Of a DNA stretch of 64,000 bases, positions 1 to 64,000 are shown piece after piece. The translations under genes and the position numbers were made by a program. This DNA comes from a virus (taxonomy: Duplodnaviria; Caudoviricetes), in the IMG/VR virus record IMGVR_UViG_642918906_000001, positions 252,675 to 316,674 of that record; one strand, written 5' to 3'. The first letter of the stretch is position 1; each line of letters begins with the position of its first letter. Under the pieces are notes generated by a model, which did not search any database, was not told the DNA's origin, and saw nothing but the letters and a program-made list of their open reading frames with translations.

Positions 1-1
1 C

Positions 2-1051
2 ATGGTATTTCAGGCATCTCAGTTTGATCTGAATGACTTCGTTGATAGTGTTAGCTTCGGTCATCTGACTTTGAACCTGAGTCCTAACGCTACTCGTGAC
101 ATGGCTCTGTATGATGAACACATCTACTTCAAGATCTGCAAGCACGGCATCCCACAAGAGATGATGATTCCATATACAGCCTTGATGATCATTCAAGATC
201 CAGATGATCCATCCGGTTCCATGCCATGGCCTTATTTCTTGGATCATGGTGAAGACTACACTCCAGACGAAGATGAAGAACTTGACCAGGGTACCGTAGT
301 TAAGAAATCCAATGTAATCGAACTACCTAACTCGGGAGTTAAATTGGAGTTGCGTATTCCTACGCTGGAGGACTATAACAACCTGAATTTCGACAACGTA
401 CTTCAGTTCCCTAAAAAGGATGCTGATGGAGAACTACCATCCGCCGAAGAAATTGCTGAACTCAATCAACTGATGTCGGACAATGGCATGGACATTAATC
501 TGGTGGAGTTCAAACGAAATGACAAGGGTGAGTTTGAAGTTTCGCTTAGCCTTAATGATAATCCGGTAGTTGAATGGGACGGTAAAGATAAGCATCTCAA
601 GCAACTGTCTGATAACCTACCTAAAGGACTGGTTTCCGATGACGGCATTATTGATGTAGTGAAGCTCGCTTCCAAGGCACAACGTCTGGCACTGGCTGCG
701 CCGCCTACGTTGCAACAACGTATGGCTGAACGCGGTATGAGTGTGATCATCGGTGGAGCTAAGCCTGCTGAAGCTAGCATGCCTTTCATTGATGAAGTCT
801 ATCGTGCTAAGCGTGAACGCCGTGAAGCTATCCAGAAAGCGGCAGACGAAGCGTTGTTCAAAGAGCGAGCACTTCCAGCAGGTACAACCCTAGGTGAAAT
901 GCTTCAATCGCCCGGCATGACCATTCGTTCGGATGGTTCTAAAGGTAACTCGGTGTTCTTCCCTGATCTGGATGTACGTAAGTGCTACTTCCATACTCGA
1001 CGTATTGTTCGTCCAGAATGGCTCCAAGTACATGAAGGGGGTCTGAAATGA
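2..1051 (+). CDS. SspB-like (ClpXP adaptor fold) protein with long acidic C-terminal extension; may be 5'-truncated by the window edge
   Basis: LTLNLSPNATRDMALYDEHIYF...IPYTALMII resembles SspB IVLNIAPRAVGNLELANDEVRF...VPLAAVLAI. Confidence 0.6.
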   Translation: MVFQASQFDLNDFVDSVSFGHLTLNLSPNATRDMALYDEHIYFKICKHGIPQEMMIPYTALMIIQDPDDPSGSMPWPYFLDHGEDYTPDEDEELDQGTVVKKSNVIELPNSGVKLELRIPTLEDYNNLNFDNVLQFPKKDADGELPSAEEIAELNQLMSDNGMDINLVEFKRNDKGEFEVSLSLNDNPVVEWDGKDKHLKQLSDNLPKGLVSDDGIIDVVKLASKAQRLALAAPPTLQQRMAERGMSVIIGGAKPAEASMPFIDEVYRAKRERREAIQKAADEALFKERALPAGTTLGEMLQSPGMTIRSDGSKGNSVFFPDLDVRKCYFHTRRIVRPEWLQVHEGGLK

Positions 1052-1212
1052 TTGACGGTATTTTTGCAGCGGCGTACATCTTCACCATCTTAGGTTGGAT
1101 AGGTATCCCGATGGCGGTGCTAGGTAATAACGATAGGATGTTTAAATATCTATTACCCACTACCATTTGCTTTTCAATATTCACTGTAATATGGACTATT
1201 TTCTATGGATAA
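1048..1212 (+). CDS. Small two-helix membrane protein (54 aa, not in ORF track)
   Basis: Hand translation MIDGIFAAAYIFTILGWIGIPMAVLG...TICFSIFTVIWTIFYG; ATGA overlap with upstream stop. Confidence 0.6.
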   Translation: MIDGIFAAAYIFTILGWIGIPMAVLGNNDRMFKYLLPTTICFSIFTVIWTIFYG

Positions 1213-1603
1213 TATCGGTCGTAACATCGAGGTTCGTGCAATTATCGAGAAAGCTTTTGAAGTATTACAGATGATAAAAGATCCATTGGAACTTTGGTGC
1301 ATCGTAGACCTTGCTCCTGAAGTACGCGGTGCCATTCCACCGACAACAGAGAAGCTGGTGTCTATTGAACTGGGTCCGTTAACCCGTAATACCCGGACGA
1401 CACTACATCCAGATCACTTGATGGTTTCACTTAGTGCAGACACACCTAAGGTTAAATTGCCCTACAGTGCTATCTACTGTATGGCAACCTCAAGTGATCT
1501 AGCCCAGGATCTCAACTGGATGCAGGGTACATCCGAAGGTCGCGACCTAGCCTATGTCGACTTGGTACAACCTTATCACGGGATTCCTAAGTACCAGCAA
1601 TAA
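1205..1603 (+). CDS. Hypothetical protein, possible divergent SspB-like paralog
   Basis: LVSIELGP...HLMVSL...VKLPYSAIYCM echoes the IPYTALMI segment of ORF 2..1051. Confidence 0.5.
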   Translation: MDNIGRNIEVRAIIEKAFEVLQMIKDPLELWCIVDLAPEVRGAIPPTTEKLVSIELGPLTRNTRTTLHPDHLMVSLSADTPKVKLPYSAIYCMATSSDLAQDLNWMQGTSEGRDLAYVDLVQPYHGIPKYQQ

Positions 1604-1659
1604 AACACTCTCGGGGATTACATATGTAATCCCCTTCCTATTTCGCCTAGAGGTATAAA

Positions 1660-3033
1660 ATGCAACAGTATCTAGATTCCATCATTGACATTAAAGAGAA
1701 CGGCGTTTTTAAAGGTGACCGCACTGGCACTGGTACTCAGAGCAAGCTGGGTCAACAAGAACGTTATTCGCTGCGTGACAACACCCTCCCAGTAATTACC
1801 ACCAAGAAGATCCATCTACCGTCTATCATCCATGAACTGATCTGGATGCTATCGGGTGATACACGTGTAGACTACCTGATCGAAAACGGGGTTCGAATCT
1901 GGAACGAGTGGGTAAAACCGCACACCGCTGAATACCGTGCTTTGATGCCAGGTGAATTGCGTAAAGCACTTCAACCAAAAATCGGTGATCGTCATCTATT
2001 GGTCTTTGTATATGGTGAACAGCGTCCAATCAAAGTGATCGATTACAACTCTTATCTGGATTCTCTGAAAGACGAAGCCGCGCGCGATTTCAAACAACAG
2101 TTCAATGAAGAGCAACTAACCACAGCTGAATACGTGATCGAAGTGACACCAGAAGACTGGCGTCGTGTTAGTACACCAGACTTCAAAGAGCACCTTACTC
2201 CAAACCTTATTCCGTACGAATACGACCAGCGTATTTATCGACTACTGTTTGATAAAGAGCCGATGAAGTTGATCGGCGGTGATCTCGGTGCAGTGTATGG
2301 TAAGACTTGGCGTGATATCGAAGACACCCGTGTGATTCCAAAGTATGACTGGGTTGATTATGAAGCTCGTGGTTTTGACTTCGTAGTGGATGTTCCCGGT
2401 ACCAGCATTGAGAATGATCGTTGTGTTGTAACCCGTCGTATCGATCAGATCCAAGACATCATCGATCAACTCCGTACCAACCCTGATTCTCGTCGGATCA
2501 TCGTTTGTGCATGGGCACCTCAACTGGTAGATGAGCAAGCACTTCCACCATGCCATAGCTTCTTCCAGTTCTGGACTCGTGAATTGACAGTGGAAGAAAG
2601 GATCAAGTTACTCCGTACGACTAAACCTGAGATCTATAACGTGATTGATGGGACCACAGGGTATTTCGAACATATCGCTGATATCAATGATATCCCTAAG
2701 CGTGCAATTAGCTGTCACCTCTATCAGCGTTCGGTTGACGCCTTCCTTGGAAAGCCGTTTAACATCACGTTCTATAGTCTGCTGACTCACTGGCTGGCTA
2801 ACCAACTGAACATGGTTGCGGATGAGTTCGTTTGGACTGGTGGGGATTGTCACATCTATTCCAACCACCAAGAACAAACTGATCTTCAGTTGACTCGTGA
2901 ACCGAAAGCTCTGCCAACTATTCGCTTTACTCCTGAAGCTAAGGGTAAAGACATTCGGGAGATCCGTCCAGAAGACTTCGAGATCCTGAACTACGAGTTC
3001 CATCCACACATTGCAGGTAAGGTAGCTGTCTAA
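1660..3033 (+). CDS. thyA: Thymidylate synthase with large insertions
   Basis: DRTGTGT, IIHELIWMLSG, NPDSRRII, ALPPCH (catalytic Cys), LYQRSVDAFLGKPFN, GDCHIY; GAGG RBS. Confidence 0.97.
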   Translation: MQQYLDSIIDIKENGVFKGDRTGTGTQSKLGQQERYSLRDNTLPVITTKKIHLPSIIHELIWMLSGDTRVDYLIENGVRIWNEWVKPHTAEYRALMPGELRKALQPKIGDRHLLVFVYGEQRPIKVIDYNSYLDSLKDEAARDFKQQFNEEQLTTAEYVIEVTPEDWRRVSTPDFKEHLTPNLIPYEYDQRIYRLLFDKEPMKLIGGDLGAVYGKTWRDIEDTRVIPKYDWVDYEARGFDFVVDVPGTSIENDRCVVTRRIDQIQDIIDQLRTNPDSRRIIVCAWAPQLVDEQALPPCHSFFQFWTRELTVEERIKLLRTTKPEIYNVIDGTTGYFEHIADINDIPKRAISCHLYQRSVDAFLGKPFNITFYSLLTHWLANQLNMVADEFVWTGGDCHIYSNHQEQTDLQLTREPKALPTIRFTPEAKGKDIREIRPEDFEILNYEFHPHIAGKVAV

Positions 3034-3266
3034 TGGGTCCTACAGCACTTGAGCTGATTGAAACGAATATCGGTAAAGGTATTCCACTCACGCTTGATGA
3101 TCGCGTGTATTACCATGAAGCTAAGCAGATGGGCGCTGACTACCATAAGGTGGAACCAGCGATTACGAATGCTAAAGACATTCTGTCTTTACTGAGTCGA
3201 CATGGCCTGAATCGCACTGAAGCTGAACTATCCGAGTGGCTGGATAAACAAGGCGTACCTAAGTAA
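3033..3266 (+). CDS. Hypothetical protein
   Basis: TAATG coupling to thyA, followed by a hairpin. Confidence 0.7.
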   Translation: MGPTALELIETNIGKGIPLTLDDRVYYHEAKQMGADYHKVEPAITNAKDILSLLSRHGLNRTEAELSEWLDKQGVPK

Positions 3267-3276
3267 CTGACATAAT

Positions 3277-3299
3277 GGGTCCCTCCGGGGACCCTTTTA
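3277..3299 (+). terminator. Intrinsic terminator
   Basis: GGGTCCC-TCCG-GGGACCC-TTTTA. Confidence 0.7.
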
Positions 3300-3313
3300 T
3301 AATGTGGACTACC

Positions 3314-3868
3314 ATGAACCCTAAATCTGGATTAAGGCCGTATCTGGAAAGAGATGTAGAAGATATCGTTGAGGCTATTATTGACGATGAAGGCAATGTG
3401 GCTTCTCAGATTAAGATCGTGGTCAATGGTCAAACGAGGTTGGTTAACTTAGGTTTGATTAAGAACACGATGAAGTTCATCTGGGAACGACCTGAACCAT
3501 TACCATGGGAGGATACGCTAAAAGAGATACTACTTACAGCATTCCCTGATTACCTTTGGCCGGCAGATACCATAAGCGGTATTAAACTCGAAACCCCACG
3601 TAAGTTGATTCGAACTGCAATAACCAAACGAGACGGCATACTGGTTGCATCTAATGTATTCAGATGTCAATTTGGTGGAAAGGTATTTGGTCCAGAGATA
3701 TCCGCACACTGGATATCAGAACCACTTACTAAATTCCAGCAGATTTACATCATGCATTTACTACTGGCACACGGTGAAGATGGACATGTAGGACATGGGA
3801 TGGTTGACTGGGAACTATTCGTAGATCTAACCACTAATGAAGCTCGATTCGACTTGAGGAATCAATGA
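3314..3868 (+). CDS. Hypothetical protein
   Basis: Long ORF; start moved past the terminator to MNPK. Confidence 0.7.
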   Translation: MNPKSGLRPYLERDVEDIVEAIIDDEGNVASQIKIVVNGQTRLVNLGLIKNTMKFIWERPEPLPWEDTLKEILLTAFPDYLWPADTISGIKLETPRKLIRTAITKRDGILVASNVFRCQFGGKVFGPEISAHWISEPLTKFQQIYIMHLLLAHGEDGHVGHGMVDWELFVDLTTNEARFDLRNQ

Positions 3869-4188
3869 TGGAACAAGGTATCATAAACCGCATTCGCCAA
3901 TTGGCAGAAGATCTGGATATCGCTGAAACGTATCCAAAGCACATCAACATCACCTTTGATGAAGCTAACGATTACGCAGTCAAGGTACTCAATGCTAAAT
4001 TGAATGGGGTCCCAATGGCAGTGGTCTTGGTCAGTGTTGAATACGACCAAGGGTTGTTGAATTGCCTACGTGGGATTATGGAACAGCGCTTTGGGATGGG
4101 TGAACACATCCTCGACATCAAGGTTCCTAAAACACTCGATCGGATTATCATCAAGTTCGATCAACCTTATTCGTTACTGGAGGCTTAA
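3865..4188 (+). CDS. Hypothetical protein
   Basis: GAGG RBS, overlap with upstream stop. Confidence 0.75.
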   Translation: MMEQGIINRIRQLAEDLDIAETYPKHINITFDEANDYAVKVLNAKLNGVPMAVVLVSVEYDQGLLNCLRGIMEQRFGMGEHILDIKVPKTLDRIIIKFDQPYSLLEA

Positions 4189-4407
4189 ATGGATAGTCGT
4201 GCACAGATCATCGGCGCTCGGTATTCGCCATCAGTGAGAGGTTACATACTGGAAGCTATGGAATTAGAAAGGATCGTCAGTGACTTACATTGGTCGCAGA
4301 TGGGCGCTAATGATTGTAAGAATGATCATGGTGAACGAACCAACCATAAACTGAAAGATCAACCGTTCTATGCACGGGGTCGTAACGGTAAAATGCGCAA
4401 TTGGTAA
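4189..4407 (+). CDS. Hypothetical protein
   Basis: GGAGG RBS, abuts upstream ORF. Confidence 0.7.
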   Translation: MDSRAQIIGARYSPSVRGYILEAMELERIVSDLHWSQMGANDCKNDHGERTNHKLKDQPFYARGRNGKMRNW

Positions 4408-4435
4408 CACTTTAATCTATTAAGAGGAAACAAAG

Positions 4436-5842
4436 ATGTCGGCAGTTAAATATAGTGCAGTAGTTGAAAACACCCGTAAACTGGTGCGTGTAGTAAAGGT
4501 AGATGCAATTACCCCAATCAAGAAAGCTGACTTTATCGAGCTGGCCAAAATCGATGGTTGGCAATGTGTAGTAAAGAAAGACGAGTTCAAAGCAGGTGAT
4601 CTGGCAGTGTATGCTGAGATCGATTCCCTGTTACCACTCGACAATCCACTGTTCGCCTTCCTTGGTGAGCGTTCGGATGGTAAGCGGACATTTGATGGCG
4701 TAGCGTACTCTCGTATCCGCACCGCTAAGATGCGTGGTGAAGTATCACAAGGTTTGTTGCTACCACTACCAGAACAATTCAAGGGTAAGAAGGTCGGTAC
4801 TAACCTGACCAACGAACTCGGTGTTCGTAAACTGGAAGCTGAGATCGCTAACGTTGATGGCTTTGATGGTCGTCTTAACAAGGATGGTCCGATTAGTCTG
4901 TGGGAACGTCTGGCGCGTTTTGTAGCAGGTCCACCTGCCGAAGCAATGCATCTTCCTTTCCCTGCTCAGATCTCTAAATCAGATCAAGAGCGTGTTCAGA
5001 ATATCGGTAACCAATATGCCGAAGCAGCGGCGTCCGGCGAGACGTTCGAGGAAACGGTTAAGGTCGATGGTCAATCCATGACAGTTTATAGCTTCCGCGA
5101 TATGGATGAGGCTGGTCCTATTCGCCGCTACGGCGTTTGTTCGCGTAACTTCGACATGCGTATGACTGATGTTGTATTCACCCCTGTACAGGCTTTCCGT
5201 CGCTTTGTAGCACAGAACATGCTTGCCTTAAGTGGTGGGTTCAGTGGTTTGTTCCGTACGGCTCAATTCCTGACTAAACAGGTTATGGATAAAAAGCTGG
5301 ATGCCGACTACGCCATTAAAGAGTACTTCACTAAGCGGTACTTCTGGTTCTCTCCATTTAAAATGTGCATCGCCGCAATGGATGATAACTGCGTCAATTA
5401 TGTTATCACCAACAAAGTACTGGATAAACTGGCAGCTTACAACGTACTGCACGATGACTGCATTACTGTACAGGGTGAGTTGTTCGGTCCAGGTATCCAG
5501 AAGAACTATGAACGTCCTGCTGAGAAACGTTTCGCAGTGTATCAGGTGTATCGTAATGGTAGCGAATGGGTTAAACCGATCGAAGCTCGCGCTATTACCG
5601 AAAGCATCGGCTTGGAATACGTTAAAGTACTGAATGGTTCCACTACGCTACCTAAGTCGGTTAAGGAAGTTCTGACCCGTGCTAAAGGTAAGGGTGCCTA
5701 TGCAGCTTTTGACCCATCGATCAATGCCGTACCTGACATCAACCGTGAAGGTATTGTATTTAAATCAAACACTCGTGATTTCAGCTTTAAGGTAATCTCG
5801 ACTGAATATCTTCTTGAAGCCGAAGCAGCTATGGAAGAATAA
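4436..5842 (+). CDS. RNA ligase, DRB0094/Rnl2-like
   Basis: N-terminal ADFIELAKIDGWQCVVKKDEFKAGDLAVY.EIDSLLP domain; nucleotidyltransferase motifs KVDG, VQGELFG, REGIVFK, FKVIS. Confidence 0.9.
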   Translation: MSAVKYSAVVENTRKLVRVVKVDAITPIKKADFIELAKIDGWQCVVKKDEFKAGDLAVYAEIDSLLPLDNPLFAFLGERSDGKRTFDGVAYSRIRTAKMRGEVSQGLLLPLPEQFKGKKVGTNLTNELGVRKLEAEIANVDGFDGRLNKDGPISLWERLARFVAGPPAEAMHLPFPAQISKSDQERVQNIGNQYAEAAASGETFEETVKVDGQSMTVYSFRDMDEAGPIRRYGVCSRNFDMRMTDVVFTPVQAFRRFVAQNMLALSGGFSGLFRTAQFLTKQVMDKKLDADYAIKEYFTKRYFWFSPFKMCIAAMDDNCVNYVITNKVLDKLAAYNVLHDDCITVQGELFGPGIQKNYERPAEKRFAVYQVYRNGSEWVKPIEARAITESIGLEYVKVLNGSTTLPKSVKEVLTRAKGKGAYAAFDPSINAVPDINREGIVFKSNTRDFSFKVISTEYLLEAEAAMEE

Positions 5843-5878
5843 GTAGTACTTACAAATTAATCTTAAAGTGAGGATACA

Positions 5879-6610
5879 ATGACACTGCGTATGGAATGGC
5901 GAGAAACCGTTGAATGGCTCCACATGGAAGCACGTATGTTCTATTTCCATGAACCACTCAAGTTCCCTGAAGGCGAGTTTGAGGTATTCGTACCAGCATG
6001 GTTGTTACGAATGGGTAGTTTGGTCCGCACTACCACGCATACGCCCATTGCGAACAATCCAAATGCAAAGTTTCTTTGGTGGTGTTGGCTGCGACTTGAT
6101 CCCGAACAAAAGGAAATTCTTCAAGCGTCTGATACGATGGGTGTCATCGAACATATGGCTAGAGAGTTCGAGTGTTTCCCGACGCTCTTGGCTGACATGC
6201 AGGATCAGCGCAAGATTTATGACTATTGGAACTCTAACCAATACGTCACCACTATCTACAAACTTACACCTAAGTGCATTACCCGTCTAGACAAAGAAAC
6301 ATACTTGGAAGTTTTCTTCCAGTATCAAAGTGATCTAAGGTATCCACGTATCAAGAACTTGGCTATCCAGTATCACGAGAACCTTGAAGACGTACTGGCC
6401 TATGTTGGCCCGACTTACACAGTGATCTCACATACCGATGCACGACTGGTCCTCAAGACCCCTAATGGTAACGCACAGATCCTCAAAGACCAGTGGCTTT
6501 GGTTTAATGGTTTGGAATTCTGTCACGGTGACCTCAAACGGTTGAAACAGGTTCAACTGGGATATCTTGATCCACGTGATGCCCCTGGTATCTGGATTAA
6601 GCCCACTTGA
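5879..6610 (+). CDS. Hypothetical protein
   Basis: 243-aa ORF, GAGGA RBS. Confidence 0.8.
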   Translation: MTLRMEWRETVEWLHMEARMFYFHEPLKFPEGEFEVFVPAWLLRMGSLVRTTTHTPIANNPNAKFLWWCWLRLDPEQKEILQASDTMGVIEHMAREFECFPTLLADMQDQRKIYDYWNSNQYVTTIYKLTPKCITRLDKETYLEVFFQYQSDLRYPRIKNLAIQYHENLEDVLAYVGPTYTVISHTDARLVLKTPNGNAQILKDQWLWFNGLEFCHGDLKRLKQVQLGYLDPRDAPGIWIKPT

Positions 6611-6639
6611 CCTAAACGAGCTATTCCGCAGAATAATCT

Positions 6640-6939
6640 ATGTCAAGAGGTAGTGTAATGATTAAGGGTCGACACATTTACAGCATCTACGAAAATACGA
6701 TTGGTATTGTTCCAGGCAATAAGGTTCAATACCGTATCTACAAAGGTAGTGAGCTTCTGAGTTCAGTTAACCTGATTGCAACCAAGGTTGATATGGTTAA
6801 TCGGAAACCCGTGGATGATTATCGTCTGTGGATGACTGGCGACGAACGCCAAGTTACAGTTGATGCAAGGGCAGTGGTGTTAGCTTACCAGAATGCCCCA
6901 TTATCTGAAGGACTCCATTTTGAACTAGAGGTAATTTGA
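6640..6939 (+). CDS. Hypothetical protein
   Basis: ORF in operon; GAGG RBS precedes the second Met. Confidence 0.7.
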   Translation: MSRGSVMIKGRHIYSIYENTIGIVPGNKVQYRIYKGSELLSSVNLIATKVDMVNRKPVDDYRLWMTGDERQVTVDARAVVLAYQNAPLSEGLHFELEVI

Positions 6940-6940
6940 T

Positions 6941-7030
6941 ATGAATGCAATCGGTTGTGAAGAAATTGGTGTAGGTGAAGGTCTCTTTAAAGAAGAATAC
7001 GAGGGTCTTGATGAATATGAAGGGTATTGA
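6941..7030 (+). CDS. Acidic micropeptide (29 aa)
   Basis: MNAIGCEEIGVGEGLFKEEYEGLDEYEGY, GAGGT RBS. Confidence 0.45.
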   Translation: MNAIGCEEIGVGEGLFKEEYEGLDEYEGY

Positions 7031-7094
7031 CCAGAGTTATTTAATCATACGCTAGCCCCTCATTCCGAGGGGCGCGTCATGATAGGTAACTGTA

Positions 7095-7355
7095 ATGTCA
7101 TACGACAAAGTGTCTCGCCGTGTTAACCGTGTAGAATCCGCCCGAGTGATCCGTAACCAAACTACGGTCTATCTGCTTTACAACGAGTCGAAGTGGCTCA
7201 AGACGCAGAAACCTCATAGCTTCGCCAAAGGTAAGGCTATGAACTGTAGTTGCGGTACGTGCCGTGGTTGGGGACGAGTAGCACGTCAAGATCGTTTTAA
7301 CCTCCAGTTGGAGAAATCAGGAATGACTAAATATGACGTACGTCCAGACATCTGA
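7095..7355 (+). CDS. Small basic protein with CxCxxC motif
   Basis: NCSCGTC; Arg/Lys rich. Confidence 0.7.
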   Translation: MSYDKVSRRVNRVESARVIRNQTTVYLLYNESKWLKTQKPHSFAKGKAMNCSCGTCRGWGRVARQDRFNLQLEKSGMTKYDVRPDI

Positions 7356-7435
7356 AGAGGAATGGGTATGAACAAAGAAACGATTATCGATGAGCGTCCA
7401 GATATCATCACTCGTGAAGAAGACTGGATCTAACT

Positions 7436-7464
7436 AAAAGAGTCCCTTCGGGGACTCTTTTATT
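7436..7464 (+). terminator. Intrinsic terminator
   Basis: AAAAGAGTCCC-TTCG-GGGACTCTTTT. Confidence 0.85.
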
Positions 7465-7486
7465 CCCTGTTATCAAGAGGTGCGGT

Positions 7487-7804
7487 ATGAGTACACTAAG
7501 TGTTTACCGAGTGGGGCTTGAAGGCAAGCCTGAGTTTAAAGTCGTCGTATCGGGTGGTGGCATTACCCGTGTACGCAATAGCTTCCTAGCGCGGTCTAAG
7601 GACCTTGTAAAGGCAAAGTTTAAAGTAATGGCTGTAAAGCATCGAGACTGGGCTATTGTTAATCGGCATCGCCTAGAAATTAATAATATCACCATCGAGA
7701 CATTAGCGGAAAACCTACTCCCTGGAGCAGCTCAACTCTACGCTAATCTTTACATTAATGATTACCCTCAACCTGAACATATCCTCAATCACAAAGGAGC
7801 TTGA
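7487..7804 (+). CDS. Hypothetical protein
   Basis: GAGGT RBS. Confidence 0.75.
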   Translation: MSTLSVYRVGLEGKPEFKVVVSGGGITRVRNSFLARSKDLVKAKFKVMAVKHRDWAIVNRHRLEINNITIETLAENLLPGAAQLYANLYINDYPQPEHILNHKGA

Positions 7805-7805
7805 T

Positions 7806-8201
7806 ATGGACCCGTATCCACATGGCACTGCACACCTCAAAGGTAAAGATCGCTGGATCGCCTACTGGCACATCACTACGTTCCTGGCAATCCTTATGGG
7901 TGCATGGTTACTACACGTGTTGTTCTTTGGTTGGTACTATTGGTTGTTTAAGGGCAAAGGTTATCTCATCCGTGCAAGTGATATCGAGGAAGATTTGGAA
8001 GTTAACAATTCCAAATGGTGGAACAAATATGATGTTGCAGCGGCTAAGAAAGCGGCGGCCTTAAATGATCCAGATAGTCTAGTGCTCTTTACATGGCGTG
8101 TACATCCCCTGTTTATGGCGACTGATATGCTTTATATCCAATCCAAAGGTTATGCTGCGCGGATCTGGGATGAACGCGAAAAGATTTACCACTTTCGCTA
8201 A
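7806..8201 (+). CDS. Membrane protein
   Basis: AAGGAG RBS before MDPYP; hydrophobic stretch ITTFLAILMGAWLLHVLFFGWYYWLF. Confidence 0.75.
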   Translation: MDPYPHGTAHLKGKDRWIAYWHITTFLAILMGAWLLHVLFFGWYYWLFKGKGYLIRASDIEEDLEVNNSKWWNKYDVAAAKKAAALNDPDSLVLFTWRVHPLFMATDMLYIQSKGYAARIWDEREKIYHFR

Positions 8202-8236
8202 TAGTCTGTAATACGTTCAATTTCTAAGAGGTGTAT

Positions 8237-8857
8237 ATGGAAGCTAAAGTCGGTACTAAACTGCAACCCCAAGGTGTATTTAGCATTGTGGGTTTGCTAC
8301 CAAAAGAGCTACAGGAACGGTTCCGCAAAGAATGCTGGACCGAAGAGAAACAAGAAGAGACCGATTTCGTTCCAGATCCGGTACTCAAGTATGACCATGT
8401 ATTGGGTCTGAGCTGGCTGACCGCTGAGGGTATCCCGAATACCCAAGAGGAACTCGATGCACAACGTGAGATGATCTTTAAGACGATGATCTCTGGTCCG
8501 ACCACTTACAACGTGGGTCAGTTCTTTGTATTGTTCCCTAACGTGGTTTACACCACTCGGGACATTGAAGACTCTCTGATGATCGTTGAAGTGCTGGATG
8601 AACTCGAGTTTCCAGCTACTGACAATCTGGTAACCCCTGCACTCCCTGAGTACAACCAATATGGTTACATGAGTCGTGAGGCTCTGGCCATACGTGCGGC
8701 ACTGCATTCGTACGTTGCATCAGGCCGTATTAAGATTCACGAAGGTGCGATGCGCATGTACGCCTGTGAAGAACAATACAAATTTGAAGAAAGGTATAAG
8801 AAGCCTGACGAGAAGCCTTTGACTTTCGTCGAAATGGCTCGCCGCCGCCGAGGTTAA
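8237..8857 (+). CDS. Hypothetical protein
   Basis: GAGGT RBS, ~206 aa. Confidence 0.8.
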   Translation: MEAKVGTKLQPQGVFSIVGLLPKELQERFRKECWTEEKQEETDFVPDPVLKYDHVLGLSWLTAEGIPNTQEELDAQREMIFKTMISGPTTYNVGQFFVLFPNVVYTTRDIEDSLMIVEVLDELEFPATDNLVTPALPEYNQYGYMSREALAIRAALHSYVASGRIKIHEGAMRMYACEEQYKFEERYKKPDEKPLTFVEMARRRRG

Positions 8858-8859
8858 TT

Positions 8860-8970
8860 ATGCGTTACGTGATTGGCGCACTGATTTCAATCGTAATCGT
8901 TTTTGGTTTGGGCTACGGCCTGAACCAAACGGTTATTAAAACTCATCAACTGGAGCAGCAGAATGAGTAA
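8860..8970 (+). CDS. Single-TM micropeptide (36 aa)
   Basis: MRYVIGALISIVIVFGLGYGL..., GAGGT RBS. Confidence 0.55.
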   Translation: MRYVIGALISIVIVFGLGYGLNQTVIKTHQLEQQNE

Positions 8971-9385
8971 ACAGCAGTATACTCACGCCATGCTGTTGGC
9001 AATGCAGCTGGCCAGCGTGTTTAAACACGTTGACGATTTAGGGATACGTCGAGAAACGTACCAGAACTTCACCCAACTCGAAGGCGAACACGATGACATC
9101 ATTCGTATTAGCTATGATGAGGGTACCCGTAAAGGCCGTAGTTATGTAGAGGCTATTGTTAATAGCGATCGAAATAGCTTTAGGTTCAGACAACGTTTTA
9201 ATTTCGGTATTCTACTGGAACTTGAAATTGATTACTTACACAGTGAAGGTGGTTATCGATCCCTACTCGAAACCATTAAAGACGATACAATCGATGCGGG
9301 TTATCGGACCGAACTAATCTTCGACTTCGAATACTGTATCTCGCTCTTTACTGAGCATGTAGCTTCCAACTTAAATAAAGATTAG
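8963..9385 (+). CDS. Hypothetical protein
   Basis: GGAG RBS. Confidence 0.75.
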   Translation: MSKQQYTHAMLLAMQLASVFKHVDDLGIRRETYQNFTQLEGEHDDIIRISYDEGTRKGRSYVEAIVNSDRNSFRFRQRFNFGILLELEIDYLHSEGGYRSLLETIKDDTIDAGYRTELIFDFEYCISLFTEHVASNLNKD

Positions 9386-9394
9386 GGTACCTGC

Positions 9395-9976
9395 ATGACC
9401 GATATAATGGACACTCTGATTCAAGAAGCTGTAAATGGCGCACGTGATATCACAGTGGCCATTGGCGATCAAGAACTTCAATTTGAGGTTTGGTTTAATT
9501 ATTTCCTGAGTAAGGTGGGTGAACGTAACCTCTTTAACAAGGCCGTGATCTACGATGACCTAACCTTTAATATGGATGGGTACAGTCCAACCATGTTCCC
9601 TGTGGTCAATCAACTCATCAAAGGAATGTCTTATGTAGGGATGGATATCATCAAGCCATCTAAGACTGGACCGGTTCCAGAGGAACTGGCTGAAACATTT
9701 GGCTCGATGATTGCTGACGACCTCGAAGATCTTTACTGGGTATTGTTCACCATCGTTGAACACGGACATCCATTAAAAGGTGTACGGTATGCCACAGCTT
9801 ATCGTAACGGGGAATTGATTTACCCGCCAGTTGATCCGACCTTCACTGAATACTACCCTGATGAGCACGTGCATGAACAAGCCCGTGGTATTTTTATCGA
9901 TATCAAAGAACGGTTTCTCCGCACGACTCGTCCTGAACTTTTCAAAACTGACGCTAAAGGTGTATTGTTGCCATGA
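9395..9976 (+). CDS. Hypothetical protein
   Basis: 193-aa ORF in operon. Confidence 0.8.
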   Translation: MTDIMDTLIQEAVNGARDITVAIGDQELQFEVWFNYFLSKVGERNLFNKAVIYDDLTFNMDGYSPTMFPVVNQLIKGMSYVGMDIIKPSKTGPVPEELAETFGSMIADDLEDLYWVLFTIVEHGHPLKGVRYATAYRNGELIYPPVDPTFTEYYPDEHVHEQARGIFIDIKERFLRTTRPELFKTDAKGVLLP

Positions 9977-10590
9977 CCGATCAAGATCTGTTTGAAGAAA
10001 TTCTGCGCATTATTAGCCATCCTAATGTAGACGCGTCTAGCTTCAAAGGGCACCCACATGAAACAGCTGTTTTCGCCATGGGTGCTTTTTCTGCCGATCC
10101 CTACTATGATGGGAGTTCACCCATTAAATCGTGGAGTCGTGTACTACAACTTGGTAGGTTGATGCAATTATTCTACGATGCACCAGCGCCAGTCTCAATC
10201 GCTATGGCCTTGTGCACAATCGAAAGGTCTAAATATTGGCCAGGTGATTCACATAACAATGTGCTCGAGGGCTTCAAGCATGTAATGTCCGATTACGCTT
10301 ATCGCATCGTGGTTAATGCTATGAGCGGCATTGAATCAAATACTACGCGGACATACCACATGCTAAACCATATCCTTCAACTGGGTTTGTTGTATAGAGT
10401 CCTAAGTTCGGGAAACCAGTCGGTTGATCTGGAGTCAGTTCAGTATTCGCTCGGACGTGCCAACATTGGTTTGCAAAGCAGTGTTGCTGAAAGTGATGAT
10501 GCCCACCCGATGGCACGGGCAATGCTTGAACGTATCATCGAAGAGGTACAACGACTTATCCAACCAAAGGTACGGAGTGATGCTGCGTAA
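9973..10590 (+). CDS. Hypothetical protein, possibly degenerate HD-domain fold
   Basis: ATGA overlap; DPYY...MALCTI...PGD spacing loosely recalls PYHN...AALxHD but has no HD residues. Confidence 0.65.
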   Translation: MTDQDLFEEILRIISHPNVDASSFKGHPHETAVFAMGAFSADPYYDGSSPIKSWSRVLQLGRLMQLFYDAPAPVSIAMALCTIERSKYWPGDSHNNVLEGFKHVMSDYAYRIVVNAMSGIESNTTRTYHMLNHILQLGLLYRVLSSGNQSVDLESVQYSLGRANIGLQSSVAESDDAHPMARAMLERIIEEVQRLIQPKVRSDAA

Positions 10591-10921
10591 AACAATAACT
10601 GTACTCGGTTTCTTGACGTTAATTAGCTGTACGCCAAGTTATGCCAAAGCTGATGTGACACCCCTTACAGCAGAACACTGCAAGACAGTTAAGGTCATGG
10701 CTCGCCAGATCTTGATCGCCATGCAGCAAGGGGCAACACAGTATCAAGTCATGCAAGACCTTAACCATCGCTCAATGATGGATTTCGGAAAGGGTGGGGA
10801 GATAGTCAAGCTTTATCTGCAAGTGAATACATCGGCCTTTGCGCGGAATATCAAGAAGGGGTTCCGTGTAGGTCAGATCTTGCAGATTGTGGACAAGGAT
10901 TGTAATACACAAGTCGAATAA
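10580..10921 (+). CDS. Exported small protein with signal peptide
   Basis: MLRKTITVLGFLTLISCTPSYAKA; GGAG RBS. Confidence 0.7.
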   Translation: MLRKTITVLGFLTLISCTPSYAKADVTPLTAEHCKTVKVMARQILIAMQQGATQYQVMQDLNHRSMMDFGKGGEIVKLYLQVNTSAFARNIKKGFRVGQILQIVDKDCNTQVE

Positions 10922-10924
10922 TAA

Positions 10925-10953
10925 CCCTCCCCTAAGGGAGGGCTTTATTCCGT
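10925..10953 (+). terminator. Intrinsic terminator with TTATTCCGT tail
   Basis: CCCTCCC-CTAA-GGGAGGG-CTTTATTCCGT. Confidence 0.8.
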
Positions 10954-10965
10954 TAACACATTTTA

Positions 10966-10985
10966 TTTGAGATTTATATTACTAA
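10966..10985 (+). promoter_or_regulatory. phiKZ-type early promoter
   Basis: TTTGAGATT-TATATTAC-TAA; the same 20-mer recurs at 63447. Confidence 0.8.
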
Positions 10986-11009
10986 AGTGTAATAATTCAA
11001 AGGTGATCC

Positions 11010-11447
11010 ATGGAACATACAAGATTAGTCGTGGAGGGCCGATGGGTAAATCGAGGTTGCGTCGGGTTACCGAAATGGCAGCTGATGGTTCATCCCGTCG
11101 TCATTAAGTCTCAAATCAATAAAGGTTATGCCGGATGTATCGTACTAGGTGATATGGATTTACCTGACCTACCTATAGTAGACTCTCAATCACCAAAGAC
11201 AATTGATCTCACCCTGCACAACTTTGGGCAGTATAGTTGTAACGAAGGTTTTGAATGGCAGCTGTTGTTGACAACACCAGTACCGTTCATTAAAGACACA
11301 GCCTTCGAAGCACAACGTAAAAACGGTTATGTGTTTCTAGAAGACATTAAACCAAAAGATACTGAGGACGATCTCGATATGTGGATCTTTGAATCACTCA
11401 GTAGTTTGACCGGACCACGTACCATCTCATTCACAAAGGAAAGCTAA
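11010..11447 (+). CDS. Hypothetical early protein
   Basis: AAGGT RBS, first gene after promoter. Confidence 0.75.
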   Translation: MEHTRLVVEGRWVNRGCVGLPKWQLMVHPVVIKSQINKGYAGCIVLGDMDLPDLPIVDSQSPKTIDLTLHNFGQYSCNEGFEWQLLLTTPVPFIKDTAFEAQRKNGYVFLEDIKPKDTEDDLDMWIFESLSSLTGPRTISFTKES

Positions 11448-11448
11448 C

Positions 11449-11805
11449 ATGACTATCTATTTCGAAGGTGACGGCAAATCCCGTCCAGTAACTATCTCCG
11501 AGTGCCGCGATCAATTCATCAGTACTTTGAAAGACGTACGTGATGAGATTCTGAACGATCCCACCTTGGAATCTTACGAGGATACTCCACAACGCGACCG
11601 TGTGATCGCTGACCGTGTGATCGGCGGCGTTCTGGGTGTGTTGGACGGTAACAGTGATACATTCCCAGCGGTAAACCTCATCACCTATATCGCTGACGGT
11701 GAAGTCGAAGAAGCCAAAGCCGCAGGTGCCAACTATCTCGACCACTCTGAGTTCGCCGACTTTGGTCAGGGTCTACAAGAGTATTGGAATCAGGTATCTA
11801 ACTAA
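11449..11805 (+). CDS. Acidic paralog family A, member 1
   Basis: GGVLGVLDG core; ends EYWNQVSN. Confidence 0.8.
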   Translation: MTIYFEGDGKSRPVTISECRDQFISTLKDVRDEILNDPTLESYEDTPQRDRVIADRVIGGVLGVLDGNSDTFPAVNLITYIADGEVEEAKAAGANYLDHSEFADFGQGLQEYWNQVSN

Positions 11806-12077
11806 TGGCCAGCCTAGAAGACGACGTTGTATCCCATATCGCCTGGAACCTTTATGGGATTCGCAATACCCTGATCAACGATGAACTCCATAAGCTGACA
11901 CCAGTGCAATTAGTAGACGCCGCTATTAGTCGTACTACAGCAGCTATTCAAGATAGTTTCGAGTTGAAAGCTAAGGGTGCATGTGAATCGAATGGCGACC
12001 CTCATTACTGTGTCGACATCTCGACCTATTATTGGGGTATTGTCAATGACCCTAATGTGGTGATGCATGAGAGCTGA
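11805..12077 (+). CDS. Acidic paralog family A, member 2
   Basis: AAISRTTAAIQDSFEL...YYWGIVN. Confidence 0.7.
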   Translation: MASLEDDVVSHIAWNLYGIRNTLINDELHKLTPVQLVDAAISRTTAAIQDSFELKAKGACESNGDPHYCVDISTYYWGIVNDPNVVMHES

Positions 12078-12291
12078 ATGGTGGGTGACTGAACGTAACA
12101 ATCTACAGCTTTCAATCTCTTACCAACAACCCAATGAAACCAGTTCCGGTACATCGGGCTGTAGTAGTGGATGGTGGTTACCTATAGAAGGTGGGATTGA
12201 AGCAACTGCCGAACGCATTCTGGCTATCGTAAAGAAAGACTGGAATTGGCGTGAAGTTAAAGATCTCGATTCGTGGAAGAAACTTTTATGA
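12067..12291 (+). CDS. Hypothetical Trp-rich protein
   Basis: Overlapping ORF in operon. Confidence 0.6.
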   Translation: MRAEWWVTERNNLQLSISYQQPNETSSGTSGCSSGWWLPIEGGIEATAERILAIVKKDWNWREVKDLDSWKKLL

Positions 12292-12659
12292 AAACTGCAA
12301 TTGTTCCAAATGACCCAGGCCTTACCCGTCTGATGGAAGTGAACGCTGAGCTCTCAGTGGCACTTGAACAATACGAGAATCATTTCCGTGGTGAGGTGGT
12401 CCGACACCAGTTTGATGCCGTGTCCAGTTCACTGAAGGCCATTACTGATCGCTTGCCCAATCTCAGTGATCAAGAACTACGTATCATTGAGGCTGGTGTC
12501 GCTGATGCCGTTCATAACGCCAGTGAATATACCGTAGAAATGATCGGGCTACACGAGCGTACTCTTGGACTGACTTCCGAAACGGCTCCTGCCGAAATCG
12601 CTAAATCGGCCAATACCATTTTCGGCCAACGAATCGCTAAATATTGGGACGATGTATAA
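12288..12659 (+). CDS. Acidic paralog family A, member 3
   Basis: Ends IAKYWDDV. Confidence 0.7.
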   Translation: MKTAIVPNDPGLTRLMEVNAELSVALEQYENHFRGEVVRHQFDAVSSSLKAITDRLPNLSDQELRIIEAGVADAVHNASEYTVEMIGLHERTLGLTSETAPAEIAKSANTIFGQRIAKYWDDV

Positions 12660-13258
12660 TGTCAGAAAAAGGATATATCGTCGCCGTCACACCTTACGTT
12701 AAGCAGAGTCAGAAATATATGAAGAAGCCAGAAATGACTTACGAGTTTATTAGCCATACTGATCGTAAGCGCTATATCCAATTTGCTCACCAAGCATGGC
12801 TACTGGGTTTGCATGAAGATGGTTATCTGCAAAGCCATCTCCGTACGATTTGGAATTGGGGCGATAACTACTTTAGCCAAAACTACACAATCGACTATGA
12901 TTTCGTAGTAGTACGTGCTGACGGCGCGATCGTGGGTATCATCCTTCACGAACATCGTAACTCGACTATTGACACTTACGTGATCCCTAGTTGGCGCCGA
13001 CGTGGTGTCGCTAGCGGTATGGTTAATGCACTGCGTGGATTCGTTGGCGATAGTAAAGTGCTATGTGGCTGGCGCGGTAAGACAGGTCAAGGTTGGGAAC
13101 GTTACTATGAACGTAACTTCATTCTCTATATGGACCAACCCGTCCCACGCGAGATTCTCGATAAGCACTTGACTAAATCTGACGCAGAAACCGCTTTCTT
13201 CAAATCCCTTAAACTGAAAATGTCTGCCGCTTATCGGAAACATAAATCAGGTAAATAA
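12659..13258 (+). CDS. GNAT-family acetyltransferase
   Basis: Acetyl-CoA motif A TYVIPSWRRRGVASGMV. Confidence 0.85.
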   Translation: MSEKGYIVAVTPYVKQSQKYMKKPEMTYEFISHTDRKRYIQFAHQAWLLGLHEDGYLQSHLRTIWNWGDNYFSQNYTIDYDFVVVRADGAIVGIILHEHRNSTIDTYVIPSWRRRGVASGMVNALRGFVGDSKVLCGWRGKTGQGWERYYERNFILYMDQPVPREILDKHLTKSDAETAFFKSLKLKMSAAYRKHKSGK

Positions 13259-13259
13259 C

Positions 13260-13805
13260 ATGATTAACGTGACGCACGTAAAACGCTCTGACCATGACCA
13301 CTTCATTCGCGTAAACCAAACATTGTTGAAAGGGCGCTACTTCGAACCAAGTGGCCTGCTAAAATTCAGATTAGCTCACACCATCGCCGGTGAAGGATGG
13401 GCATATGGCGAAGACTTTGATTTGTTCCTAGCCTACGCAGAAGGTCGATTAGCAGGCTACTGTGTTTACCTACCTAAAACTAATGGCGTTGAGTTTTACG
13501 TGGTGCCACGTTACAGACGACAAGGTGTAGCATCCGCTTTGGTAAAAGCTGTGCGTAAGCTCACTGGCTATACAGTACTATGCGCTAAGCCTGGATTTCA
13601 GGGCAGTGAAGAGTTCTTTAGACAGGCCCATATCTTTGTAGAAAACGATGATCGCGTTTATGCCACCTTGCGTGAACTAGGTGGTGATAATTACGCCTTG
13701 CTTCCACCCGATGAGTTCGTTAAACTCTATCACCGCGCAAACGCAACTCTTAAAATGCAACTACACCACGCTTTGAGAAAACAAAATGCAACTGCACTGG
13801 GCTGA
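13260..13805 (+). CDS. GNAT-family acetyltransferase (tandem paralog)
   Basis: Motif A FYVVPRYRRQGVASALV; C-terminal LKMQL matches LKLKM of its neighbour. Confidence 0.85.
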   Translation: MINVTHVKRSDHDHFIRVNQTLLKGRYFEPSGLLKFRLAHTIAGEGWAYGEDFDLFLAYAEGRLAGYCVYLPKTNGVEFYVVPRYRRQGVASALVKAVRKLTGYTVLCAKPGFQGSEEFFRQAHIFVENDDRVYATLRELGGDNYALLPPDEFVKLYHRANATLKMQLHHALRKQNATALG

Positions 13806-14016
13806 ACTATTTATACTGGGTATGTGGACTTTAGCGGGAGGCTTTACATTCATCGGTGAGTTATTTAAAATACCGGTGATGCAATGTCAAAGCCTTTTTG
13901 GAGTTACCTCACGATGGGGTAAGTTCAGTATCGGTTTAGCTTTACTGGCATTCGTAATAATGCGAACCACTCAATGGCTGACGTCTGAAAACCCAACAAT
14001 CAACTGGCAGATGTAA
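13786..14016 (+). CDS. Small two-TM membrane protein
   Basis: Two hydrophobic segments. Confidence 0.65.
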   Translation: MQLHWAELFILGMWTLAGGFTFIGELFKIPVMQCQSLFGVTSRWGKFSIGLALLAFVIMRTTQWLTSENPTINWQM

Positions 14017-14043
14017 TAATTCTTTAACTTAGAGGATTCACAA

Positions 14044-14322
14044 ATGAGCGTAGACAATTTCATTGGTGCAGTAAAAGTAAAACGTGACGAAGCTGTAGAA
14101 CACTTCCTGTCGGAAGACTTCCACCAGGCTATGGCGAATGGCGTAGAAGAACCTGAAGCCGTAGTACGTAAAGGTATTGATCAACTAGTTGGCGGTATTC
14201 TGGATGTCATCTCTGAGCAGTATGAAGATATCGTAACTGCCGAAGATTCTGAAGGTGAGTCGGTTAGCGTAACCGTCGCAAGTGACCTCTCAACTCTGTA
14301 CTTTGAAGAGGTATCGAACTAA
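14044..14322 (+). CDS. Acidic paralog family A, member 4
   Basis: LVGGILDVISEQY...LYFEEVSN; GAGGA RBS. Confidence 0.8.
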   Translation: MSVDNFIGAVKVKRDEAVEHFLSEDFHQAMANGVEEPEAVVRKGIDQLVGGILDVISEQYEDIVTAEDSEGESVSVTVASDLSTLYFEEVSN

Positions 14323-14636
14323 TGTCTGAAGCTAATGCAGTGGAACAAGAAGAAACATACGCAACTGGTACTCAGGTTGTATTGGCTGAATTGAATAAAC
14401 TCCCTGAAAAGATTCTGGGTTACGCTATTCTGGACAATGCTGCTCCAGATGTAAAACTCATTCAGGAAGCCATACGTCGAACGCTGGGTATCGTTGAAAC
14501 CCATATGGATCTTAGCTATCCAGATTCTGACCTCGTACCACAAGGCGAAGGTCCTGACGTTCAACTGACTAAGGTTGAAGTTCATGTGCCAGTAACTGAC
14601 CTCGCTACCAAGTACTGGGATATGGTGAACGGCTAA
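14322..14636 (+). CDS. Acidic paralog family A, member 5
   Basis: AIRRTLGIVE...KYWDMVNG; TAATG coupling. Confidence 0.8.
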   Translation: MSEANAVEQEETYATGTQVVLAELNKLPEKILGYAILDNAAPDVKLIQEAIRRTLGIVETHMDLSYPDSDLVPQGEGPDVQLTKVEVHVPVTDLATKYWDMVNG

Positions 14637-15112
14637 TGACTACTGAACGTAAGCCAGCCCCGGAGATCACAGATCCATGGCTGCGTGAACATGCAGCCTC
14701 GATTAGTGAAGGGGCTCAAATGCTATTCGATCAAAGGGCTCTGAGTGCCGCTGCACAAGGTGCTAAGTCCATGATCAATAGTTGGGTAGGTGAAGCCATC
14801 CAAACAGCTGTATCGGCCGCTCTGACAATGGAACGACCTAAACCTGATCCCGAGGCTAAAGCGATTCTCGACGGTTCGGTATGTGCGATCACTATTGGTC
14901 AATGCGAAGAACTGTTGTTGCAGATTGATGACGATAAAGCCCGCGCTGCCGTTCACTCAACGGTAGAGCATGTATTGGAAGTCATCAATGACCAGTTCTA
15001 TCTGACCCCGAAAGTGCAGGCTAGTGTCGACGGTACCCTGACAACTCGTCCCGCTCCAGTAGACTCGATAGATGCTAATCTGGCATTGCTCTGGGAAGCA
15101 GTTTCTAACTAA
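14636..15112 (+). CDS. Acidic paralog family A, member 6
   Basis: TVEHVLEVINDQFYL...LLWEAVSN; TAATG coupling. Confidence 0.8.
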   Translation: MTTERKPAPEITDPWLREHAASISEGAQMLFDQRALSAAAQGAKSMINSWVGEAIQTAVSAALTMERPKPDPEAKAILDGSVCAITIGQCEELLLQIDDDKARAAVHSTVEHVLEVINDQFYLTPKVQASVDGTLTTRPAPVDSIDANLALLWEAVSN

Positions 15113-15133
15113 GTTCTTAATAAAGGTATAGTC

Positions 15134-15490
15134 ATGCAAACTCGTAAATACAAAATCGGTCAATACGTTTCCGCGACAACTCAACTGATCAATGATAAGA
15201 CTGGTGAAGTCTATTTGAATCCGGGTGAGTTGGCCCGCATCATGGTTATCGATCCGGCGTTGCATGAAGGTCGCCCATACGGACTGCGTAAAGAAGGTAA
15301 TGCTGAACTCGGTATTCAGGCTGAGCATATTACCAAGAACTACTTTGCCGAAGACCAATTGTGTGCAAGTCCACAACACCCAGCTAAGGCGGATATCTGG
15401 ACTGAAAAGCCAGAGCAGTACTTCAGTCATCCATCGCATCCGCGTCACAATGAACTGAAGGCTCAGGGCTTCCGCTACACCCCACAGTAA
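15134..15490 (+). CDS. Hypothetical protein, SH3-like beta barrel
   Basis: KYKIGQYV...GELARI...PYGL...FAEDQL pattern. Confidence 0.7.
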   Translation: MQTRKYKIGQYVSATTQLINDKTGEVYLNPGELARIMVIDPALHEGRPYGLRKEGNAELGIQAEHITKNYFAEDQLCASPQHPAKADIWTEKPEQYFSHPSHPRHNELKAQGFRYTPQ

Positions 15491-15502
15491 GTTGAGGTTG
15501 TC

Positions 15503-15703
15503 ATGGCTGAGCCTACGTCGGTAAAGAATGTTTATGCTGCCCAAGATAGACCCACACACGGACAAAGAGTCATATACTACTTCGAGCCGTTTGAGCAGTG
15601 GTATGTCGGAGTCTATGATGCCGATAAAGATTCTGTTTTTGGTAAATCAGGTTTCACCAGTTGGTTACCAGAAGTAACTAAATGGATGGACGGAGTTAAT
15701 TAA
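15503..15703 (+). CDS. Hypothetical protein
   Basis: GAGGT RBS; DRP..GQRV...VTKWM pattern common in phage small proteins. Confidence 0.7.
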   Translation: MAEPTSVKNVYAAQDRPTHGQRVIYYFEPFEQWYVGVYDADKDSVFGKSGFTSWLPEVTKWMDGVN

Positions 15704-15765
15704 ATGCCCATTTACGTACAGGTACATCCGCGAACTTTAAAGTAAACCTGCGGAGGTAATGTACC

Positions 15766-15936
15766 ATGTCCAAATCGCGTCGCACTTGCTATTTCATCAA
15801 CACGAAAGAATTCTGGTCCCCACGACCTTACCGTTTCTTCTGTTCCAATAAGGAGAACAAAGTACTCTGTCACAAAGCAGAACGTCGGGTGGTTAAGAAA
15901 GACATCATCGGTTGGGAATTGCAACAGTTGTATTAA
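15766..15936 (+). CDS. Small basic protein (56 aa, not in ORF track)
   Basis: MSKSRRTCYF...ELQQLY; GGAGGT RBS; followed by terminator 15946-15963. Confidence 0.7.
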   Translation: MSKSRRTCYFINTKEFWSPRPYRFFCSNKENKVLCHKAERRVVKKDIIGWELQQLY

Positions 15937-15987
15937 AGTAATATCGCCCTCCTTCTGGAGGGCTTCTATTCTTATAAGAGGCTTAAG

Positions 15988-16470
15988 ATGGATTGGAGAG
16001 TATACGCATCACTGGGACTCGTATTTCTTATTCTGTACATGCTGGTAGTGCCACCTAAAGCCGCACGTGAGAAACTCGTAGTGCAAGCTAAGCGTAAAAA
16101 GCGTAACGCAGAGAATGGTATCGTAGAGCCAAAGACCTATACCAGTATTAAGATCACAGGTATCACAGCTCGTCGGGGTGATTCAACCGTATACCTTACT
16201 GCACTCGGTGGCAATGATACGATCACCTTTGAGGGTATCGCTAAGGGTAACTATTCAGAGACGGCTTATGTTCTGATTGACGGTCAAGGTCAAATGAAAC
16301 AACATCCAACCGAGGTATTGGTACAGAATGAATACCGTAAAGGTGACTGGGGTATTCTGGCTGTAACGATGTCACCAGGTAACGTAACTCAACGCAGTAT
16401 CGTACCTGGAGTAATCCATGAATCCAACGCATTTAAGATCGAACTTAGTATGCATGTTAATCCTAAATAG
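15988..16470 (+). CDS. N-terminally membrane-anchored protein
   Basis: VYASLGLVFLILYMLVV; GAGG RBS. Confidence 0.8.
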   Translation: MDWRVYASLGLVFLILYMLVVPPKAAREKLVVQAKRKKRNAENGIVEPKTYTSIKITGITARRGDSTVYLTALGGNDTITFEGIAKGNYSETAYVLIDGQGQMKQHPTEVLVQNEYRKGDWGILAVTMSPGNVTQRSIVPGVIHESNAFKIELSMHVNPK

Positions 16471-16515
16471 TATAGGTTTGCAATTTCGCAATCCGTTCTA
16501 GAAAGGATTAAACTA

Positions 16516-16869
16516 ATGGCTATTCCAAGTTTGGCCGACATCAAGGCCACAGTAAGTGCCGCTGAGATCGCTCCGTATGAAGCAGATATCACAGCACATC
16601 TGGAAACAGCGGGTACTGTTGAGTATCTGGAAACTGCTCCGGCTGCAATGATTGTTCGTACCTACCCTGGTAAAGTAATTACCCCTCAAGGTATTGAAGC
16701 ATTGAAAGCTGCTCTGACTGCTGCCGGTTGGCTTACCCCTACCGTAGTTAACGGTCACGAGATCCCTGCTAGTGGTATTGGTGTTAACACCCAGCAACCA
16801 CGTCCACAGGTAACCGTAACATTTAAGCCGCCAGCGGCTACCCCACCAGAACCAGATACCGGTGGTTGA
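16516..16869 (+). CDS. Hypothetical protein
   Basis: AAGGA RBS. Confidence 0.8.
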   Translation: MAIPSLADIKATVSAAEIAPYEADITAHLETAGTVEYLETAPAAMIVRTYPGKVITPQGIEALKAALTAAGWLTPTVVNGHEIPASGIGVNTQQPRPQVTVTFKPPAATPPEPDTGG

Positions 16870-16875
16870 TTTTAA

Positions 16876-16951
16876 ATGGTCCTACCTTCGGGTAGGACTT
16901 TATACCGTCATAAAGCCAGTCCTTCGGGACTGGCAATTATGCTTTTCTTTT
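16876..16951. terminator. Back-to-back terminator hairpins between convergent genes
   Basis: GTCCTACC-TTCG-GGTAGGAC and GCCAGTCC-TTCG-GGACTGGC. Confidence 0.85.
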
Positions 16952-17185
16952 TTACAGATCTTTGAACCCTTTAGGACCAGCAAGTGTAGAAGTGGTCGTG
17001 TAGGTTTCTTTAGACGGTTTAGCCTTAGACTTCTCTACATGCTCAGGTAGTTTCTTTTTACTACCCTTGTCTTTCTCATTAAACTCTTTTGCAACTTTAG
17101 GATCGATTCCTACTTTCTTAGCGAACTTAGGATCATGGCTAGCTGCGGCCATCAGCCGCTTTTGCGCTTCAGATTTTGATGGCAT
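16952..17185 (-). CDS. Small basic protein
   Basis: MPSKSEAQKRLMAAASHDPKFAKKVGI, a recurring phage small-protein pattern; GGAG RBS. Confidence 0.75.
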   Translation of the reverse strand: MPSKSEAQKRLMAAASHDPKFAKKVGIDPKVAKEFNEKDKGSKKKLPEHVEKSKAKPSKETYTTTSTLAGPKGFKDL

Positions 17186-17221
17186 GATTATGCTCCAAGT
17201 GAGTTGGTGGTACATAGGATA

Positions 17222-17264
17222 TATTAGAAGCCTTTTAAAGAGTATATTACAATAGTGAATTAAA
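17222..17264 (+). promoter_or_regulatory. phiKZ-type early promoter within a 43-bp repeat
   Basis: TATTAGAAGCCTTTTAAAGAG-TATATTAC-AATAGTGAATTAAA. Confidence 0.85.
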
Positions 17265-17286
17265 TACTTTCCCTAGGAGTAATACC

Positions 17287-17598
17287 ATGCGTAGCTCGGA
17301 TGAGTTCAAACATTTTCACCGCCTCATTCACGCTGTAGATGTATTGGATGCAATCAAAAACGAAGTCATGGTCTGGGTCGACGAACACGGGCGGTTCCAG
17401 GTTGATTTCAGTATCCTCGGTAAGCCAGCTAGGGCTCGGATGCGTCTGGAAGAATGCGATGAGTGCAGTATTGACCTGTATGATGAACTGGGTCAGATCG
17501 ACGGCAAACTGATTGTTGATTGCGACACGGCCGAGGAGTACACTAAGCTCGCGGAACGTATGATCAGTTACCTGCATCTCCCACGCGATACCTTTTAA
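17287..17598 (+). CDS. Early protein, probable paralog of 59978..60274
   Basis: AGGAG RBS; F..L..AV..LD...F.V...A.R.I pattern. Confidence 0.8.
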   Translation: MRSSDEFKHFHRLIHAVDVLDAIKNEVMVWVDEHGRFQVDFSILGKPARARMRLEECDECSIDLYDELGQIDGKLIVDCDTAEEYTKLAERMISYLHLPRDTF

Positions 17599-17613
17599 CC
17601 CAAGGAACTTCTG

Positions 17614-17964
17614 ATGTTCAATATCGAAAACCGTGAGCAGGTCACAGATTCAGTTATTGCAGATGTATTGGAATACGCGCTGGTGGTCGGAGCGTACGAC
17701 CCACTTATGGGACGTAAGTTCATGTGTAGTGCACTGTCTCAGCTTTGGTGTGACAACGTGATTAGCAGTACTGTTAGACTCGCCTGTGTGAAAGTTGTTC
17801 TTTCCGCCATCCAAGGCGATATCACCGTTGCCACATACCTGTTAAAAAACAATATGATTGACTATAACACTTTTGCATGTAAGGTTAGTCGTCATATGGA
17901 AACCTGCCGTCACTACTGGCGACTGATTCGTAAACTACGGGGTCAACCGGCCTTGGAGATCTAA
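17614..17964 (+). CDS. Hypothetical early protein
   Basis: AAGGA RBS. Confidence 0.75.
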   Translation: MFNIENREQVTDSVIADVLEYALVVGAYDPLMGRKFMCSALSQLWCDNVISSTVRLACVKVVLSAIQGDITVATYLLKNNMIDYNTFACKVSRHMETCRHYWRLIRKLRGQPALEI

Positions 17965-17965
17965 C

Positions 17966-18304
17966 ATGTTAGAAGTCTATAATGCGTGGCTGGCGCTCCC
18001 ATGGGGCGCCAAGCTTTTGTGTACCGCCCCAATCATTGCGTTACCATTGATCTACTGTACTCACCCCAAACGAATGGGGATGGCGTGGTCACATGCTTGG
18101 ACTCAACAAATCAACAAGGAGATATCCGCTACCCGCAAGCAGCATAAAGGAGCAGTACGTAAAGCGGAAATGGTTGAAACGTTTTATCGGGTAAAAGCAA
18201 AGCTTGCATTGGAAACAGGGGAGTTTGACTGCTACCCTGATATGACACCGGAACAACGCTACGTCTGGAATTATTTCCTAGAGCGTATACGCCCCCAACT
18301 TTAA
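17966..18304 (+). CDS. Hypothetical early protein with N-terminal hydrophobic segment
   Basis: GGAG RBS. Confidence 0.75.
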   Translation: MLEVYNAWLALPWGAKLLCTAPIIALPLIYCTHPKRMGMAWSHAWTQQINKEISATRKQHKGAVRKAEMVETFYRVKAKLALETGEFDCYPDMTPEQRYVWNYFLERIRPQL

Positions 18305-18314
18305 GGAACTGTCG

Positions 18315-18527
18315 ATGCGTCGTGAAATCCGCGTCAACCCATACAAGTTCAATTATGGTGATGGTAAAGGTTCTCTGACCATCCTCATGGATATCGCAAA
18401 GGAAGTGGAGTGTGATGTCGACTATGGTAGTTGGAATAGTTGCGTTACCTACATGCCCGAAGATGATGTCCAGTTCAACAAAGTTACTGAGTTGTTGGAC
18501 GCATTCGAATTCGAATACCGTAGTTGA
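18315..18527 (+). CDS. Hypothetical acidic protein
   Basis: AAGGA RBS. Confidence 0.7.
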   Translation: MRREIRVNPYKFNYGDGKGSLTILMDIAKEVECDVDYGSWNSCVTYMPEDDVQFNKVTELLDAFEFEYRS

Positions 18528-18532
18528 TGTAA

Positions 18533-18569
18533 TAGAAGCCTTTTAAACGCTATATTACATTTGTGAATT
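18533..18569 (+). promoter_or_regulatory. phiKZ-type early promoter
   Basis: TAGAAGCCTTTTAAACGC-TATATTAC-ATTTGTGAATT. Confidence 0.85.
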
Positions 18570-18594
18570 CAATATTAACCCAAGGAGCATTACC

Positions 18595-18705
18595 ATGGAA
18601 ATTAAAGATGTTGTTAAACAAATTGATACAGTCGTAGCCATCGGCGTTGGCGCCATCGCTACACTGGTTGTACTCACCGCAATCGTTCTTCCAAGCAAGC
18701 GCTAA
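18595..18705 (+). CDS. Early single-TM micropeptide (36 aa)
   Basis: AAGGAG RBS; VVAIGVGAIATLVVLTAIVL. Confidence 0.7.
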   Translation: MEIKDVVKQIDTVVAIGVGAIATLVVLTAIVLPSKR

Positions 18706-18713
18706 GGTCCCCC

Positions 18714-18956
18714 ATGCAACTGACTAACACTGTAACGGCTTGGACCAACCAGCTTCATCATGCATTGGGTAACAAGATCGAGGAAATGATTGTAGCTGAT
18801 CTCCCATCGTTCGAAGCAGATGAAGAACTCCGCGGTTTCTTCGATCAGACCTACCTGGATCTGTACCAGCACGAAGCTTGCCCTAAGGTGCGAGCCGAAG
18901 TGATTGCTGTGATCCAAGTGCATGACCATAAGCTCTGCCGGATTCAAATGCATTAA
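18714..18956 (+). CDS. Hypothetical early protein
   Basis: TAAGG RBS. Confidence 0.65.
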   Translation: MQLTNTVTAWTNQLHHALGNKIEEMIVADLPSFEADEELRGFFDQTYLDLYQHEACPKVRAEVIAVIQVHDHKLCRIQMH

Positions 18957-18999
18957 AAATTGGACTCTGGTCCATCAACTTAAAGACTGGAGTATCCAA

Positions 19000-19344
19000 A
19001 TGTCCAAATTCAAAAATGCTGTAAATATTACATTGTTCACGATGGGTGTAGCCGGCCTGTTTGTAGACTTTTATAGTCGCAGCAAAAAGGCACATCTTCG
19101 CAACGAACATGATGACGTATCGAACTGGTTTACCATTCAGCGTCATCAGATCGACCTGCTTGAAATCCAAGCCTGCTTGTCCGGCCAAGGTCCAGCTAAG
19201 TTGGTTGAGAATCTGGCGGGTGTTAAGAACATCATCGCTTACGAAAGTATCGATCGTTTCCCAGGTAGTCCAGATGCCGCTGGCGCGCTGACGAACCTGA
19301 ATGATTACATTGACGAAATCATCAAAAGATATCAAGGAGTATAA
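19000..19344 (+). CDS. Hypothetical membrane-anchored protein
   Basis: GGAG RBS before MSKFK. Confidence 0.7.
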   Translation: MSKFKNAVNITLFTMGVAGLFVDFYSRSKKAHLRNEHDDVSNWFTIQRHQIDLLEIQACLSGQGPAKLVENLAGVKNIIAYESIDRFPGSPDAAGALTNLNDYIDEIIKRYQGV

Positions 19345-19345
19345 A

Positions 19346-19582
19346 ATGGTTTTCAACCCCAAGAAGGAAGGCAATAAACTGGTCTACTGCACTCGCAACG
19401 CAAAAGTCGTTGCTGCTAAAGATCTGTGGCCTGAACTGGACAACACTGACGGCATCAACGTACTGCAAGCCGAGCACTATGTTCATGACGAGTGGCACCC
19501 AATCCGTACATCCATGATCGTTGACATCCGTGGCAACGATTACGAAACCCGCAATTCCATCTACCGCGTTATCGATAAGTAA
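19346..19582 (+). CDS. Hypothetical protein
   Basis: AAGGAG RBS; IRTS.IV....YETRNSIY, a pattern common in phage small proteins. Confidence 0.75.
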   Translation: MVFNPKKEGNKLVYCTRNAKVVAAKDLWPELDNTDGINVLQAEHYVHDEWHPIRTSMIVDIRGNDYETRNSIYRVIDK

Positions 19583-19592
19583 GGAATCGAGT

Positions 19593-19979
19593 ATGTCTCG
19601 TAAGAACAGTACCATCATCGCTATCGCGGTACATCCGAAACTCAGTATCGGTGACAAGTTCTATCGCGTTGGTTACAGTGGCGTGACCGAGATCGAACTG
19701 ACCACCAAACCGTTTTGGTACAGCTACAAGAGTTTCCCAGGTGGTCATTGGGAAATAGGCTTTAAGTCAGTGAGTCAGTCTGAAGGATCGTTTAATAAAA
19801 CCATGATCCTGGCCGATGAAGGTTTCACCGGTTTCGTTTATGACGATCGACCAAATCGTCTGGTGAAGAATGCAGAGGACATCGTGCAAGCGCAGATGGC
19901 TTACGATGCTTGGCTGGACCTTTCCAATCAGGAAGCGGAATTCTACACCCGTTCAGCTGACTACCACGACGGCTATTAA
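19593..19979 (+). CDS. Hypothetical protein
   Basis: TAAGGA RBS. Confidence 0.75.
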   Translation: MSRKNSTIIAIAVHPKLSIGDKFYRVGYSGVTEIELTTKPFWYSYKSFPGGHWEIGFKSVSQSEGSFNKTMILADEGFTGFVYDDRPNRLVKNAEDIVQAQMAYDAWLDLSNQEAEFYTRSADYHDGY

Positions 19980-20022
19980 GCCATCCCGTAATAAATCAAA
20001 ACTAACTAAGGAGCAATATCAA

Positions 20023-20256
20023 ATGTTTAATACTACTCATATCGGCGACACCATGATCCTGACTCCAGATGTAGTTCGCATGACGCCTGAGCGTGAGCAG
20101 GCCATTCGCGACTTCACCGCTGAGCACGGTTCCGTAGTGAGCGCTTCCATCGACACGAATGTTGACGGTACCCTGAAATCTGTCGATCTGTTCGGCGGTA
20201 ACAAGGCTACCCGTGAATCGTTCCGTGAGTCGTTGGCAAAAGTGGCTCTCTACTGA
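20023..20256 (+). CDS. Hypothetical protein
   Basis: TAAGGAG RBS; followed by hairpin 20264-20292. Confidence 0.75.
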   Translation: MFNTTHIGDTMILTPDVVRMTPEREQAIRDFTAEHGSVVSASIDTNVDGTLKSVDLFGGNKATRESFRESLAKVALY

Positions 20257-20320
20257 GCCGGGGTGCATTGGGGACCATCGGGTCCCCAAGCATTAACTTA
20301 TTTTTTCGGAGTTTTTGGTA

Positions 20321-21022
20321 ATGGAGCTTTATCGCGATTTGGTATTCAAGCGTAACATTCATGGATACGCTGAAGAAACGCGTGTACAGTTGTACCGCAC
20401 TCACATCCGTCAACTACCATTCTGGGTAGTGTACCACCCACATAACGAAGAACTTGATCTTCGCAAAGTTGAAAAGCTGGGTTCGTACTTCCTTGCTCCA
20501 GAAAGCGTGGTAGGTTATTTCAGGTCTTTCTATAACGCATGGGCAACCGGTAGTGAGTTCATCCCATCGATTGATATGACGGATGAAGCACTGCACGCAC
20601 TGCGTAGCGCAAGACCTGACCCTAATGGTCTGATGTACCGCGTCATCTACCGTAACCCGTTTGCCGACATCCCAGAGTGTGCGTTCGGCCATGGTTTATA
20701 CGACATCGATGAACCGCGTTTTGTATCTACCAAGACTAGTAGCATTGGTCATTGGTGTATCTACAACGAACACGTGGCAAAAGCAGTTACTCGCGTTCAT
20801 GCTGCGATGCCTTTTAGCGGATACGTATGGGACCGTCTTTGCAATAACCCTAGTGGTGGTTACATGGTAGTCCAAGCCACACCATTCAATCCGTCAGGAA
20901 ACCCTATCGAGGGTGAAGAATGGCGTGACATTGAAGAGGCCCCCGTTTGGAACATTAGTGTTCGACTGGACTTCAATGCAGATATGTCTGATATAGAAAC
21001 AATCTTTGAACTTAAACACTGA
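20321..21022 (+). CDS. Hypothetical protein
   Basis: GGAG RBS, ~233 aa. Confidence 0.8.
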   Translation: MELYRDLVFKRNIHGYAEETRVQLYRTHIRQLPFWVVYHPHNEELDLRKVEKLGSYFLAPESVVGYFRSFYNAWATGSEFIPSIDMTDEALHALRSARPDPNGLMYRVIYRNPFADIPECAFGHGLYDIDEPRFVSTKTSSIGHWCIYNEHVAKAVTRVHAAMPFSGYVWDRLCNNPSGGYMVVQATPFNPSGNPIEGEEWRDIEEAPVWNISVRLDFNADMSDIETIFELKH

Positions 21023-21033
21023 GGAGGTAAAAC

Positions 21034-21513
21034 ATGCAGCATTATGGCATGGTCGCACAAAAGCTGGATCAACACAATACTTTTATGGAAACTGGACGTC
21101 GTCCATCCCTTCCGGGCCAGCAATACAAAGTAGAATATCTTGAAAGTGCCGATAACCTGTATTCGGTTACATCCGACTGGCAAGGTTTCCCTAACTTCAT
21201 GGTATGGAATGACGACCTCACGGTGATCTTCGATCCAATCGGACATTTCAGCTCCAAAGAAGTATTCGATATCGTGTCTGGACATATGGCCAACATGACC
21301 GATGAAGAACGTAAACTGTTCGATCCTATTCTGATCCAGTTGATTACCCTCAATGGGATCAACCAGATCGTTCTCGGCGATGACTTCATCGAGATCTATA
21401 CTCATGTCGCAGGTAAACAAAAACTGCTACTAGTCACCGTAATGAATATGATTGATACATCGGAACGATCGATCGACCGCATCCACTGGCGTAGTCGTTC
21501 CACACTTAACTAA
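21034..21513 (+). CDS. Hypothetical protein
   Basis: GAGGAGG RBS. Confidence 0.8.
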   Translation: MQHYGMVAQKLDQHNTFMETGRRPSLPGQQYKVEYLESADNLYSVTSDWQGFPNFMVWNDDLTVIFDPIGHFSSKEVFDIVSGHMANMTDEERKLFDPILIQLITLNGINQIVLGDDFIEIYTHVAGKQKLLLVTVMNMIDTSERSIDRIHWRSRSTLN

Positions 21514-21542
21514 TTGGGGACTTTGGTCCCCATCGAGGGACC

Positions 21543-21812
21543 ATGATTCCTATTACGATCTTTAAACATACCTCGGGCGACTGGGTAGCTAATTGGGGCG
21601 GTCGCATTCACCATGTTACGTTTAACCCAACCGATGATTTGACATTCGTGTCATTGGGGTTGACTGACTTTGGTGCCGTTAAGTTTGAACTAAACCCGCG
21701 TGGAGTGATCCTAGGGGTTTATAATAACCGCACGGAGCAACCGCTTGAAGAGCTTGCATTCCCAGTAAACCACTCACTGTACCGTGAGTTAAATATAGGT
21801 AGGCCTGTATGA
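21543..21812 (+). CDS. Hypothetical protein
   Basis: GAGG RBS. Confidence 0.7.
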   Translation: MIPITIFKHTSGDWVANWGGRIHHVTFNPTDDLTFVSLGLTDFGAVKFELNPRGVILGVYNNRTEQPLEELAFPVNHSLYRELNIGRPV

Positions 21813-22261
21813 AAACCCGCTATGCAAAACGTGAAGGGTGTGTACCTGATTGGGCGTCATGCATCCGCACCAACCTTGCTCCACCTAGTTTCCAAAGGAA
21901 ACCCATGACCATCGAATTGGATGATGGTTCCGTAGTCTGTGGAAGTCACCTTCATGCAGATGGTCGGCGTTTTAACTTCAGGGATGTTTACGGCACACCA
22001 GTCGATAAAGATTGGGAATACCTACATATCACTCAGCTTAGCTATACCGCTGAGGATGGCAGTACCCAGATCGTCGAAGTAGACCCACGCAATCCACACA
22101 TCATCAACAAAACTCACGTGACTACCAAAATGGGCTACGTGACTAAAGTTAATGGTAAGCGTTGGGGCGTGATGGTTCATCTGAACTGGCGTACCGGTGA
22201 TACCCAAATCATTCCTGACCAAGGTTCCCCAATCACGGGTGCCTTGATCCAACTGATCTAA
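21809..22261 (+). CDS. Hypothetical protein
   Basis: ATGA overlap; followed by hairpin 22265-22282. Confidence 0.75.
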   Translation: MKTRYAKREGCVPDWASCIRTNLAPPSFQRKPMTIELDDGSVVCGSHLHADGRRFNFRDVYGTPVDKDWEYLHITQLSYTAEDGSTQIVEVDPRNPHIINKTHVTTKMGYVTKVNGKRWGVMVHLNWRTGDTQIIPDQGSPITGALIQLI

Positions 22262-22303
22262 TACGTCTCCCTTCGGGGAGACTTCTATTCCTTAGGAGTC
22301 AAT

Positions 22304-22468
22304 ATGCTATCAGATGATGCATGGGATAAGTTATGCGATGAACTGAAAAAGAATCCTATCCCTGCGGTGCGTGTAGCCACATTCCCACAGCGCGATGCAC
22401 CTATGGTCATGACTGACAAATGTAGTGGTATTTATCCGATCCGTGAACTTAAAAAGGACCGTAAGTAA
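22304..22468 (+). CDS. Small protein (54 aa, not in ORF track)
   Basis: AGGAG RBS; MLSDDAWDKLCDEL...; TAATG coupling to next ORF. Confidence 0.6.
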   Translation: MLSDDAWDKLCDELKKNPIPAVRVATFPQRDAPMVMTDKCSGIYPIRELKKDRK

Positions 22469-22815
22469 TGTACGTCGAATTTTTCAATATCTCAACGCAA
22501 AAATGTTATTACCTGTGCGGTACCCTGGCAGACCCAGTTGCCATAGTGTACAAGCGCAATGTAACTGACATGATGTTGAAACTTGATGTTGAGATGAAAG
22601 TTATGGACGTGTTCGATATTGTCCGTCCAGTGGTGGATCGACTCATAGAAGTTGAAGGTAGTGGTTTCTGGGTGGTAAAGATCTTCGACTTCACGGACGA
22701 ATCTACTACAAGTATAACCAGACACCGTCTCACCAAAGAATACGGAATCTACCGTGTAGGTGAACCAACTTATATTGATGGCGTCCTGCAACCAACGAAA
22801 TTCATTTCGGTTTAG
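22468..22815 (+). CDS. Hypothetical protein
   Basis: AAGGA RBS. Confidence 0.7.
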   Translation: MYVEFFNISTQKCYYLCGTLADPVAIVYKRNVTDMMLKLDVEMKVMDVFDIVRPVVDRLIEVEGSGFWVVKIFDFTDESTTSITRHRLTKEYGIYRVGEPTYIDGVLQPTKFISV

Positions 22816-22926
22816 CAGTAGAATCAAAATCACATTTACATTATAGACCAGCAGTAAACAAACTAATACTATCCCCGAATCATCGTGGAGTAAGTTTATG
22901 GCTAAAATTAGAAATGGGGAAACGAA

Positions 22927-23205
22927 ATGGGTTGGTTTAGAGAAGTCGCTGGATTGATTGATCACGTTGCAAAGTCTGACGTCGTACGTGGCATGATTCT
23001 ACAAGCGAACAGTGATATCTATCTACATAAGACAGATCGTGAAAACGGTTATACCGAAGTTAAGTATGCAAACGAAGGTGACGATCTTGAAGTCCTTTGT
23101 GAGGATCTTGAGATCGAAGGGGGCTTTCGCGTAATCAATCGTGACAATCATGACCAAATCGAAACGGTACAACTAACTGATCTTGATGATGGGAGTCATT
23201 CATGA
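22927..23205 (+). CDS. Hypothetical acidic protein
   Basis: GGGG RBS-like, operon position. Confidence 0.7.
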   Translation: MGWFREVAGLIDHVAKSDVVRGMILQANSDIYLHKTDRENGYTEVKYANEGDDLEVLCEDLEIEGGFRVINRDNHDQIETVQLTDLDDGSHS

Positions 23206-23396
23206 AACGTGCACGTCTAAAAGAAGCAATCGTTAATGTTGTATTGGATATACCTATCACCTTGGCTCCAGCTGGTGCGGAAGTAACGATCCTTGAAGAT
23301 AATGGTTCCAACTATGAAGTTGCTTATTATGGCGGGGAATCGCCTTCGACGACTTTCTATGTCCGTCCTAACCAAGTGGAGCTGATCAATGAGTAA
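23202..23396 (+). CDS. Small SH3-like protein
   Basis: AGAEVTIL...YEVAY...FYVRPNQVE. Confidence 0.65.
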   Translation: MKRARLKEAIVNVVLDIPITLAPAGAEVTILEDNGSNYEVAYYGGESPSTTFYVRPNQVELINE

Positions 23397-23955
23397 TCCT
23401 CCTTTTATCTCAAGTCATCAAGCGAGACAGCAGGTTGTTGATGCAATTGAACAGGTGACAAGTCGCATTGATACATTTGGCTTCGCTATCTGGCCATTGA
23501 TGCCCTACACTGAACGAGGTATCCCACCAGGCTTCATTACCATTGGCTGCACCAAGATTGGTATCCCTGAGTTCTACGTATCGGGTATTCCGGCACACTC
23601 TGATGAAGCTGATCAGCTCATTAAAACCCTGCGTGAGTTCTACAGCTATGCTCGTGACAATGCAATGGGTATAGAGCCGATGGAATTGTGTCATATGGTC
23701 AACACCCGTGATGAAGGTCAGATTGTCCCACAATACCAATATCGGCCAGTAGACTCTGAGCGGCTGATGTATGGTCAGTGCACTATCTTGCGTCACTGGG
23801 CAGAGTCGGTCGGACTGAAAGAACAGGTGATGGGTGTTCAGATTGTACATCGCCAGACACCAGAAGCTGACTTCCCTATGTACTCAACCCCAGCCCAACT
23901 GTTGTTGGATTGGACTCCATTCGGATTTAAACAAGAGGTTGTAACGGGGGTTTAA
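23389..23955 (+). CDS. DUF4262-like protein
   Basis: FITIGCTKIGIPEFYVSGIP resembles the DUF4262 FxYTVGL..xPELvv.GLP motif. Confidence 0.6.
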   Translation: MSNPPFISSHQARQQVVDAIEQVTSRIDTFGFAIWPLMPYTERGIPPGFITIGCTKIGIPEFYVSGIPAHSDEADQLIKTLREFYSYARDNAMGIEPMELCHMVNTRDEGQIVPQYQYRPVDSERLMYGQCTILRHWAESVGLKEQVMGVQIVHRQTPEADFPMYSTPAQLLLDWTPFGFKQEVVTGV

Positions 23956-24299
23956 TGGTACTAGAAGACATCAACGTTGCGCGTCCACGTTACTTACAGT
24001 GGACGCTCTTTAGGGATTACCATTACGCTGTGTTCAACGAGCGTGGGGAAATGGTTATGATCCTGGTGATGACTAAAGGTACCTTGCGTAGTTACTGGGT
24101 TAAAGAGTTAAATCCTAAAACACAAAACGTGGTTTATGAAAACCATGAGATCCATGCTCGGATGATGGCTTGCCGTTACATACGTGAGTCTGAAGATCTG
24201 GTTGCAAAGCTTGAGTCAGAGCAACCACCCGGACAGTACTTCCTTTCGGTTGTTAACGCATCGGGTAAAAGACTTTACAACATTTCGATCTGGATCTAA
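23955..24299 (+). CDS. Hypothetical protein
   Basis: TAATG coupling. Confidence 0.75.
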   Translation: MVLEDINVARPRYLQWTLFRDYHYAVFNERGEMVMILVMTKGTLRSYWVKELNPKTQNVVYENHEIHARMMACRYIRESEDLVAKLESEQPPGQYFLSVVNASGKRLYNISIWI

Positions 24300-24350
24300 G
24301 TTTTACCGAACAGCTTGATACTCTGTATTAAACCATTAAGAGGCTATGAG

Positions 24351-24899
24351 ATGACACAGGTTCTTCGCGTTGGTAAGTTCTCCGGTAAATATGAATTCCT
24401 CGATAAGGAAGCGCAAGTTATCAGTCCAGAGACTGGTTCTGGACTGATTTCATCGGAGGATGCCGATGTTCTGTTGGAACGGATTCGTCAAGGGTATCAG
24501 TACATTCCAGGTGGCCACTATATTCTGCGTCTTGAAGACGTCGGTGGTATGGACGGCTATTTTGAATTTACTGAGATGATTACCTTCGACACAGATGACG
24601 ATGGTTATGCGATCCCTCGCCATACTCAGCTGGTTACCCAGGCTGCGTTTGATGCCCCATTCTCCGATCACAACCAGATCCTTACAGCTAACGCCTTTAT
24701 CGATTACGCTGAGCGTGTGATTCGTTGGATGAATAATCCAATCGGTTTTGATCAATATGTGTATGATCCAGCGCAAGCTGTGAAGGCATGTGATATCGAT
24801 GACGACGTGGCTGTACTCATGACAGTCGGGGCACGTTATCTGATGCGCGATAAACCAACTCATTACTCTCTGATCCCTACGCGGTTCTACGTGAGGTAA
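24351..24899 (+). CDS. Hypothetical protein
   Basis: GAGG RBS. Confidence 0.75.
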   Translation: MTQVLRVGKFSGKYEFLDKEAQVISPETGSGLISSEDADVLLERIRQGYQYIPGGHYILRLEDVGGMDGYFEFTEMITFDTDDDGYAIPRHTQLVTQAAFDAPFSDHNQILTANAFIDYAERVIRWMNNPIGFDQYVYDPAQAVKACDIDDDVAVLMTVGARYLMRDKPTHYSLIPTRFYVR

Positions 24900-24901
24900 C
24901 T

Positions 24902-25417
24902 ATGGATACACCTAAGGTTCTCTACCATGGGTCGCTTTATAAACAGAATGAACTCATGCCAGGCATTAAACGCTCGGGTGAGCTCACTGTATGGGATGGG
25001 GTAGAGACCAACCAGAATCTTTACGCTACTACTGACCCACAGGAAGCTGCTTTACTGGGGATAGGTTCAGCAGCCGAGAAGACGTTTGATACAGATCGGT
25101 TTATTGAACTGGACGGTAACATCTGGTTGTTTACACAAACCCAGATCGACATCAACGATTTCTTGGAGATGGTTATCTATCGATACACCATTCCGGTTCG
25201 GCCACAAGATGGTTGGACCAAGAACAACAACCCGTACAACAATATTGATACTGAGTGGATCACACAGAAAACCATCCATGGTGTAAAGTGTGAGAAACTC
25301 GATATCCGTAAAGTAATGCGTGGGCATACTGTGACAGTAACTCAAGCTCCGGTCGACGTAAGTTTACCTGAGATTACTACTCGTTATGGTAGCGATACAA
25401 AAGTGTATAAACTGTGA
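24902..25417 (+). CDS. ADP-ribosyltransferase-fold (H-Y-E type) protein
   Basis: LYHGS ... LYATTD ... TEWIT. Confidence 0.6.
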   Translation: MDTPKVLYHGSLYKQNELMPGIKRSGELTVWDGVETNQNLYATTDPQEAALLGIGSAAEKTFDTDRFIELDGNIWLFTQTQIDINDFLEMVIYRYTIPVRPQDGWTKNNNPYNNIDTEWITQKTIHGVKCEKLDIRKVMRGHTVTVTQAPVDVSLPEITTRYGSDTKVYKL

Positions 25418-25455
25418 GTGGCTTAGCCACTCACTTATTCCGTTAAGGATACAAT

Positions 25456-25707
25456 ATGGATTTTTGGTCTGGACTGTTTATAGCGTTCTCGGGTGGTGCG
25501 TGTGTATACGCTTCACTGGGACTGATGTTGATTTATCGATATTGGTTTGAATCAGGTGCTAACCGTGGTGAAATCGCATGCACTCTTCGGGGTGTGGGGT
25601 TAACATTGATGGTGGGCATTTTGGTTCCAGCCATTTTACTAACACTGCACCTCACCGAGGTGATTACAATGTGGCGAGTCGGTTATGAGATCTTACGAGT
25701 ACAATGA
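25456..25707 (+). CDS. Two-TM membrane protein
   Basis: TAAGGA RBS; two hydrophobic segments. Confidence 0.7.
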   Translation: MDFWSGLFIAFSGGACVYASLGLMLIYRYWFESGANRGEIACTLRGVGLTLMVGILVPAILLTLHLTEVITMWRVGYEILRVQ

Positions 25708-25812
25708 CGAAGACTTCGAGCGGTTTGTTTTAGGTAGTACAGGTAACATGGGGCCGGGCGGTTTTATCGCTTTGGTTATCTTGATTCTTGTTTGTTTGAT
25801 ATGGTGGTTTAA

Positions 25813-26055
25813 ATGAGTCAGTCGGCACCTAGATTCACGTTTTCAAATGTGCTGGAGCTACCATGTGGCACCACTACTGATTCACCCATCATTCGTATTC
25901 CACTGCGTGAAGAGTACCGGAGTAAGTTCAATGCCGCAGCGGCTCGGGATATTTTGAACTCCTTTAGCTTTGACGATATAAAGATCGTACTCTTGGATTA
26001 CCCAGAGTACGGCCCATTCGATAAAGTTGTTGGCTTTTCGGTACAACCAAAATAA
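25813..26055 (+). CDS. Hypothetical protein
   Basis: ORF in operon. Confidence 0.65.
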   Translation: MSQSAPRFTFSNVLELPCGTTTDSPIIRIPLREEYRSKFNAAAARDILNSFSFDDIKIVLLDYPEYGPFDKVVGFSVQPK

Positions 26056-26066
26056 GAAGGGCATCT

Positions 26067-26366
26067 ATGCACTTTAATGTAGAACTTAAAGTTAAACTCA
26101 CAGCGGAATACTGGTTCATCTACCGTACCATTAATGGCTGGGGTTTAACCCGTAGAATGCGCAACGCCACTGATTTCGATACATTCGCCGAAGCCAAGGC
26201 GGCCGTGTTGGAGTTGGTTAAAATGGATCGTTCAGCGTTCCGTAAGTTCATTCATAAAGAAGATGACTTTGATACCCCCGTCTCACTAACCGTCCTCAGT
26301 CATATGACTGAGGGTGCAGAGAAGCAATCTTTCCAAAAACTATATACTTTCAACGATCAGGAGTAA
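26067..26366 (+). CDS. Hypothetical protein
   Basis: AAGGG RBS. Confidence 0.7.
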   Translation: MHFNVELKVKLTAEYWFIYRTINGWGLTRRMRNATDFDTFAEAKAAVLELVKMDRSAFRKFIHKEDDFDTPVSLTVLSHMTEGAEKQSFQKLYTFNDQE

Positions 26367-26370
26367 TGAG

Positions 26371-27198
26371 ATGTCTAAGCGTTATAAGAACGAGCGTTAT
26401 CACGTAGCTGTTCCACATCCACAACTGAGTGCCGCTCAGTCAGTATACGCTCGAGAAACCATGAACCGCCTGTTGGCCGATGTCGATCTGGCGGACTGGT
26501 TCGGTAAAGATGACGAAGATGGTACAGTGCATTATGTGTTCCGTACCTACAAGCTCGGTAAAGTAGTTGAAGAAGCTTTACTCGCGGAATGCAGTAGGCT
26601 GACCGATGCTCATCGTGTATGGGGTCAGCGTCATTGGGTTAGGAAGCCTAGTCGTATCCATGTAGGTCTGTTTACCGACGAAGGTATCTGTGCTATTGTG
26701 GCACCCGGTGATACCTTCAAGGGGATGATGTTCAAACAAGTCAATGGTAAAGTTACCCAAGGTTGGTTTAATCAATCAGGGAAACATTTACCATCAAGAG
26801 AACTGGGTAAGCTCGTACGGTTATGGTTCCAAGGTGAGTCTACTGCCGTATGGAACGCACAGCGTCGATTCCGCTATGAGATGGATAACCCGGAGTCCAA
26901 GCATTACGGTGATATCGAATACGCCTTGGAGAAAGCTCGTGACCTACTGGGTAATAACGCGGCCATCCATTGTGTAAACGATAAAGGTGATCTTTATACC
27001 ATCTCGGCATATGGGATTGAAGCATCCAATTACTGCACCAAGTTCGATCGTGGTGAACAGTGGGTGTTTGAATATGGTGTTGTTCCAGTGGGTATCCCGC
27101 ATGAGGATGTGGTTTATAGCACGGGTAAGAAATCGGTCTTTAAGCAACAGCTCTTAGTGGCGAATACTATGACTATTCTCAAACGAGTTTGTATGTAA
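26371..27198 (+). CDS. Paralog family B, member 1
   Basis: AGGAG RBS; LWFQGESTAV motif. Confidence 0.8.
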   Translation: MSKRYKNERYHVAVPHPQLSAAQSVYARETMNRLLADVDLADWFGKDDEDGTVHYVFRTYKLGKVVEEALLAECSRLTDAHRVWGQRHWVRKPSRIHVGLFTDEGICAIVAPGDTFKGMMFKQVNGKVTQGWFNQSGKHLPSRELGKLVRLWFQGESTAVWNAQRRFRYEMDNPESKHYGDIEYALEKARDLLGNNAAIHCVNDKGDLYTISAYGIEASNYCTKFDRGEQWVFEYGVVPVGIPHEDVVYSTGKKSVFKQQLLVANTMTILKRVCM

Positions 27199-27207
27199 GG
27201 AGTTATA

Positions 27208-28029
27208 ATGCGTACGCCCTATGTATTTAAGTTGGCTTCGGATGCACCTGCTCCCGAGGTAGCAAAGATCTTCAACATTATCCATTCGATGGATCGTGTT
27301 GATAAAAACGACACTCATAAAATCCATGAGGTGCTGTATCGAGATCCTCGTGGTAAGTATCGTACTTACATCGTGCCGTTCGACGAGGAAACAGGTTGCA
27401 AGTTCCAGCAACGTTGTAATGCTGCCGGTCTAAGTGCGTGCATTGATACGGAATACGTAAGTCCACCAGATCGGCATTACGTGGATGTACAGGCGTCTGG
27501 GTTGATTAAACTGCACTGGAGTAAGAAGGATACCTTTATTAGGGTTAAACCTGATGATACGTACCGTCATGAAATCCTTGGTCCAACCTCGGAGCAGACT
27601 GGGATTTACCCAAAAGAGATTTTCTTTGTGGGTCCCATTAAGCAGATCAACAAGGCCTATCGTCGTTACCTTTCAGTGATGCGTAAGCTCCATACCAGTA
27701 ATGGTTACCTCACTACGTATCAACTGGACGATATTCTCAGTGCAATCGAGACTACCGGTGAGGCTTATGGTGGTGCGATGTATATTCTGACCGAGACTGG
27801 GTTGATCGCTCAATTGACTCGCACTGGATTCCATTGGGTAATTAACCGTCCGCCAGTTAGTGAGGATCAGCGTCGTAGTCGGGTGATCCACGGGTATAAC
27901 GAAACGGTCATTGGTGTCGGTAAAGCAGATTGGTACACAAACTACTTTCGTGGGCGGGTAAAGAACCTAGCGTTTTGTGAGTCTTTGCTCAAAGCGGGTG
28001 TTACTCAAGAAGCTTACCTGAAACTTTAA
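27208..28029 (+). CDS. Paralog family B, member 2
   Basis: TAAGGAG RBS; IFFVGPIKQI motif; terminator 28037-28054. Confidence 0.8.
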   Translation: MRTPYVFKLASDAPAPEVAKIFNIIHSMDRVDKNDTHKIHEVLYRDPRGKYRTYIVPFDEETGCKFQQRCNAAGLSACIDTEYVSPPDRHYVDVQASGLIKLHWSKKDTFIRVKPDDTYRHEILGPTSEQTGIYPKEIFFVGPIKQINKAYRRYLSVMRKLHTSNGYLTTYQLDDILSAIETTGEAYGGAMYILTETGLIAQLTRTGFHWVINRPPVSEDQRRSRVIHGYNETVIGVGKADWYTNYFRGRVKNLAFCESLLKAGVTQEAYLKL

Positions 28030-28074
28030 TTAATCTGCCTCCCTTCGGGGAGGCTCTATTTCGAGGAGTAATAG

Positions 28075-28443
28075 ATGTCCTGTACTAATGAAATGGCTGA
28101 GATGTTGATCCACTGGTATAGCAACTTACCCGACAGTCAATTGGTATCCCCTCAGTTCCGTCGTGAAGCTCTGTGTGCCGTAACAGAGCTTACTGCTTAC
28201 GATGCCATTCATCACATCGTAAGGAATAGTCCAGAAGCTTTCCAGGTCTATGTAGGTTATCCTAGCTATCTCATTATCCGTCCTTCAGTAGGTGGATTGT
28301 TCACAACCTCGGAAATGCGCTATCAATCCCAATTACCAGAGGGCGGTTATTCGCAACTACATTCGGTGGGGACCAATACAGCATTCGATGCGATGATCAA
28401 CCTCAAGCAGCGTTATGAGTGGGAGATGGCTAATGGACAATAA
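28075..28443 (+). CDS. Hypothetical protein
   Basis: GAGGAG RBS. Confidence 0.75.
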   Translation: MSCTNEMAEMLIHWYSNLPDSQLVSPQFRREALCAVTELTAYDAIHHIVRNSPEAFQVYVGYPSYLIIRPSVGGLFTTSEMRYQSQLPEGGYSQLHSVGTNTAFDAMINLKQRYEWEMANGQ

Positions 28444-28717
28444 ACCTGTCAACGGGATTTACAAGACTCGACCTAACTGGTACAAACAAACCGGTTGGCC
28501 TGAGGATCGTCATGTCTTCATTCAAGGCGATTCAGTTTGTCTTGTAGATTACATCGCTTACGGTGAGGAGTCTTATCATCGTGAGATCTACAGTTACCAT
28601 AGTTTCTTCGAGGCGAATGAACTTGGTGAACGTGTAGGTCCATTACCTGAAGGTGATTTCAGTATCTGGACTTATCAAGGTCCACCCAAGGAGGAAGGGA
28701 AATGTCTTACGCCCTGA
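28433..28717 (+). CDS. Hypothetical protein
   Basis: GGAG RBS. Confidence 0.7.
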   Translation: MDNKPVNGIYKTRPNWYKQTGWPEDRHVFIQGDSVCLVDYIAYGEESYHREIYSYHSFFEANELGERVGPLPEGDFSIWTYQGPPKEEGKCLTP

Positions 28718-28890
28718 TTGGTTTCCTAATGACACTCAGTTTGATCTTGCTGATCGGATGGGTCGGTATGGGTTTCAAATCGAAGGTCGATCGAGTAGTC
28801 CATACCCGTGTTGGTTTTGCACTACTGTTTTCAGTAGCCATTACGGTTTACGCTAACCTTATTACCCTGAGCGTGGAGTTAGCCAAATGA
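28702..28890 (+). CDS. Two-TM membrane protein
   Basis: AGGAGG RBS; two hydrophobic helices. Confidence 0.7.
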   Translation: MSYALIGFLMTLSLILLIGWVGMGFKSKVDRVVHTRVGFALLFSVAITVYANLITLSVELAK

Positions 28891-29324
28891 GTTTCTTTGT
28901 GTGTAAACGTGATGACATTATCCACTTCGGTGGAATGCAGTCCGTCATGATGGATTGGGAACACGTACCTACATTCGGTACGTTCAGCGTGGTCATGAAT
29001 GATTGCCGTTTGATGTCACCTGACGATATCTGGGTATGGGTCGGTAGCTCAGTTATCACCGGCTACATTAAAGGTCGGTTTGTTAATACCGGTCTATGGA
29101 CCGAACAGGAAATCTGTCGACTGTCGTATGACAACAAAGCCTTGATCATTATTCGTGAAGGTAAAAATTACTTCATTTATAAAAACGGACACAAGGAATT
29201 CCGTACAGAGGTATCCGACGGTAGTTTGATGTATACCCATGGTTGTGTTGAAGGTCAGGTACTCGATGCCATTGATCGTGACATAATGCCAACGCGTTGG
29301 GTCATCGACAAACGTAAGGTATAA
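28887..29324 (+). CDS. Hypothetical protein
   Basis: GGAG RBS, ATGA overlap. Confidence 0.75.
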   Translation: MSFFVCKRDDIIHFGGMQSVMMDWEHVPTFGTFSVVMNDCRLMSPDDIWVWVGSSVITGYIKGRFVNTGLWTEQEICRLSYDNKALIIIREGKNYFIYKNGHKEFRTEVSDGSLMYTHGCVEGQVLDAIDRDIMPTRWVIDKRKV

Positions 29325-29359
29325 CAATACCCTGCTAACCCATTTGATAGGAGCTTGAT

Positions 29360-29647
29360 ATGTCCAAAAGTAAACTTGAAGCAATCGTGGATTTCATCAT
29401 CTCTAAACAGGACGAGTTTAAAGATACTCCACTCAATACCGAACGTGTATTGTATCCAGAAGACTTCCTCGTGGATAATGTCTCGGCTCTTTACGTACGA
29501 TCCGTTTCAGAAGAGAAATCGAACATCTACGATGGTGTCTGGAACGGGTTGTATTGGATGGCCCGTGAAATCAATAACTATCGTATCAACGTCGCTAATG
29601 ACTGTGACCGTATCAACTTAATGATCGAGGGGCTTAATGAGCGATAA
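29360..29647 (+). CDS. Hypothetical protein
   Basis: AGGAG RBS. Confidence 0.75.
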   Translation: MSKSKLEAIVDFIISKQDEFKDTPLNTERVLYPEDFLVDNVSALYVRSVSEEKSNIYDGVWNGLYWMAREINNYRINVANDCDRINLMIEGLNER

Positions 29648-29876
29648 ATCCATTCCGCCGACGCAAACGTATTTTGACGTAGACCGTAGTGGGTACTGTT
29701 ACCTACTTAAGGTTAAGTTCTCCTTTAACAAGAAAGGGGAACTCGTGGAAACCATCATGAAGGTTACTCATCTGGGTAAACTGTCTCATCTGGACTATGT
29801 ACTTGACTACAGTTCCTATGTGGTATGGCCACGCGCTTTCGAATCTAACGATATCAAACAACTGGGAGTTAATTAA
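29637..29876 (+). CDS. Hypothetical protein
   Basis: GAGG RBS. Confidence 0.7.
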   Translation: MSDKSIPPTQTYFDVDRSGYCYLLKVKFSFNKKGELVETIMKVTHLGKLSHLDYVLDYSSYVVWPRAFESNDIKQLGVN

Positions 29877-30772
29877 TGTCTAAGTCTAAACGTCACAACA
29901 CCGTAAGTTTGTCGATCCACTACAAAAACGCCAACGATCGTACTGCTTTTGAAAACGAACTCAACCTCGTTCAAGACCTCAGTACGTTGATGACTGCATC
30001 GGCGAAGTTGCATAACCACGCTGCTGATCCTTTGGTGCGACCGCAGGCTTACGTAAAAGACGTTGACGATTACTATGGCTCGATCACTCTTCAGTTCCCA
30101 TTGAAGGCCAAGTGGTACAGTGAAGAAAACGACATGCGTTGCTACAGCCATGTTGGACTGTATAACCTTTTGAAGTTGATCTCAGATGTATGCTCGACGC
30201 ACTCGGTCAACTTTGAAGAGTTCCGTACTCATCTGGATCTGGGCGGGATGAAAGCCCCATGGGTTCTGCCTGTTGAGGGGATGGGTGTTATTCTTCGTGA
30301 AGGTTCTCGACAGATGACTCTCACTGGCGATGTATTGCCACGTGCGGTAAGACTGGGCGTTGCTGAATATGAGGTTGAACAGTTGATCGTGGTGGGTGAA
30401 CCTCGTGCAGTTGAAGACTTCAGTCGGGCATGGGGTCACGTAGCCGATAAATACCGTCGTGTGATGCAGAAGTATCCCACGCATCAGTATCACGGTCGTG
30501 GTCCGCTGATGGACGTAAGTACCATGAAGTACTCGTGGGGTAACCATAACTGGCAAAACGTTGGTGTGTTCGCATTGGTCAAACGTCCTGAGTTTGAACC
30601 GACTTGGGTAACTTTGGGCGAGATGCATAACTCGTCGGTGCTGAAGAACATTATTGATATCGGTAATCACATGTTGAATACCCCACTTCAGTTCTCTAAC
30701 ACGGAACCCTCGATTCGTAATAACATCTTCCTTTCGGACCATGCATATTACAGCTTTGAGTCGGTAGTCTAA
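29876..30772 (+). CDS. Paralog family B, member 3
   Basis: LIVVGEPRAV motif. Confidence 0.85.
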   Translation: MSKSKRHNTVSLSIHYKNANDRTAFENELNLVQDLSTLMTASAKLHNHAADPLVRPQAYVKDVDDYYGSITLQFPLKAKWYSEENDMRCYSHVGLYNLLKLISDVCSTHSVNFEEFRTHLDLGGMKAPWVLPVEGMGVILREGSRQMTLTGDVLPRAVRLGVAEYEVEQLIVVGEPRAVEDFSRAWGHVADKYRRVMQKYPTHQYHGRGPLMDVSTMKYSWGNHNWQNVGVFALVKRPEFEPTWVTLGEMHNSSVLKNIIDIGNHMLNTPLQFSNTEPSIRNNIFLSDHAYYSFESVV

Positions 30773-30807
30773 ACGGCATAAGCTGGGGTTGCTAATACAA
30801 CCCCTTT

Positions 30808-30825
30808 CAAATTTATATCACTTTA
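30808..30825 (+). promoter_or_regulatory. Possible early promoter variant
   Basis: ATT-TATATCAC (1 mismatch to TATATTAC) right after a terminator hairpin. Confidence 0.5.
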
Positions 30826-30849
30826 ATGATAAACCACAGGAACTCTACA

Positions 30850-31734
30850 ATGTCGAAGAATAAAACCTTTCATAGTGTCACCTACACTTTTGAAAACGAT
30901 GACCATCCAATCGTGATCGAATGGTTTGGTAAGAAAATGCTCGAGTTACAGCAGATCGTAAAAGTACATCTTGCTGATAACACTATTCGTCAAGATAAAT
31001 TCAAGGTCGAATTTTTCGGCAACGGGACCATGGTGAAGCTTACCTTCATCACTAACTTTCTGGGTGATGAGCAACTCTACACCAGCTTGATGGGTTACGT
31101 GAACCATCTGATTGGCGTGGCATCGCAGTACGTGGAAATCAAAACTTACTTTGAGTGTAATGACACTCGTCGTAATCGGTTTGCTCTGTTCAACGACTTC
31201 GGTTTGATGATCAAGCGTAATGCCCCACTGGAAGTTCGCAGTGTCGGTAACGTAGCATATAACATCGGTAATGACGTTAATGGCGTGTGGGTCGCCGGTG
31301 AACCAAATCTGGTGCGTAAGGTAGTGGGTCGCATTCGCTACCTGTTGCGCAGTGGTAACAAAAACGTCAGGTTCGGCTATGATAAATTTATCAAAGAGGT
31401 AAAGCTATTTCTTGGTAAAGACGCTGCCGTTTATGTAACACGTGAGGGTGCCGGTTGGGGTGAAGTAATTCATGACGATGGCTACTCTGCCGCTAGTTGG
31501 CAAGATCCATTCCTGAGCGGTTACGTGGAACTGATCGAGGCCGGTAAAGCACCGGATGTATTTGATCTGGTGGGCGCCAAAGACAACTACTTCGATTTCC
31601 CTGCTTTCATGGCGGTGATCTTGGAGCGTGTTGAACAACTGCGTCAAGAAAAACCCCGTCAAGGTGGCTGGGTAAATATCCCAAATGAATTCATTCAATC
31701 TGTACTGAAGGAGATTACTGATGTCGAGTCGTGA
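30850..31734 (+). CDS. Paralog family B, member 4
   Basis: VWVAGEPNLV motif; AGGA RBS. Confidence 0.85.
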   Translation: MSKNKTFHSVTYTFENDDHPIVIEWFGKKMLELQQIVKVHLADNTIRQDKFKVEFFGNGTMVKLTFITNFLGDEQLYTSLMGYVNHLIGVASQYVEIKTYFECNDTRRNRFALFNDFGLMIKRNAPLEVRSVGNVAYNIGNDVNGVWVAGEPNLVRKVVGRIRYLLRSGNKNVRFGYDKFIKEVKLFLGKDAAVYVTREGAGWGEVIHDDGYSAASWQDPFLSGYVELIEAGKAPDVFDLVGAKDNYFDFPAFMAVILERVEQLRQEKPRQGGWVNIPNEFIQSVLKEITDVES

Positions 31735-32539
31735 TTCTCACCGCGTTAAAGTAGTAATTGGTTGGACCCTACCTAAGGATAATGAACTCAGTGTTATCGC
31801 TGATCATTCTTTGGTAAATGATCTTCGGGTTCTACAGAAACGTGTCGACGGACACTACATGGCAGGTAGTGTGATAAAGACTGTTCAACGTGACGGCGAT
31901 TCGGTAGTGCATACTTTCCGTCTACGTCATAAAGGTTATTCGCGCCATACGCGTAAGACCAGCTGGACCCAGTTGTTACTGTTTGTTGCACAGGTCAAGA
32001 AATTGTCTGCCAGTATCCCAGCAACTATGAATCCAGTATTCGATCTGGATATGGAACAAAACCACATGCCGTGGGTATTCCATACTGGGTTCAACACAGA
32101 TGGTCGCACTAACCTTTTCCTGAGGCCTGAGGCTATTCGCAGCGTTGTTCAACTGAACCGGAAAATTCGTATTTCTAATCCAGAAAATGTTTTCGCTAAC
32201 CTGATGGATCATGGCGATCGGAAAACTTATGCTATGTCTGATCAGTTTATGTTGTTTGGTCGTGAGCGCGCGGTTGAGAAATACGAGCGTTCGCTACGAG
32301 CAATCGAACAGGCAGGTCCAAACAAGAATATCATTGATCCCTATATCCGTGCATCGGGTCAATACGGGTATCCATTAGAAGATCAACTGTTGGTACTGTA
32401 TCGCGATTCAGCCGGGCAATGGGTTAATATCCCAGGTACTGGCTTTGAGGTCACTGATGGTGAGTTCACCCGTGAAGCTCTGACCAGCCAAAGAGATACT
32501 ATCTTCGGTCTCAATTACGAACCACGCTTTGTTAACTAA
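31721..32539 (+). CDS. Paralog family B, member 5
   Basis: FMLFGRERAV motif; AAGGAG RBS. Confidence 0.85.
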   Translation: MSSRDSHRVKVVIGWTLPKDNELSVIADHSLVNDLRVLQKRVDGHYMAGSVIKTVQRDGDSVVHTFRLRHKGYSRHTRKTSWTQLLLFVAQVKKLSASIPATMNPVFDLDMEQNHMPWVFHTGFNTDGRTNLFLRPEAIRSVVQLNRKIRISNPENVFANLMDHGDRKTYAMSDQFMLFGRERAVEKYERSLRAIEQAGPNKNIIDPYIRASGQYGYPLEDQLLVLYRDSAGQWVNIPGTGFEVTDGEFTREALTSQRDTIFGLNYEPRFVN

Positions 32540-32597
32540 CCTAACCGGGGTAGTTCGCTACCCCATAACACAATCTTACCTAAAGGACTAATAATAA

Positions 32598-33266
32598 ATG
32601 CCGATCGCTCGCACACCTGAGCACACTGCAATGCGTAAATTGCTGATGCGCTATATGGCGGAGTATACAAATAACTCTTCAGCTCCAGCAAACATCCGGG
32701 GTGGTTTCTTTGCAATTCATATCACCGACACTAACATGGTGTGGGTGAACGAAACAGGTAGCTTTGCCAGCACACTCCAACGCTGGAAGAATAAAGGTAC
32801 TTTCGCCGATTGCGTAGGACAAGCTATTAAACGTGGTGCTAAACTGGAACTTTGGTTCTTGACACAGCCACAGCGGTTCTGCGTGAACGAATTAAAAGAA
32901 GAACTCAGCGAATTGAATAAAATAGCTGAACGAAAAGAACGCGTTATGTCTGGTCCTGGTAAACTCTACAGTATCCGACATGCTGGCTCAATGGACTTCT
33001 TCCTTTTAGCCGATCGTATCAACACCGCACCAACTTCACTGCTGTCTAACTTTGTTACCCGTCTGCAAACCATGCGCGGTGACAATCGTAATCAATTGTT
33101 GGACCAGTTTGTTAGTGAGCAGACCTCTGACATCATTAAAGGTACCGGTTTCGATATTACTCATATTGATGACTTCGATAGCTGTGAGGACCTCTGGCTG
33201 AAACGTCAGGTCTATATCGATGACAACAAATTCGGTCGCAATCTGAACTGGCACAACGTGGACTGA
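32598..33266 (+). CDS. Degenerate tandem GIY-YIG-like protein
   Basis: GFFAIH..TNMVWVNET and GKLYSIRH..SMDFFL repeats; C-terminal RQVYID...NLN. Confidence 0.6.
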   Translation: MPIARTPEHTAMRKLLMRYMAEYTNNSSAPANIRGGFFAIHITDTNMVWVNETGSFASTLQRWKNKGTFADCVGQAIKRGAKLELWFLTQPQRFCVNELKEELSELNKIAERKERVMSGPGKLYSIRHAGSMDFFLLADRINTAPTSLLSNFVTRLQTMRGDNRNQLLDQFVSEQTSDIIKGTGFDITHIDDFDSCEDLWLKRQVYIDDNKFGRNLNWHNVD

Positions 33267-33297
33267 TCCACTCAATCTTTCTATTAGGTTTACTGCA

Positions 33298-33978
33298 ATG
33301 ACTTCTAAAATCGTAACCTTTCCAGACGTACCAATGACCATGGTCATTAAGCGTCTTACCGATTACACCGTGCAACACTATTCCGGCTTGGATGACATTC
33401 CACATCTCTGTGTGAAAGTCCGCCATCATAATGGCTTCGCGTGGTTTGGTATCAGCATCATTCCAACGGGTAATTATCCTAACGGGTTCCCTGCACCATG
33501 GCCGGCTCAGTTGGTACGTAATGTCAAGACCCAGTTCCTTCAGGCGATGGCTCAGGTTATCGATCTGGCTGAAATGGATTCTGACGTGGATCTGTTGATG
33601 CGTAGTATCCAAGACATCTGCGCCAAGCGTAAACGTCCTGTGATGTTCGGTACTGGCGGTAATGAGTTCATCCAGATCTCGTCTACCAACAACGTTCAGA
33701 TCGAGCTGTATCGCGATGAGGTGAAGCCAGAGTCGTCGACTTACGGTGGTTATTTCTTCGTGGTGGAATATGACGGTCAAACCTTTCCGGGGTTGCTGTA
33801 CCATCGTGGGATCATTGCATACAACTATATCACCAAAGAAGCCGCTCATGGTTTGATCCGTGAAGAACTCCAAGCTAAGTTCCCTGAGTTCTTCAATGAC
33901 CCATCGAAGTTGGTGATCCCTTTCGGTGAAATCATGCAGTTACCACGTAACCGTAACAAGTGGGCTAAGGTGCGATGA
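33298..33978 (+). CDS. Hypothetical protein
   Basis: 226-aa ORF. Confidence 0.8.
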   Translation: MTSKIVTFPDVPMTMVIKRLTDYTVQHYSGLDDIPHLCVKVRHHNGFAWFGISIIPTGNYPNGFPAPWPAQLVRNVKTQFLQAMAQVIDLAEMDSDVDLLMRSIQDICAKRKRPVMFGTGGNEFIQISSTNNVQIELYRDEVKPESSTYGGYFFVVEYDGQTFPGLLYHRGIIAYNYITKEAAHGLIREELQAKFPEFFNDPSKLVIPFGEIMQLPRNRNKWAKVR

Positions 33979-34352
33979 AAACACAGACGCTAGTTATTGA
34001 CCTGATTCGTAACTGGCTTCCGAACGCTACCACTGGTTTGTGGGCGAAGCACTCGATGGAGGGCTTCGATATCATCACAGTTCTGACTGAACCCGAGTAC
34101 CCTGGATTGGAAAAGATTCAGGGGAAAGTCATTTGGGCAGAAGACGGTGTAATTGATGACAAGGCTAATGCTGAACGCAATCTGCTGATTCATCAGGTAG
34201 CCCGTAAGTTCGCCAAAGCCACTGAAACGGTGCTCATTGGCGTCAGGCATGTTGATCGTATTACATACCTCGACTTCAAAGGTGAGTCTATCAAAAACGT
34301 TGAAGGGTTCGACTGGGTGGATGTCGTTCTAGAAAAAGAAATCATCGTTTAG
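33975..34352 (+). CDS. Hypothetical protein
   Basis: TAAGGT RBS, ATGA overlap. Confidence 0.75.
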   Translation: MKTQTLVIDLIRNWLPNATTGLWAKHSMEGFDIITVLTEPEYPGLEKIQGKVIWAEDGVIDDKANAERNLLIHQVARKFAKATETVLIGVRHVDRITYLDFKGESIKNVEGFDWVDVVLEKEIIV

Positions 34353-34385
34353 TAAAAGAATACTCAGTGTGTAATATTATAGGAG
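34351..34385 (+). promoter_or_regulatory. Phage (middle/late-type) promoter shared with the tRNA-Leu locus
   Basis: AGTAAAAGAATAC-TCAGT-GTGTAATATTATAGGAG vs AGTAAAAGAATAC-CAGGA-GTGTAATACTATATGAG on the minus strand at 47762-47796. Confidence 0.7.
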
Positions 34386-34850
34386 TGAATGCTCCTAGCC
34401 CGTGATAAAAGCCTCGTAAAAGTGTTGCTTTCATTTCCCACCCCATCACGGGTTCCCCCTATTCAGGATCACTGCTCTGGTAGTGAACCAAATGAACAAG
34501 GGTGTTCGCAGGGGTTATCTCTCTAACCAGGGTCCCCGTCACCATAAGCAGTAGGTTAGATGCCCTGCTCGAACACCCGCCTAAGCATAATGAACTTTCG
34601 GAATAATTCGCCCGTCCCCAAATAAGGTGGGATGGTTAGTTGGAGATGACCAGTCTCCTAAACCGAAGCACTGATCACTAGGGTGGTACCTATTCGATAC
34701 AGTGAAGTTACTCGATCATATCGGTGTTACACCCCCGATCGAAGTGGCGACTGACAAAGTGATACTTCCTACTAAATGGGTTGTTCAGCTGGCCAGCACA
34801 CATGCGTCAGATTAAACCTCAAGCCCCCACCCTCGTAGGTGGGGGCTTTA
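34380..34850 (+). ncRNA. Candidate large structured ncRNA (~470 nt)
   Basis: Gap without a credible ORF in an otherwise dense genome, tiled by ~8 stems whose G-U pairs work on the + strand, between a promoter and a terminator. Confidence 0.75.
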
Positions 34851-34856
34851 TTCCGT
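34821..34856 (+). terminator. Intrinsic terminator
   Basis: AAGCCCCCACC-CTCGTA-GGTGGGGGCTT-TATTCCGT. Confidence 0.85.
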
Positions 34857-34870
34857 CTCAAGGAGAAACT

Positions 34871-35068
34871 ATGAGTTTGTACGATCAGTTGTTTAAGCTG
34901 TATATTACGGTGAAAGATCCGAAGGTTGTCCGGTATCGTCGACATCCATGTCAACTGCGTATTGTCGGCAAGGCCCGGCATATGTGGGGTAACGAAAGTA
35001 AACTCGATCCCGGTTCTCAAAGCACTGAAACGATTGAAAAACTCATCGCCCGTTATTACATCGATTAA
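34871..35068 (+). CDS. Hypothetical protein
   Basis: AAGGAG RBS before MSLYD. Confidence 0.7.
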   Translation: MSLYDQLFKLYITVKDPKVVRYRRHPCQLRIVGKARHMWGNESKLDPGSQSTETIEKLIARYYID

Positions 35069-35077
35069 GGAGTTCTT

Positions 35078-35569
35078 ATGAAAAAGCTTGATAAAACAGG
35101 TCCACTTAAAGCAGCCTATTATCTCATCACCAGTTATGCTGATTATGAGAAGGCTATTCTCGAATACCTTAAAGAGAATGATCACAAACCTGAGGACTGG
35201 GGTATGCGTGACCAGTTCAATGTGAATGAATTGGTTGAAGGTCATCACATCAAAGGTAATCGTGAACTCTACACCAACGGTGAATCCCCAGAGTTCATCC
35301 TGTGCATCAACTTCGATGATCAGTTTGTACAACTCATCGTTAATTTCGTGAGTGTGTCTGACTTCATCGTACCAGAAGGCGATGTACCTGCACACATGTA
35401 CGAGTTCGAAATCGAGCGCCACATGCGAGAATCCCCGTACCGCATCCACCGTAGCCAGTATCAAGTTATGGCTAAGGATGCGTTCGAGGCGCACGTGCTG
35501 GTAGGTCAGTGCTATTCCCGTGACGAAGAGTATGATCTCAAAATCGCTAGCTGGAGGAAAGTAAAATGA
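35078..35569 (+). CDS. Hypothetical protein
   Basis: TAAGGAG RBS. Confidence 0.8.
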   Translation: MKKLDKTGPLKAAYYLITSYADYEKAILEYLKENDHKPEDWGMRDQFNVNELVEGHHIKGNRELYTNGESPEFILCINFDDQFVQLIVNFVSVSDFIVPEGDVPAHMYEFEIERHMRESPYRIHRSQYQVMAKDAFEAHVLVGQCYSRDEEYDLKIASWRKVK

Positions 35570-36063
35570 AGCGCCTTGACCAATACGAAGGTAGCAATCG
35601 CTCAGGCATGTTCAAGTATCGGATCGAAGCTGATGGTGAACTCGAACAGGCTATCCAAGCTGCGTGCGATGAGATGTCAGTTAGCACGGGGGAACCGCAT
35701 GGTATGGATGATCGCCCGAAGCATTATCCTTACATTGCGTTCATCCACCCTGACGATGAATACTATCGCGTGGATCTCGGCTTTGCGACTGCTGAAGATC
35801 TTGTAGGGGATGGTCCAGGTAGTCTGGATGAGCTGAAGGATATGCTCTATAACTACACTACCATGAAGCCGTGGTTGGATCGTATTCATGAAGCCGCACA
35901 ACTTAACGGTGAAGCAAGTATCGAGTTCCGCGATCTTGATGATGAACCTAACTTCGGCAATCAGTACGCTATGAACAACAAACAGGCTGACTGGCTCCGT
36001 AGTCAAGGCTGGGTGGTGCACTGGGAGAAATACCCACGTACTTGGATCGTATCTGGCTGGTGA
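35566..36063 (+). CDS. Hypothetical protein
   Basis: GGAGG RBS. Confidence 0.8.
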   Translation: MKRLDQYEGSNRSGMFKYRIEADGELEQAIQAACDEMSVSTGEPHGMDDRPKHYPYIAFIHPDDEYYRVDLGFATAEDLVGDGPGSLDELKDMLYNYTTMKPWLDRIHEAAQLNGEASIEFRDLDDEPNFGNQYAMNNKQADWLRSQGWVVHWEKYPRTWIVSGW

Positions 36064-36084
36064 TTTCAATTAAGGAGTAATAGC

Positions 36085-36225
36085 ATGCATGACATCGTAG
36101 GAGATCGTCTTAAGAAACAGATTCAATCCCGCCGTACAGAACGGCTACAGTATATTTTCCTCTATTCATTCCTCGGAGTGAATGGACTGTACATCGCATA
36201 CGAACTAATCAAACGATTTATCTAA
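36085..36225 (+). CDS. Small membrane protein (46 aa)
   Basis: TAAGGAG RBS; YIFLYSFLGVNGLYIAY. Confidence 0.6.
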   Translation: MHDIVGDRLKKQIQSRRTERLQYIFLYSFLGVNGLYIAYELIKRFI

Positions 36226-36233
36226 GGACGAAT

Positions 36234-36665
36234 ATGAAAACCCTAAACCCGATCCATGCTGATCACGAAAAGGTCTACAACCACTTTGTAGACCGTCAGG
36301 AGAACGGTCAGTTCGATCGTTACAACGCTGATATGCAGTCTTTTATCAATCGGGTCTGGAATAAGAATCTGGGTGTAGTAGCTGCTATGTCACATAGTGG
36401 TATTGGAGCAGACGTATCGAACGGCTTTGTGCAGTTTGTTGCAGATAACCCATCCATGATGGTTCGCCTTATTGGATGGCTGACTGAGGTACGTGACGCT
36501 TTACCAAAACTACAACAACCCACGGTTGAGATCCGTAGTAAGACTACTCCTAACCATATCGATGATGCAACTCATTATCTAACAGTAATGTTTCGAACCC
36601 CTCGATTCAAAACTAAGGATGATGCTAACACCTGGTGGAGTAAACTGGTCCAATCTTATAACTAA
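36234..36665 (+). CDS. Hypothetical protein, weak TYW3-like N-terminus
   Basis: DMQSFINRV...AAMSHSG recalls D..I..L..N....T..SCSG. Confidence 0.65.
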   Translation: MKTLNPIHADHEKVYNHFVDRQENGQFDRYNADMQSFINRVWNKNLGVVAAMSHSGIGADVSNGFVQFVADNPSMMVRLIGWLTEVRDALPKLQQPTVEIRSKTTPNHIDDATHYLTVMFRTPRFKTKDDANTWWSKLVQSYN

Positions 36666-36680
36666 ACATTGGAGCAGACC

Positions 36681-37121
36681 ATGAAAGCAGTATTGATTAA
36701 AGGTAATCCCAAATTCGTTAGGGGTGATGAAGCAAAAGCGTACTATCAGGAAATCGTTGAGTTTATGGAAGGACTTGGCGTGGAGGTCATCGAAGACCAA
36801 GGTCTCGACAACACGTGTCCACCTCCAGCTGATTTCTACGTGGCCCATTCACGTGGGGTCGATCGTGAGTGCTGTTTCGATACACCAGAACAAATGGCTA
36901 ACTTCATTAAGTTCGGTGTACCAGAAGGCGTGATCCATCCAGTCGATTTAGATTGGTGGGATCGTGGGCGTAAAGGTGTTCCACCCCGTGAGCACTTTGT
37001 GTTTACAGCAGACCAGAAGCTGGCTATCCAGAATAAGGTTGATGCCTTGCGTAAAGCTACCACTCCAGTACCGATCCAGAAATCACGCCAGTCTGCTTCA
37101 CGCAGGCCGGGTGTACGATAA
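36681..37121 (+). CDS. Minimal alpha/beta-hydrolase-like protein
   Basis: YVAHSRG nucleophile-elbow-like motif; GGAG RBS. Confidence 0.6.
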   Translation: MKAVLIKGNPKFVRGDEAKAYYQEIVEFMEGLGVEVIEDQGLDNTCPPPADFYVAHSRGVDRECCFDTPEQMANFIKFGVPEGVIHPVDLDWWDRGRKGVPPREHFVFTADQKLAIQNKVDALRKATTPVPIQKSRQSASRRPGVR

Positions 37122-37126
37122 CACGT

Positions 37127-37171
37127 CATAAAGCCCCTCCGCAAGGAGGGGCAATATGTTGTTTTTTTCTT
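37127..37171. terminator. Bidirectional terminator
   Basis: CATAAAGCCCCTCC-GCAA-GGAGGGGC, identical to 60806-60830. Confidence 0.85.
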
Positions 37172-37576
37172 TTATGCCATGCGAACTACGCGTTGTAATT
37201 CTTTACCCTTAGCCCAGAGCTTAGGGAACAAATCGTCACGCTCTCGTACGACCATACCGCCACCACGAACCTTATTCGAAGAGGGATACAGTTCTGGGTT
37301 GTCTTGGGCTTCTTTCATAAGTTGGGTCATGTAAAGATCCAAGGTATTCTGATCATCTTGCGTGCATTTAGAGAACACACGCTTGAAGTAATCGTCACAG
37401 TAATCGAAGTCACGTACTACGCGATACCCACGGCTTCCCAGATCGATACGGAAGTATTTACGGTAGTCGTGGTAACCGCCACCAATACGCCACATCTCGT
37501 TACCCGGTTTATTCACGAGGCGTTCGATTTTAAAAGATTTAAGGTCTTTCCATAGTTGAATCAATTTAGTTTTCAT
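37172..37576 (-). CDS. Hypothetical protein
   Basis: Last gene of a minus-strand operon. Confidence 0.75.
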   Translation of the reverse strand: MKTKLIQLWKDLKSFKIERLVNKPGNEMWRIGGGYHDYRKYFRIDLGSRGYRVVRDFDYCDDYFKRVFSKCTQDDQNTLDLYMTQLMKEAQDNPELYPSSNKVRGGGMVVRERDDLFPKLWAKGKELQRVVRMA

Positions 37577-37818
37577 TTTACACCATTGATGGTTTTGATG
37601 AAGGTATGTGCTTCATCGATATTAATGATCTTGATATATTTTGAATCGTTGTTGCCTACCATCATATTAAGTTGACTTAGCCATGACGAATAGTGTTCTG
37701 GCCCCTTGAGACGAGATGGCCACTGAGTCAACTCAAGCATGTGTTGGTAAGCACACTTAGTAGGGCGTCGATCGGGTAGCAATAAACTACCCAGCCATCC
37801 TAGAATTCTTTTTAGCAT
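37573..37818 (-). CDS. Hypothetical protein
   Basis: Overlapping operon ORF. Confidence 0.65.
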   Translation of the reverse strand: MLKRILGWLGSLLLPDRRPTKCAYQHMLELTQWPSRLKGPEHYSSWLSQLNMMVGNNDSKYIKIINIDEAHTFIKTINGVK

Positions 37819-38225
37819 TTATTCCAATCATCCACCTGCTTGAGGAAATCTTGAATGACCCAGCCCCATTTACCAGCCCATTCTTTGACGGTATAGGGTA
37901 TACCAGATGGACCAGCAACCGATTCCAGTATGGTCGACCATTCGGTCTTATAGCAGTACTCTACTTGAGACTCGTAACGCTTTATCGAGATATCCAGTAG
38001 GTAAAGATTCTGGTCTGTTACGGTTGCTCTCAATCCTAGGTAAAGACCCTGTTCCATTAAGTGGGCAAGCTCGACCCGTTTAAAGTCCTTCGGGTTGAAT
38101 GTCACAACTATATCTGGTAGTGGTTCACCGGGCTGAGTTCTTTGAAAAGGTAGTTCATCCTTAGGTGGAAGTTGCTCAGATGGTGCAGGACGATTATTGA
38201 TCAAGAACTTTGAAGTATCAAACAT
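37812..38225 (-). CDS. Hypothetical protein
   Basis: Operon ORF. Confidence 0.75.
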   Translation of the reverse strand: MFDTSKFLINNRPAPSEQLPPKDELPFQRTQPGEPLPDIVVTFNPKDFKRVELAHLMEQGLYLGLRATVTDQNLYLLDISIKRYESQVEYCYKTEWSTILESVAGPSGIPYTVKEWAGKWGWVIQDFLKQVDDWNKC

Positions 38226-38228
38226 AGT

Positions 38229-38480
38229 TTACCCCACGCTGTAACCGACCGTGTAAATCTTACGTTTGATCTTGAACTTAAAGACCTTGTAAAATTCACC
38301 TAGTGGCGGTACATCCGTTTCGAACCGACTACCATAGACCATGTCATCGGTTTTTTCAAAGAACGTAATACACTTACGTGCAATGTAGTCTCGTCGACCT
38401 TTGGTTAGATAAGGATAGGTTACTTTGAGCTGCTCATCAATCAGCTTTGGGAGGTGTTTTGCAATGTAATCATCAATCAT
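38229..38480 (-). CDS. Hypothetical protein
   Basis: Operon ORF. Confidence 0.7.
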   Translation of the reverse strand: MIDDYIAKHLPKLIDEQLKVTYPYLTKGRRDYIARKCITFFEKTDDMVYGSRFETDVPPLGEFYKVFKFKIKRKIYTVGYSVG

Positions 38481-38487
38481 CGTAAAC

Positions 38488-39396
38488 TCACTTTAAGAAT
38501 GTACCACAGGAGGCCTTCACATCAGTTCCTACGCGTGGGATCAGCTTAACCTTAGCATCGGGTAGATGACGCTGGATAAAGCCGTGTAGGTACTTTACAT
38601 GACCCTCCACGGGTTCCTTGGAGTAGTGACCTTCCGGTGGATTGTATCGGACGATGTTCCAGTTCACTTTCAGTCCAACTTCTTTGATCTCATCAATGAT
38701 AGCTTTAACGTCACCGATGGAATCGTTCTGATCGTTAATGAATGCATAATGAATCTTAGGTGTTTTACCGGTAGCTTCTTGCCAGCACTTCAGTTCATCC
38801 AGTGCCGTTTCAGGTGCTGCCGCTTTAGGTAGCCACTGTTTACGGAACTTAGGATTCAGACTGTAAAGTGAGTAGTAGAGTTCAGGGTAGACTTCTGGGT
38901 CAGTGAACACATCAGTCAGTTTAGTAAAGCCGAACTCTTTTGGCCAGATGGTGGAGATCAGGAACTTAGCTTCCAATCCCCATTGTTCGGCCATACGCTT
39001 AAGACCACGTAGGATCTCATCGGCATTCTCAACGAAGTGTTTGTTAGCTAATGGTTCACCACGCGCCATGAAGTTGAAGTGTACCTTAGTGGCTGCACTA
39101 CCTACATGGTTATTTCGGACCATGTCGATGTAATGGTCGAATACACGTTCAGCTTGTTCGAAGTATTCCTGTACAGTAACGTCACGGGAATCCGTCTGAC
39201 CAGTTGCAGTCAACCAACACATCCTGCAAGCTTGTTTACAGCCTGTCTGAGAGCTTAGATAAACAATGAAGTAATCGTCTACCCTTTGTACGAAACGTGC
39301 TTCTAATCGCCCTGTATGGTCTTCAAACTTACGCTCGAAGTTAACGGAGCGATCTAGCTCAGATTGGTGCGTCGTGTAAATCAATTGACTCTGCAT
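38488..39396 (-). CDS. RlmN/Cfr-like radical SAM protein
   Basis: SSQTGCKQACRMC (CxxxCxxC), FMARGEPL (cf. MGMGEPL), C-terminal DVKASCG (methyl-carrier Cys). Confidence 0.9.
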   Translation of the reverse strand: MQSQLIYTTHQSELDRSVNFERKFEDHTGRLEARFVQRVDDYFIVYLSSQTGCKQACRMCWLTATGQTDSRDVTVQEYFEQAERVFDHYIDMVRNNHVGSAATKVHFNFMARGEPLANKHFVENADEILRGLKRMAEQWGLEAKFLISTIWPKEFGFTKLTDVFTDPEVYPELYYSLYSLNPKFRKQWLPKAAAPETALDELKCWQEATGKTPKIHYAFINDQNDSIGDVKAIIDEIKEVGLKVNWNIVRYNPPEGHYSKEPVEGHVKYLHGFIQRHLPDAKVKLIPRVGTDVKASCGTFLK

Positions 39397-39643
39397 GGGT
39401 GCTGGTCCTCAAACGGTAAACGAATCGAATAGGTGGATAACCATTAACTGTTATGGTGGATTCATCGAAGTCTTTGTTATCGTACTCAACTGTAACTTGA
39501 TGGGGCCAGAACAACCCTTTTCTTATTTGATCTTCAATTTGACAAACTAGGTGGTAACCACGCATTGCAGCATTACACCCATTAAAGTGATCGCTGCAAA
39601 CGTGGTCAACCAGTTCGTCAAGCTTACGCTTGATCGACTCCAT
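39359..39643 (-). CDS. Hypothetical protein
   Basis: GGAG RBS. Confidence 0.7.
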   Translation of the reverse strand: MESIKRKLDELVDHVCSDHFNGCNAAMRGYHLVCQIEDQIRKGLFWPHQVTVEYDNKDFDESTITVNGYPPIRFVYRLRTSTHAESIDLHDAPI

Positions 39644-39950
39644 CTTCAACTCCAGTTACCAGACTAGGTACATCATACCTTGGTTTGATTTTGATATGGG
39701 GTTTGTCACCCAATTCTGACAGTGTCAGGATCACTTGGATTTGCTTGTCCCCTTTAGGGTTAACTCGAATACTGTGTGGACCTGGATAGGAATCAAAATG
39801 ATCCCTTAGAGTAACGTATACTTCATGTGCCGATTGCAGCTGAGTCAGGTCCGGTTTATTTTTAAAGACCTGTCCAACAATGTTAGTTACGGTATTGGTC
39901 CAAGTTGCAGCATGTTCCGCTTTGGCTGCAACAATTGCTTCAGTAGTCAT
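39624..39950 (-). CDS. Hypothetical protein
   Basis: GGAG RBS. Confidence 0.75.
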   Translation of the reverse strand: MTTEAIVAAKAEHAATWTNTVTNIVGQVFKNKPDLTQLQSAHEVYVTLRDHFDSYPGPHSIRVNPKGDKQIQVILTLSELGDKPHIKIKPRYDVPSLVTGVEDGVDQA

Positions 39951-39962
39951 TTTGAAACTCCG

Positions 39963-40466
39963 TTATTTAATCAAGATCACAAAGGTATCTGGGTGAAAGG
40001 TTTCAGCAACCCATTTATTAAATTCAGCGCGTTTGACGTAGCCCGCACCGACAGTAAATTGTGCATCATCAACGATCACGTACCGCGTGTTAAGTTTCTC
40101 TTCGTCGCTTAGTTGTGCATTCCACTTCTCAATGGTTCCACTCGCACTTGGTACTAGCTGCGTGTAATCGACCCTTTCGCGCCCGGTATTTTTTAAGTAG
40201 TCATTAGCTAGTGCCAATTTAAGATAACTGTCTTTAGTAATTAGAATGCATTTATTGGGATGTTTAGCGATCCATTTCAATGCGCCTTGACTAAGCCCAC
40301 ACTGACGACCTACGTAAAGACCAATGGTTTTACAATCTCTTACCACCCAAGCCGGATCACCTCTATGTTGGGTATTACCCCACCGTTCCCAATTGTAACG
40401 TGTAACTTTTTCTAAGGCGTCTATAATGCTAACATAATCGACAAGCGGTTTAACGTAATCATTCAT
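39963..40466 (-). CDS. Degenerate P-loop NTPase-like protein (paralog of 47016..47534)
   Basis: KTIGLYVGRQCGLS (Walker A-like, no Lys), YVIVDDA (Walker B-like). Confidence 0.7.
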   Translation of the reverse strand: MNDYVKPLVDYVSIIDALEKVTRYNWERWGNTQHRGDPAWVVRDCKTIGLYVGRQCGLSQGALKWIAKHPNKCILITKDSYLKLALANDYLKNTGRERVDYTQLVPSASGTIEKWNAQLSDEEKLNTRYVIVDDAQFTVGAGYVKRAEFNKWVAETFHPDTFVILIK

Positions 40467-40535
40467 GTTTCATACTCACTATTTAATTGTTTCAGAGTAG
40501 GCGGTATGCCTACAATATCAGCACGCTCAGTATTT

Positions 40536-40578
40536 ATTAGAACCCGATTAAAGAGTATATTACAATGGTGAATCTAAA
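40536..40578 (+). promoter_or_regulatory. phiKZ-type early promoter
   Basis: ATTAGAACCCGATTAAAGAG-TATATTAC-AATGGTGAATCTAAA. Confidence 0.8.
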
Positions 40579-40593
40579 CCCTTAAAGGAATTA

Positions 40594-40950
40594 ATGATGC
40601 GTGTAAAAGCGATGGATCTCACCTTGGAGATGGTTAAGGCATCAAGTGACGCTAATCCCATCATCATAGAACACTCACACGGTACTTTCACCATCAAACG
40701 TGGTTGGTACGGTACGTCTGGTGGTCGTGAGCTGCCCGGTGGTACCGAATACATTATTCCAATACTACTGTTGGAATTCCGTGACCGTAATGATTGGTTA
40801 GTCGGTTGCGAAGAACACTACGAAGGGGTATTCCAGTTGCTTAAACTGAGTATCCTTGATAAGGTCCGCACCAATACCTTTGTGTTCGATAAAGGTATGG
40901 AGCTGGAAGATATGGTTTCCCTTTGGCTGCACAACACAATCACGGAGTAA
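40594..40950 (+). CDS. Hypothetical early protein
   Basis: AAGGA RBS after promoter. Confidence 0.75.
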   Translation: MMRVKAMDLTLEMVKASSDANPIIIEHSHGTFTIKRGWYGTSGGRELPGGTEYIIPILLLEFRDRNDWLVGCEEHYEGVFQLLKLSILDKVRTNTFVFDKGMELEDMVSLWLHNTITE

Positions 40951-40955
40951 TAGCA

Positions 40956-41441
40956 ATGCGTAAGGTAATTGCAGTTGTAATGATGGCATTCGCTGGTTTG
41001 GTGCAAGCTGGTATCAACAGTAACATCGAATACGAATATCAGGTTGCTGTACCAAAGACCATGGTGGATGTCGTCGTGACTCCAGCAATGTGTTCTGAAT
41101 ACAGTGGTCTTGCTGTTGGGGCTAAGGTACTGTTTGATTTGAACCTCAGTGATGAGGCCATTCAAAACAGCATGGTTAACGTCGCTGCGGATAACATGGG
41201 TAACCGTGTAGTGTGGTCGACTTTCCATATGGTGCTTAAGCTTGACACCATTACGGCAATGCGAGATTGGCCTAACCAGGCTGAATTCCAGAAGGTGCGT
41301 AAGGCCAGTCCTAATCAAGATGAACGTCTTTACTATCAGAAATATGCCGAGCAACAATGCAAAGCTAATCAAGAAGGTAAGACTATCAAAGTGCTTAAAG
41401 TTGTTCGTCGGGTTGCTGGTAGTAACACTGAGTTCAAATAA
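40956..41441 (+). CDS. Exported protein with signal peptide
   Basis: MRKVIAVVMMAFAGLVQA; GGAG RBS; two Cys. Confidence 0.8.
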   Translation: MRKVIAVVMMAFAGLVQAGINSNIEYEYQVAVPKTMVDVVVTPAMCSEYSGLAVGAKVLFDLNLSDEAIQNSMVNVAADNMGNRVVWSTFHMVLKLDTITAMRDWPNQAEFQKVRKASPNQDERLYYQKYAEQQCKANQEGKTIKVLKVVRRVAGSNTEFK

Positions 41442-41444
41442 CGA

Positions 41445-41490
41445 CATAACGCCAGCTCCTTCGGGAGCTGGCTTATGCCTTTTCTTTTTT
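41445..41490. terminator. Bidirectional terminator
   Basis: CATAAC-GCCAGCTCC-TTCG-GGAGCTGGC-TTATGCC-T-rich. Confidence 0.85.
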
Positions 41491-42349
41491 ACAACAATTC
41501 AAAACTATACAGCATCTGAACACTCAGTGATTCACTGTGACCCACTTCCTTTGTGTCACCTGCATCGTTAATGGCCCAGAATTTACCAGTAGATGATTCA
41601 GTACTGGTCAGGTACCATTTGCCGGGTTGCAGTGACCAGCCGGATATTGGTGGATTCGTAGAGGGGATACCCGATAAGAAGAATGTGCCAAGGATAGCCT
41701 TGAATTCATCTAATGTAGGTACCCATGTCTGGTATTTCACTTGAGGTGTAGTCAGAGTCCGTCCTTGGGTAACAGCCCCACCTAGCAAAGTAATCGTCAT
41801 AGGTAGGTACTGATCCACTAAGTCACCTGACCTCGCAAAATATCCATTACGGTAAAGTGCGACCGCAGTAACCATCCCCTTGTTTGGTGTAGTATTGCTG
41901 CCATAGAGCACACCGTCAATCGTACACCACATGGGAGCGCTAGCCGCATTATCCCAACCGATATTGGTACCTGCTAATGCTTCAAATGCGCCAATATTTG
42001 GTCGCTCAGCTGCAATGATACTTGAACTAATATAACCTGCATTAGCATCACCGTAAAGGTAATATGGATTCTTGCTAAAGATCGCAATCATCTTATCGGA
42101 CCAATCGATCAATCGAATACATGGACCGTAAACGATCTGATTGTCTCGTCCACGATAAGCCCACATCACCCAGTAAGGCTTGTCCTTAATCGGAAAGGTT
42201 AGATTATATCCCGAATACGAAGTGGTGTTGTTCATATAGGGTTCAGGTAAGCTATCCTTATCGAACTTGGTTTCACTCACATAAACGTAAAGGCCATCGA
42301 TGTGCTCACTCCCGGTTAACCCATAGGGGTTATCAACTGATATTCTCAT
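41489..42349 (-). CDS. Virion/tail-associated protein, divergent family C member
   Basis: N-terminal MRISVDNP...YVYVS Ig/FN3-like domain; YGDANAGY; ends FELL. Confidence 0.65.
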   Translation of the reverse strand: MRISVDNPYGLTGSEHIDGLYVYVSETKFDKDSLPEPYMNNTTSYSGYNLTFPIKDKPYWVMWAYRGRDNQIVYGPCIRLIDWSDKMIAIFSKNPYYLYGDANAGYISSSIIAAERPNIGAFEALAGTNIGWDNAASAPMWCTIDGVLYGSNTTPNKGMVTAVALYRNGYFARSGDLVDQYLPMTITLLGGAVTQGRTLTTPQVKYQTWVPTLDEFKAILGTFFLSGIPSTNPPISGWSLQPGKWYLTSTESSTGKFWAINDAGDTKEVGHSESLSVQMLYSFELL

Positions 42350-43206
42350 GAGTAATTCCTATCTGTCTTTGGTAAGAACCGGATGATGGGTTTCCAATAC
42401 CACTCGTAGTTGTAATGGGTATTCATATAGATGGACTGTGGTCGGCAAGGAGCGTATGGATTTGCTTGTTGAACTAAAGACTGTCCATTAGATTCATTAG
42501 CTATCGCGAATACCATGTAGCTATTGACGTCCTGTCCTACAATTGGACGTAAGGCATTTTGTCGCGGGTATTGTTTAGCGATGTTCCACTTAGTTGGCGT
42601 TTGCCCATCCAGAATAGCTAAAGCAACGCTATTGTCAATTGATTTGATATATTCATAGCTGCAATAACCAACATCGACATTACGCATTGAGCCGCCACCG
42701 GCCCTGCTCATGAAAGCTTCGAAGTTATCAGTTGGGATCTTTATCACACCTGTTGCCAATGTGTAATATATGTCGGACCCTACCTTAAATTTTAGCCATC
42801 TACCATTCCAGTTTTTAAACTCGATGCCTGGACCACCTACGTTAGCTAAGTCAGTTACGCTTGGTAAAAGGCTGGCCTCGCCAGCGTCGACGAGACCAAA
42901 ACTCCAAATCGTGTCAGTACCTGACTCGGCCTGGTCGTATGTACCCGGACCATAGAGACTAACGTCGCCTAATACAATGTTAGGTGACATCACTGATTCG
43001 CCACCTTGTTTGTAAACACGGAAACGATAGTTATAGTCTTGACCCAAAACAGTATCACGGTCAACGTACTGTGTTTCAAATCCATCAAGTGTAGCAATAG
43101 GTGGATTTACAGGAACATCTGGAATCTCAGTACCGACGGGTTCACGGTAGAGATCAATATTCGTCAGTGTTCTGGAGTTAGGGTTATTAAAGTTGATAGT
43201 AATCAT
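42346..43206 (-). CDS. Virion/tail-associated protein, family C, with FN3-like N-terminus
   Basis: NPN...IDLYR...YVDRDTVLGQDYNYR; GPG; WLKFK; WKPIIRF. Confidence 0.75.
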   Translation of the reverse strand: MITINFNNPNSRTLTNIDLYREPVGTEIPDVPVNPPIATLDGFETQYVDRDTVLGQDYNYRFRVYKQGGESVMSPNIVLGDVSLYGPGTYDQAESGTDTIWSFGLVDAGEASLLPSVTDLANVGGPGIEFKNWNGRWLKFKVGSDIYYTLATGVIKIPTDNFEAFMSRAGGGSMRNVDVGYCSYEYIKSIDNSVALAILDGQTPTKWNIAKQYPRQNALRPIVGQDVNSYMVFAIANESNGQSLVQQANPYAPCRPQSIYMNTHYNYEWYWKPIIRFLPKTDRNYS

Positions 43207-45161
43207 TGGACCACCACCTTAGCATACGGAGGGTAGATACGATCAACTTGCGGTGCGATCGTATTGATAGGTTTGAGGACTGTCTCCAATGGATCTGCCA
43301 GATCCAGAACCAACAATATCGAATCCGAGGTGTCATTCAACCATGGTTGGCTAAGCATTGTGTAGATTCGATTGTTGTGGAAAGTGGACGTACCTTTGAA
43401 TCGCTTCTGTGCACCGATGCTAGGTACGTCGGCCATAACTTTCAGCCATCTGGATTCATTTGGTAACCACTGATAAACATAGAACTTAGCTTCGTCTGAC
43501 GGAATACTTGCGCTGGTAACCAAGAACAATGTGTCACGCCATGTAAATAACTTACCGCCTTTGGTGACTGGCAGTTCGGTACCTTGGGTTGTGATGCTCG
43601 ACATATAGAACGAGTTCGGTGGGTTCAGCGGTAAAGCTTTACGATAAGCTGCGTTCGTATAACCATTAGCTGAACGCGTGCCGCCGACCTCCATCAGATA
43701 TCCAGCGTATGCCCCAACAGCTGCACCGCCGGAGGTTGATGGCATTCCCGTAGTACCTGTTTGCAGAGTACCGTCAAACGTAGCCGCTTCGGCGGAGTAG
43801 TAAGTACTAGCTATGGTGGGTTGTTCGGTGTAATAAGCTCCGAAGATAAAGATCATATCTTTATTTAGAGCCGTATCGAAGTAGACCGTACCACTGGAAC
43901 CAAAGCCAAATGTAACGTTGGTAGTCAGTGTAGTCCACAACCCTTCCGGTGTACCATTGTCCTCCCAGACTTGAACGTCGTTGTAGAGTTCTTGATAACT
44001 CCACTCGGTCGTGCCAATGCGCTTCACACCACCAAAACAATAAATCTTATTGTTATAGACCCACGTTACTGGCTGGTAAACTCCAACTGGTAGCGGTGCA
44101 TGGATTTGTTCGTCCTCACCATTCAAATCAAAACTGATGTGCCTGGTAGATGCATCTAACCCGGTAGTGAAGGTGGTTGAAATACCACCGAAGAAGTGAA
44201 CTCGGTTGTTAACAACTTCTGCACCACACATCATCATCCGGTCTTCAGGTAGAGTAGGTTTAACCACTACATCAGAATCTGGAAAGGCTGTGTCACTCCG
44301 ACTAACCAATTCCAACACCATGAACAATGGGTGCACACCATTCCAATCAATTAGTATTTGATTGCCGGCAAGATCGACACTAAGGTTATCTGCTTCGGTC
44401 ATACGACTTGAAGTAACAACAGGTGAACTGTAGGTATGTGGATTGTTATTAGAGATCGCAACTTCCTGTTGATTACCCAATACCGATGATGGATACAGTT
44501 TGATATAGAGTTGATTGAACTCGTTCTCAGTCATCAATCTGAATCGGTAGGTAAATCCATTAGCATGTACCTTACGACCTTGCTGCACTTTAGTTGTGAT
44601 GGAGTTATATAAAACCGCATTAAGCTGGTCCTTACCATCGCCACTGCTAAATAATGCACCTGCTTTATAAAGCTCTTCCAAAGAACCTTGTACCACGGGT
44701 ACGTCTGTAATAAAAAGTACCTTGTCATCAATCAAACATTTCTCAACGTTTGTGTTAGCATGATCGACCCCTTCGATCCATGGGATATTAGGAAAGTCTA
44801 CAGGTAACTGACTAACTGGATAAACCGTGTTAAGTGGAATCGATCCATAGCGTCCTACTTTAGCATCACCCCTTAAGATCATATCGGGAACGGTACTATC
44901 TGGATTGACCTGAGGACCCGTGAAGTATTTCTTCATGGTCGTGTACATCGGACCAACGATCTCAGATGCGTTGTGCACTACACCAATCCGGTAATACACT
45001 AGTCGATTAAGTTCAACTGTGGTATCATGGTACTCGGTTGTAGTGGCGGGTAAAGATACCAGGGGAGTAGGACACTTATCATAAGTGAACGTTTCGTAAC
45101 TGCGATAAATATTAATTGTGCTATCGGCAGTCGTATTGTAATTCGTCAAGTCAATACGCAT
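43203..45161 (-). CDS. Virion/tail-associated protein, family C, with FN3-like domain and kelch beta-propeller
   Basis: IYRS...YHDTTVE...YYRI; GDAKVGRYG; YRFRLMT; kelch FFGG/CFGG/IFGA/EVGG repeats. Confidence 0.8.
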   Translation of the reverse strand: MRIDLTNYNTTADSTINIYRSYETFTYDKCPTPLVSLPATTTEYHDTTVELNRLVYYRIGVVHNASEIVGPMYTTMKKYFTGPQVNPDSTVPDMILRGDAKVGRYGSIPLNTVYPVSQLPVDFPNIPWIEGVDHANTNVEKCLIDDKVLFITDVPVVQGSLEELYKAGALFSSGDGKDQLNAVLYNSITTKVQQGRKVHANGFTYRFRLMTENEFNQLYIKLYPSSVLGNQQEVAISNNNPHTYSSPVVTSSRMTEADNLSVDLAGNQILIDWNGVHPLFMVLELVSRSDTAFPDSDVVVKPTLPEDRMMMCGAEVVNNRVHFFGGISTTFTTGLDASTRHISFDLNGEDEQIHAPLPVGVYQPVTWVYNNKIYCFGGVKRIGTTEWSYQELYNDVQVWEDNGTPEGLWTTLTTNVTFGFGSSGTVYFDTALNKDMIFIFGAYYTEQPTIASTYYSAEAATFDGTLQTGTTGMPSTSGGAAVGAYAGYLMEVGGTRSANGYTNAAYRKALPLNPPNSFYMSSITTQGTELPVTKGGKLFTWRDTLFLVTSASIPSDEAKFYVYQWLPNESRWLKVMADVPSIGAQKRFKGTSTFHNNRIYTMLSQPWLNDTSDSILLVLDLADPLETVLKPINTIAPQVDRIYPPYAKVVVQ

Positions 45162-45163
45162 GT

Positions 45164-46129
45164 TCAGCTCCCATCAATAGGTCCAGTTAGGCCAGTGTAA
45201 ACCAGTACGGGCCAGATCAACGTAGAGTCCCAATTACTCGTAACTGAATAATCAACATCTTCCACGTGTAGTTCTTTTGGTCGAGCTGGGGCAGGACCTG
45301 TCGCGGTCGTCCAATTAATAGACGTTCCAGTGGTATCAGTCCAATCGCAAGTTAAGATCCACTTCACAGTGTCGCTTGGGTAACGCTGTGTAAGTGTATC
45401 ATAGAACTTCACTTGACCATTATTGATACCTAACCGATTACCTGTTTTGTTGCCAGTATCAGCGTCTTCAATCCGAGAATACATCTCAGTGATCACACCC
45501 AACATGGATCTAAGTTCGCCAGGGAAGTGTTCTATGTCATGTTCAGTATTAGACGAGTGTACTGCCGATGGAACTAACAAAGCCCATTCATGTAAACCCA
45601 TCGTGAATTTAATGGGTTGACCTGAGATCAATGTTTGGACCTGGGTGTCTTGTAAACTGATCTCAGTACCTAATGCAACCGGGTAACTAAAGGTACCGCG
45701 TACTGAACCACCTACAGCGAACTTATGTGGGTAAGTATTAAGCGATTCATCTAGTGGTGATAAGCCAAGTATATTGCGGACATAATTCAAAGAAGGTATC
45801 GTAGCCCCATCGGATGGGAATACGTCGTAATAACCAAATCGTTCATCACCAAAGACGGTTCTCGAATTACCTGGACCTGTATACGGGTTTGCATCAAACG
45901 CAAATAGTTTAGACATTGGGGACGCGTCCTGTCCCGTAACAGACTTAAACCGATAATAATAGGTTAAGCCCTGCTCTACGTCCGTATCAAGGTAAGTCGA
46001 AATACCGTTGTCGACTGTTGCGATTAAAGCTGCCTCATCAGGACGCTCAAAAGGAGACGTTGATCGATAGATCTCAGTCTTATGTACTGACCCAGTATTA
46101 GGGTCTAACCATTTAAGTTGAATTAACAT
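45164..46129 (-). CDS. Virion/tail-associated protein, family C, with FN3-like N-terminus
   Basis: LKWLDPN...IYRS...YLDTDVEQGLTYYYR; GPG...GDERFGYY; WPVLVY. Confidence 0.8.
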   Translation of the reverse strand: MLIQLKWLDPNTGSVHKTEIYRSTSPFERPDEAALIATVDNGISTYLDTDVEQGLTYYYRFKSVTGQDASPMSKLFAFDANPYTGPGNSRTVFGDERFGYYDVFPSDGATIPSLNYVRNILGLSPLDESLNTYPHKFAVGGSVRGTFSYPVALGTEISLQDTQVQTLISGQPIKFTMGLHEWALLVPSAVHSSNTEHDIEHFPGELRSMLGVITEMYSRIEDADTGNKTGNRLGINNGQVKFYDTLTQRYPSDTVKWILTCDWTDTTGTSINWTTATGPAPARPKELHVEDVDYSVTSNWDSTLIWPVLVYTGLTGPIDGS

Positions 46130-46130
46130 A

Positions 46131-46292
46131 TTAGGCCGGTCCTGGTATAATCTGTGGTTCTTCGGTAGTTGTGTTATCTACATCTATAACCTGGAATGTA
46201 GCAGCTGGTGGAATGCTACCTTCGTAAACGTCAATCGCGTCAGTGATTGCCTGTAACGGCACACCACCAACAAATAGTAAGGCGTCTATCAT
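46131..46292 (-). CDS. Small acidic protein leading the tail-protein operon (53 aa)
   Basis: MIDALLFVGGVPLQ...; GAGGT RBS; MID.L start shared with 50214 and 54631 proteins. Confidence 0.6.
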   Translation of the reverse strand: MIDALLFVGGVPLQAITDAIDVYEGSIPPAATFQVIDVDNTTTEEPQIIPGPA

Positions 46293-46354
46293 AGTTACCT
46301 CGATGATTTACAGAGTTACATAACATAACGGCATAAAGCCTCCCCGGAGGGAGG

Positions 46355-46666
46355 CTAATATAGTGTGCCGATCATGTAATTGGAAAGATAGATATCGATA
46401 CTTCTGTCAGTATGGGTAACTCGCGGTTTCCAATAAGTGTCTCGGCCAGCCAGTGCATCTCGAGCTAAATGACTTTTATATAAGTCCAATAGAAAAGACT
46501 CCAGCATAGCCGCCTTTTGAGCGAGGGTGTGCGAAGAGTCACAGAGGATATTAGCTTCAATATACGTGCGCAGGTTGGTAGCGTAGTATTGGATCAGAGC
46601 TTTATCGGGACCAGCTATTTCATCATACGGATCATGTTGCGTTCCAGTCAAATTAGTTTGTATCAT
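46355..46666 (-). CDS. Hypothetical protein
   Basis: AGGA RBS; followed by terminator 46337-46355. Confidence 0.7.
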   Translation of the reverse strand: MIQTNLTGTQHDPYDEIAGPDKALIQYYATNLRTYIEANILCDSSHTLAQKAAMLESFLLDLYKSHLARDALAGRDTYWKPRVTHTDRSIDIYLSNYMIGTLY

Positions 46667-46674
46667 GGTTGTTC

Positions 46675-47013
46675 CTAAGTGATGGTGAGAATACTATCGC
46701 CATTATAGAAGACTTCAACAATAGTCTTGTTTATATTAACCCATTTTGCTTCGATCGTGTGATCGGGTTTAGTTGCGAACGACATGATCTTGTAAAACTC
46801 TAGGTGTTCATTCAACCGATTCAGGACAAACTGATCGAGTAGTTGTCCCCGATACCTTTCGACAAATATTGGAACTACGATATTGCAGTACGTTTCGATT
46901 AATTCATCATGTGGACATTTGGTTGGGAAGGCCAACTGATATTTTAACCTAGTTAGATCCCATGACGCGTCTCTTTCAGCCTGCGATCTGAAATCGTTAG
47001 TGTAAGGATACAT
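46675..47013 (-). CDS. Hypothetical protein
   Basis: Operon ORF. Confidence 0.7.
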   Translation of the reverse strand: MYPYTNDFRSQAERDASWDLTRLKYQLAFPTKCPHDELIETYCNIVVPIFVERYRGQLLDQFVLNRLNEHLEFYKIMSFATKPDHTIEAKWVNINKTIVEVFYNGDSILTIT

Positions 47014-47015
47014 AA

Positions 47016-47534
47016 TCACCCCATGTCGTTGCAGATAATGACGCCATCAAAGCCAATGTTAGTCAGCCAGTTATAGAACTTCTCTTTACGCACTGCTTTA
47101 AAGAAGGCCACCGAATTCTGAATGTAAATTCTATTAATGGTGATATTGAAGAAATCGTAATCTTGGCGAACGAATTCAGATATCTCCATCTGTGTTAACA
47201 CTCGCCTTACCACACTTAGCGGTAAGCTGGTATTATCCCCGGTTGAGCCGATCGGAACGTATTCACGGTTAAATGTAAAGCTATTGCGAAAGGTCTCACG
47301 AACACTTTGGTTAGGGGTGATTAGGATAGCATCGTCGTACTTAAGGAAATCTTGATGCATCCAGTACGCAGCACCACATTGCCTAGGTGCACGATAACCT
47401 ACTGTTTTAAAATCTTTAAGCCATGTAGCTTGATCATGTTCCAACCCGAAGTGTGCTTTCAATTCAGTGTGGGTCGTTGCTTTCTCAATCATGCCATCAA
47501 TGAAGCTTTGAATAGCCTCTATATGTGGATACAT
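47016..47534 (-). CDS. Degenerate P-loop NTPase-like protein (paralog of 39963..40466)
   Basis: KTVGYRAPRQCGAA; AILITPN; RKEKFYNW; GAGGT RBS. Confidence 0.7.
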   Translation of the reverse strand: MYPHIEAIQSFIDGMIEKATTHTELKAHFGLEHDQATWLKDFKTVGYRAPRQCGAAYWMHQDFLKYDDAILITPNQSVRETFRNSFTFNREYVPIGSTGDNTSLPLSVVRRVLTQMEISEFVRQDYDFFNITINRIYIQNSVAFFKAVRKEKFYNWLTNIGFDGVIICNDMG

Positions 47535-47559
47535 TGTTATTACCTCTTAGTCGAAATAA

Positions 47560-47579
47560 ATCCTGCCCGAAGGCAGGAC
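47560..47579 (-). terminator. Terminator of the tRNA-Leu transcript
   Basis: TCCTGCC-TTCG-GGCAGGA-TTTATTT on minus strand. Confidence 0.8.
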
Positions 47580-47588
47580 TATTAGAAT

Positions 47589-47675
47589 TGGTGCCGGTGG
47601 TGGGCCTCGATCCCACAATCCCTTACGGGCGGCGGATTTTAAGTCCGCTATCTATACCAATTCGATCACACCGGC
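47589..47675 (-). tRNA. tRNA-Leu (anticodon TAA), CCA encoded
   Basis: GCCGGTG/CACCGGC acceptor, GCGGA-CTTAAAA-TCCGC anticodon arm, long variable arm, T-arm GTGGG-ATCGAGG-CCCAC, ACCA end. Confidence 0.95.
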
Positions 47676-47795
47676 GGGTAGCACTGACGAATCAGTGCGA
47701 CGGACTATACTGGTCCGTTGCAGCTCAGTTACCATGAGTAGGCTATCACGGAGTGTAATTACTCATATAGTATTACACTCCTGGTATTCTTTTAC

Positions 47796-48416
47796 TTAGG
47801 GGGTTACCAGCTCGCCCCATTTAGGATCAAAGGCAATCAACTCGTCACGACTGAGTTCACGCATCCGCCAAGCTTGGATGGAATCAAACTTGATTGTGTT
47901 ATCGTGACAGGAGTACATGTATCCTTGAATTCGGTGACCGTCGGTAGTATAGCCAGTGGTTTCAATTGGGCACACGAATACGTTACCGCGTGCACCTTGC
48001 TTGAACGTGTAGTCCTTTAGTCCGTAAACACGTACATTGATTCCTTCACTGACCGTACTTGAGCGACCAGTGGGCCATATGGCATTTTCATAGTAATCAA
48101 CTTGAGCAATGGTAGCGGGCAGCAGTTTACGGAGTTCATATTCAAACTCTATCTTCAGCTTGATGTTATTCAGTGCATCGAATACGACTTGATCAAATAC
48201 ATAGAAGCCTTCATGGGTGTGTCCTTCGCCTCTATGTACGATGAAACCGTGTTCGCGTTCACCTACGTGAATCGGGTATTGCTCCGTAGATTCCTTAATA
48301 GCCCAATCACTGACGTATTCTATTGATTCTACGACTGTTAGAGTCTTACCAGATTGGTGAGTGACCGTGATTGGACCGTGTTGGTCGATGTACGTGCGGA
48401 TGATGTTGTCATTCAT
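47796..48416 (-). CDS. Hypothetical protein
   Basis: AAGG RBS before MNDNII. Confidence 0.8.
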   Translation of the reverse strand: MNDNIIRTYIDQHGPITVTHQSGKTLTVVESIEYVSDWAIKESTEQYPIHVGEREHGFIVHRGEGHTHEGFYVFDQVVFDALNNIKLKIEFEYELRKLLPATIAQVDYYENAIWPTGRSSTVSEGINVRVYGLKDYTFKQGARGNVFVCPIETTGYTTDGHRIQGYMYSCHDNTIKFDSIQAWRMRELSRDELIAFDPKWGELVTP

Positions 48417-48487
48417 TTTTAATTGCCTTTGATATTGGACATCGTCTTGGTGACGTGCCTTCAATAAATTAATATAGCTAGTATTAT

Positions 48488-49066
48488 TTAACCGTTGAAC
48501 TTACGAGCTTCGGTTTCATTATCGTAGAGTGTGCAACCCCAGTTAGACCAGAGTCCGGTGTTAGGGTTGTAACGCCACTCTTTGGTTTTGTGTTCGCCGA
48601 GTTGTTCTTTAAGGTTTTTCACGGCTTCATTAAAGCTATAGCCTACACCTTTACCCAACAGGTGGGCTTTAGCGTCTTCACCCGTTGCGCGATAACCTTC
48701 CATCCATACTTCGAACTCACGTAGTTTCAATACCGTACCACGTTGCTCCTTCAGGACTTGCATAACTTGTTCGAAGTCGTCATAACCCAATGCGGTTAAA
48801 TCGCGCATCAATGCACGTTGCGCGTCACCATCTTTCAGATGTTCCACCAGATCCTCGTCAACGATCATCAGACCGCCTAATGCAATGATGTTAGCTAACT
48901 GTTGTACTTTCATCCACTCGCCCTTAGGATCGACTACAGGTTCTCCTGAAGGTGGGGGTGCATGACGGTCTAAGATGATACCGATTGGTTTGATGGTGTA
49001 TCGAGTTAGACGTTTAAACACATTAGTGTGGTCTAGGTTAACTTCGGTTGTAAATTCTTGTGTCAT
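48488..49066 (-). CDS. Hypothetical protein
   Basis: 192-aa ORF; WGCTLYDNETEARK C-terminal module. Confidence 0.8.
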   Translation of the reverse strand: MTQEFTTEVNLDHTNVFKRLTRYTIKPIGIILDRHAPPPSGEPVVDPKGEWMKVQQLANIIALGGLMIVDEDLVEHLKDGDAQRALMRDLTALGYDDFEQVMQVLKEQRGTVLKLREFEVWMEGYRATGEDAKAHLLGKGVGYSFNEAVKNLKEQLGEHKTKEWRYNPNTGLWSNWGCTLYDNETEARKFNG

Positions 49067-49075
49067 TTTAGTTAC

Positions 49076-49333
49076 TCAGTGAATTACGTCAATGCCATGG
49101 GTATGACACATGCACGTACATAGGTCGGATTCCTTCCCGTCTAGTAATAGGAAGGATTGTTGTGGCCATCGTTGCTCACGACTGTAGATCCATTTAGCCA
49201 TATCAGACTCACGGTCTTCGCGGACTTCTACAATAGCACTTAAGCCGAATAACTCCCGGATGGTTTCCATATTGACTGCACCCGGAGAAGTTTGATATTT
49301 TGCATAGGTTCTTTCACAGCAGGGTTGGCACAT
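49076..49333 (-). CDS. Small Cys-rich (putative Zn-binding) protein
   Basis: MCQPCC...CTCMCH; GAGGT RBS. Confidence 0.7.
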   Translation of the reverse strand: MCQPCCERTYAKYQTSPGAVNMETIRELFGLSAIVEVREDRESDMAKWIYSREQRWPQQSFLLLDGKESDLCTCMCHTHGIDVIH

Positions 49334-49340
49334 GGTCACC

Positions 49341-49523
49341 TCACAGTGTGCATCGACGGTTAAGTAGTTCTTCTGTAACTTCTTCTGCCTTGAGTTGTGC
49401 TGCAATCCGACGGTCGGTTGCAGCTAGTCGTTCCTGAGTCTTACGTAAGCGCTCAGCCCGTTCCTCAGGGGTTTCCTTAGAACGACGATAATCAATTAGA
49501 TCTTGAATAGATTGAAGGCTCAT
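49341..49523 (-). CDS. Small helical protein, family D
   Basis: Ends AEEVTEELLNRRCTL. Confidence 0.75.
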   Translation of the reverse strand: MSLQSIQDLIDYRRSKETPEERAERLRKTQERLAATDRRIAAQLKAEEVTEELLNRRCTL

Positions 49524-49693
49524 AAATCGACCACTCGGTTTAGCATTTCTGGCGTTACTTTTTGTGCTTCAGCTTTTCGCTTCAGAATAATTGTCATTAT
49601 CCTAGTCCTAGCTCGTGCCTTACGTAAGAATTCCTCGTGGGAACTGTACCCCATTACTTTCCAACAACTTGGTTCGCGTTCCTGAGTCGACAT
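49520..49693 (-). CDS. Small helical protein, family D (57 aa, not in ORF track)
   Basis: GGAG RBS; ends AQKVTPEMLNRVVDL; ATGA overlap. Confidence 0.7.
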   Translation of the reverse strand: MSTQEREPSCWKVMGYSSHEEFLRKARARTRIMTIILKRKAEAQKVTPEMLNRVVDL

Positions 49694-49742
49694 AGTCTTA
49701 ACTCCGATTTATTAGTTATAATAAGTGCACTCCAGTAAAATA

Positions 49743-49770
49743 CGGCATAAGGAAACCCCTGAGGGTTTCC
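49743..49770 (-). terminator. Terminator with TTATGCCG tail
   Basis: GGAAACCC-TCAG-GGGTTTCC-TTATGCCG. Confidence 0.8.
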
Positions 49771-49959
49771 AAATACCACACGGTCCCACTAGGCAGCTTC
49801 AGTATGCGATGGAAGGACTTCAAGTGTTATGCTACAACGCTCTCTCCGGCAACTACGGGTCTTTTCCCTCAATCCGTGAGGCCCAGGGTCTTCTCACGCT
49901 TACGAGGCGCTGGCACTATCGTAATTTGCATGAGCGTTGTATTCCCGTGCACAGGAATT
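49771..49959 (-). ncRNA. Candidate structured RNA (multi-way junction)
   Basis: Perfect 10-bp stem 49833-49842/49932-49941 enclosing three hairpins; no credible ORF. Confidence 0.55.
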
Positions 49960-50070
49960 CTAGCGTTGCTTGGCTATCAAAGCCAGTTGTCTAGCAAGTA
50001 ATACATCACGTAAGCGATCACGTTTCTCACATTCTTTTACAGGTGTGTCTTTGGTATCGTTCACAGTCAT
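49960..50070 (-). CDS. 36-aa peptide downstream of the tRNA-like RNA
   Basis: GAAGG RBS; MTVNDTKDTPVKECEKRDRLRDVLLARQLALIAKQR. Confidence 0.45.
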   Translation of the reverse strand: MTVNDTKDTPVKECEKRDRLRDVLLARQLALIAKQR

Positions 50071-50091
50071 TACCTTCAGTTCATATATAAT

Positions 50092-50183
50092 TGGAGTACC
50101 CGACATGATTCGAACATGTAACCTCCTGAGATCGGCACGTAGCTTATGATCTTGGGACTCTATCCAATTGAGATTACGGGCAC
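50092..50183 (-). tRNA. tRNA-like RNA with expanded anticodon arm, no assignable anticodon
   Basis: Acceptor GTGCCCG/CGGGTAC, D-loop AATTGGATA, T-arm ACATG-TTCGAAT-CATGT, TCCA end; AGATC/GATCT stem with a 14-nt loop. Confidence 0.75.
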
Positions 50184-50213
50184 CTCTACATATAGTACTA
50201 AAGCTAGTATTGT

Positions 50214-50927
50214 TTAACCGCTAACGTATTCTAAAACTGGGCGCCAGCCCCTGATACGATCGCTGTTCGCTACACCACTAAATGGATATATTCCACGAAC
50301 GTTACTGTTGCCATTACCTCGGGCAATTTGCAATCCAGTTGACGTAGTTTCTTGAATGATGGCGCTTACACCGTCAGATGTAGTTGGGGCTAACCCGAGG
50401 TCGCCGATACTGTAGCTGGCGAGGGCAGGTCCCTCTAAAGCTGCGGCTCCAACCACGGTGGACATTAAACCATACATCAGTTTGTTCCATTCTGTGCCAT
50501 TCCCATATGGGATGCCATCGTCAACGTTTGCGCTTCCAGGATATGGGTTAACGTTACATGCATTTATTAATCGCACTCGATATACCTTACCTAAAATCGT
50601 GATAAGTTTATTTTGTGCTGCTGTGACAATACCTAAGTTATTCATTGTTGCCCATGGTAGGTTAGCACGGGCTGCGCGTTTAGGCATATATTGGACATTC
50701 CCGTTATACGCCATTTTAAGCCATCCCTCGGTAGGATATGGGTTAGTACCAGTTGTGATACCCACCGCTGTAGCCAAGGCCGCGTAGGTGATAAACTCAC
50801 TTGAACTTACCTCACCGAAGAATCCAATAGTCGAGTTCCCTGTTTTAAGTGATTGAGGGCCTGGTAATCCTTCTGGCCAATTACCGCCGCTCGAGGAGCC
50901 GCCAGTAGTCATTAGTAAGTCGATCAT
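50214..50927 (-). CDS. Virion/tail-associated protein, family C
   Basis: GPQSLKTGNSTIGFFGEV...WLKM...YRVRLI...EWNKLMY...GWRPVLE. Confidence 0.85.
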   Translation of the reverse strand: MIDLLMTTGGSSSGGNWPEGLPGPQSLKTGNSTIGFFGEVSSSEFITYAALATAVGITTGTNPYPTEGWLKMAYNGNVQYMPKRAARANLPWATMNNLGIVTAAQNKLITILGKVYRVRLINACNVNPYPGSANVDDGIPYGNGTEWNKLMYGLMSTVVGAAALEGPALASYSIGDLGLAPTTSDGVSAIIQETTSTGLQIARGNGNSNVRGIYPFSGVANSDRIRGWRPVLEYVSG

Positions 50928-50995
50928 TTTAGTAATCCTGAATAAATACATAGAATAGCACGTCATAAGACCTCCCCTTTCGGGGAGACCTATAT

Positions 50996-51208
50996 TTAAC
51001 GACAGTGTCTCGACATTGGATCAACTACGGCTGCAACACATGGTTGATATGGGATACCCAACTCGATACATTTTTCACGGAGGGTAGTATCCGCAGCAAT
51101 AGCGGCTTTGATTAGCTCCATCGAACGCTTCTGTTGTGCCCGACGTTCTTCGATGGGGGTGTTGTTTACCACTTCACGCAGTTTGGTGATATTCAGTACA
51201 GGGATCAT
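50996..51208 (-). CDS. Small helical protein
   Basis: TPIEERRAQ resembles TPEERAER of 49341..49523. Confidence 0.65.
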   Translation of the reverse strand: MIPVLNITKLREVVNNTPIEERRAQQKRSMELIKAAIAADTTLREKCIELGIPYQPCVAAVVDPMSRHCR

Positions 51209-51209
51209 A

Positions 51210-52055
51210 TTAACCTACGAAAACGATACGGGTATTAATGCGACCGAGCTTAGCGAACAGTCGATAGAGTTTGGTAAGGTTCAGTTGGTCCGAAGTAAGA
51301 TAACGATGCGCATTGAAGATTACCAGCAGATTGAAATTACGCTGGAACTCTGGGATCTGGATAAGCTCACGTGCGAGATACTTAGATTCCATCAACCACT
51401 TGGATGGTTCTACAACGTCAGACGTATACGCACAATCGTCATCAAGATCAGGCAACGCTACAATGTCACCACCTGAGGCGTTGAAGAAGTCAATTACCTT
51501 ACGTGGACTCATACGGTAGTCTTCGCACAAACCTTCCTCGATCACGGTTTGAGTTCTGTGTGCAAGACCCATGAGTTTGTTAAGTGCCGGGGTTTCTACT
51601 TTATCAGGTTCGAGATAGTTGGATGCGTCCAACATCACTACTTCATCAGGCTTCAAAGCGTTAATGTGTTTACGGATATTTACCATTTGATCACGGGTGA
51701 ATTCACCTGCAATAAAAGAGGCGTTAGAGCGGATCTCTTGCCATGTAGGCTCTACATCAAGGTAGGCTACATCAACTGGCCCTTCGTAACAATCAAATGC
51801 TTGGATAGCCAGATGTGCAATGACTTCTGCTGCCGTAGATGTGCGGTCTATACCTCTTGCTTGGATGCCATAATCATCTGGATCAGATTGTTCAAAGTAA
51901 TGGTGAATCGCGTCAATGGAGTGGAGGTAACTGGTATCGAATATACGTGCACCATCCGCATAACTAAGTGTGCCTTCGATATAAGATGTTGGATCGTATT
52001 TTACAGGCGTAATGTCTGGTGCGCAATCAGCGCTCTTTTCAGCTATTGTACTCAT
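51210..52055 (-). CDS. Hypothetical protein with degenerate Walker-B-like segments
   Basis: VVMLDASNYL and LLVIFNAHRYL...RIVFVG; no Walker A. Confidence 0.75.
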   Translation of the reverse strand: MSTIAEKSADCAPDITPVKYDPTSYIEGTLSYADGARIFDTSYLHSIDAIHHYFEQSDPDDYGIQARGIDRTSTAAEVIAHLAIQAFDCYEGPVDVAYLDVEPTWQEIRSNASFIAGEFTRDQMVNIRKHINALKPDEVVMLDASNYLEPDKVETPALNKLMGLAHRTQTVIEEGLCEDYRMSPRKVIDFFNASGGDIVALPDLDDDCAYTSDVVEPSKWLMESKYLARELIQIPEFQRNFNLLVIFNAHRYLTSDQLNLTKLYRLFAKLGRINTRIVFVG

Positions 52056-52252
52056 TTCTGTATCCTATTCCCTTCAGGGATGTGGTGTCAGTTATGTAGC
52101 GAAACTGCTACACATGGTACCCACTGTAGTATTTTTACGTCATAAAACCCACAACCTAGTTAGACTAAGCTGTGGGTTTCACGAAGACTTACTAAAAAAT
52201 CAAGTAATTCAAGGTGTTACATATAATTGCTTATTTTGCGGGGACTTTATGA

Positions 52253-54559
52253 TCATGAATCTTTAACTGATTTTTCGATCAATTGGAATACTGCCATGAT
52301 GTAGGGCTGGAGTTTATGGAACTCAACGCCAACTCTACGCAAGTCATAGGTACGCTCCATTGCTTTCTCATATAGATCTGCAAACTTAGGATCTTTAACC
52401 TGATTATACATCTCGCTGTAGTTGGACTTACCTACGTATTTCCAATCCATCCAAGCCGGGGTGTTAATAAAATTATCATTCCAGCGTTTAACGAAGGTTA
52501 GGTCTGCTCCCAGTGTATCGAACAGCGCGTGCAGCGTTTTAGCTTTAGCAACAACCTCTTCGGGGGTCAGTGTCTTAACTTCTCCAGGTTGTGGTTTCGC
52601 TTTAGGTATTTCAACCTCAGGTGCTTTCAGTTGACGAGTGGCCTTCATTATAGTAATGGCTTTCTCGACGTTAGCTGAATTATCGAGCTGCTTACGTTTG
52701 ATCATATCCATAACCGTTTCCATGTTATTGAATGCCTGTTCCGCTACCTTGTGATGTTCCACTCGGTTGGCTTGACAAGCCTTAATAAACTCTGGAACAA
52801 CAGTATCATACTCACTCAACAAGTTAGCACCATCTACAGTGACCGTCGCCTTATCTGCTTGGCCATGGGTTTTTACCCAATTGAGGTTAGTGTACTTCTT
52901 AACTTCTTCCTGAAGTGACTGTAGGAATCCCTTACCTACGGTATCGTAAATCGCGGTATCCTTACCCTTCGTGAAGAACTTTTTTATTGAGCTAAGTAGG
53001 TCTTCCGTAGATGGTACTGTAGGCATAGACTCATAGTTCTCAATCGATACCTGTACCACTGGTTGGAACGTTTCCAATCCAACGGTCATTATTTTACGGG
53101 CTACTGGATCTAGCCCATCTGGGCCTGCCAGTTCAATTTGTTGTTTATATCGGTTTAATGTCTGGCACATATAGTCTTTACCCTGTCTTTGTTTATAGTT
53201 TTCACCACTGATAATTGAATCTCCTTTAATAGACACATCCAAATACCTTACCAACCCAACAATAGCGTCCCAGTAAATACGGTTTGCAATCATCCCACTG
53301 CTGTGCGTTGTACCAGTAGTATTAGGACTTAAGATATCCCAGATCAGGGAGTACCAGTCACCGTAAGGCACTTTACCGTAGTCTTTAGGTTCCATGGTGT
53401 AGACCATATCATGCATGACGTCGGGCCAATTATCTGGTGCACCAGTCATGTTCGTCTTGAACTCATCAATCGAACGTTGTACATCAGAGGCTACTTGAAG
53501 TGCACCCGCCTCGTCAAGCGCGGGGATTGGTCGATCATCGACAGTGTATACAAAATCCACCCGTTTCGGATTTTCATGTTTTACACCGTTGCCCACGATA
53601 GGTTTTGTAGGATATTTAATATCATGGTTTTCCATTGGGATCTTATCTACCAAAGCTCTGGCTTCGGCGTAGACCTCCGGTGAAAGCTTTCGCGAATTCT
53701 TAATCAATAGGTCTGCTGCGGGTTTGGTCTTCTGACGCCAACTGTCCGTAACGGATTTAACTTTTGCGCGAGTGGCGAGGAATGCATCCAGTTGCTTCTT
53801 AGCACCAGCAATATCGACCTTACCGTCTTTACCAATATACTTAAGTACGCTTTTCCCACTCACATCACCTTTGATGTAAGTCTGGTCTTTTAGCCAGGCG
53901 GGCCGAATTATATCTCGCTCAATATGCTGGATTATACTCCAACCAAATGTGTTGTCAATAAACAGCTTCTGCGCGGATTTATTTGACATCCCGAAGAATT
54001 TCTTTACATCGGCAATCAACCCCTCATTACTGATAGTGTTGCTCATCATGGTATTCCTAAATGATTGTAGGAGTTGGAGTCGACGATAACCTTCAGGGTT
54101 ATAGTGTTCCATACCCGGTTTAATTGTAATGGTACCTTTATAGTTACGACCAGCATAGTTGGCCTGAACTATTCGGGTGATGTAAGAGTTAAGTCCTTTT
54201 CCAGCCATGGCTAGTCGACGCATGTAATCGAGTTGTTCTCGTTCAGTAGACTTCAACGTATACAGATAGCGTGAACCATCTGAGAACATTACTACCAGCC
54301 AGTCTTCGCCATGATCATAACCACGGATACTGGAGTTACCTCCAATGTTGGCATACTCGAATGTATGTCGATGGACTTCCAATAGTTCTGCTAAAGCTGT
54401 TGGTGTAACACCTAGCTCTTCGGTGAGCTCTTCGTCCACCTCAGGCCAGAATGTTGTGCTAACATCATCCCAGTACTGCTTAACTGTATCGAATGCATCC
54501 TCATTAGAGACGCTTGGTCGATAAGTGAGCTTGTGAATCAGTCGTTCTAATCTTTTCAT
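52253..54559 (-). CDS. phiKZ-type internal head protein (processed polyprotein) with KTSC-like domain
   Basis: Multiple S/G-x-E sites (SNE, GME, SNE, SGE, GLE, SIE, STE); YANIGGNSSIRGY...VMFSDGSRYLY...LAMAGKGLNSYI. Confidence 0.75.
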   Translation of the reverse strand: MKRLERLIHKLTYRPSVSNEDAFDTVKQYWDDVSTTFWPEVDEELTEELGVTPTALAELLEVHRHTFEYANIGGNSSIRGYDHGEDWLVVMFSDGSRYLYTLKSTEREQLDYMRRLAMAGKGLNSYITRIVQANYAGRNYKGTITIKPGMEHYNPEGYRRLQLLQSFRNTMMSNTISNEGLIADVKKFFGMSNKSAQKLFIDNTFGWSIIQHIERDIIRPAWLKDQTYIKGDVSGKSVLKYIGKDGKVDIAGAKKQLDAFLATRAKVKSVTDSWRQKTKPAADLLIKNSRKLSPEVYAEARALVDKIPMENHDIKYPTKPIVGNGVKHENPKRVDFVYTVDDRPIPALDEAGALQVASDVQRSIDEFKTNMTGAPDNWPDVMHDMVYTMEPKDYGKVPYGDWYSLIWDILSPNTTGTTHSSGMIANRIYWDAIVGLVRYLDVSIKGDSIISGENYKQRQGKDYMCQTLNRYKQQIELAGPDGLDPVARKIMTVGLETFQPVVQVSIENYESMPTVPSTEDLLSSIKKFFTKGKDTAIYDTVGKGFLQSLQEEVKKYTNLNWVKTHGQADKATVTVDGANLLSEYDTVVPEFIKACQANRVEHHKVAEQAFNNMETVMDMIKRKQLDNSANVEKAITIMKATRQLKAPEVEIPKAKPQPGEVKTLTPEEVVAKAKTLHALFDTLGADLTFVKRWNDNFINTPAWMDWKYVGKSNYSEMYNQVKDPKFADLYEKAMERTYDLRRVGVEFHKLQPYIMAVFQLIEKSVKDS

Positions 54560-54630
54560 AATATACTCAATATGGCGTTGAGATGACCTATGCTATATAC
54601 AATGTTTTTAAAGCCCACAGGTAAAGTAAA

Positions 54631-55890
54631 ATGATTGACCTAATGTTAAGTTTAGTTCAAAAGCCAGCGATCGAGGAAGATGATTCCGGGTTACCTTTCC
54701 CAGCTGGTACGCCGTTTAAAGGTGTAGTGAAGTCAGCTGATTTTATTAATGGTACTAGTTTGGCTGGACTACTCGGTATAACGGCCGGTACCCCTATTAA
54801 CACCAACTCGGGCTGGTTACATTTTGTAGAGGACAACGGCTACAACATCTACATTGCTAAGAAACCGTTAAGATACGGGCTGACGTGGGAAGCCATTAAC
54901 ACGGGTCAGACGGATAAAGAGATTGTGATTGGTGGCACCACTTACACCGTGCAGTTTATGACGGGTACTAAAGCGGCAAACCAACCAGCAGTTGTTGCAA
55001 GTGGTGGTGGTCAATGGGACCGCTACATGTATAATATCTACGGTGGTGAATTAGCCAGTTCGCTTCCATCCACCCGTTTAAATTGGGGTAGTTACACTGA
55101 GAAGATGCTTGGTATCCCGTTGATCTCTGAAGCTCAAAACGTTAACACTCTACCATTCGGTTGTGCCAGTTACACACTGTATACATCAAGTAATGGCGGG
55201 CATGCCACTCGTGGTCTCCGCTACCCGCTTGGTACAGGTACTCCAGAAATCATGGGTGTGTGGTGGGGTGGCGCCAGTAACTTCGAGACGCATTACGGCT
55301 GGAGGCCAATGCTTGTTGAGAAAGGTACTGTACCGCCAATTGAGGAAACACCTTACAAGGGATTGATCCAGCCAGCTGACCTAATCTCACCAGCTGACCT
55401 TTCGACATTACTAGGTATCACTGAAGGTCAGATCGTTTCTGGTGCAGGTCAATGGATGAAGTTTGTTGAGAATGGTAAAGAACTCTATATCGCACAGAAA
55501 TCTTTCAGGTCATCTATTCGTAAGAAAACGCTTGACGCTGCCGGTGTGAGTAATGTGGCGGCAGGTAAGTTGGTAACGATTGGTGGTAAGAACTATCAGT
55601 GCCGTCTAATGACTGATGCTGAATGGAACAGATACATGTATTCAGTGTATAACAACGCTATAACTGTAGTGAATACCAATTTCTGGGCAATGTACACTCC
55701 TGCCGAATTAAACGTTTCTACTGGTGCAGCGTCCGCTGGTACGTTATCGTACATATATGGTAACCCGGCGAGTACGGGCACTCGTGGATTCACGGGGATC
55801 GGTAACTCGTGGGGTGTGGCCGACTGGGCTGATGGTGGTACCGCGGTTCCAGGCTATGGCTGGAGACCAGTGCTTGAGTTGGTTCCATAA
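54631..55890 (+). CDS. Virion/tail-associated protein, family C, two tandem domains
   Basis: Two copies of PxKG...WxxFVE.G..YIA.K...IGG..Y...WxRYMY...YGWRP. Confidence 0.85.
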   Translation: MIDLMLSLVQKPAIEEDDSGLPFPAGTPFKGVVKSADFINGTSLAGLLGITAGTPINTNSGWLHFVEDNGYNIYIAKKPLRYGLTWEAINTGQTDKEIVIGGTTYTVQFMTGTKAANQPAVVASGGGQWDRYMYNIYGGELASSLPSTRLNWGSYTEKMLGIPLISEAQNVNTLPFGCASYTLYTSSNGGHATRGLRYPLGTGTPEIMGVWWGGASNFETHYGWRPMLVEKGTVPPIEETPYKGLIQPADLISPADLSTLLGITEGQIVSGAGQWMKFVENGKELYIAQKSFRSSIRKKTLDAAGVSNVAAGKLVTIGGKNYQCRLMTDAEWNRYMYSVYNNAITVVNTNFWAMYTPAELNVSTGAASAGTLSYIYGNPASTGTRGFTGIGNSWGVADWADGGTAVPGYGWRPVLELVP

Positions 55891-55893
55891 TAA

Positions 55894-55967
55894 CATAAAC
55901 GCCTCTCCTTTACGGGAGAGGCTTTATGCCGTAACGGGAAATAAAGTCCTACCCGAAGGTAGGACCA
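55894..55967. terminator. Convergent terminator pair
   Basis: GCCTCTCC-TTTACG-GGAGAGGC-TTTATGCCG (+) and GTCCTACC-TTCG-GGTAGGAC-TTTATT (-). Confidence 0.85.
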
Positions 55968-56077
55968 TATTCATCAACCAACACTAAAGGAGAGACCAAA
56001 TCATGCAACACCAAGCAATCAATGGAGCAACGAATGCATCGCTACATAACATGGGTAAAATTTATCCTTTAGGTTAC

Positions 56078-57238
56078 TTACAAATCGAAATCAAATTTGT
56101 CTTGTTCATTGGACGTATTGATAACGTTCACCATGTAAGAGTTCAAATCGACCTCTTGAGCTGCCGATTGGTTTGCCCCAAGATCGAGGTATTCTACCAT
56201 GTATGGCAGTGGGTTCTTATCAGGGAACTCTAATTCAAAGCCGGTGGTGGCCAAGAACTCTGCACGCATCTCGTCAGTGATACCGTCTTTATGACCAGTG
56301 AAGGTGCCGGCAGCATTGCAGTTGAACAGTACCCATTGAACCATCTTCTTCAGGGTGACGCCCGGTAGTTCACGACCTTCAGAGAACAGGTAGATCAACC
56401 AGTTCACTTCGGACATCAGGATTTCCCAGAACAACTTAATGCATTCTGCTTTCGTGTCTTCGTATGCAATCAACCCACGCTCTGTTTTGAGCAGTGCTTT
56501 AATCACTTCCTGACCGAACTGTGCATGGATCTCGTATTCGTCTTGAGCGATCTTCTGGACACCCATAACGATCGGTTGGAACATACCCAGCTTACCCAAA
56601 GCAAACGTTACAGCAAAGGATGCCATGAACTGAATACGCTCAAGGTAGTACAGAGCCATGAAGAACTTAAAGATCTTGTTGTAGAGAGCTTGATCGTTGG
56701 GGATCGTACGGCAAGCATAGGCGTGAGAAGCATCATGTGCTTCACCCATGATCTTAGCCACAGTTACCAGACGTTGCTGTGCTTCTTCTACACGCAGGAT
56801 CTCCTCCAGAATAACCTGTGGATCTTTGAAAGAGTTACGAACGATCTCAGAGTAAGTCAGGGCATGAAGGTTTTCGTTATCGTTAATACGGACATAGCCT
56901 GCCCATACACGTGAGTCAGTCAGTACTGGACCCAGAATGTTGACGATAGCGCGAGATGCCGTAGCGTCAGCTTCCCATTGCCATGCTAGGGTCTTGATCA
57001 TCATGTCGTAGAACTGTTTATCGCAGGTCTCGAATTCGTGCAAGCAGTCGCCGTATGGGAATTCGTTTTCATCCCAGTCCATACTACGCAGACGCTTATA
57101 AAGATCAAACAGAGCTGGGTGGTGGTTGTGGATCGAGTCAAACAAGCCCGGCTCTTGACCCAGAATAATTTCAGGGGAATTGTAATCAGTCTTGGTGTTG
57201 TTGAAGATCTTGATTGGAAGGTCTACTTTCTTGGACAT
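56078..57238 (-). CDS. nrdB: Ribonucleotide reductase class Ia beta subunit
   Basis: Di-iron ligands EAD, ENLH, LERIQF, DEYEIH and radical Tyr (HALTYS). Confidence 0.95.
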   Translation of the reverse strand: MSKKVDLPIKIFNNTKTDYNSPEIILGQEPGLFDSIHNHHPALFDLYKRLRSMDWDENEFPYGDCLHEFETCDKQFYDMMIKTLAWQWEADATASRAIVNILGPVLTDSRVWAGYVRINDNENLHALTYSEIVRNSFKDPQVILEEILRVEEAQQRLVTVAKIMGEAHDASHAYACRTIPNDQALYNKIFKFFMALYYLERIQFMASFAVTFALGKLGMFQPIVMGVQKIAQDEYEIHAQFGQEVIKALLKTERGLIAYEDTKAECIKLFWEILMSEVNWLIYLFSEGRELPGVTLKKMVQWVLFNCNAAGTFTGHKDGITDEMRAEFLATTGFELEFPDKNPLPYMVEYLDLGANQSAAQEVDLNSYMVNVINTSNEQDKFDFDL

Positions 57239-57663
57239 TATACTGCGCTCTTAGTTTTGAAGAATTCGTTTTCGTAGTAGTCTTTCATTGTTACTTGTTC
57301 AGTCCAGTTACCTACTGGAGCTAGGACGACACCGAAGTACTGGTACTGACCTTCCAGTAATTCAATCTCGTTCACTGATTCATACGTCCATTGTTCTGCA
57401 AGCAGATGTGATTGGGCATTAGGAATGGCTTTGAGGACCTCAAAGATATTGTGGCCGTCGGTTTTAATCACGTAATGAGGGTAGGGATCGAAACGTCCAG
57501 TTTTTTCTCGATTAGGATCGATTAGTTGGATTTCAAATTCATGGGACTGATCCAGTTTAACGTATCCAAATTCGGTATACAGTGCTACCACAACGCGGTC
57601 GCCATGTTCATTAAGCCATCGCTGAACGTTGTCATCACCTTTAACTAGTTTAATTGTAGCCAT
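57238..57663 (-). CDS. Hypothetical protein coupled to nrdB
   Basis: AAGGA RBS; TAATG overlap. Confidence 0.75.
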   Translation of the reverse strand: MATIKLVKGDDNVQRWLNEHGDRVVVALYTEFGYVKLDQSHEFEIQLIDPNREKTGRFDPYPHYVIKTDGHNIFEVLKAIPNAQSHLLAEQWTYESVNEIELLEGQYQYFGVVLAPVGNWTEQVTMKDYYENEFFKTKSAV

Positions 57664-57717
57664 TGTAGAATCCTTGAAATTGATTTGTCTGTATTAGATA
57701 CAGCTTGTAAGTAAATT

Positions 57718-57745
57718 ATTGAAAGTCATTTAAAGCCTATATTAC
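57718..57745 (+). promoter_or_regulatory. phiKZ-type early promoter
   Basis: ATTGAAAGTCATTTAAAGCC-TATATTAC. Confidence 0.75.
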
Positions 57746-57848
57746 TACTGGGTAATACCGTTAGTACTATTTGTCACATCCTAGCTATGTGATGGTCTAA
57801 ACTTACAGAGGACTCATTATGATCCATAATACAGCTTGAGGTTACAAT

Positions 57849-58181
57849 ATGTTTGCAAGACTTCGCGCCACAGGTAAGGCGGTTATTCCGACAGCGTCGA
57901 TGAATCACGACATAAAGTGCATAGTGAACGGAGCAGCAACTCCGTTCACTATGGCTAACGACGAGGTTCATTGCTTTGGACTATTCGACTCGCGTGATCG
58001 ATTAGTGGGGTACTTCGGAAATCAAGGATTAGTCCCTGAAATACGAGATGCCACTTATATCGATGGGTTTATGGAACCGATGGTAACAGATGCGCCGGAA
58101 GGTTGCTATGTTAAATCGGTATCCAGATTTTACAAATCAGTAGACCCTAAGATCTACTATAAGGTACGCACTTTACATTAA
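57849..58181 (+). CDS. Hypothetical early protein
   Basis: GAGGT RBS. Confidence 0.75.
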   Translation: MFARLRATGKAVIPTASMNHDIKCIVNGAATPFTMANDEVHCFGLFDSRDRLVGYFGNQGLVPEIRDATYIDGFMEPMVTDAPEGCYVKSVSRFYKSVDPKIYYKVRTLH

Positions 58182-58241
58182 GGTGTAGTAAAACCGTAGT
58201 GCACTGTTAGCGCAGTGCATTACACTACATATCATTGCAAT

Positions 58242-58655
58242 ATGAGTAATTCTTTTATGACCGAAATTAAACAGTTGGATCTCAGTATCCTTAAACGCGA
58301 GCAGTTCGAGAACAAGCGTAGTTACGATAACGCGGTGTGGTATCTCGAACATTTGAACGACCTCGTGATGCTCCACAACTCAGGATACATTCTGTTCTAT
58401 AAAGACCGTATCTTCATTCCTGAATTGAAGGTTAGCTATTACGCTGTCGATGATGCCCCATTTGATGGCGAAGATGGTGAATTCGAAAAGACCGGTGAGG
58501 TTAGATTTATCGGTTTCGGTCCAGCTGGGTTGATCGGTATTACTCGCTGCCTTAAGAAAGGACGTATCTACGTTTCCAAGCGCGAAGCTAAGGAATACCT
58601 CAAGGCTATCCAAGTTGTTCATAAACCCGACTTCCATAACTTTCTGGATCTGTAA
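58242..58655 (+). CDS. Hypothetical protein, tandem paralog 1
   Basis: N.G.I.F....PE...G.I...K pattern shared with next ORF. Confidence 0.75.
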   Translation: MSNSFMTEIKQLDLSILKREQFENKRSYDNAVWYLEHLNDLVMLHNSGYILFYKDRIFIPELKVSYYAVDDAPFDGEDGEFEKTGEVRFIGFGPAGLIGITRCLKKGRIYVSKREAKEYLKAIQVVHKPDFHNFLDL

Positions 58656-58658
58656 ATC

Positions 58659-59024
58659 ATGGCTAAGCTGAAACTACTTAATACCAAAGACATCACCGCT
58701 GAAATGTTCGACAGTGAACGTAGCTTTATGGCGGGTATGTTCGCGATCAATGTCTGCAACAAAATCATTGAGCGCGCGAATGCTGGTAACATCGTATTCC
58801 ATTTCGAACAACTGGTGAAACCGGAATTCGAACTCCGCTGGGAAGGTGATAAGTTCCTAGGTCTTTACCTGAAGGACTTTGAAAATGCTTGGGTTCAAAT
58901 TGTTGGTGATCACACTAACGATGGTAAAATTGTCTGTCGTAAGTATGACATTCGTGACTTCTTTAAGTTGTGGCGTGTGGCAGAAATTAAAAACGTTTAC
59001 AAAGTATCTGACCTGACTCGATAA
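58659..59024 (+). CDS. Hypothetical protein, tandem paralog 2
   Basis: NAGNIVFHFEQLVKPE...GKIVCRK. Confidence 0.75.
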   Translation: MAKLKLLNTKDITAEMFDSERSFMAGMFAINVCNKIIERANAGNIVFHFEQLVKPEFELRWEGDKFLGLYLKDFENAWVQIVGDHTNDGKIVCRKYDIRDFFKLWRVAEIKNVYKVSDLTR

Positions 59025-59036
59025 GGAACCACTGCT

Positions 59037-59453
59037 ATGACTATCACCTCTGTCTCGGAGAGTGCAGGACTACGAGAGCGTTTTATTGAAGATGCAAAAA
59101 TGGTATATAAGAACCGCAATTTAGATTTCTCTCAAAGCAAACACCCTGGCCAAGAAGGTCGTTTCCTTGATAAGAAGGTCCACCACATGTGGCTGGGTTA
59201 TGAACTCATACACACTGCTGGCCAATGGCGGGATAAGGAAGATGTGCCATCATCTATCCTCGGTCACTACATTGTTGGTAACCACACTGGTCCGGGGCTT
59301 AAGCTTGTGACTGGCTATAGACCTTTCGTTCACCGGAACAAGCGCCTTGCATGTATGGAAGCTGACCGGTTAGCCAAAGAGCACGGTAACTCATTCGCCG
59401 TATTTCGCTGTATCAAAACTTTCTCACCTGGCCAAGGAACTAAAGATGAATGA
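59037..59453 (+). CDS. Hypothetical protein
   Basis: TAAGGA RBS; P..H....A..EA.RLA module. Confidence 0.8.
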   Translation: MTITSVSESAGLRERFIEDAKMVYKNRNLDFSQSKHPGQEGRFLDKKVHHMWLGYELIHTAGQWRDKEDVPSSILGHYIVGNHTGPGLKLVTGYRPFVHRNKRLACMEADRLAKEHGNSFAVFRCIKTFSPGQGTKDE

Positions 59454-59904
59454 CAATCTGATCATTACGGTAACCTCTAACGCGGAAGGTCTTGCGAAAT
59501 TTGCTGGTCGACGTGAACTGCCACCGAATGTCGATTTTGATGGAGACAAGTCAATCGATGATTTGGCAGAAGACTTTTCCCGTGGCGTATTGAAAGACAT
59601 CATGGATCGAGTCAAGTCGGGTGAATTGGATAACTCCACTCCAATCAGTTTACCTCAAGCCATGCGTGATCGTTTGATCGCAAGCTTTGAACGTACGGCT
59701 AAACAGTTCTGCCCGATCTTCTCGTACAGTGTTGACTCCGATGGTCAGATCTGGTTAGACTGGCCACGCTGCAATGGTGACGAACATGCAATGCGTTCTC
59801 CCATGGAGGACGTAGCTGTTAATAAAGCCTTGCATCGTCTCGCTACCCGTAGTAACATTCGTGCTATCCATGTGACCAAACCGTTCGTGGATATCTTCGA
59901 ATAG
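59446..59904 (+). CDS. Hypothetical protein
   Basis: AAGGA RBS. Confidence 0.75.
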   Translation: MNDNLIITVTSNAEGLAKFAGRRELPPNVDFDGDKSIDDLAEDFSRGVLKDIMDRVKSGELDNSTPISLPQAMRDRLIASFERTAKQFCPIFSYSVDSDGQIWLDWPRCNGDEHAMRSPMEDVAVNKALHRLATRSNIRAIHVTKPFVDIFE

Positions 59905-59913
59905 CCTCAGCGT

Positions 59914-59956
59914 TATTAGAAGCCTTTTAAACGCTATATTACAATAGTGAATTAAA
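59914..59956 (+). promoter_or_regulatory. phiKZ-type early promoter, 43-bp repeat of 17222-17264
   Basis: TATTAGAAGCCTTTTAAACGC-TATATTAC-AATAGTGAATTAAA. Confidence 0.85.
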
Positions 59957-59977
59957 CATTCTACTAGGAGCACTGTA

Positions 59978-60274
59978 ATGAAGCTCAATAAAGGTCTCAC
60001 AACCTTTCTGGATCTTGTTGACGCCGTTCGTAAACTGGACACCGCCAACGCACTGCATTGTTACACGCCGGCCTCGGTAAAGTTCTGTGTGGCCATCACG
60101 GGTCTCGCTCCACATACCCTGAAAGAAGTTAGCATTTACTTGGACAATGATCCATCTACATGTAAACTCTATTTTGTAGAGAAATACACTGGTGCCACCG
60201 GTAACACCTTTGACGTAACGTATGAGCCGATCGATATCACTGCACAACGCATCATTGATTTCATCACTGCTTAA
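59978..60274 (+). CDS. Early protein, probable paralog of 17287..17598
   Basis: AGGAG RBS; FLDLVDAVRKLD...AQRII. Confidence 0.8.
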   Translation: MKLNKGLTTFLDLVDAVRKLDTANALHCYTPASVKFCVAITGLAPHTLKEVSIYLDNDPSTCKLYFVEKYTGATGNTFDVTYEPIDITAQRIIDFITA

Positions 60275-60301
60275 TAAACTTTATCCATAAGGAAATATAC
60301 C

Positions 60302-60796
60302 ATGACTCAAGCTACCCCAATCACTCTGGCTCAATTCGGCGAACTGAACGTACGTATGGCCGCTCTGGTCGGCGCCAAGACCCAGGCTATCTTCGGTACT
60401 CCTGAAGAGCGCACTCACATGACCAACCTCACTCTGGCTGGCATCGACAGCTGCAATGAGATGATCGAGCTGATCAAAGCTGGTCTGACCTACGAGAGCT
60501 GGAAAACTTACCTGGACGGCAAGAATACTCTGGACGGTATCCTGGGTAGTTTCGAAAACGAAGACGGCGACATGGCTAAACTGTGCCAAGACTACCGTGA
60601 CGCCGATCTCAGTGAAGTATACAAAGACGCTATGGCGTCCGGTCAGTTCACCGTGGAAGCACTGGAAGCCAACAAGCAAGCTCTGGAACAGCGACTGGAG
60701 TGGGTCAAGAGTCTGTGGAAGGACGAAGACGAAACTGCTGTAGCTGAAGCCAATCTGGCTGATGTTGCAAAAGCCATCGACCTCGACGCTCAGTAA
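60302..60796 (+). CDS. Acidic helical early protein
   Basis: TAAGGA RBS; host-like codon usage; terminator 60806-60830 follows. Confidence 0.85.
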   Translation: MTQATPITLAQFGELNVRMAALVGAKTQAIFGTPEERTHMTNLTLAGIDSCNEMIELIKAGLTYESWKTYLDGKNTLDGILGSFENEDGDMAKLCQDYRDADLSEVYKDAMASGQFTVEALEANKQALEQRLEWVKSLWKDEDETAVAEANLADVAKAIDLDAQ

Positions 60797-60841
60797 CCTT
60801 ACGGCATAAAGCCCCTCCGCAAGGAGGGGCACTATGTTTAT

Positions 60842-61027
60842 TTATTTTTTGTATTCGGGTATTTCAGAATCAGTGAAGTGCGCCTCAATAGCAGCACCTA
60901 ACCAATCTCGATGATCGTCACCACCATGTTGAATTTTATCAAACAGCGTAGTAGTTAGATGTAATACCCTTTTGATCTCAGGGTCATCGGTACGAGTAAT
61001 CAACTCATCTATTTTCTCTTGGATCAT
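60842..61027 (-). CDS. Small hypothetical protein after nrdA
   Basis: GAGG RBS before MIQEK. Confidence 0.65.
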   Translation of the reverse strand: MIQEKIDELITRTDDPEIKRVLHLTTTLFDKIQHGGDDHRDWLGAAIEAHFTDSEIPEYKK

Positions 61028-61034
61028 ACGCGCC

Positions 61035-63329
61035 TCACAGAGTGCAACCATCAGCCGAACACATGGCGGCATTACCCGAGTTATCAATCGCGGATTCCAT
61101 AGCTTCCAGAGACAGGTTAGCTGTGGTTTCAGTATTGAAGTAGTAACGGGTCTTCATACCCATCTTAACCATGTAGAAATAGTCCTTCAACAGTTCGTTG
61201 GAGTCGATCTCTTCAGTACCTACGATCCGACGATAGAAATCAGCGGAGATACCTTGGTCAGTAAACTTCTGGAAGATCGCATAGCAATCAATCAGATCTT
61301 TAGTTGGGATGTCCCATGCGAACTGATACTTAACTGATGGATCATCACCATACGGAGCAGCCCAGTACAGATGGTTATTCTGATCGTTCTTAGACAGAGT
61401 CAGGCGACGTACTGGATAGATCGAGTTAGCACCACCCAGTGCTTTCGAGCTGGATTCACCCGGCATGTAAGCAATCAGCACCGAGTGAGCAATACCACCG
61501 TTAGCTACAACTTCGGCACGGAGCTTCTCCCAGTTATAAGTGTAGTCGAAGCTACTGCCTTTTGGATCGATAATGTTATCAACTGCACGCTGATAAGTAT
61601 CGATTGGCAACCAACCCGCTGGCCACTTGGTCTTATGAATCCATGGAGCCAGACCACGTTCTTTAGAGATCGCAATCGATGCTTTGATCATGAAGTACAT
61701 GTGACGTTCAGCAATCCAGTGGATCTCACGCTTACCAGCATTGGAGGTGTAGTCCAGGCCGTTCTTAGCCAGGTGAGTAGCCAAGCCCATCATACCAACG
61801 CCAGCACTCATACGTTGCTTAGCAGTGAATTCCAAGTGTGGAATCACGTAGGTGGAATTCAGGATGCAGTAGTCAATCATCTTCAGAGCGTAGTAGCATA
61901 CTTTCTCGTACTCTTTATCGTTCTCGATGTTTTCAACCGATACAGCAGCCAGAGAACAAGTAGCGATTTCACCACGACCATGGTCTTCACGAGATACCAG
62001 GTCTTCCATTTCGTAGTAAGGACTGGTAGGCTCAGCGATTTCCATGCACAGGTTGGAACTGTGGATTGGATCAAGGAAAGGAGTGTGTCGGTTCATCTCA
62101 TCGATTTGACCAACATATGCCACGCCGGTTTCTTGGGCTTCTTTCAATGAACGGCGCAGGATATCACGAGCGGACATCCAATGTTTGGTGAAGGATTCAT
62201 CTTTCTCGTATTTCTCATACAGACGAATGAACTCTTCGATGTCTTTACCATAGAACGCTTCATGTAGGTCAGGAGCGGTATAAGGGTTGAATGCAAAGAT
62301 CTGTTCGTTACTTGCAGCTTTCTTAGCGAAGAACCGGTTGGTCAACATTGCAAAGTGCATGTCACGGTTACGACGGTCAGGAGTAGACAGTGGGTTACGC
62401 AGACCTTGGATCATTTCAACTTCTTGGTCGAAAGATTCAAAGAAGCAAGTTACAGCGCCACCCCGACCAGCTTGTACGTTAGCAACGATCGATTTACCCA
62501 TCGCATCGTAATACTTCTTCTTACCATGGTGAGCAAACAAACCACCACGAACAGCATCGCCTACGGCACGAGTCATGATGTTAACACCGATGCCAGCAGA
62601 CATCTGTGTCATTTTGTCGCCGATGTAATTCCCCAGAGCCAACGAAGTACCATTATCACCAACAGCAAATAGGCAGCAACTAGCAAAGCCCCGATGACTA
62701 GTACCGAGGTTAATGTAATTAGGAGTAGGCGCAGAAAGCTTCTTGTAAGCGAACAGCTCGTAGAAATCACGGACGACTTGAAGACGGGTAGCTTTTGGCT
62801 CATTCTCAGCCAGAGCCATTGCCATACGAATGTAAGTGAATTGAGGAGACTCATATTCAGCTCCGGTTACACGGTTACCCAGAGCGTATTTCTTACGGAT
62901 CTGGTGCAGTGCAAAATGTGGTTGTTCAAAATCGAGGTCATGTTTGATGAACTTCTCGATCTTCAGATAATCTTGGGTATTGTACTTCAGCTTAACCATC
63001 AGACCGTCTTTCTGCATGCGTGTGTGCAATGCTTTAACAGTCGGGATGCCATCAGTACCATACAGGTGTTTATGAATCCATACAGCGTACAGACGACCAG
63101 CAAACAGGTAATGTGACCAAGTACGGTGACTCAGGGTGTTCTCGATCAACGCCATCTGGAAAGCTTGAGAGCTTACGGTTTCAGGTAGCGTTTGAATGGT
63201 TTCCATAACGATGGAAGACCAATCTACTTTATCCTTGAGGTTCTCAGTACCCCACTCACACCAGCGGTTGGCTTTCGCTGCGTTGAATGGTTCTTGAGTT
63301 CCGTCGAGTTTGATAATGTTCTTGATCAT
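61035..63329 (-). CDS. nrdA: Ribonucleotide reductase class Ia alpha subunit
   Basis: ATP-cone-like IKLDG..EPF, PTP, ASCCL, SNLCMEI, TCSL, MPGESSS, KTRYY, C-terminal CxxxxC. Confidence 0.97.
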   Translation of the reverse strand: MIKNIIKLDGTQEPFNAAKANRWCEWGTENLKDKVDWSSIVMETIQTLPETVSSQAFQMALIENTLSHRTWSHYLFAGRLYAVWIHKHLYGTDGIPTVKALHTRMQKDGLMVKLKYNTQDYLKIEKFIKHDLDFEQPHFALHQIRKKYALGNRVTGAEYESPQFTYIRMAMALAENEPKATRLQVVRDFYELFAYKKLSAPTPNYINLGTSHRGFASCCLFAVGDNGTSLALGNYIGDKMTQMSAGIGVNIMTRAVGDAVRGGLFAHHGKKKYYDAMGKSIVANVQAGRGGAVTCFFESFDQEVEMIQGLRNPLSTPDRRNRDMHFAMLTNRFFAKKAASNEQIFAFNPYTAPDLHEAFYGKDIEEFIRLYEKYEKDESFTKHWMSARDILRRSLKEAQETGVAYVGQIDEMNRHTPFLDPIHSSNLCMEIAEPTSPYYEMEDLVSREDHGRGEIATCSLAAVSVENIENDKEYEKVCYYALKMIDYCILNSTYVIPHLEFTAKQRMSAGVGMMGLATHLAKNGLDYTSNAGKREIHWIAERHMYFMIKASIAISKERGLAPWIHKTKWPAGWLPIDTYQRAVDNIIDPKGSSFDYTYNWEKLRAEVVANGGIAHSVLIAYMPGESSSKALGGANSIYPVRRLTLSKNDQNNHLYWAAPYGDDPSVKYQFAWDIPTKDLIDCYAIFQKFTDQGISADFYRRIVGTEEIDSNELLKDYFYMVKMGMKTRYYFNTETTANLSLEAMESAIDNSGNAAMCSADGCTL

Positions 63330-63446
63330 TCGGGTATTTCCAGTCTAGTGTTTGGTGTTGGTTGTGAAATAGATTCTAACATAGAGTTTACCGTTGAGTA
63401 AAATTAAAATCTGGTCTAGGGTACCGCATAAGGTTAACTCAATTTG

Positions 63447-63466
63447 TTTGAGATTTATATTACTAA
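63447..63466 (+). promoter_or_regulatory. phiKZ-type early promoter
   Basis: TTTGAGATT-TATATTAC-TAA. Confidence 0.8.
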
Positions 63467-63484
63467 TATGAATCAATCCTAACT

Positions 63485-64000
63485 ATGGCGGAACCTAAGA
63501 TGGAAAACACATTGTTCAATAAACTCACTGAAAGCATGCAGTCGTTCAATACATCCCCACTCTTCGATATCCCCACTGGTAAATACTTGGAAGGGGGTGA
63601 TCTACTCAAAGGGTTGGCAGGTCATGCCGTATTGCACAAGGGCGGCCCTAGTATACAGTTAATTACTAAGCTCTGGGCTTTGGTGGAAGAGTATGAACCC
63701 AACACTGTATCGCGTTACACGGCGGCGTATCACCTGTTACGTGTAATGGGTTATGACGTACGATGGGAAGACACCACTAAGTGCCCTGATGTGTTCTGGA
63801 TCAATACTGAAGGAAATGGTGAAGACGAAGCTAAAATGATCCACGACATCCTTCATCGGGATTACAAGCTTGAGCCTAAGGCTGACCTCCCTGAGGGTCT
63901 TAGTGGGGCTGAGTTATACGAATGGTTCAAAGGAATCAATAACAAAGAACCTGTGCTCATTATCGATTCTATTTCACAAGAATCTACCCCTCAGTCCTAA
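63485..64000 (+). CDS. Early protein carrying RecA/UvsX-like fragments
   Basis: PLFDIPTGKYL..G...GL at the N-terminus and VLIIDSISQ at the C-terminus; stop TAA at 63998-64000. Confidence 0.6.
   Translation: MAEPKMENTLFNKLTESMQSFNTSPLFDIPTGKYLEGGDLLKGLAGHAVLHKGGPSIQLITKLWALVEEYEPNTVSRYTAAYHLLRVMGYDVRWEDTTKCPDVFWINTEGNGEDEAKMIHDILHRDYKLEPKADLPEGLSGAELYEWFKGINNKEPVLIIDSISQESTPQS

What the first reader, a model, noticed from the sequence alone, without database searches (positions are those of the whole stretch)
34351..34856. ~470-nt highly structured ncRNA with its own promoter (shared with the tRNA locus) and terminator
Seen: the largest gap without a credible ORF is tiled by consecutive stems. 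They are TAGGAG/CTCCTA (34380-97), GCCCGTGAT/ATCACGGGT (34398-453), TCACTGC/GTAGTGA (34469-86), GGGTGTTCG-CAGGG...TCTAACC/GGTTAGA...CCCTG-CGAACACCC (34500-578), CCGTCCC/GGGATGG (34612-35), GGAGA/TCTCC (34642-58), CACTG-ATC-TAGG/CCTA-GAT-CAGTG (34669-704), TCGATC/GATCGA (34712-42) and CTGAC/GTCAG (34751-810). A possible long-range pairing links TCCCACC (34436) with GGTGGGA (34626). G-U pairs indicate the + strand. The upstream AGTAAAAGAATAC-N5-GTGTAATA(T/C)TATA is nearly identical to the sequence in front of tRNA-Leu. I see no tmRNA, RNase P, SRP or intron consensus. Inference: an abundant jumbo-phage ncRNA of a class I do not recognise (scaffold, sponge or defence decoy).
Basis: partly seen in the sequence, partly recalled or inferred. 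Interest (0 to 1): 0.9.

Follow-up and report, generated by a model that had tools for sequence, protein, structure and literature searches.

The report
Conserved structured RNA gene, jumbo phages
The gene-free gap holds a real gene for a folded, non-coding RNA of about 470 bases whose 75-base core hairpin is kept by a whole group of giant Pseudomonas phages; it fits no catalogued RNA family and its job is still unknown.

Summary
Window 34351-34852 (+) is a promoter-to-terminator unit with no conserved ORF. Its 31-nt promoter motif occurs only twice in the 316,674-bp genome; the other copy precedes tRNA-Leu.

All 16 distinct relatives carry a ~75-nt, four-helix core hairpin (window 34500-34578). 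These include phiKZ, PhiPA3, PS119XW, Phabio, Psa21, Viktualia and uncultivated contigs. Invariant unpaired motifs are AUCUC, CCCGUC and UGC, plus an NCCUA tail. Covariation is strong: 90.8% of cells paired against 36-48% when partners are slid, and 16 of 19 pairs show compensatory changes.

The core model finds one copy in 10 of 10 genomes of this clade. It finds none in 6 more distant nucleus-forming phages, and only one chance-level hit in 151 Pseudomonas genomes. Rfam gives nothing.

Short forms (~100-130 nt) and long forms (350-470 nt) exist; the window has the longest.

Function is not shown. My best guess is a stable, trans-acting RNA whose core loops dock a partner. The main rival is a cis-acting leader. 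Transcription was not shown here.

This scan had already found the family in another genome (e1-6106747); I reached the same reading independently.

The parts
34351..34381 (+). Bipartite promoter-like motif (AAAAGAATAC, 5-nt spacer, GTGTAATAYTATA). Same class as the tRNA-Leu promoter, which the 201phi2-1 paper calls 'middle'.
   Evidence: Only 2 copies in the genome. A comparable motif precedes all 16 family members. PMC11512511 section 13 states that tRNA-Leu is read from a middle promoter. The class of this promoter is inferred from its likeness.
34380..34397 (+). 5'-terminal hairpin H1 (TAGGAG/CTCCTA). The start of the RNA near 34380 is inferred, not mapped.
   Evidence: In the consensus fold, with 2 pairs changed on both sides. 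PS119XW and PhiPA3 also begin with a small hairpin.
34398..34453 (+). Hairpin H2 (GCCCGTGAT/ATCACGGGT) with a variable interior.
   Evidence: Relatives have CCCATGAT/ATCATGGG or CGCATGAT/ATTATGCG.
34469..34486 (+). Hairpin H3 (TCACTGC/GTAGTGA).
   Evidence: In the consensus fold, with one pair changed on both sides and G-U to G-C switches.
34500..34578 (+). Family-defining core hairpin.
- P1 34500-08 / 34570-78
- P2 34509-13 / 34563-67
- J2/3 34514-22 (holds AUCUC)
- P3 34523-28 / 34554-59
- P4 34530-32 / 34541-43
- loop L4 34533-40 (holds CCCGUC)
- J3/2 34560-62
   Evidence: Segmentation by coordinates. Model R1 finds 16 of 16. 90.8% paired, 16 of 19 pairs compensatory, 0 of 500 shuffles as good, slid controls 36-48%.
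34579..34586 (+). Conserved single-stranded tail NCCUA after P1.
   Evidence: U is invariant; the two C and the A are kept in at least 90% of 16 sequences.
34595..34668 (+). Multi-way junction closed by the invariant CUUUCGG/CCGAAG helix. It encloses hairpins 34612-35 and 34642-58.
   Evidence: The same layout appears in each of 6 long-form relatives folded singly, with different hairpin sequences. The hairpin pairs covary.
34669..34704 (+). Hairpin H8 (CACTG...CAGTG), followed by the conserved GAAGUUA (34704-34710).
   Evidence: pair 311-344 changes AU to GC; a hairpin at this place in 6 of 6 long forms.
34707..34748 (+). Hairpin H9, closed by GUUAC and GUGGC-type strands. The interior is variable.
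   Evidence: Single-sequence folds. Not in the four-sequence consensus, so weaker.
34751..34811 (+). 3' domain closed by CTGAC/GTCAG. It holds a small hairpin with a GGCC loop (GCTGGCCAGC, 34789-34798).
   Evidence: L010 has CTGGT/ACCAG. TGGCCAG is present in 6 of 6 long forms with this extension and absent in L013.
34821..34852 (+). Intrinsic terminator: a G+C-rich hairpin followed by TTTATT.
   Evidence: Stem pairs covary. The following TTTATKCCGYC recurs at 7 places in the genome, at least 4 of them right after a hairpin by my reading of the printed flanks.
34860..34873 (+). Ribosome-binding site and ATG of the next ORF (65 aa). There is no room for a promoter of its own, so it depends on read-through or on upstream transcription.
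   Evidence: Homologs of this ORF follow the RNA in L004, L010 and Phabio only.

Best explanation
This is a gene for a stable, structured non-coding RNA. It is specific to one clade of nucleus-forming Pseudomonas jumbo phages: the phiKZ, PhiPA3/PS119XW, 201phi2-1/Viktualia, Phabio and Psa21 lineages.

Shown:
- The locus is non-coding.
- It is bracketed by a phage promoter motif of the tRNA-Leu type and a standard phage terminator.
- It holds a ~75-nt core of four stacked helices whose pairing is kept by compensatory mutations.
- Three short unpaired motifs never change: AUCUC in a 9-nt internal loop, CCCGUC in an 8-nt apical loop, and UGC. An NCCUA tail follows.
- In the window's lineage the core is embedded between three 5' hairpins and a ~265-nt 3' extension (a multi-way junction, two hairpins, and a closed domain with a GGCC-loop hairpin). 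PS119XW and PhiPA3 share this 3' extension.

Inferred:
- The RNA is released at the terminator and acts in trans.
- The rigid helical stack presents the invariant loops at fixed spacing to a partner. The partner is most likely a protein or RNP of the phage or of the host's RNA/translation machinery, given the co-regulation with the tRNA.
- The lineage-specific extensions add stability or further binding sites.
- Read-through of the terminator supplies the downstream ORFs, as at the tRNA-Leu unit.
For: - Non-coding.
- Promoter: unique to this RNA and tRNA-Leu in the genome, and kept upstream of all 16 members. tRNA-Leu is transcribed from a mapped middle promoter (PMC11512511 section 13).
- Core: found in 16 of 16 distinct syntenic loci. 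Covariation 90.8% paired against 36-48% slid; 81 compensatory cells against 3-16 slid; 0 of 500 shuffles as good.
- Copy number: one copy in each of 10 of 10 clade genomes.
- Long-form layout: recovered independently in 6 of 6 relatives. It has 14 compensatory pairs among four close relatives.
- Strand: 36 G-U against 4 A-C cells in the long form.
- The RNA outlives its neighbours. Downstream genes differ between lineages, and the gp289-like gene that follows the RNA in phiKZ, five Psa21-like loci and Viktualia, with weak partial matches in L004 and PS119XW, gives no match in the window.
- Spacing: the core lies 10 to about 270 nt from the terminator, which argues against a fixed aptamer-terminator switch.
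- The tRNA-Leu unit has the same promoter, RNA, terminator, ORF layout.
Against: - No transcript data were seen. No RNA run holds the stretch, and the laid contigs show nothing on expression.
- No partner is identified. The neighbouring conserved proteins have no Pfam family, and the 226-aa neighbour has no clear fold match (best Z 6.0).
- The next ORF starts 19 nt after the terminator with no promoter of its own, which a cis-acting leader would also explain.
- The core gives no strand signal of its own, and the minus strand folds as well by energy.
Confidence: 0.5

Rival explanations
1. Cis-acting 5' leader. The core is a regulatory RNA element (an attenuator, or a put/EAR-like processive antitermination signal for the phage RNA polymerase) that decides how many polymerases pass the terminator into the downstream operon. 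The terminated RNA is a by-product.
For: - The layout is promoter, structured RNA, terminator, RBS, with no second promoter.
- Short forms look like aptamer plus terminator.
- Both ONT-cappable-seq papers report many TSS-then-TTS units upstream of genes and suggest antitermination (PMC11512511 section 16; PMC10914365 passages).
- A gp289-like gene lies downstream in most lineages.
Against: - Downstream genes are not conserved, and the window has no match to the gp289-like gene, yet it keeps the longest RNA.
- The distance from core to terminator varies from about 10 to about 270 nt.
- I saw no conserved alternative pairing between the core and the terminator halves. This was read by eye, not computed.
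- tRNA-Leu has the same layout without being a leader.
Confidence: 0.25
2. Precursor of processed small RNAs. The core is a tRNA-minihelix-like substrate: an invariant first G-C pair, P1+P2 of 10-14 bp, and an NCC tail. RNase P and 3' nucleases would cut it out of the longer transcript, as with the stable RNAs of phage tRNA clusters. This idea comes from recalled knowledge.
For: - The first pair of P1 is G-C in 16 of 16.
- P1+P2 sums to 10-14 bp, and to 12 in 7 of 16.
- The tail begins NCC in 14 of 16.
- The promoter is shared with the tRNA.
Against: - ARAGORN finds no tRNA or tmRNA here, and there is no T-loop-like sequence.
- The U after NCC is invariant, which RNase P recognition does not require.
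- There are no processing data.
Confidence: 0.1
3. Base-pairing regulator or mimic of 16S rRNA. The loops would pair with, or imitate, host ribosomal RNA or Shine-Dalgarno regions.
For: CCCGUCAC in the window's loop equals E. coli 16S positions 1402-1409. In some members the loop is complementary to 16S around positions 105-114.
Against: - 379 of 500 shuffles of the window's core also give a sense match of 8 nt or more to 16S.
- Only 6 nt are invariant across the family.
- Combined complements of the loops occur only 2-5 times in the genome; one of the hits is the antisense of the RNA itself, and none stood out (no expectation was computed).
Confidence: 0.04
4. Protein-coding small ORFs, or a chance fold in a spacer.
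For: Viktualia's record annotates two hypothetical CDS over the homologous stretch. Three ORFs of 34-45 aa exist in the window.
Against: The ORFs are broken in relatives and show no third-position bias. A block of about 100 nt is nearly invariant while the flanking genes diverge. Covariation is strong.
Confidence: 0.02

Closest known systems
Terminator-bounded '5'UTR-derived' and intergenic ncRNA candidates of phiKZ and 201phi2-1 mapped by ONT-cappable-seq (PMC10914365, passages read; PMC11512511, outline and sections 13 and 16 read)
   Same: Same phages and same layout: a phage promoter, a short structured RNA, an intrinsic terminator, then a gene. The phiKZ short form (between genes 288 and 289) may be among the 17 phiKZ candidates.
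   Different: Those lists are in supplements I could not open. The 201phi2-1 screen kept only units under 250 nt, so this 470-nt RNA would have been filtered out. In the text I read, neither paper describes this family, its core structure or its conservation across genera. The one conserved sRNA they describe (sRNA005, upstream of gp277) is at another locus.
GOLLD and ROOL RNAs (large ornate phage or prophage RNAs, often near tRNA genes; features recalled, Rfam models searched)
   Same: A large, multi-domain, phage-encoded RNA of unknown function, tied to tRNA-type expression. It has a conserved self-complementary GGCC loop that could mediate self-association.
   Different: No Rfam match at any threshold used. 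It is smaller. Its conserved part is only about 75 nt, and half the family has only that part. Multimerisation was not tested.
Stable RNAs of unknown function in the phage T4 tRNA cluster (species 1 and 2, rnaC/rnaD; recalled, not tested here)
   Same: Phage-encoded stable RNAs co-expressed with tRNA, with function still unknown.
   Different: This RNA is not inside a tRNA cluster (tRNA-Leu lies 13 kb away on the other strand). No sequence relation was tested, and processing by RNase P is only a guess here.
HK022 put and Bacillus EAR processive-antitermination RNAs (recalled)
   Same: A structured RNA just downstream of a promoter and upstream of a terminator and an operon.
   Different: No sequence or structural likeness was shown. 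The polymerase here would be the phage's own non-virion enzyme. No functional data exist.

Membership tests
Any Rfam 15 family (RNase P, SRP, 6S, tmRNA, group I/II introns, GOLLD, ROOL, HEARO, riboswitches and others) | Score at or above the family's gathering threshold | tested here: not met
   0 matches in the whole window. In E-value mode on the window, on phiKZ and on PS119XW, only weak hits appeared on or running into the terminator hairpin or the flanks; none rests on the core. The best was Thr_leader at 28.5 bits against a gathering score of 55.
tRNA / tmRNA | Cloverleaf or tRNA-like domain with a tag reading frame, as detected by ARAGORN | tested here: not met
   ARAGORN finds only tRNA-Leu at 47589-47675.
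The new family defined here (core model R1) | Four stacked helices with AUCUC, CCCGUC and UGC unpaired and an NCCUA tail; matched end to end by R1 | tested here: met
   Window 34498-34586 scores 62.0 bits, E 6.7e-15, model positions 1-78 of 78. This is circular for membership, because the window is among the 16 sequences R1 was built from.
The new family defined here (core model R1) | Single copy, downstream of the gp287-like gene, behind the AAA..TAC / TGTAAT..TATA promoter motif | tested here: met
   One hit per genome in 10 of 10. All 17 distinct loci fetched through the gp287-like protein or its hits hold the core. Promoter table.
ONT-cappable-seq ncRNA candidates of 201phi2-1 and phiKZ | A mapped TSS and TTS that bound the RNA | not testable with these tools
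   Tables S1-S4 of PMC11512511 and Table S7 of PMC10914365 are supplements, which are closed. No RNA reads were available.
ONT-cappable-seq ncRNA candidates of 201phi2-1 | Transcription unit shorter than 250 bp (the paper's filter) | tested here: not met
   Promoter to terminator is about 470 nt. The filter is stated in section 16.
GOLLD / ROOL-like ornate RNAs | Homo-oligomeric assembly | not testable with these tools
   The only hint is a conserved GGCC-loop hairpin at 34789-34798.
Cis-acting antitermination or attenuator leader | A conserved regulated gene downstream, and/or a conserved alternative pairing with the terminator | tested here: not met
   Downstream genes differ, and the gp289-like gene gives no match in the window. 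I saw no conserved anti-terminator pairing; this was read by eye, not computed.

The most novel reading that the evidence does not exclude
The core hairpin is the RNA subunit, or a high-affinity ligand, of a clade-specific ribonucleoprotein that acts on the host's tRNA or translation machinery. It would be co-regulated with the phage tRNA. Alternatively, the long form self-assembles through its GGCC loop into a higher-order particle, as ROOL and GOLLD do. Either way it would be a new functional class of phage RNA, not a leader by-product.
Probability: 0.15. Interest if true: 0.85.

Novelty: new variant of a known kind. Interest (0 to 1): 0.6.

Why it matters
phiKZ-like phages are the model for the phage nucleus and are candidates for therapy, yet almost nothing is known about their non-coding RNAs. 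A 2026 review says only that phiKZ expresses ncRNAs (PMC13282480, one passage read).

Here is a single-copy RNA with textbook covariation. It is kept from phiKZ to 201phi2-1 while the surrounding genes turn over, and it is driven by the same rare promoter as the phage tRNA. About 60 deposited genomes leave it unannotated or cover it with 'hypothetical protein' calls.

It gives a defined, mutable target: three invariant loops. It also gives short and long natural variants for genetics, pull-downs and structure work. And it corrects the annotation.

Tried and rejected
**RNA evidence.** The look-up of sequencing runs listed no RNA holder. The three runs laid were contigs. One 217-nt contig covered 34457-34601 from a Viktualia-like relative, and one 156-nt contig covered 34887-35042. 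Neither says anything on expression.

**Exact-word scans.** Two conserved words scanned in viral contigs found only L004. A single-protein search for related loci found only L009.

**16S mimicry or antisense.** Rejected as unsupported.

**Trans targets.** A regex search of the phage genome for combined complements of the loops found only 2-5 hits per pattern, none of which stood out (no expectation was computed).

**Replication-primer idea.** Cumulative GC skew has no extreme near the gene.

**Partner proteins.**
- The 226-aa gp287-like neighbour has no Pfam family. Its model has pLDDT 77.6. Foldseek gave nothing at E up to 0.001. The best VIA Z was 6.0, below the tool's stated noise range.
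- The 125-aa, 65-aa, 163-aa and 165-aa neighbours have no Pfam family.
- gp289-like has only a weak PHROG likeness to HslV-type peptidase.
- The gp287-like protein is absent from the same 6 distant phages that lack the RNA. That is clade-level co-occurrence only.

**Host homolog.** R1 found 0 of 5, and then 1 of 151, Pseudomonas genomes (E 0.085, 21.7 bits, chance level, under the tool's stricter filters).

**Six-sequence alignment of the 3' extension.** MAFFT misaligned PS119XW and PhiPA3, so I relied on single-sequence folds between conserved anchors.

**Literature.** The following gave no description of this family:
- a search for '201phi2-1' and 'non-coding RNA';
- a search for PHIKZ288/289 and gp288/289 (7 papers, none relevant);
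- a search for Chimalliviridae with ncRNA terms;
- passages of PMC8244752, PMC10914365 and PMC13282480.

Supplements that may list the transcript could not be read.
Full report
**What is there.** The window is positions 252,675-316,674 of a 316,674-bp virus record. Its NrdA is 93% identical to that of Pseudomonas phage Viktualia and 63-66% identical to those of phiKZ-like phages. From the length, which I recalled as that of the published genome, and from the PhiPA3 note 'gp423 of 201phi2-1' on the neighbouring gene's homolog, I take it to be phage 201phi2-1 or a near twin. This is an inference.

ORF 33975-34352 ends at 34352 and the next ATG is at 34871. Between them, no + strand ORF exceeds 45 aa.

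The motif AGTAAAAGAATAC-N5-GTGTAATAYTATA stands at 34351-34381. It has one other copy in the whole genome, at 47796-47766 on the minus strand, about 90 nt upstream of tRNA-Leu(UAA).

A G+C-rich hairpin followed by TTTATT ends the unit at about 34852. The sequence after it, TTTATKCCGYC, recurs at 7 places in the genome; by my reading of the printed flanks, at least 4 of them follow a hairpin, so this looks like a recurrent phage terminator.

**Is it more than chance?**
- The + strand RNA folds at -157.1 kcal/mol against -135.8 ± 6.1 for shuffles (z -3.5). The minus strand scores z -4.4, so energy alone proves little.
- Comparison decides it. Viktualia has a homolog at 75% identity. A block of about 100 nt is nearly invariant, while megablast could align only 22% of the surrounding 10 kb, at 78%.
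- None of the three small ORFs survives in relatives, and differences show no codon periodicity.

**The family.**
- An HMM search of syntenic regions found the element in PS119XW and Phabio. PhiPA3 and phiKZ were added by reading.
- An alignment of the conserved upstream gene (phiKZ gp287-like, 226 aa) fetched 18 loci from viral contigs.
- Every locus holds one copy of the element. That gives 16 distinct sequences.
- Segmenting them by coordinates shows four stacked helices, P1 to P4. Between them lie unpaired stretches that do not vary: a 9-nt 5' internal loop ending in AUCUC(Y), an 8-nt apical loop of the form xNCCCGUC (x is U in 15 of 16), a 3-nt 3' internal loop RUG that runs into an invariant C, and a tail NCCUA.
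- A covariance model built on this structure (R1) matches all 16 end to end (56-83 bits). The model was built from these same sequences, so the matches themselves are expected.

On the model-guided alignment:

| Measure | Observed | Control |
|---|---|---|
| Cells forming standard pairs | 90.8% | 36-48% with 3' partners slid by 1-3 columns |
| Pairs changed on both sides | 16 of 19 | |
| Compensatory cells | 81 | 3-16 when slid |
| Column shuffles that reach the observed values | 0 of 500 | |

The alignment is fitted to the model, which favours the structure. The slid controls share that bias, and the gap is large.

**Distribution.**
- R1 finds exactly one copy in each of 10 of 10 complete genomes of the clade.
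- It finds none at E up to 1 in EL, OBP, SPN3US, Ea35-70, RSL2 or Goslar (0 of 6; stricter filters applied). These six also lack the gp287-like protein.
- In 151 Pseudomonas genomes there was one hit, at E 0.085 per genome, which is chance level.
- blastn counts in the phage collection: 45 records with the phiKZ form at 80% coverage or more (of 55 with any match); 8 PS119XW-type records plus 2 PhiPA3 records; Psa21 (two records), RVTF4 and D6; and Viktualia. Phabio has 2 records by the protein search.
- This is close to the 63 records that hold the gp287-like gene.
- In the hits listed in those searches, no RNA feature is annotated under the match; the features named are 'none', 'hypothetical protein', or (PhiPA3) 'putative phage integrase'.

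**Two forms.**
- In phiKZ, Phabio and the Psa21-like group, the RNA is the core plus a terminator, about 100-130 nt from the promoter motif.
- In the window, Viktualia, L004, L010, PS119XW, PhiPA3 and L013 it is 350-470 nt.
- The window's lineage adds three 5' hairpins.
- The 3' extension is shared with PS119XW and PhiPA3 through invariant anchors: CUUUCGG, CCGAAGC, GAAGUUA and UGGCCAG.
- I folded each of 6 long forms separately between these anchors. Each gives the same plan with different helix sequences: a junction closed by UUUCGG/CCGAAG that holds two or three hairpins, a hairpin before GAAGUUA, another after it, a closed domain with a small GGCC-loop hairpin, then the terminator.
- Among the four close relatives, RNAalifold gives 99 pairs, 14 of them with compensatory changes.
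- On those pairs there are 36 G-U cells and 4 A-C cells. The + strand is therefore 97.7% paired and the minus-strand reading 89.4%.
- The core alone is symmetric in this respect. The strand rests on this count, on the promoter and terminator orientation, and on the flanking genes.

Seven of the nine are in the consensus fold. Six of them covary among the four close relatives; the core covaries across the 16-sequence family. CTGAC/GTCAG is supported by a double change in L010. TCGATC/GATCGA appears only in the window's own fold. The long-range TCCCACC/GGTGGGA pairing is not conserved.

**Promoter.**
- All 16 members are preceded by A-rich...TAC, 5-7 nt, (T)G(T/C)AAT, 2-4 nt, TATA/G. The core lies 9-27 nt downstream in the short forms and in PS119XW, PhiPA3 and L013, and 101-119 nt downstream in the window's lineage.
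- The 201phi2-1 transcriptome paper states that tRNA-Leu is read from a 'middle' promoter (PMC11512511 section 13). By likeness, this RNA should be middle-class too. This is an inference.
- That paper found 10 transcription units without a CDS, but it screened only units under 250 bp for sRNAs (section 16). This RNA would have been missed. Its tables are supplements and could not be opened.

**What it is not.** It matches no Rfam family. It is not a tRNA or tmRNA. It is not a 16S mimic beyond chance.

**How it may work.**
- Shown: the gene is non-coding, structured, single-copy and clade-specific, and it carries a tRNA-type promoter and a standard terminator.
- Inferred: it is a stable trans-acting RNA whose rigid P1-P4 stack presents AUCUC and CCCGUC to a partner.
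- For this reading: the RNA is kept while the downstream genes change, and the gp289-like gene that follows it in most lineages gives no match in the window. The distance from core to terminator varies about 25-fold. The tRNA-Leu unit has the same promoter, RNA, terminator, ORF layout.
- The main rival is a cis-acting leader or antitermination element. It is fed by the absence of any promoter between the terminator and the next ORF, and by the many TSS-then-TTS units that both cappable-seq papers report.
- A processing or tRNA-minihelix reading rests on the invariant first G-C pair, a P1+P2 stack of about 12 bp, and the NCC tail. It is speculative.
- No partner emerged from the neighbours.

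**Earlier scan notes.** The same family was already reported from another genome (e1-6106747: ~80-base core shared by phiKZ, PhiPA3 and 201phi2-1, no catalogued family, function unknown). I saw that note only, after my own, and my results agree with it. Notes on other jumbo-phage RNAs related to the 16S 3' end (e1-5788039, e1-5707367) prompted the 16S test, which was negative here.

**Verdict.** This is a real and well-supported new RNA family of unknown function. Transcription and function remain to be shown.

Noticed in passing
window 57905-58251, minus strand: A third promoter of the same class (AAAAGAATTAC, 5 nt, TTGCAATGATATG), then about 320 nt with no long same-strand ORF, ending in a strong terminator hairpin. 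Fold z is -5.5 and identity to Viktualia is 82%. This is a candidate second structured RNA. Plus-strand ORFs of 110 and 146 aa overlap it, so coding on the other strand is not excluded.
   Followed up: partly
window 47533-47796, minus strand: The tRNA-Leu unit has the same layout as the RNA gene: promoter motif, a ~90-nt leader, the tRNA (47675-47589), a terminator hairpin with TTTATTTCG, then an RBS and ATG about 25 nt later. The 201phi2-1 paper mentions a 5'UTR-derived sRNA immediately upstream of a tRNA.
   Followed up: partly
window 47589-47675: The Rfam gathering-threshold scan of the whole window returned no match at all, not even for the tRNA-Leu that ARAGORN calls.
   Followed up: no
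whole genome (7 sites); window 34847-34857: TTTATKCCGYC recurs at 7 places in the genome; by my reading of the printed flanks, at least 4 of them follow a G+C-rich hairpin. This would be a longer conserved terminator signature than a plain U-tract.
   Followed up: partly
window 36060-36234, compared with L004:8860-9720: The close relative L004 has about 860 nt here, with a partial match (56 aa, 37.5%) to the phiKZ gp289-like protein (a weak PHROG match to HslV-type peptidase; N-terminus MT...). Viktualia has a fuller match (236 aa, 25%). The window has only about 174 nt and no match, so its lineage seems to have lost the gene.
   Followed up: partly
L001:2998-3448 (Viktualia); PhiPA3 record 291095-291255: Deposited annotations place 'hypothetical protein' CDSs, or the label 'putative phage integrase', over the RNA homologs. 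These are likely mis-annotations.
   Followed up: partly
window 4436-5842: A 468-aa protein matches the PHROG 'RNA ligase' family over its full length (E 1e-108). A thymidylate synthase lies at 1660-3033.
   Followed up: no
L007:6060-6190 (phiKZ, between genes 287.1 and 288): Another short unit with a promoter-like AAAAGAAATAC...TATG motif and a terminator hairpin, about 500 nt upstream of the phiKZ copy of the RNA.
   Followed up: no
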